A DNA stretch of 20,000 nt from an uncultured virus (IMG/VR IMGVR_UViG_3300021138_000003) (IMGVR_UViG_3300021138_000003), one strand, 5' to 3'. Shown: positions 1 through 20,000, counted from the first letter of the stretch. Numbers and translations: made by a program. Notes: a model not told the origin generated them from the sequence alone.

Positions 1-1
1 A

Positions 2-133
2 GATGCTGCAACCGAGGATAACCCAGATGTAGAATTCGAATCTGTAGATAAAATCGTAATGGAACAACTGATCAAAATAGAATCAGATGCATTTGATACC
101 AAAATGCTTTTAGAGATTTATAATAACCTATAA
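2..133 (+). CDS. gp47: 3' end of recombination/repair exonuclease subunit (T4 gp47 / Mre11-SbcD-like), partial
   Basis: Frame 2 reads DAATEDNPDVEFESVDKIVMEQLIKIESDAFDTKMLLEIYNNL* (TAA 131-133). This resembles the C-terminus of phage gp47-like proteins, and the gene lies just upstream of gp46, as in T4-like phages. Confidence 0.7.
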   Translation, partial: DAATEDNPDVEFESVDKIVMEQLIKIESDAFDTKMLLEIYNNL

Positions 134-171
134 TGTCATTCAATATTAAAACACTCACCGTTAAGAGGTAA
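133..171 (+). pseudogene. Orphaned duplicate of the gp46 5' end (12-codon mini-ORF MSFNIKTLTVKR*)
   Basis: The ATG overlaps the gp47 stop (TAATG). The peptide aligns without gaps to the gp46 start MAFRIKSLTLKN at 841. Confidence 0.75.
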
Positions 172-174
172 ATA
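169..174 (+). promoter_or_regulatory. T4-like late promoter core (TAAATA) for the HNH gene
   Basis: GGTAAATA lies ~18 nt upstream of ATG 192. The same motif recurs ahead of most late units in the window. Confidence 0.55.
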
Positions 175-191
175 TATCAAAAAGGTTTACC

Positions 192-857
192 ATGAGACGA
201 CAATTTAATGACAAAGAATTAGAATTATTACACAATTTAGATTATAGTTCGAAAGAATTAGAAGAAATTTTAGGATTACCTAGTTATACTATTCAGCAAT
301 CTCGCAATAAATTAGGTATTAAAGCAAAAATTGGGCGGCCTTCGGGTATACCTTCATCGTTAAAAGGTGTAAAGAGATCAATCGAAATAGGTAAAAAAAT
401 TTCGTTAGCAAAAAAAGGAAAAGCTAATCCTAATAAAACGCGAAAAGAAACTAGAGAATGCATAGGTAAAGAATGTAATAATATGTTTATAGTTGTACAG
501 TCTAGTTCTAAAAAATATTGTTCTCATTCCTGCCAACAACGAACAACAAATGTTGCAAAAAAAGGAATAGGTACTAGAAAAATTCGTAATATATTAACGC
601 CAGAATATAAACGTTACGCAAGAAAAGTTCACGGGTTAAGTCAAAAAATATATGAACAAAATATCAATATAATCAATCCTAACAATTACCCCAGAACACG
701 TTGCGGAATAGATGGCGGCTGGCAACTAGATCATATAATTCCTATCAAAGAATGTTTCGAAAAAGGGTTAACTCCTCAAGAAGCATCACAAATCAGTAAC
801 CTTAGAATGTTACCATGGAAAGATAATTTAATGAGGCAATATGGCATTTCGAATTAA
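192..857 (+). CDS. Free-standing HNH homing endonuclease with N-terminal DNA-binding modules
   Basis: C-terminal HNH-like motif WQLDHIIP...SNLRMLPWKDN, a Cys cluster (CIGKEC...KYCSHSC) and a basic NUMOD3-like segment (KKISLAKKGK). It sits between gp47 and gp46. Confidence 0.8.
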   Translation: MRRQFNDKELELLHNLDYSSKELEEILGLPSYTIQQSRNKLGIKAKIGRPSGIPSSLKGVKRSIEIGKKISLAKKGKANPNKTRKETRECIGKECNNMFIVVQSSSKKYCSHSCQQRTTNVAKKGIGTRKIRNILTPEYKRYARKVHGLSQKIYEQNINIINPNNYPRTRCGIDGGWQLDHIIPIKECFEKGLTPQEASQISNLRMLPWKDNLMRQYGISN

Positions 858-2628
858 GAGTTTAACTTTGAAAAACTTCCTCTCAGTAGGAAATCAAACC
901 CAGGCAGTCGATTTTGACAAAGAACATCTCACACTAGTTCTAGGTGAAAACCTAGATCTCGGTGGTGATGATAGCGGTAGTCGAAATGGAACGGGCAAAA
1001 CTACTATGATCAACGCACTTAGCTATGCATTATATGGCCAAGCGTTGACCAACATTCGAAAAGAGAATTTAATCAATAAAACTAATGGTAAACACATGTT
1101 GGTTACTGTAGAGTTTGAAACAAAGGGTTCTACTTATCGAATCGAGCGTGGTCGTAAGCCTAACGTCTTAAAACTGTTTAAAGATGATCAAGAACAGAAA
1201 AAAGACGAAACCGAAGACGACGCACAAGGGGATAGCAGAGAAACCCAAAAAGATATTGAACAACTCCTAGGCATGAAGCATACTATGTTTAAGCACTTGG
1301 TTGCGCTTAACACATATACCGAACCGTTCTTATCTATGGGTGCTGCTGCACAACGAGAAGTCATCGAACAGCTATTAGGTATTACTGTTCTCAGCGAAAA
1401 AGCTGAAAATCTTAAAATAGCAATGAAAAAAGTCAAAGACGACATTCAATTAGAAACATTTAAAATTGAAAGTATTAAGACCGCCAACAGCAATGTTCAA
1501 AAAAGCATCGATAGCATCTCTATTAAAAGTACTGCTTGGGAAAATAAACAACAACAAGAAATAGATAAGCTAGGTAAAGCTATTATAGAATTAAGTTCTG
1601 TTGATATCGATGCAGAACTCAATGCCCATGTTACTCTTAAAGAATGGAATACAAATATTTCAACTAAAAGAGAACTGGTAAAACAGCAGGCAACATTAGA
1701 GTCTGCACTAAGTCGAGCAGAAAAGGCTGTGGACAAATACGCTAGAGAAATTTCTTCTCTAGAAGATAAAAAATGTCCCAGCTGCGAACAATCATTGCTC
1801 GATCATAAACACAGCGAAATGGTAGAAATTGTTAAAAAAGATCACAAAGAAAGCGTCATTTATGCAGATAAAGTCCGCAATGACTTATCAGTAATCAATG
1901 TCGCATTACAAGAGCTCGGAGATTTAACAAAGCCCGCTGATACATTTTATGAAACAGAGAGTGAAGCTCTAGGTCATAAAAATAATCTTGCTAGTTTAGA
2001 AAACAGTTTGGAATCTAAACTATTAGAGATGAACCCTTATCTTGAGCAAATTGAAGATCTAACGGAAACTGCACTCCAAGAAATTGATTGGACTACAGTT
2101 AATGAGTTGACAAAACTTAAAGATCATCAAGATTTCATGCATAAGCTACTAACAAATAAAGATTCTTTCATTAGAAAAAAGATCATAGATCAAAATCTAA
2201 GTTACCTAAACAAAAGATTGAGTTACTATGTCAGTAAACTAGGATTGCCGCATTTAGTGGTATTCCAAAATGACCTATCTGTAGAAATTACACAGCTAGG
2301 TCAAGAACTAGATTTTGACAATCTAAGTCGTGGTGAACGAAATCGACTAATTTTAAGTCTAAGTTTTGCGTTCCGCGATGTTTGGGAAAACTTATATCAA
2401 CACATTAACCTACTGTTTGTAGACGAGCTAATCGATGCTGGCATGGATGCCGCTGGCGTAGAAGCAGGGTTAAGCGTACTGAAGAAAATGGCCAGAGAAA
2501 GAAATAAAAACGTATTTTTGATCAGTCATAAAGATGACTTAGTTGGTCGAGTAAACACCGTTCTACGAGTAATCAAGGAGAACGGTTTCACGAGCTATGA
2601 TTCAAATCCAGAATATGTGGAGGCCTGA
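841..2628 (+). CDS. gp46: Rad50/SbcC-like ATPase, recombination endonuclease subunit (T4 gp46-like)
   Basis: Walker A (NGTGKT), coiled coil with CPSC zinc hook, ABC signature (LSRGER), Walker B (LLFVDE) and H-loop (ISH). GAGG SD at 833-836. Confidence 0.93.
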   Translation: MAFRIKSLTLKNFLSVGNQTQAVDFDKEHLTLVLGENLDLGGDDSGSRNGTGKTTMINALSYALYGQALTNIRKENLINKTNGKHMLVTVEFETKGSTYRIERGRKPNVLKLFKDDQEQKKDETEDDAQGDSRETQKDIEQLLGMKHTMFKHLVALNTYTEPFLSMGAAAQREVIEQLLGITVLSEKAENLKIAMKKVKDDIQLETFKIESIKTANSNVQKSIDSISIKSTAWENKQQQEIDKLGKAIIELSSVDIDAELNAHVTLKEWNTNISTKRELVKQQATLESALSRAEKAVDKYAREISSLEDKKCPSCEQSLLDHKHSEMVEIVKKDHKESVIYADKVRNDLSVINVALQELGDLTKPADTFYETESEALGHKNNLASLENSLESKLLEMNPYLEQIEDLTETALQEIDWTTVNELTKLKDHQDFMHKLLTNKDSFIRKKIIDQNLSYLNKRLSYYVSKLGLPHLVVFQNDLSVEITQLGQELDFDNLSRGERNRLILSLSFAFRDVWENLYQHINLLFVDELIDAGMDAAGVEAGLSVLKKMARERNKNVFLISHKDDLVGRVNTVLRVIKENGFTSYDSNPEYVEA

Positions 2629-2879
2629 TGTCAGAACTGATAAACAAGTATACTGAACTACATGACGAGTTTATAGACGCATTAGTTGAGTACCATACTT
2701 TACATCTATCGTTTTTAGAAAGACAAAGTCCATCTAGAACTTCAGATTTAAGAAAAGTTTTAAAAAGATTGCGACTAACCGCGAAGGCCATGGAACAAAT
2801 TGCCCAACTACGTAAAAAAGAAAGAAGCGTAGAATGGAGCGCAGTCAACAGAGTAAAAAAGGATAATACAAATGAGTGA
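2628..2879 (+). CDS. Small helical basic protein, possibly a diverged Hc1-like paralog
   Basis: TGATG coupling to gp46. Shares an RKxLxxLxxxxK...KxxR pattern with the next gene. Confidence 0.65.
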   Translation: MSELINKYTELHDEFIDALVEYHTLHLSFLERQSPSRTSDLRKVLKRLRLTAKAMEQIAQLRKKERSVEWSAVNRVKKDNTNE

Positions 2880-3066
2880 TACAACAACCGCAATTCAGAC
2901 CGCAGTAGATTCGTTTCTAGCAGAAGATGCTAAGTTTACCAAGGGTAATGCTGCTGCCGGTACTCGTGCTCGCAAGGCACTAGGTGACCTCGGCAAGCTC
3001 GTTAAGACTCGTCGTAACGAAATTACTGCTGAAAAGAATGCACGCAAGGAAGCCAAGGCCAAGTAA
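2872..3066 (+). CDS. Histone H1-like (Hc1-family) nucleoid protein
   Basis: Motif F-x-KGNAAAGTRARKAL resembles Hc1-like proteins. Lys/Ala-rich tail and strongly biased, highly-expressed-type codons. Confidence 0.75.
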   Translation: MSDTTTAIQTAVDSFLAEDAKFTKGNAAAGTRARKALGDLGKLVKTRRNEITAEKNARKEAKAK

Positions 3067-3492
3067 TTGACCTGGTTCTTTCAGAACAATATTGTATCTG
3101 AACTACCCGAAGACTGTGTTGGTTTCGTTTATTTGATTACCAACACGGTCTCCGGCCGTATGTACATAGGCAAAAAACTAGCAAAATTTTCAAAGACGAC
3201 CTACAAAACTGTAAAGTTGAAGAACGGCACAAAAAAACGTAAAAAAATTCGAGGCAAAATTGAATCTGATTGGCAAACGTATTATGGTTCAAGTGAGAAC
3301 CTAAATGCAGACGTTGAGGCCTTAGGCAAGGATAAATTCAAGCGAGAGATTCTTTATTACTGCAAGTCTAAAGCAGAATGCAGTTATGTTGAAGCTCGGG
3401 AACAATTTAACCGTAAAGTTTTAGAAACAACAGATTATTATAACGGACATATTTCCGTCCGTGTACATGGCTCACACATTAAGAAACTGTAA
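3067..3492 (+). CDS. Short GIY-YIG nuclease
   Basis: GFVYLITN...RMYIGKK motif, WQTYYGSS, conserved E (EAREQ) and YYN. TTG start directly follows the previous stop. Confidence 0.8.
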   Translation: MTWFFQNNIVSELPEDCVGFVYLITNTVSGRMYIGKKLAKFSKTTYKTVKLKNGTKKRKKIRGKIESDWQTYYGSSENLNADVEALGKDKFKREILYYCKSKAECSYVEAREQFNRKVLETTDYYNGHISVRVHGSHIKKL

Positions 3493-3493
3493 T

Positions 3494-3775
3494 ATGACTG
3501 ACTATAATAACGCAAAAAAACACGATTATGATCTACAAGATATAATTGCGTTGGAAAAAATTAGGCACAAAATTCAAGATCCTAAATGGCAAAACTATAG
3601 TCTCGGCAAAACTAAAAACAGACCACTATCTCAAAATACAAAAATCAACTTAGGCAAACACGAACAACACGATTGGCAACCACTCAAAGGTCCATTTGGT
3701 CCACATGCAGGCAAGATAATTTGTAAGACCTGCAAAGACAAATGGGTCGCATGGCTTCCTAAAGGCTCCATCTAA
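3494..3775 (+). CDS. Hypothetical protein with C-terminal His/Cys Zn-ribbon-like motif
   Basis: ATG 3494 lies 1 nt after the GIY-YIG stop. Motif GPHAGKIICKTCKDKWVAWLPK. Confidence 0.65.
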   Translation: MTDYNNAKKHDYDLQDIIALEKIRHKIQDPKWQNYSLGKTKNRPLSQNTKINLGKHEQHDWQPLKGPFGPHAGKIICKTCKDKWVAWLPKGSI

Positions 3776-3780
3776 GGCAC

Positions 3781-4125
3781 TACAGTTCGTAACACATAAG
3801 GGTGTCGGCCCAGTACTAAACCGATGTGGAAAAGGCGATGATTCCTAGTCGCACACGTAACATGTTAAGCATTCCCCACTGGGTCTAAGATTGACATAGA
3901 ATGTCTGTTACCATTCGAAAACACTAATGCTCTTAAAAACCTTGAGGACGGAACGAACCCAAGGATACTACAAAATTGCTTGTAGGATGTCGCGGTAGGC
4001 AGGGAAAGCGCAGAGCCCATAGAGCGGGTGTATAAACAAGGAACCTACTTCCAATGTCTTGGCTGTGAGAACTCACATGAAAACCAAGGATGGCGGAACC
4101 TTTAAGGAGGTTCCGTCTGACTGCA
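3781..4125 (+). ncRNA. Candidate large structured non-coding RNA (family unassigned; strand inferred from operon direction and G-U pairs)
   Basis: No ORF of 60 aa or more. Many helices, e.g. 3807-3814/3878-3885, 3893-3897/3901-3905, 3940-3944/3960-3964, 3968-3973/3980-3985, 4058-4062/4084-4088 (enclosing 4064-4068/4073-4077) and 4092-4101/4108-4117. Confidence 0.55.
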
Positions 4126-4134
4126 ACAATCTAC

Positions 4135-4241
4135 ATGAATATTAAGTTGCTTCGCTCATAGATTCATATAAATCAAACTAAATGAAAAAAGAAAAATTGC
4201 TTCGAACGATTAGTGAAGAAGCAAATGAGCTTCAGCTCATT
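4135..4241. repeat. Cluster of GCTTC/GAAGC-containing inverted repeats
   Basis: TTGCTTC 4197-4203 pairs with GAAGCAA 4218-4224. AATGAGC-TTCA-GCTCATT at 4224-4241. GCTTCGC at 4149-4155 reads GCGAAGC on the minus strand. Confidence 0.6.
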
Positions 4242-4247
4242 ATTATA

Positions 4248-4254
4248 ATAAATA
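4248..4254 (+). promoter_or_regulatory. T4-like late promoter (ATAAATA)
   Basis: Located ~25 nt upstream of ATG 4279, with a GGAG SD in between. Confidence 0.6.
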
Positions 4255-4278
4255 AAACATCGCTTGTGGAGCATAAGA

Positions 4279-5112
4279 ATGAAAATCAATGAATTAATGA
4301 CTGAATCGCAGATAGATGAATTAAGTCTAGGTGGGATTGGCAGAGGGCTAGCTAAAGGAGTAGGTGGGTTTGCTAGAGGTGCAGGCGCACTAGCTGGCGG
4401 CCTTGCAGGCGCTGGCGCTGCTGCTCGACAAGGATATGCTGCTGGTCGATCAGCAGTTAGTGGTCAAACTCTGACTCATTCAAATGGCAGATCAATTAAA
4501 AAAGGCGAACAGTTTGATGCTGTAACTGGTAAACCATTACCACAAGCTAGTGAACAACCATCTCCGCAAGCTACTACAGCAGCGCCTATTTCGCAGGGTA
4601 CAACTCCTACACAAGGTACTGCAACTACTTCACAGACTACAAATCCATTTGCTGCACCTACTGTTCCTCAAAGACCTGCAACTACTACTAATTTTAGAAG
4701 TCCAACTAGCGGAGGCATCACTACAGGTGGTAGCTTATTACGTACTGGTTCAACAACTGCTGCTTCAAAGGCTCCGCAAGCCGTTGCTCCTACTCCTAAA
4801 GCTGCTGCTCCTCAGGCCGCTAAGATATCTCCAGAAGAACAGCAATGGGAAGCAAATCTTAAAAAGCAAGGTATGACTCCTGACGAAATTGAAAAGGCTC
4901 GTCCGGCTTATCGAGCTCGTCAAAATAGACCACTTCCGCAGGCAGGTGGTACAACACTAGCTGCTAATAGACCAGCAATGAAGTCTGGAGATTATGATTG
5001 GGCAGGCGGAGGAGTTGGTCCAGACACTAAAATAGGCGATATTAAAAATATGCAGAAACCTACATCAGAATCTGTGATTTTTTATAGTAAATTTCTAGGT
5101 CAAGACATTTAA
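4279..5112 (+). CDS. Low-complexity Gly/Ala/Pro/Thr-rich protein, putative internal head protein
   Basis: Starts MKINELMTE (capsid-targeting/cleavage-like leader) behind a late promoter. Gly-Ala-rich N-terminal part and Pro/Thr/Ala linker. Confidence 0.65.
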   Translation: MKINELMTESQIDELSLGGIGRGLAKGVGGFARGAGALAGGLAGAGAAARQGYAAGRSAVSGQTLTHSNGRSIKKGEQFDAVTGKPLPQASEQPSPQATTAAPISQGTTPTQGTATTSQTTNPFAAPTVPQRPATTTNFRSPTSGGITTGGSLLRTGSTTAASKAPQAVAPTPKAAAPQAAKISPEEQQWEANLKKQGMTPDEIEKARPAYRARQNRPLPQAGGTTLAANRPAMKSGDYDWAGGGVGPDTKIGDIKNMQKPTSESVIFYSKFLGQDI

Positions 5113-5855
5113 TTATTGGAATTTTTAAGAGATGCAAATCGCGCCTTGCGGCCTTCTGAAATTGCTCTCTTATGTTCTTCGGATTTAGGCTTACGCATTT
5201 TTTGTTTAGTCTCTTCAGATTTTGGTCCAAGTTTCTTTCCCTTGAGGCTATCTGATAATTTCTGTTTATGTTCTTCGGATTTAATTTTGCCTTTGAGGCC
5301 AGCCGATATTTTTTTAGATATTTCTTTTTTCTGTTGGTCTGAAAATTCTACAGGATCTCTATTTTTCTGCGCAATACTCATTCTTTCTTTTTGCGCTAAA
5401 GTTCGCGTTTTTCCTATATTTGCTATCCGGCGTTTTTCTATAGTTTCTGGAGAAGATATGCGCCCTAAATTTCCTTTTGAAATATTAGCACGATGTTCAC
5501 TACTTAATATTTTACCTTTAAATTTCTCACTTTGAATTTTAGAGGCTTCTTTTTTAATAACTTCATATAATCTAGAATTAATATATCGATGTTGATATTG
5601 TCGTGCGCGTTTCATTCCGTTGCACGCATAAATCATTTTATGATAATCATTACCAATTGTGAACTTAGTTAATAAAAAATGACAAATAAAATGTTCTCTA
5701 GCTGTTAATCTCACAAGATTTGATTCATCATTATTACCACCTAAGCTTCTTGGTATTATATGATGTACTTCGGAATAATCTAAAATCCTATATTGTGATT
5801 TTGCATTCTGAATGATATTATTATACCATTTATTATATTTGTTATCTATAAACAT
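5109..5855 (-). CDS. HNH homing endonuclease with C-terminal NUMOD3-like repeats
   Basis: EVHHIIPRSLGG...NLVRLTAREHFICH, followed by repeated KSEEHKQKLS/KSEETKQKMR/KSEEHKRAIS motifs. Confidence 0.88.
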   Translation of the reverse strand: MFIDNKYNKWYNNIIQNAKSQYRILDYSEVHHIIPRSLGGNNDESNLVRLTAREHFICHFLLTKFTIGNDYHKMIYACNGMKRARQYQHRYINSRLYEVIKKEASKIQSEKFKGKILSSEHRANISKGNLGRISSPETIEKRRIANIGKTRTLAQKERMSIAQKNRDPVEFSDQQKKEISKKISAGLKGKIKSEEHKQKLSDSLKGKKLGPKSEETKQKMRKPKSEEHKRAISEGRKARFASLKNSNN

Positions 5856-5875
5856 TAAGTCTGTATCCTTATGTT

Positions 5876-5883
5876 TATTTATA
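5876..5883 (-). promoter_or_regulatory. T4 late promoter, perfect consensus TATAAATA
   Basis: Plus strand TATTTATA at 5876-5883, ~20 nt upstream of the HNH ATG. AAGGA SD in between. Confidence 0.75.
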
Positions 5884-5908
5884 CTTATAAATGCAGGCTA
5901 GTGTTTTT

Positions 5909-6139
5909 CTAAAAGAAATTAAGACCAGTTTCTTTGGTTGTATTGAGATTATCTTCGATAATTCCGTAGATAATCTCACGAGTTTCAACATCTAGTTGAA
6001 ATGCTAGGTCTAGGGTAACACTACCTCTCATAAACCAACAAATTTTAAGTAGATCTTTTTTAATAGCCTTGGAATCTTTGTCAAATTGAAGTACAAAATC
6101 TTCAATCTCAGAGCTATCGAGTGTTAAGATCTTTGCGCG
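5909..6139 (-). CDS. Unannotated -1 frame extension of the gp26-like chaperone (gpT/gp51-like segment)
   Basis: Open frame RAKILTLDSSEIEDFVLQFDKDSKAIKKDLLKICWFMRGSVTLDLAFQLDVETREIIYGIIEDNLNTTKETGLNFF* (TAG 5911-5909). It has no ATG/GTG/TTG until an internal Met at 6031 and is entered by the slippery heptamer at 6145-6139. Confidence 0.7.
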   Translation of the reverse strand, partial: RAKILTLDSSEIEDFVLQFDKDSKAIKKDLLKICWFMRGSVTLDLAFQLDVETREIIYGIIEDNLNTTKETGLNFF

Positions 6140-6993
6140 AAAAAATCCGAGTTGTCCATTGTCACTGGGAGAAGATATGTTTCAGGTGCACCTGCTTCAA
6201 TCTGCTCTTCAGATGATCTAATTGTTATTGGCTTAAGACTGTTTGCATCGCGCATGGCAGCAATGTGTTCTTGTATTTTTTTGTAAACATCTTTGTCTGC
6301 ATTATCGAGAAATTCTTTAATAAATTCTCGTTCTCTAACAATTGTGCCCGGGATTTCTATGGCTTTAATACTTTCGACTGTGAGATCTAAAGTAATATCG
6401 CTCATAGAGCCTAGTCCTTGATTGTAAATTTCTAATTTTTGTTCTTCACTTAACTCGTCATTATTTGCCGCCTGTAATAGACGCTGAGTTTCAAAAGTTT
6501 TTAAACTGGTATTTGTAAGATGTTTGTATGTTAGCGGACGAATGAAACAAGTTAAATTATCAGTGATCTGCACAGCTTCTTTCCACGGATCTGATCTTGA
6601 TAATTCGTCGAGCAAGATGCGTAGGTCGACTTGGTAGGTTACATCTTCGTTGGTGTTAGGAACTCGATGAGTGAGATCCATCATTTCTCCGTAGGTTGCT
6701 AATCTAATAGCAATTAACAGAGTATCAACGTCGATGTTTGGAGTATCCCAGGCATTTTTGATGTTAGGAATGCAGCTCTCGATCACATCAACTACTGCTT
6801 GACCGTTGAGTAGCGCATCAGGAGTTTTAAACATTAGTTCATCTTTGGCAGTCATGGAATAAACTGGCAATTGGCCGTTTTCTGGATAATTGATACTACC
6901 ATCGGGCCAATAGGCTCCGTTGCTGGGTAAACTAATGTAGATCTTAGGTTGTCTCATGAAGTTAGACAACGGATTTTGTTTAGATACAGTCAT
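6124..6993 (-). CDS. Baseplate hub / tail assembly chaperone (T4 gp26-like), paralog B
   Basis: NPL...RQPKIYISLPS...MTAKDE...SCIP...DTLLIAIRLATYG pattern resembles gp26-like hub proteins. Adjacent to the tape-measure-like gene. Confidence 0.7.
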   Translation of the reverse strand: MTVSKQNPLSNFMRQPKIYISLPSNGAYWPDGSINYPENGQLPVYSMTAKDELMFKTPDALLNGQAVVDVIESCIPNIKNAWDTPNIDVDTLLIAIRLATYGEMMDLTHRVPNTNEDVTYQVDLRILLDELSRSDPWKEAVQITDNLTCFIRPLTYKHLTNTSLKTFETQRLLQAANNDELSEEQKLEIYNQGLGSMSDITLDLTVESIKAIEIPGTIVREREFIKEFLDNADKDVYKKIQEHIAAMRDANSLKPITIRSSEEQIEAGAPETYLLPVTMDNSDFFAQRS

Positions 6994-7002
6994 GTATTAT
7001 CC

Positions 7003-7869
7003 TTATAAGAAGAAATTAGTAGGTGTAAACTCTACAGTTACTTCGATTTCTTCCTCTTTACTGATTTGTTTAATCTCGTCTGTGGCCTTAACCTTAACGG
7101 GTTTAACGCTATTTGCAGAGGATTCGGTGTCAATTTTGTTTTTAATTATATTGAACAATTCTCTGTCACATTGTTCTACAAATTCTTTGATAAAGAATTC
7201 ATTTTCTACAACTTCTTCTCCGGATTCAACTCGTGATATTGAATCTGCTACAGTGCTAAGGGTATATTGAGATAATTTATTGAAACTATTTTTAAATAAT
7301 TCTAATTTTCTATCCTCGGACATTTCGTCATCATTGACTACACTCATAATTTTCTGAGTTTCTAGTGCTTCTAATCCAGCTTTAGCAATTGTTTTATAAG
7401 ACAACGGTTTGATATAAATTTTCAAATCATCATTGATTACTAGTTCTTCGTCCCAGGATGCATCATTATATAATTGATCTAAAATTAGTGAAAGATCGAC
7501 ATCAACTGAAAATAATACATTATTAACAGTTACTGGAGATTTTAAAATATTACCATAGGTTGCAATCCTTATTGCAACCAATAACGCATCTAAATCTATA
7601 CTAGGAATCGACCAAGCATTTTTTATAGACGGAATGCAACTTTGAATAATGCTTACTAATGCCTGTCCGTTTGCAAGTGCAACTGGATTTTTCAATGCAA
7701 TTTCGTCTTTGGCAGTCATGGAAAATACATCATATTCATTGTTCTCTGAAAAGTCGATAGACCCTTCGTCCCAATAAATTCCTCTACTTGGTAATTTTAC
7801 CTGTAATTTAGGCTGCCGCATGAGGTTTGATAAAGGGTTGACCTTTGGTTTATGTAGTGTTTTCTGCAT
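7003..7869 (-). CDS. Baseplate hub / tail assembly chaperone (T4 gp26-like), paralog A
   Basis: Full-length similarity to 6124-6993 (NPLSNLMRQPK, MTAKDE, SCIP.IKNAW, AIRIATYG, IKPLSYK, LETQ). Confidence 0.7.
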   Translation of the reverse strand: MQKTLHKPKVNPLSNLMRQPKLQVKLPSRGIYWDEGSIDFSENNEYDVFSMTAKDEIALKNPVALANGQALVSIIQSCIPSIKNAWSIPSIDLDALLVAIRIATYGNILKSPVTVNNVLFSVDVDLSLILDQLYNDASWDEELVINDDLKIYIKPLSYKTIAKAGLEALETQKIMSVVNDDEMSEDRKLELFKNSFNKLSQYTLSTVADSISRVESGEEVVENEFFIKEFVEQCDRELFNIIKNKIDTESSANSVKPVKVKATDEIKQISKEEEIEVTVEFTPTNFFL

Positions 7870-7883
7870 ACTTTTGTGTCCCG

Positions 7884-7916
7884 ATAAATACTTTTGATAT
7901 GTACAGCTTTATTTAT
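7884..7916. promoter_or_regulatory. Pair of oppositely oriented late promoters
   Basis: ATAAATA on plus at 7884-7890 (towards the tape measure) and on minus at 7916-7910 (towards the chaperones), within a 73-nt intergenic gap. Confidence 0.65.
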
Positions 7917-7942
7917 GTGTGCATTTAACCAGAGATTTTTAT

Positions 7943-10900
7943 ATGAGTAATGTCACCGGCCAAATTGGTAATGATCAAGTTATTTTAGATAATGCTGCTA
8001 CTGAAGCTACTCTGCGATTAATTTTGCAGGCTACTTTAGCAACAACTAAAGCACAAAAAGAAGCTATCTCCGGTTTAGCTAAAAACTCTGGCTTAGATCC
8101 TAGTAAAGTAGCCGCAGTTCACACTCAAATGAATGCATTAGGTGAAGCTGCTGTATACACAGGTGCAGTGCTCGGAGGATTAACCGCAGCAGGTGAAACT
8201 TTTACTAGAGGAATTAATAATGCTTCTAGAGTGTTAGGTGTTCTTACATCTGGTGAAGGCTCTATTAGTGCTGTAACAAAATTATTTGAAGGGCTGCCTT
8301 TTGGCATAGGCGCAGTAGCTACTGGGTTTACTAAACTAGCGGAATTTCAAGAAAAAACATTTTCAACATATCAACAGCTTACCAATTCTGGTATAAATTT
8401 TAACGGTAGTTTAACTGATATGAGAATGGCTGCTGCAAATACATATATGACCCTTGATCAGTTCGGTAATTTATTAAAAAGTAACAGTGAAACATTTGCT
8501 AGATTAGGTGGAACTGCAAACGACGGTGCAATGGCATTTGTTAAGATGAGTAACCAGTTATTAAAAAGTGGAGCAGGGGATAATCTAAGGGCATTAGGAT
8601 ACACTACTGAAGAAGTTAATCAAGGATTGGCTTCGTATTTACAAATGACTGGTGCTAGAAACAAACAGGAAATGCAGAACACTACGCAAATTACTGAAGC
8701 AGCAGCTGGCTATATGGAACAGCTAAATGGTCTTGCAGAACTTACTGGTAAGAGTCGAAAAGAGCAGGAAGATCAACTAAAACAAGCATCTTTAAATGCA
8801 GCTTGGCAATCAAAATTAGCAAAAATGTCTCCTGAAGAAAAAGAAAAAGCTATTGCTGGGTTAAATTATGCGTTAGCTACTGGCGGTAAAGACGCTGTAG
8901 AAGCTTTTCAAGCACATGCTATGAAAGTTCCACCGTTAACCAAAGGAGCACAGGCGTATACGGCAATGTATAGTGATGCAGCAGCCGGCCTTAACAAATC
9001 TGCAGATATGATATATGACAAAACTAAAACTAAAGATGATTTAGAAAATCAATATATTGAAAATAGAAAGGCTCAAATCGCAGATGGACAAAAATACAGT
9101 GATCAACTAAATTATGCATTAATTGCCCAAGGTGGTGCAATGGGCGATCTCCAACAAACTGTCGGAGATCTTAATAATACCGCCAAAACACAATCTGATG
9201 ATGATGTACGGCGTGCCCTTGCTAAAAAAGATATGGATGGAAAACAGGCAGAAGCCGCTGAAAAAGCACAAGCAGCAATACAACAAATGGGGCAAGACAT
9301 GTGGGAAAAATTACTTCCTGTTATTGCAAAATTATTACCTATTGTAAATTCTATGGTTACTGGATTTGTTTCATTAGTAGAATGGATTAGTAAATTCCCT
9401 AAGTTACTTGAAACATTGGTAATTGGATTTGGCGGACTTATTGTAGTAACAAAGGTGCTAAATGCGATCGAAGCAGCTAGATCTTTAATTGGCGGCGGCG
9501 GACGCGGCGGCGGAATTGCTGGTGCAGTTGAGGGTGCTGTCGGAGGCGGCCCTAAAGGTGGAGGTGGCATCGGCGGAGTTATCGGCGGAGTAGCTGAAGG
9601 TGCTGGAAAAATTGGACCAGCATTGAGTTCGATCGGTAAGGGCGCCGGTGGCCTAATACAAGGATTCTTAGAAGGACTAGCCGCTGGCTTAACTGCATTT
9701 GCAGATCCGGTTATTTTGTTAGGTGCTGGCGTTTTTGCAGGAACTATTGCAATTATTTCGGCGGGTATCGGTGCATCTGCAATTATCATTGGCGAATCAT
9801 TACCATTTCTTGCTAAAGGTCTGCAAAGTTTTGAAAAAGTCGACGGTAAGAATCTTATTAGTGTAGGAGAGGGCCTCGGTGCGCTAGCATTAGGATTTGC
9901 CGCGTTCGGCGCTGGCGCAGTAATGGGGTCAATTGGCGGCTTAATTGGAAATATGGTCGACGGTATTGGTACATTATTTGGCGGGAAAACTCCGATCGAG
10001 AAAATGATCGATTTTGGTAAAATGCCAATCGACGCTAAAAAAGTTAAAGAAAATGCAGAAGCATTTGTTGCATTTTCTAATGCAATGGCTTCATATAAAG
10101 GCGGCCCGACTAACGATATGATCGGTCATATCTCAAACGCTGTTACTAGATGGTTTGGCGCTAAAGTACCTGTTGATAAAATGGTTGATTTTAACAAAGT
10201 CAACATAGATGCCAAAAAAGTCAAAGGTAATGCAGAAGCATTTATTGCATTTAGCCAAGCAATGGCCGCTTACAAAGGCGGCCCTGCAAACCCTGGAATT
10301 TTGTCAGCAATGGCTGATTCGTTAAGAGCAGTATTCCACGTACCATTGCCATTGGATCAGTTTAAACAATTTGCCGGACTTGATCTAGGACCTAACATCG
10401 GAGTAAATGCCAAAGCATTTGCAGATTTTGCCACAGGTATGGCTGCAATTGGCAGCACATCACCTGGAGTAGGTGGAGCAATAAGTGAGTCTATGGCAGG
10501 TTTTTTTGCCAAAACTCCTATTGATAAATTTGTAGAATTTGCGGGATTATCTATCGATTCAAAGAATGCTGAAAGCAATGCAGCAGCGTTTACTGCATTT
10601 TCTAATGCACTTAGTGGGTTCAAAGGAGTGCCGGCGGGTGCAGGAGAGCTAGGAAAATCTGGATGGTTTGGCAACGATATGCTAGATAATCTACGGAGAT
10701 TTTCTAATCTAAAATTAGGTGCAGATACGCAAAAAAATGCTGATGCATTTACTGCATTTTCAACAGCACTAGGTAATTTTAAAGGATTTAGCGGGTCGGC
10801 CGACCTAGGAGGTGGATTTTTTAGCAATGATCTTTTAGATAATTTACAAAGATTTTCTAATCTAAAACTAGGTGCAGATACACAAAAAAATGCCGATGCT

Positions 10901-11377
10901 TTGAAGAGTATCGGAGACGGAATGGAGCAACCTGCTAAAAACATTGCTACATTTAATTCAAGTCTTTCAGATTTACTAAAAATAGATATTTCACAAATTG
11001 ACAAACTATCTGGATCGATGTCAAAATTAAAAGATAGTGTACAACCTGATCAAAAAATGGATGGATTTCAAAGCGGAATCGATTCGTCGATTAATAGTTT
11101 CTTATCAAGTGTTGGGTTAAATGCTAATCCAAGTGCAACAACATCTGCTGCAACTCACGCTTCAAATCTACCACCACTAACACATGCTGCCCAAGAATTT
11201 GCAGCTACAAACAAGCTGAATGCTCCAGCAGATCCTATGGAAATATTGCTAAGAGAAGTGCAGACGTTAAATAAGAACACAATGGATATGGTAAGAGCAA
11301 TGCGAGATACTTCGGATAATACTAAGAAGACAGCTAATGTACTTGCATCTAATGGCAATTTGTTCAAAGCAGTATAA
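7943..11377 (+). CDS. Tape measure-like tail protein (~1144 aa)
   Basis: Long Ala/Gly-rich helical protein with hydrophobic Gly-rich central segments and C-terminal repeats. Adjacent to the chaperone genes. ATG 7943 chosen because it lies downstream of the late promoter. Confidence 0.75.
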   Translation: MSNVTGQIGNDQVILDNAATEATLRLILQATLATTKAQKEAISGLAKNSGLDPSKVAAVHTQMNALGEAAVYTGAVLGGLTAAGETFTRGINNASRVLGVLTSGEGSISAVTKLFEGLPFGIGAVATGFTKLAEFQEKTFSTYQQLTNSGINFNGSLTDMRMAAANTYMTLDQFGNLLKSNSETFARLGGTANDGAMAFVKMSNQLLKSGAGDNLRALGYTTEEVNQGLASYLQMTGARNKQEMQNTTQITEAAAGYMEQLNGLAELTGKSRKEQEDQLKQASLNAAWQSKLAKMSPEEKEKAIAGLNYALATGGKDAVEAFQAHAMKVPPLTKGAQAYTAMYSDAAAGLNKSADMIYDKTKTKDDLENQYIENRKAQIADGQKYSDQLNYALIAQGGAMGDLQQTVGDLNNTAKTQSDDDVRRALAKKDMDGKQAEAAEKAQAAIQQMGQDMWEKLLPVIAKLLPIVNSMVTGFVSLVEWISKFPKLLETLVIGFGGLIVVTKVLNAIEAARSLIGGGGRGGGIAGAVEGAVGGGPKGGGGIGGVIGGVAEGAGKIGPALSSIGKGAGGLIQGFLEGLAAGLTAFADPVILLGAGVFAGTIAIISAGIGASAIIIGESLPFLAKGLQSFEKVDGKNLISVGEGLGALALGFAAFGAGAVMGSIGGLIGNMVDGIGTLFGGKTPIEKMIDFGKMPIDAKKVKENAEAFVAFSNAMASYKGGPTNDMIGHISNAVTRWFGAKVPVDKMVDFNKVNIDAKKVKGNAEAFIAFSQAMAAYKGGPANPGILSAMADSLRAVFHVPLPLDQFKQFAGLDLGPNIGVNAKAFADFATGMAAIGSTSPGVGGAISESMAGFFAKTPIDKFVEFAGLSIDSKNAESNAAAFTAFSNALSGFKGVPAGAGELGKSGWFGNDMLDNLRRFSNLKLGADTQKNADAFTAFSTALGNFKGFSGSADLGGGFFSNDLLDNLQRFSNLKLGADTQKNADALKSIGDGMEQPAKNIATFNSSLSDLLKIDISQIDKLSGSMSKLKDSVQPDQKMDGFQSGIDSSINSFLSSVGLNANPSATTSAATHASNLPPLTHAAQEFAATNKLNAPADPMEILLREVQTLNKNTMDMVRAMRDTSDNTKKTANVLASNGNLFKAV
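9990..10910 (+). repeat. About six imperfect 51-59 aa repeats within the tape-measure-like gene
   Basis: Recurring NA(E/K/A/D)AF.AF core. DNA-level duplicates AATGCAGAAGCATTT at 10052 and 10229 (177 nt apart) and AGATTTTCTAATCTAAAA at 10697 and 10850 (153 nt apart). Confidence 0.8.
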
Positions 11378-11390
11378 GGAAATTAACTAA

Positions 11391-14252
11391 ATGGCATGGA
11401 AGAAGTATTTTACTCCCGTTGTAAATGACGGAAGTACAAGTCCTGTAGGCAGTGTCGGTAACCGTGCGAATCCTAGTCGTACTAACTATTCAAGCTATTT
11501 GCCTGATGTGTATAGCGGCCACCCGAACAGACTAGAACGTTATCAGCAATATGATACTATGGACAGCGACAGTGAAGTTAATGCTGCGCTAGATATTCTT
11601 GCAGAATTCTGCACTCAAATGAATGATAGCAATGGTACTCCGTTTGAATTATTCTTTAAAGAAGAAGCTACTCAAACAGAAATTAAAGTTCTACGTAAGT
11701 ATTTGCAACAGTGGACTAAACTTAACAAGTTTTATACTAGAATCTTTAAGATTGTTCGTAATACCTTCAAATACGGAGATGCTTTCTTCGTTCGTGATCC
11801 CGAAACACAGGCATGGATGTATATTGATCCTGCTAAGGTAGATAAAATTATTGTCAATGAATCCGACGGTAAAGTACCAGAACAATACGTTATTCGTGAT
11901 TTAAACATTAATTTACAGAATCTAACTGTTACTCAGATTAATCCTAGTAACATGAATGGAACTGGTCAAGGCAGCAATTACATGGTTGCTGGCGCACAAC
12001 AGCGCGGCATGGTAGGCGGAGCACCGCAGAATGCAGGCGGCCGTTTTCAGATTAATCAAAATCAATATGCAATTGATGCTAACCACGTAATTCACATTTC
12101 ATTAAGTGAAGGATTAGATAATAATTTTCCTTTTGGTAACAGCTTAATGGAAAGCATTTTCAAAGTTTACAAGCAAAAAGAATTGCTTGAAGATGCTATC
12201 ATCATTTATCGTGTACAGCGTGCTCCTGAACGTCGCGTATTTTATATTGACGTTGGTAACATGCCAAGCCACTTAGCTATGGGATTTGTTGAACGTGTTA
12301 AAAATGAAGTTAATCAGCGTCGTATTCCTAGCTTAACAGGTGGCGGCACTAGCGTTATTGATGCTTCGTATAATCCGCTGTCAATCAATGAAGACTACTT
12401 CTTCCCCCAAACTTGTCTCGCACTAGATGAAAAAATTAAATTACTAGATGGTCGCGATTTATCTCTTATTGATATTATTAAAGAATATGAATCTGGTAAA
12501 GTCAACTACGCATATACGGTAAATCAAGAAACTCATGAAATTGAACCAGGTAAAATTGTGTGGGCAGGAAAGACACGTCTTAATACACAATTAGTTGAAG
12601 TATTGCTTGATAACGGAGAAAAGATTAAAGTCACTCCGGACCACAGATTTATTATGCGTGATGGATCTGAAGTAGAAGCACAACATCTAAAAGAACAAGA
12701 TAGTTTAATGCCATTATATCTTCATGATGCAACTACAGGGAAACACCAAGGTGCTGGAAAGTATTTGAAGTATACTTGCAATGCTACTGGAAAGAAAAAA
12801 TGGGTACATACTATGGTATGTCCAAAATCAAGACCTGGTAAAGACACAGAAATTCACCATATCGATCTCAATAGTAGAAATAATGATCCTACTAATTTAG
12901 TTGAGATGAATACACACGACCATAGAGATCTTCATAAAAAATTAGGAACATATCATTTAACTAATGCATGGAACGATCCTATTAAACGAGCAAAAATTAT
13001 CGAAGGTACAAGGAATTATCACGCGAATGCAACTGCTGAAGATAAGCAGATGTTTATGACTCGTGGAAAGAAAAATGGCGCTGCAACATGGACCAATAAA
13101 GGTAGTGCCGATCGCGTTAGAAAATCATTATCCGACACTAGAAAAATTGTATCTGTAAATAAAACAATAATATACAGTGACGAAATGGCCGCAAGATTAG
13201 TTGATTTATATAATGAAGGATATGATAGTATTACTAAACTTACTAAAGTTCTTCGTGACGATGATATATTTCAAAATGAATTTAGAATAGCAAATCCTAA
13301 TCTCCTAAGAGATAAAAATCGTCCTAATAAAATTTTACCAACTGATACTACACTTGTAAAGATGGCTCAATTTATGGGATATAATGGATGGAACGATTTT
13401 AAAAAGACTTATGCTGTAAATCATAAAGTTGTTTCAGTAACTTGGTTAGAGGAATTAGAAGATACTGGGGATATTACTATCGAATCAAAAAGTAATTCCC
13501 ATAATTTTGCATTAACTGCTGGTGTGTTTATACACAACAGCGAAGGTCGAGGATCAAAAGTTGAAATTCTACCAGGTGGTACTAACCTAGGTGAAATTGA
13601 CGACCTTCGTTACTTCACTAATAAACTGTTTAGAGCGTTGCGTATTCCTAGCAGTTATTTGCCTACTGGCCCAGACGATGGCGGATCAAGTTTTAACGAC
13701 GGGCGCGTTGGTACTGCTTATATTCAAGAACTGCGATTCAACAAATATTGTGAACGACTACAAAGTCTTTTAAATGACAGTTTTAATACTGAGTTTAAAT
13801 TGTTCTTGCATGATCGTGGTGTTAATGTTGATCCGATGTTGTTCGACATTAAATTTAATCCTCCTCAAAATTTTGCTGCTTATCGTCAGGCTGAAATGGA
13901 TACTGCTCGCGTTAGCACTTTCCAAACTATGGTAGGGATTCCTTTCATAAGCAAAAGATTTGCACTAAAGAGATTCTTAGGTCTTAGCGAAGAAGAAATT
14001 GCAGAAAATCAAACTAAGTGGCAGGAAGAAAATATTGAAAATATGAATAATCCTATGAATGCCGCAGCTGAAATGCGCGCAGGCGGTATTACTGCCGGTG
14101 GTGCTGCTGCTGATCTAGGAGCAATTGACGCTGCTGGTATACCTCCGGAAGGTATGGACGGAGATATGGGAGCAGGCGAACCAGGAATGGGTACTGCACC
14201 ACCTGCAAGCGGCGGAGCACCTAATGCAGGACCTGGCGGCGGCCAGATGTAA
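11391..14252 (+). CDS. gp20: Portal vertex protein (T4 gp20-like), intein-containing precursor
   Basis: LLEDAIIIYRVQRAPERRVFYIDVGNMP, EDYFFP, LPGGTNLGEIDDLRYF..KLFRALRIPSS are gp20-family motifs. Confidence 0.93.
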   Translation: MAWKKYFTPVVNDGSTSPVGSVGNRANPSRTNYSSYLPDVYSGHPNRLERYQQYDTMDSDSEVNAALDILAEFCTQMNDSNGTPFELFFKEEATQTEIKVLRKYLQQWTKLNKFYTRIFKIVRNTFKYGDAFFVRDPETQAWMYIDPAKVDKIIVNESDGKVPEQYVIRDLNINLQNLTVTQINPSNMNGTGQGSNYMVAGAQQRGMVGGAPQNAGGRFQINQNQYAIDANHVIHISLSEGLDNNFPFGNSLMESIFKVYKQKELLEDAIIIYRVQRAPERRVFYIDVGNMPSHLAMGFVERVKNEVNQRRIPSLTGGGTSVIDASYNPLSINEDYFFPQTCLALDEKIKLLDGRDLSLIDIIKEYESGKVNYAYTVNQETHEIEPGKIVWAGKTRLNTQLVEVLLDNGEKIKVTPDHRFIMRDGSEVEAQHLKEQDSLMPLYLHDATTGKHQGAGKYLKYTCNATGKKKWVHTMVCPKSRPGKDTEIHHIDLNSRNNDPTNLVEMNTHDHRDLHKKLGTYHLTNAWNDPIKRAKIIEGTRNYHANATAEDKQMFMTRGKKNGAATWTNKGSADRVRKSLSDTRKIVSVNKTIIYSDEMAARLVDLYNEGYDSITKLTKVLRDDDIFQNEFRIANPNLLRDKNRPNKILPTDTTLVKMAQFMGYNGWNDFKKTYAVNHKVVSVTWLEELEDTGDITIESKSNSHNFALTAGVFIHNSEGRGSKVEILPGGTNLGEIDDLRYFTNKLFRALRIPSSYLPTGPDDGGSSFNDGRVGTAYIQELRFNKYCERLQSLLNDSFNTEFKLFLHDRGVNVDPMLFDIKFNPPQNFAAYRQAEMDTARVSTFQTMVGIPFISKRFALKRFLGLSEEEIAENQTKWQEENIENMNNPMNAAAEMRAGGITAGGAAADLGAIDAAGIPPEGMDGDMGAGEPGMGTAPPASGGAPNAGPGGGQM
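12414..13538 (+). mobile_element. Intein (375 aa) with internal HNH endonuclease domain
   Basis: N-terminal CLALDEKIKLLDG, block B VTPDHRF, C-terminal HNFALTAGVFIHN followed by Ser(+1). Internal EIHHIDLNSRNNDPTNLVEMNTHDHRDLH. Removal restores EDYFFPQT-SEGRGSKVE. Confidence 0.92.
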
Positions 14253-14260
14253 AAATTTGG

Positions 14261-14266
14261 TAAATA
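14261..14266 (+). promoter_or_regulatory. Late promoter core (TAAATA)
   Basis: GGTAAATA ends 5 nt before ATG 14272, implying a nearly leaderless transcript. Confidence 0.55.
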
Positions 14267-14271
14267 ATAAT

Positions 14272-14526
14272 ATGTTGTTACGCGAATTTGTTTATTTTAA
14301 TGATGAGGACGAGGATCAGAAAGATGATCGTCGCTATGACCCGAGAAATGACAAGAGCATTTTAGACGTCAACCGTACTAGGAAGACTAGACTTACTTTA
14401 AGATTAATTAATCAATTACGTCTTGCAGCAGAATCTCATGATCAAGAAAAGTTAGAAGATTTGGCTCTTGTGCGTGCAATGTATGCTAATCCGCCTGCTG
14501 AAGCACAACCTGGTCCAGGACTTTAA
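14272..14526 (+). CDS. Small head-module protein (84 aa)
   Basis: MLLREF... with RKTRLTLRLINQLR motif, between portal and core genes. The true start is most likely ATG 14272, not the longer ORF-track start inside the portal. Confidence 0.75.
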   Translation: MLLREFVYFNDEDEDQKDDRRYDPRNDKSILDVNRTRKTRLTLRLINQLRLAAESHDQEKLEDLALVRAMYANPPAEAQPGPGL

Positions 14527-14623
14527 AAAATTTTAATAAATACCAGATATTGATGAAATATTCCTATTTTTGTCAAAAACGATTGTTTTTGGCATATTTC
14601 CTATATTTTATTGAATACGGCTG

Positions 14624-14629
14624 TAAATA
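14624..14629 (+). promoter_or_regulatory. Late promoter core (TAAATA); second copy ATAAATA at 14536-14542
   Basis: Upstream of the AAGGAG SD and ATG 14670. Confidence 0.55.
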
Positions 14630-14669
14630 TACTTGACAGCCATACCACCCCCACTAAAGGAGAAAAACT

Positions 14670-15671
14670 ATGTCTAGCAAGTTTGAACAATTACTGGACT
14701 TACTCGTAAACGAAGACCGTGAATCAGCAGACGCTCTGTTCCACGAAATCGTTGTCGAAATGTCCCGCGATATTTATGAAAACATCATTGCTGAGGAAGC
14801 TGATGAAGAAGAAGATGAATGCATGGAAGAAGCTTCTGAAGAGGAAGAAGATGACTCCATGGAAGAATCGATGTTCGGTGAAGAGGAAGAAGAATTTCCT
14901 GTTCAAGACCAGACAGACGATTTTGTAGACGACGTTGAAGACGATGACGCAATGGGCGACGACAATTTCGGAGATGACGATTTCGGAGATGACGATTTCG
15001 GCGGCGACGAAGATGAAGCAGCTACAAAGGGCGATATTCACGATCTAGAAAACGCACTTGACGAACTCAAGGCAGAATTCGAAAAACTAATGGCCGGCGA
15101 AGAAGCTGAAGAAGCTGATCATCCGGGTATCCACGATATCGGTGGCCCAGATGTTGGCGACGATTTTGGCGACGAAGACGAAGAAGGCGCTGCTTTCGGT
15201 GACGAAGAAGACGAAGATGAAGGCATGATGGCTTTTGAAAGTCGTAAGTCTCAGGGCGAAACAATGCGCGAATACATCGAAAAGGTAACTGCTACTATGG
15301 ACGGCGGTTTAGTTGGTGCACGCACTGGCGAAAATCTTCCTGCTCCAAAGGAAGGCAAGAGCCCGATTAGTTCCGGTTCGGGCAAGCCAACAAGCGGTGC
15401 AAATGCTAAGAACATTGCACAGGCTGCAAAGGGCGAAGACCAAGACGGTACTACTCCAAAGGGTAAGATCGGCGGCGTTCTAAAGCAGGGCCAAGACATT
15501 CCGCACGCAGGTAACTTCCTAAACACTGAAAAGTCAGGTCAAAAAGCCAAGGGCATGTTTAGTGCAGCTAAGAAGCCAGCTAAGGGCGAAGGTCATCCAG
15601 TCGGTGCCGGCACTGGCAAGGATAATGTAACTGGTGCAACAAACACCAAGAGCATTGAATCCGGTCGTTAA
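14670..15671 (+). CDS. Highly acidic prohead core/scaffold-like protein
   Basis: Very Asp/Glu-rich N-terminal half and Gly/Lys-rich C-terminal half. Lies between portal and protease, the position of T4 gp67/gp68 core genes. Strong SD. Confidence 0.7.
   Translation: MSSKFEQLLDLLVNEDRESADALFHEIVVEMSRDIYENIIAEEADEEEDECMEEASEEEEDDSMEESMFGEEEEEFPVQDQTDDFVDDVEDDDAMGDDNFGDDDFGDDDFGGDEDEAATKGDIHDLENALDELKAEFEKLMAGEEAEEADHPGIHDIGGPDVGDDFGDEDEEGAAFGDEEDEDEGMMAFESRKSQGETMREYIEKVTATMDGGLVGARTGENLPAPKEGKSPISSGSGKPTSGANAKNIAQAAKGEDQDGTTPKGKIGGVLKQGQDIPHAGNFLNTEKSGQKAKGMFSAAKKPAKGEGHPVGAGTGKDNVTGATNTKSIESGR
14958..15002 (+). repeat. 3 x 15-nt tandem repeat encoding DD(N/D)FG
   Basis: GACGACAATTTCGGA GATGACGATTTCGGA GATGACGATTTCGGC. 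Confidence 0.85.
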
Positions 15672-15683
15672 TAGGAAATTTAG

Positions 15684-16310
15684 ATGTCAACTTACTTACG
15701 AGAACATTTAAGTTTTGATCAAGCTCGCGTTATTTTAGAAAACGACGGCGAGAATGGAAAGAACCTTTGGCTAAAAGGAATTTGCATTCAAGGTGGGATC
15801 CGCAATGCTAATCAGCGTGTGTATCCAGTTAATGAAATTACAAATGCTGTTAAAACTTTAAATGACCAAATTCAAAACGGTTATAGTGTTCTCGGAGAAG
15901 TTGATCATCCAGATGACTTAAAAGTAAATTTAGACCGTGTATCACACATGATTACTGATATGTGGATGGACGGTCCTAACGGATATGGCAAGATGAAAAT
16001 TTTGCCAACTCCTATGGGCAACTTGATTAAAACTATGCTCGAATCGGGTGTTAAACTCGGTGTAAGTTCCAGAGGTAGCGGCAACGTTAACGAAGGTACT
16101 GGCCATGTTTCCGATTTTGAAATTATTACAGTTGACATCGTTGCTCAACCAAGTGCTCCGGGCGCTTATCCAACACCAGTATACGAACATCTTATGAATA
16201 ATAAAGGTGGTTACACTGCTTGGCGAGTAGCGCAAGAAGTAAAAGAAGATCCAAAGGCCCAGAAATATCTTCAAGAGTCACTCTTGAAGATTATTAAAGG
16301 TCTAAATTAA
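15684..16310 (+). CDS. gp21: Prohead protease (T4 gp21-like)
   Basis: NANQRVYP, LGEVDHP, VSH, LGVSSRGSG and DIVAQPSAPGAY motifs. Confidence 0.93.
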   Translation: MSTYLREHLSFDQARVILENDGENGKNLWLKGICIQGGIRNANQRVYPVNEITNAVKTLNDQIQNGYSVLGEVDHPDDLKVNLDRVSHMITDMWMDGPNGYGKMKILPTPMGNLIKTMLESGVKLGVSSRGSGNVNEGTGHVSDFEIITVDIVAQPSAPGAYPTPVYEHLMNNKGGYTAWRVAQEVKEDPKAQKYLQESLLKIIKGLN

Positions 16311-16326
16311 GCCCGAGGAGAAATAG

Positions 16327-17418
16327 ATGTTGGACGCATTCAAACAACTAGTCGAAAGTGGAATGATGTCAGAGCAAGTAAGCTCTGCCGTACAGGAAGC
16401 ATTTGATGCAAAAATTCAAGAGAATCGCGACCAAGTCACAGCTACTCTACGCGAAGAGTTTGCTCAAAAATATGCACACGATAAGAAGCATATTGTTGAG
16501 TCAGTCGAAGCAATGATTAGCGAAAGATTGGCCGCAGAAATGGCCGAACTTGCTGAAGACAGACGTGCATTAGCGGAAACCCGTGCAAAGTACGTTCAAA
16601 AAATGACCAGCGATGTAAAAGTCATGGAATCATTTGTTGCACAGCAGTTGGCTAATGAACTTATGGAATTTAAGAGCGATCGCGTTAAGGTCGCCGAAAA
16701 CTTCCAGAAACTCGAGCAGTTCGTTGTAAACGCACTTGCTAGAGAAATTTCAGAATTTGCCGAAGATAAGAAGGATCTAGCTGAAACTAAGGTTAAGCTA
16801 GTTGCTGGCGCTAAGGAAAAATTCGATGAAGTAAAGACTCAATTCATTAAGCGTGCTTCTAAGACTGTACAAGAAACTGTAGAAAGGACTCTACGTACTG
16901 AAATTCATCAGCTACGTGAAGACATCGATTCTGCTAGAACTAACAGTTTTGGTCGTCGTATTTTTGAAGCTTTTGCACAAGAGTATCAGCATTCACATCT
17001 TAACGAACATTCAGCAACAGCACGTCTGTTAAAGATTGTTGATAAGAAGGAAAATGAAATTGCTGAAGCAAACAAAGCTCAAGCAGCAGCACTAAAGCTA
17101 GCAGAATCTAAGGATCGTGAACTACGTATCCAAAAGGATCTGATGGAACGTGCTAATGTAATGGGCGAACTATTAGCACCTTTAAGTGCTGATAAAAAAG
17201 GCATTATGCGTGAACTATTAGAATCAGTAGAAACTAAGCGTTTAGCCAATGCATTCGACAAATACCTACCCGCAGTCATGGAAGGCGCCACCAGAAAACC
17301 TAAAGCTTCTGCTGTTTTAACAGAAGCAGCTGAAGTAACAGGTGATCGCGAAGTAAGAAAGTCTGAGGTAGGCTTAGACAACATATTAGATATCCGCAAA
17401 TTGGCGGGTCTAAAATAA
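16327..17418 (+). CDS. gp22: Major prohead scaffolding protein (T4 gp22-like)
   Basis: Long Glu/Lys/Ala coiled-coil protein between protease and major capsid. GAGGAG SD. Confidence 0.8.
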   Translation: MLDAFKQLVESGMMSEQVSSAVQEAFDAKIQENRDQVTATLREEFAQKYAHDKKHIVESVEAMISERLAAEMAELAEDRRALAETRAKYVQKMTSDVKVMESFVAQQLANELMEFKSDRVKVAENFQKLEQFVVNALAREISEFAEDKKDLAETKVKLVAGAKEKFDEVKTQFIKRASKTVQETVERTLRTEIHQLREDIDSARTNSFGRRIFEAFAQEYQHSHLNEHSATARLLKIVDKKENEIAEANKAQAAALKLAESKDRELRIQKDLMERANVMGELLAPLSADKKGIMRELLESVETKRLANAFDKYLPAVMEGATRKPKASAVLTEAAEVTGDREVRKSEVGLDNILDIRKLAGLK

Positions 17419-17436
17419 TTCAAGGAGAAAGAAAAA

Positions 17437-18612
17437 ATGTCACAACTTCTGAACGAAAGATGGTCAGAAACCAAAGAAGCTCTGCTTGAAGGCCTCCAAG
17501 GGACTCGCCGCGCAAGCATGAATGTGTGCTTAGAAAACACACGCCGTTACTTAGCTGAAAGTGCAACCTCGGGCGCAACTTCAGCAGGCAACATCGCAAC
17601 ACTAAACCGCGTCATTCTACCAGTTATCCGACGTGTTATGCCAACTGTTATCGCTAACGAAATCGTTGGTGTTCAGCCAATGACTGGCCCAGTTGCACAG
17701 ATCCACACTCTACGTGTTCGTTATGCAGATAACGGAAACAACGTAGTTGCTGGTGAAGAAGCACTAAGCCCATTCAAGATTGCTGCTGCTTACTCAGGTA
17801 ACGACCAGGACAGCAACCCTAAGGCAAACAGCACTGCTGCGCTTGAAGGTACTCCAGGTCGCAAGATGAGCATTCAGATCTTGAAGGCACCAGTTGAAGC
17901 TAAGTCGCGTAAGCTATCAGCTCGCTGGACCTTTGAAGCTGCTCAGGATGCACAGGCTCAACAGGGCATTGACATCGAAGCAGAAATCATGGCTGCTCTT
18001 GCACAGGAAATTACAACTGAAATCGACCAGGAAATCCTTGCTTCTCTACGTGCGCTTGCAAACGTAGAAGAAACATACGACCAGTCGCTAGTTTCAGGTA
18101 CTGCAACATTCGTTGGTGACGAACATGCTGCTCTAGCAATTCAGATCAACCGCGTTGCAAATTTGATTGCACAGCGTACACGTCGTGGTGCAGGTAACTG
18201 GGCTGTTGTTTCTAACCAGGCTCTAACAATCCTACAGTCTGCAACAACTTCTGCTTTTGCACGTACTACTGAAGGTACATTTGAAGCTCCAACTAACACT
18301 AAGTTTGTTGGTACTCTAAATGGTGCAATGCGCATTTATGTTGACGCATATCGTCCAGATAACGACGACGCAAACCAGGTTCTAGTTGGTTATAAGGGTA
18401 CAAGCGAAGCAGATGCTGCTGCGTTCTATTGCCCATATATTCCACTAATGAGCTCGGGCGTTGTCCTAGATCCAACAACCTTCGAACCAGTCGTTGGTTT
18501 CTTAACTCGTTACGGGTACGTCGAGCTCACGAATACCGCCAGTTCGCTTGGGAACGCCGCCGACTACTTGTCGAAAGTTCAAATTACTTCCGCAAACGTA
18601 AGTTTCAAGTAA
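17437..18612 (+). CDS. gp23: Major capsid protein (T4 gp23-like)
   Basis: VGVQPMTGP, AKSRKLSARWTFEAAQD, EIDQEIL, RTRRGAGN, FYCPYIPL and TRYG motifs. Likely maturation cleavage after LAE41. Confidence 0.96.
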   Translation: MSQLLNERWSETKEALLEGLQGTRRASMNVCLENTRRYLAESATSGATSAGNIATLNRVILPVIRRVMPTVIANEIVGVQPMTGPVAQIHTLRVRYADNGNNVVAGEEALSPFKIAAAYSGNDQDSNPKANSTAALEGTPGRKMSIQILKAPVEAKSRKLSARWTFEAAQDAQAQQGIDIEAEIMAALAQEITTEIDQEILASLRALANVEETYDQSLVSGTATFVGDEHAALAIQINRVANLIAQRTRRGAGNWAVVSNQALTILQSATTSAFARTTEGTFEAPTNTKFVGTLNGAMRIYVDAYRPDNDDANQVLVGYKGTSEADAAAFYCPYIPLMSSGVVLDPTTFEPVVGFLTRYGYVELTNTASSLGNAADYLSKVQITSANVSFK

Positions 18613-18634
18613 GTTTTATTTTGTTAACCAAATT

Positions 18635-18666
18635 GAAAGCGCGTCGAAAGGCGCGCTTTCTTTTTG
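18635..18666 (+). terminator. Rho-independent terminator after the major capsid gene
   Basis: GAAAGCGCGTC-GAAA-GGCGCGCTTTC 11-bp stem with GNRA loop, followed by TTTTT. Confidence 0.9.
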
Positions 18667-18697
18667 TCTAAAAACGACCGATGTAGAACTAACAAAC

Positions 18698-18704
18698 ATA
18701 AATA
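18698..18704 (+). promoter_or_regulatory. Late promoter (ATAAATA) for the HNH gene
   Basis: Downstream of the terminator and 5 nt before ATG 18710. Confidence 0.65.
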
Positions 18705-18709
18705 GTTGT

Positions 18710-19378
18710 ATGAACAAATACGCAAAATATTATCATCTAATTATTGACAATCGAAAACTAAATCCTTTGAAGGATCAATATACTGAAAAACACCACATAT
18801 TTCCACGAAGTCTAGGCGGCAGTAATGGTCTTGAAAATTTAGTTAATCTGTCTGCTAGAGAACATTTTATATGTCATTGGCTATTAACAAAAATGTATAC
18901 CGGCACTGACTGTGGAAAAATGATCAATGCGATGTATATGATGCGAGGCAACAGTACCTATCAAAAACGATACGAGAGTAATATCACTGCACGAATTTAT
19001 GAAAATCTTCGTGAAGAATATTCACAATACATTTCTAAAATGAATACTGGCAGAATTCAACCTCCTGAAGAAAAAGCAAAACAAATTGCAGCAATTACTG
19101 GAAGAACTCGCCTGCCGTTCAGTGATGAATGGAAGGGAAATCTTTCAAGAAATCATAAAAGTAAACGCGGATTTAATACATCACATAGTGAGGAAACACG
19201 TAAAAAAATGAGTGAAAAAGCAACGGGGCGTAAACAAACTCCGGAAACTATTGCAAAAAAATCCGAAGCAATACGAGGTAGTAAACGAGAAAAACTACTC
19301 TGTCCACATTGTCAACAGTTAATTGCAGTAAATACATATCCACGCTGGCACGGTGATAACTGTAAGGAAAAACGTTAA
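18710..19378 (+). CDS. HNH homing endonuclease with NUMOD3-like repeats and C-terminal Zn motif
   Basis: EKHHIFPRSLGG...NLVNLSAREHFICH, HSEETRKKMS and CPHC...WHGDNCK. Same family as 5109-5855. Confidence 0.88.
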   Translation: MNKYAKYYHLIIDNRKLNPLKDQYTEKHHIFPRSLGGSNGLENLVNLSAREHFICHWLLTKMYTGTDCGKMINAMYMMRGNSTYQKRYESNITARIYENLREEYSQYISKMNTGRIQPPEEKAKQIAAITGRTRLPFSDEWKGNLSRNHKSKRGFNTSHSEETRKKMSEKATGRKQTPETIAKKSEAIRGSKREKLLCPHCQQLIAVNTYPRWHGDNCKEKR

Positions 19379-19379
19379 G

Positions 19380-19628
19380 ATGAAACTATATGAACAAAAT
19401 GGTAAAAAATATGAAATTAAAATTGTTGAAGGCGTAGAAACTATTGAGTCTGAAACAAAACCTGGTCCAGGATGGATTCGAACAACACCGGAAACTAGTA
19501 AAATTTTAAAAGAAATTAGTGAAGATATTCAAGCATACGATAAAAAATTAAAAAAAATGTTGGAAGAGATTGAGGAAGAATTTAAGGAAGAATTAGCTTA
19601 TAGGAGATCCCTCGGTGAGGATATTTGA
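19380..19628 (+). CDS. Hypothetical protein
   Basis: ATG 19380 lies 1 nt after the HNH stop. Acidic helical C-terminus. Confidence 0.6.
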   Translation: MKLYEQNGKKYEIKIVEGVETIESETKPGPGWIRTTPETSKILKEISEDIQAYDKKLKKMLEEIEEEFKEELAYRRSLGEDI

Positions 19629-19908
19629 GATAACTTCTAGAAATGCAATGTGGATAGGTTTTTATAATCAACAAGAAGTTGATCAAAAATATCAAAGTAC
19701 TGTTAAAATGTGCAATATGCTTCTTAAATTAAAACATCGATCAAAATATCCTTACGCAATAGACACAATTAACGATTTTAAAAATACTGCAAATAAGATA
19801 TTGAACACTAAATTTCCTGATCCTGATGATCCAGACATTGTAGCCCTTATCAACAAAATTAAACAAATGATCGAACACTTATCTGCTTTAGAATCCCAGT
19901 TACACTAA
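19615..19908 (+). CDS. Hypothetical protein, possibly head-targeted (MRIFEI leader)
   Basis: GTG start with AGGAGA SD at 19602-19607. Confidence 0.6.
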   Translation: MRIFEITSRNAMWIGFYNQQEVDQKYQSTVKMCNMLLKLKHRSKYPYAIDTINDFKNTANKILNTKFPDPDDPDIVALINKIKQMIEHLSALESQLH

Positions 19909-19970
19909 ATACAATGTCGTTTTTTATTATGCAGCACCCACTGCGTAGACCTAGAACGTCATTTAAGGAG
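19905..19970 (+). promoter_or_regulatory. Late promoter plus structured 5' leader
   Basis: CTAAATA 19905-19911, hairpin TATGCAG-CACCCA-CTGCGTA 19928-19947, short GAC-CTAGAAC-GTC hairpin 19948-19960, then AAGGAG SD. Confidence 0.5.
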
Positions 19971-19977
19971 AAAACAA

Positions 19978-20000
19978 ATGGGACGTCCTATTAAAGCAAG
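19978..20000 (+). CDS. 5' end of a late gene (MGRPIKA...), partial
   Basis: ATG after a strong AAGGAG SD. Runs off the end of the window. Confidence 0.7.

Follow-up and report, generated by a model that had tools for sequence, protein, structure and literature searches.

The plus strand of positions 3788-4139 in the DNA of an uncultured, T4-like phage (the whole stretch analyzed, of 20,000 nucleotides, is here the window) is almost certainly the gene for a large pseudoknotted noncoding RNA of the W-type family, which is carried by uncultured aquatic T4-like jumbo phages, both fresh-water and marine. Fifty-six distinct relatives align over the whole length of this conserved core, and the window shows every one of the conserved blocks and of the covarying helices, which number 12 and include H1, H7 and H8 as pseudoknots. 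The W-type form, a relative of the orphan Polynucleobacter-1 RNAs, is uncatalogued; it is very likely the counterpart of the RNAs that, in the same slot of related phages, have the Polynucleobacter-1 5′ third. The explanation taken whole, with the identity of the RNA, its Polynucleobacter-1 relation, its origin as part of an early transcript and the reading of two identical boxes near its 3′ end all included, is favored on balance, if only slightly.

A conserved and pseudoknotted fold

The RNA lies in a gap of an otherwise tightly packed genome, 3776-4278, bounded by a stop codon at 3775 and an ATG at 4279. There is no credible ORF in it, the longest being 51 aa on the minus strand and 36 aa on the plus strand (4182-4292), which agrees with what had been read from the sequence alone. 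The small ORF at 4182-4292 was considered as a gene and rejected, its frame being broken, by eye, by a 1-nt indel in relatives. That the gap is GC-rich also stands, with a GC content of 0.455-0.465 over 3700-4099 compared with 0.31 just outside, at 3400-3599 and 4100-4299.

Relatives were gathered from IMG/VR by two routes. Around relatives of gp46, 80 of the 158 stretches matched were kept and represent 75 distinct loci; full-length look-alikes of the gap at 65-72% identity are present in three gp46 loci (L008, L011 and L042), and L005 has the first 102 nt of a look-alike before its contig ends. A scan of IMG/VR viral contigs for a pattern derived from one conserved block gave at least 120 further stretches, and among the pattern matches listed 72 have enough upstream sequence, 69 of them distinct. 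With L008 and L042 added, the 56 distinct sequences with the 5′ motif at the expected distance form alignment A2; 15 sequences, several with another type of 5′ domain, were dropped for not fitting the 5′ motif expression. In A2, where the window is the first row, long invariant blocks stand between hairpins that are variable in sequence and length. A blastn search of the GenBank phage collection gave no match, whether the query was the window RNA, a typical W-type RNA or a typical one of Polynucleobacter-1 form. The nearest cultured phages by gp46, Pseudomonas phage PA5oct and Sinorhizobium phage Phosso, each have unannotated gaps in the vicinity of that gene, and a search of these two phages revealed no Rfam, profile or twin-box match. 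Bacterial genomes yielded 12 pattern matches, 8 of them by chance and 4 true family members in MAGs labeled Crocinitomicaceae and Neomarinimicrobiota; these four are probably binned phage contigs, and so the bacterial scan points to no reliable host.

The sequence-only reading had looked to conservation and covariation in relatives for confirmation, and it is there that confirmation came. Stacked covarying pairs were sought over all column pairs and an explicit structure of 78 pairs was then tested by counting. Across the 56 sequences 88.6% of the cells are paired, compared with 34.8-41.2% when partners are slid by 1-3 columns, and 375 cells are changed on both sides, compared with 20-84 in the slid controls; the aligned sequences being mutually related, such cell counts overstate independent events, but the slid controls retain that relatedness and still fall far short of the observed pairing. 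None of 500 shuffles matches the observed paired percentage, covariation score or double-change counts, and every listed pair is standard in the window. Twelve helices are supported, three of them pseudoknots: H1, in which the 5′ end pairs with the loop of H6; H7, which crosses H10; and H8, which crosses H9 and H10. Eight helices (H1, H2, H3, H5, H6, H8, H9 and H10) are 99-100% paired, while H4, H7, Hx and H11 are 82-90% paired, with the lower values stemming partly from the alignment. As G-U cells outnumber A-C cells by 295 to 54 in the supported helices, the folded strand is the plus strand, which is the strand originally chosen.

All helix coordinates that follow are on the plus strand. The 5′ strand of H1 (GUAACA, 3789-3794) pairs with 3906-3911 in the H6 loop, so tying in the 5′ end; all of its cells are paired and three of its six pairs have changes on both sides (CG43/AU11/GC2; CG42/UA14; AU44/GC11). 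Hairpin H2 (3804-3825, with 3804-3808 paired to 3821-3825) is 99.3% paired, has both-side changes in three pairs and contains a conserved GGGCCAG-type block in its loop. H3 (3826-3856, with 3826-3828 paired to 3854-3856; 100% paired, UA50/AU6) has within it a GGAAAA bulge and hairpin H4 (3835-3839 with 3848-3852), which is 82% paired with both-side changes in all five pairs. The segment enclosed by H5 (3862-3897, with 3862-3868 paired to 3891-3897; 99% paired, three pairs with both-side changes) is 22 nt in the window and up to ~75 nt in relatives. Hairpin H6 (3899-3916, with 3899-3903 paired to 3912-3916), whose loop provides the 3′ strand of H1, is 99.3% paired with both-side changes in five of five pairs.

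The 5′ strand of H7 (GCUCU, 3929-3933) pairs with 4021-4025; 88% of its cells are paired, four of its five pairs have both-side changes, and in a related strain in one metagenome a T>C change at 3933 occurs together with A>G at 4021, the partners of one H7 pair. Within Hx (3940-3964, with 3940-3944 paired to 3960-3964; 82% paired, both-side changes in 3/4 pairs) is a GGAACGA block that is invariant in A2. Hy (3968-3985, with 3968-3973 paired to 3980-3985) varies in length but keeps its site: in all 50 sequences parsed a single hairpin is found there, with stems ranging from 2 bp plus a tetraloop to ~35 bp, and the mean MFE is -10.9 compared with -4.4 on shuffling. The pseudoknotted center (3992-4048) is formed by H8 (3992-3994 with 4009-4011), H10 (3995-3999 with 4044-4048) and H9 (4002-4004 with 4016-4018), each 100% paired (helices 11, 12 and 13 of the test, with both-side changes in 2, 2 and 1 pairs). 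H12 (4058-4088, with 4058-4062 paired to 4084-4088), which encloses the first of the two boxes, is moderately supported: tested sequence by sequence, 39 of 51 have 4 or more pairs in a row, and the mean run is 5.25 compared with 4.87 for swapped partners (maximum 5.16 in 200 swaps). H11 (4092-4117), a 10-bp hairpin between the boxes, is 90% paired and its changes are mostly one-sided (G-U).

Eleven helices had been proposed before any comparison, and seven of them proved to be conserved across the 56 relatives while four are private to the window. The comparison supports GCGAT/GTCGC, CCTTG/CAAGG and GGCGGAACCT/AGGTTCCGTC, gives moderate support to CTTGG/CCAAG, and identifies CTACAA/TTGTAG as the hairpin of variable length at a fixed site that folds in 50/50 parsed sequences. 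GCTCT/AGAGC and GTAGG/CCTAC are both supported and do cross, and with this the suspected pseudoknot is confirmed. As for the four, GGCCCAGT/ACTGGGTC and GACAT/ATGTC have 49% of cells paired, no better than the slid controls (30-55%); TGTGA/TCACA is 44-76% paired with no covariation; and all five pairs of CAGTT/GACTG, proposed as closing the ends, form in one of the 56 sequences, the window alone. A multi-domain pseudoknotted phage RNA is thereby borne out, but its 5′ architecture differs from that envisaged, with the 5′ end pairing to the loop at 3906-3911. The element had been placed at 3781-4125; a conserved element is indeed there, but it spans 3788-4139 and conserved tail hairpins continue to 4241. 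These hairpins, B (4198-4223, its inner part a GA/GA plus tetraloop motif) and C (4224-4241), both on the plus strand, have compensatory changes by eye; perhaps they belong to the RNA, or else they are a separate element.

Folding energy, another yardstick originally suggested, is not distinctive. The plus strand has an MFE of -94.1 kcal/mol (z = -0.80) and 19 of 100 shuffles fold equally well, while for the minus strand the MFE z is -1.64; thermodynamics alone does not support the structure. The impression that the RNA is unlike tRNA, tmRNA, RNase P or introns was sound. Rfam searches at the gathering threshold and, over 3600-4400, at E up to 10 gave no match in the gap, W-type relatives likewise matched no family, and ARAGORN found 0 tRNA or tmRNA genes in the 20-kb window. 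Group I and group II introns, RNase P and self-cleaving ribozymes were each considered and set aside, with no covariance-model match at E up to 10 in the same interval. A GGGAAAG..CAGAGCCCAUAG sequence in the RNA presumably resembles RNase P or intron core sequences, but the likeness is inconsistent with the pairing found (H8/H9).

Genomic slot and the probable Polynucleobacter-1 relation

The runs in which the DNA of the window is present are fresh-water metagenomes, with no RNA run among them. Among its gene products are a gp46/Rad50-like ATPase (841-2628), a small Hc1-like protein and a small stand-alone GIY-YIG nuclease of 141 aa (3067-3492, plus strand; PF19835 SegE_GIY-YIG, E 9.5e-34; PHROG 447, E 1.1e-36). 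PF19835 spans residues 3-129 of the nuclease, which is a catalytic domain only and has no sequence relative among solved structures. Inserted between the nuclease gene and the RNA is a 93-aa ORF with a Cys motif (3494-3775, plus strand) and no Pfam or PHROG match; an ORF of this type precedes the RNA in only 7 of 112 distinct loci. Downstream is a gene for a low-complexity protein of 277 aa (4279-5112, plus strand) with no family match, and beyond it are an HNH endonuclease gene on the other strand, two baseplate-hub paralogues and then the portal, protease and major head genes. The cultured phages nearest by major head protein (~69-71% identity) are jumbo phages of 310-470 kb. Related IMG/VR contigs of 90-150 kb are rated only 25-43% complete, and therefore the phage of the window is probably a jumbo phage of ~350 kb.

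The setting recurs in relatives. At 15 loci inspected a gap of ~440-520 nt without ORFs, apart from short and probably spurious ones in two, follows the gp46 cluster and is succeeded by a same-strand gene that begins 16-57 nt past hairpin C, and the gp46 cluster of 12 of the 15 has an ORF of 141-144 aa resembling the GIY-YIG gene of the window.

The claim to novelty holds insofar as no Rfam family matches the RNA, but the slot and the 3′ module are shared with catalogued Polynucleobacter-1 RNAs. In a table of Weinberg et al. (2010) Polynucleobacter-1 is a likely RNA of Burkholderiales from fresh water or estuary; its helices P1-P4 comprise a hairpin, GGAA-hairpin-AC, and a long-range helix around a UAUCC hairpin, and the drawing in the supplement reaches past the Rfam model and marks a possible pseudoknot (PMC2864571). 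That model, RF01718 (gathering score 37 bits), has no match in the window at the gathering threshold or at E up to 10, none at E up to 1 in any of 20 W-type loci searched and none in a 251-nt search of L008. Syntenic loci do match it: 7 of 10 searched score 84-115 bits, the other three being the close relatives of the window, and L012 scores 89 bits. The matches fall within the ORF-free gap, in the majority form over its first ~140 nt, and each of five long contigs of the Polynucleobacter-1 form has one, compared with 0/5 long W-type contigs. Conversely, a profile of the W-type core has no match in 70 syntenic loci outside the W-type group of the window.

What the two forms share is the slot, tail hairpins B and C, and the twin-box layout. 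An nhmmer profile of the window and three relatives detects tail similarity to ~50 related loci, including those bearing RF01718 (E ~1e-17 to 1e-4). As RF01718 and the W-type profile do not cross-match, the homology of the two forms rests on shared slot, layout and tail hairpins. Both derive from sequence of fresh-water or estuary kind and are equally unexplained in function; both stand in the identical slot, behind a small GIY-YIG gene and before the same downstream gene, and the RNAs that carry Polynucleobacter-1 run on into a twin-box module and tail hairpins of the type in the window. The differences are that the 141-nt Rfam model spans only the first third of the full RNA and that the W-type is built from different conserved blocks and helices in its 5′ and central domains. 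By eye, W-type relatives with long inserts have an order and motifs like those of Polynucleobacter-1 P1-P4 (GGAAAA with a hairpin and ACACG; AGUAUCCUGAAA..GGAAG); the window itself is without the UAUCC segment.

To our knowledge, few large RNAs are rich in conserved helices and pseudoknots, and almost every characterized one is a ribozyme, a riboswitch or an RNP core. Two Rfam families of large ornate RNAs, GOLLD and ROOL, which are the subject of a cryo-EM study (PMC12286853), are comparable in what that study says of them: large, phage-associated, heavily pseudoknotted noncoding RNAs found by comparative genomics and unexplained in function. The W-type RNA differs from them in having no Rfam match to either, in its smaller size (~350-450 nt) and in having no adjoining tRNA genes in the window. 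A Fremin-type catalogue of unnamed candidate structured RNAs of 29-151 nt mined from IMG/VR has the same source, phage contigs, and the same type of evidence, covariation; two conserved W-type motifs were not found in six of its supplementary files, a search with files 1, 2 and 4 outside its range (PMC10690425).

The twin boxes

The twin-box module consists, in order, of box 1, hairpin H11, a UGAC block and box 2, the boxes being ~58 nt apart, and the window has all of these. Box 1 (ACUCACAUGAA, 4071-4081, plus strand) is a constant ACUC followed by the 7-nt core ACAUGAA, and box 2 (AUCUACAUGAA, 4129-4139, plus strand) is a constant AUCU followed by the same core. With both forms included, 88 of 89 distinct RNAs have the same core in box 1 and box 2, as do 177 of 179 loci. 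In an unbiased IMG/VR scan, with the constant letters fixed and both cores free, at least 120 stretches were found; among the 111 distinct modules listed 108 have identical cores, where chance identity would be expected in 1/128 per module. The cores come in 16 variants, all of the form NNAURAN. Three modules are non-identical: in one the final base differs, and the other two look like coding sequence matched by chance. A box-1 variant newly met in a metagenome contig led to the prediction of a matching box 2, which was found at 11 of 11 loci parsed (12 matched). With 16 variants mirrored in both copies, some reader presumably checks at least 7 nt twice.

A partner in cis was sought, and neither an exact nor a 6-of-7 complement of the core occurs at a consistent place. 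In mutual information only the other box stands out for a box; the next-best column, which is part of a separate helix, is a clade effect. A wobble-tolerant search of 10 long contigs for a complement in trans gave no consistent partner. Extra exact 11-mers are present in 4 of the 10, all inside unrelated coding sequence. The boxes were also considered as a promoter motif and rejected, the sole occurrences of YACATGAA in 20 kb being those in the boxes themselves. Each of the 10 long contigs, which are 25-43% complete, has one twin-box module, and so two box copies.

Probable origin, proposed reader and competing explanations

The upstream ORF ends, in 30 of 54 distinct loci, at a UAA inside the conserved CACNUAAGG block, and in most of the others its stop codon is 4-24 nt upstream of the block (18 nt in the window). 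No sigma-70-like promoter is present between the upstream ORF and the RNA, and there is no plus-strand terminator-like site in 2500-4500. With its start at the stop codon of the gene upstream, the RNA is probably made as an early transcript's tail; going by these sequence features, the W-type RNA would have no promoter of its own and would, with fair probability, be transcribed as the 3′ end of the early gp46-to-GIY-YIG cluster. Beyond it, by eye, a late-promoter-like site (AAUAAAUA, 4247-4254, plus strand) resembles the T4 late-promoter consensus, which we take to be TATAAATA; TATAAAT at 4167-4173 is a second such site, and relatives too have T4-late-promoter-like sites between the RNA and the next gene. 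The RNA would be co-transcribed with the early cluster and have no leader role for the late transcript, and the H1 pairing of its 5′ end with the loop of a downstream hairpin may help it to persist as a stable species.

The single most likely reading of its function, though a tentative one, is that a rigid core displays the two boxes to one sequence-specific reader. The 5′ and central domains would be this core, presenting the boxes at 4071-4081 and 4129-4139, and one reader present twice, either a dimeric protein or two copies of a nucleic acid, would recognize both. The RNA would then act in trans, as scaffold, decoy or sponge, and not as the leader of the downstream late gene.

A less likely explanation, though the strongest of those competing with this reading, is a cis-acting 3′-UTR or boundary element that senses upstream translation or its termination, with the identical boxes competing for one partner and so controlling mRNA stability or early-to-late read-through. 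The position of the upstream stop inside the first conserved block (the H1 region) in the 30 of 54 loci fits such an element, as does the constant placement of the RNA between the early cluster and a same-strand gene. A short hairpin directly follows box 2 in all 143 RNAs inspected, and in 67 of these the MFE fold has 4 or more nucleotides of box 2 paired to sequence farther downstream. Attenuators and T-box leaders similarly have two like segments able to compete for one partner, followed by a hairpin. The T-box specifier is a codon plus a purine, and in a loose way the box core NNAURAN is an AUG or AUA triplet and then an A; yet identity extends to the flanking box positions, more than a codon-only reading explains, and the W-type RNA has no T-box family match and no covarying complementary third segment, such an anti-box having been looked for and not found. 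Nor does the hairpin look like part of a terminator in most cases: a U-tract follows it in only 8 of the 143 RNAs (L111 is a clean example) and not in the other 135, so that the 3′ end of the RNA is undefined. The late-promoter-like sites downstream, judged by eye, would bypass the RNA, and a 350-nt core with 12 helices far exceeds what an attenuator needs. Table 1 of Weinberg et al. (2010) nevertheless marks Polynucleobacter-1 'cis-reg? y' (PMC2864571).

Clearly less probable again is that the RNA is a partner of the neighboring GIY-YIG nuclease, serving as its subunit for targeting, tethering or regulation and offering the boxes for bivalent recognition. The nuclease gene is directly upstream of the RNA in 101 of the 112 distinct loci with enough flank, for both RNA forms; its product is a catalytic domain alone that lacks a DNA-binding domain, and the boxes co-vary in a 'digital' manner reminiscent of nucleic-acid recognition. 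However, the loci are syntenic relatives, and because of this the linkage is weak, non-independent evidence for a partnership; 11 of the 112 loci have no nuclease match, and L013 and L060 have the RNA without the nuclease despite kilobases of flank. The complement searches revealed no box-complementary target, and 7-11 nt is too short for unique targeting. In its stronger version, a shade less probable, the RNA and the nuclease form one ribonucleoprotein in which the RNA gives recognition and the boxes are a bivalent guide or tether. If true, this would be an RNA-directed GIY-YIG enzyme, and we know of no description of an enzyme of this kind.

A self-processing ribozyme, which would cleave or ligate near the boxes or at its own 5′ end and so free the RNA from the mRNA, would suit the many invariant unpaired blocks, the three pseudoknots, the two identical sites and the location at a gene end with no promoter of its own, but there is no exon context and no match to an Rfam ribozyme or intron family at E up to 10. 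It has a low probability, and the results speak neither for nor against ribozyme activity as such. Direct repeats that are identical within a genome and different between genomes are the mark of protein-binding iterons, and the boxes look iteron-like in this respect and are in a slot that adjoins recombination/replication genes (gp46), but that they act as DNA, as origin or regulatory sites for a phage DNA-binding protein with the RNA structure a separate matter, is the most improbable explanation of all given that they lie between helices with RNA covariation and G-U asymmetry, number only two per contig in 10 of 10 long contigs and have their motif nowhere else in the 20-kb window.

The display of two boxes to one reader is, tentatively, the favored reading. 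The W-type RNA is widespread, with at least 120 stretches in IMG/VR pattern scans, from fresh-water and marine jumbo phages, and the orphan Polynucleobacter-1 motif turns out to be merely the first third of a phage RNA of ~450 nt. The twin boxes offer a concrete experimental handle, and the identity of their reader would assign a function to the whole phage RNA family.

Nuclease genes and a possible insertion in the portal gene

Predicted selfish nucleases are abundant in the phage of the window, with family matches identifying three genes for HNH/NUMOD-type homing endonucleases within its 20 kb (192-857 and 18710-19378 on the plus strand, 5109-5855 on the minus strand). The portal gene (11391-14252, +) specifies a product of 953 aa in which the PHROG portal match is split into two stretches, and the PHROG search also gave HNH-endonuclease matches inside it, at residues ~461-526; the protein looks like a portal with an intein or homing-endonuclease insertion. 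At 3067-3775 (+), the stop of the GIY-YIG ORF is at 3492 and the start of the Cys-motif ORF at 3494, and the pair could represent a nuclease separated from its former binding domain. The Cys-motif ORF was found at only seven of the 112 distinct RNA loci with enough upstream flank. Two baseplate-hub paralogues, both matching PHROG 150, are arranged in tandem on the minus strand (6124-6993 and 7003-7869).

Other structured or ORF-poor tracts

Close to the window's end, Rfam freshwater-2 RNA (RF02980) was matched at 19907-19980 (+) with 56.6 bits against a gathering score of 49.9, and the match closes with AAGGAG..AUG, exactly where the following gene begins. The cultured jumbo relatives PA5oct (L347, 7020-8534) and Phosso (L348, 7401-8416) have tracts of 1-1.5 kb close to gp46 in which ORFs are absent or the annotated ones are tiny, that of Phosso adjoining an RNase HI gene; similarity between these tracts and the window's RNA was not detectable.

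The 3′ part of the RNA and its apparent constancy

The end of box 1, the first of the twin boxes, with the bases that follow (AUGAAAACCAAGGA, 4077-4090, +) is 86% identical over 14 nt to the opening bases of the gene downstream (AUGAAAAUCAAUGA, 4279-4292, +), a likeness that is probably due to chance since it is absent in relatives with AUA boxes. Tail hairpin B (4198-4223, +) retains a loop of four bases and an internal GA/GA motif (tandem G-A-like) across ~50 related loci, while the outer stem covaries, UGCUUC/GAAGCA versus UGCGUU/AACGCA being one example. The hairpin, which is the best-conserved part between the W-type and Polynucleobacter-1 forms of the RNA, looks like a protein-binding module. 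Among the matches listed, several from the IMG/VR pattern scan (L086, L089, L092, L081, L088 and others) have the same twin-box module with a very unlike 5′ domain, and the RNA family appears to be modular, its 5′ domains being swapped and its 3′ module constant.
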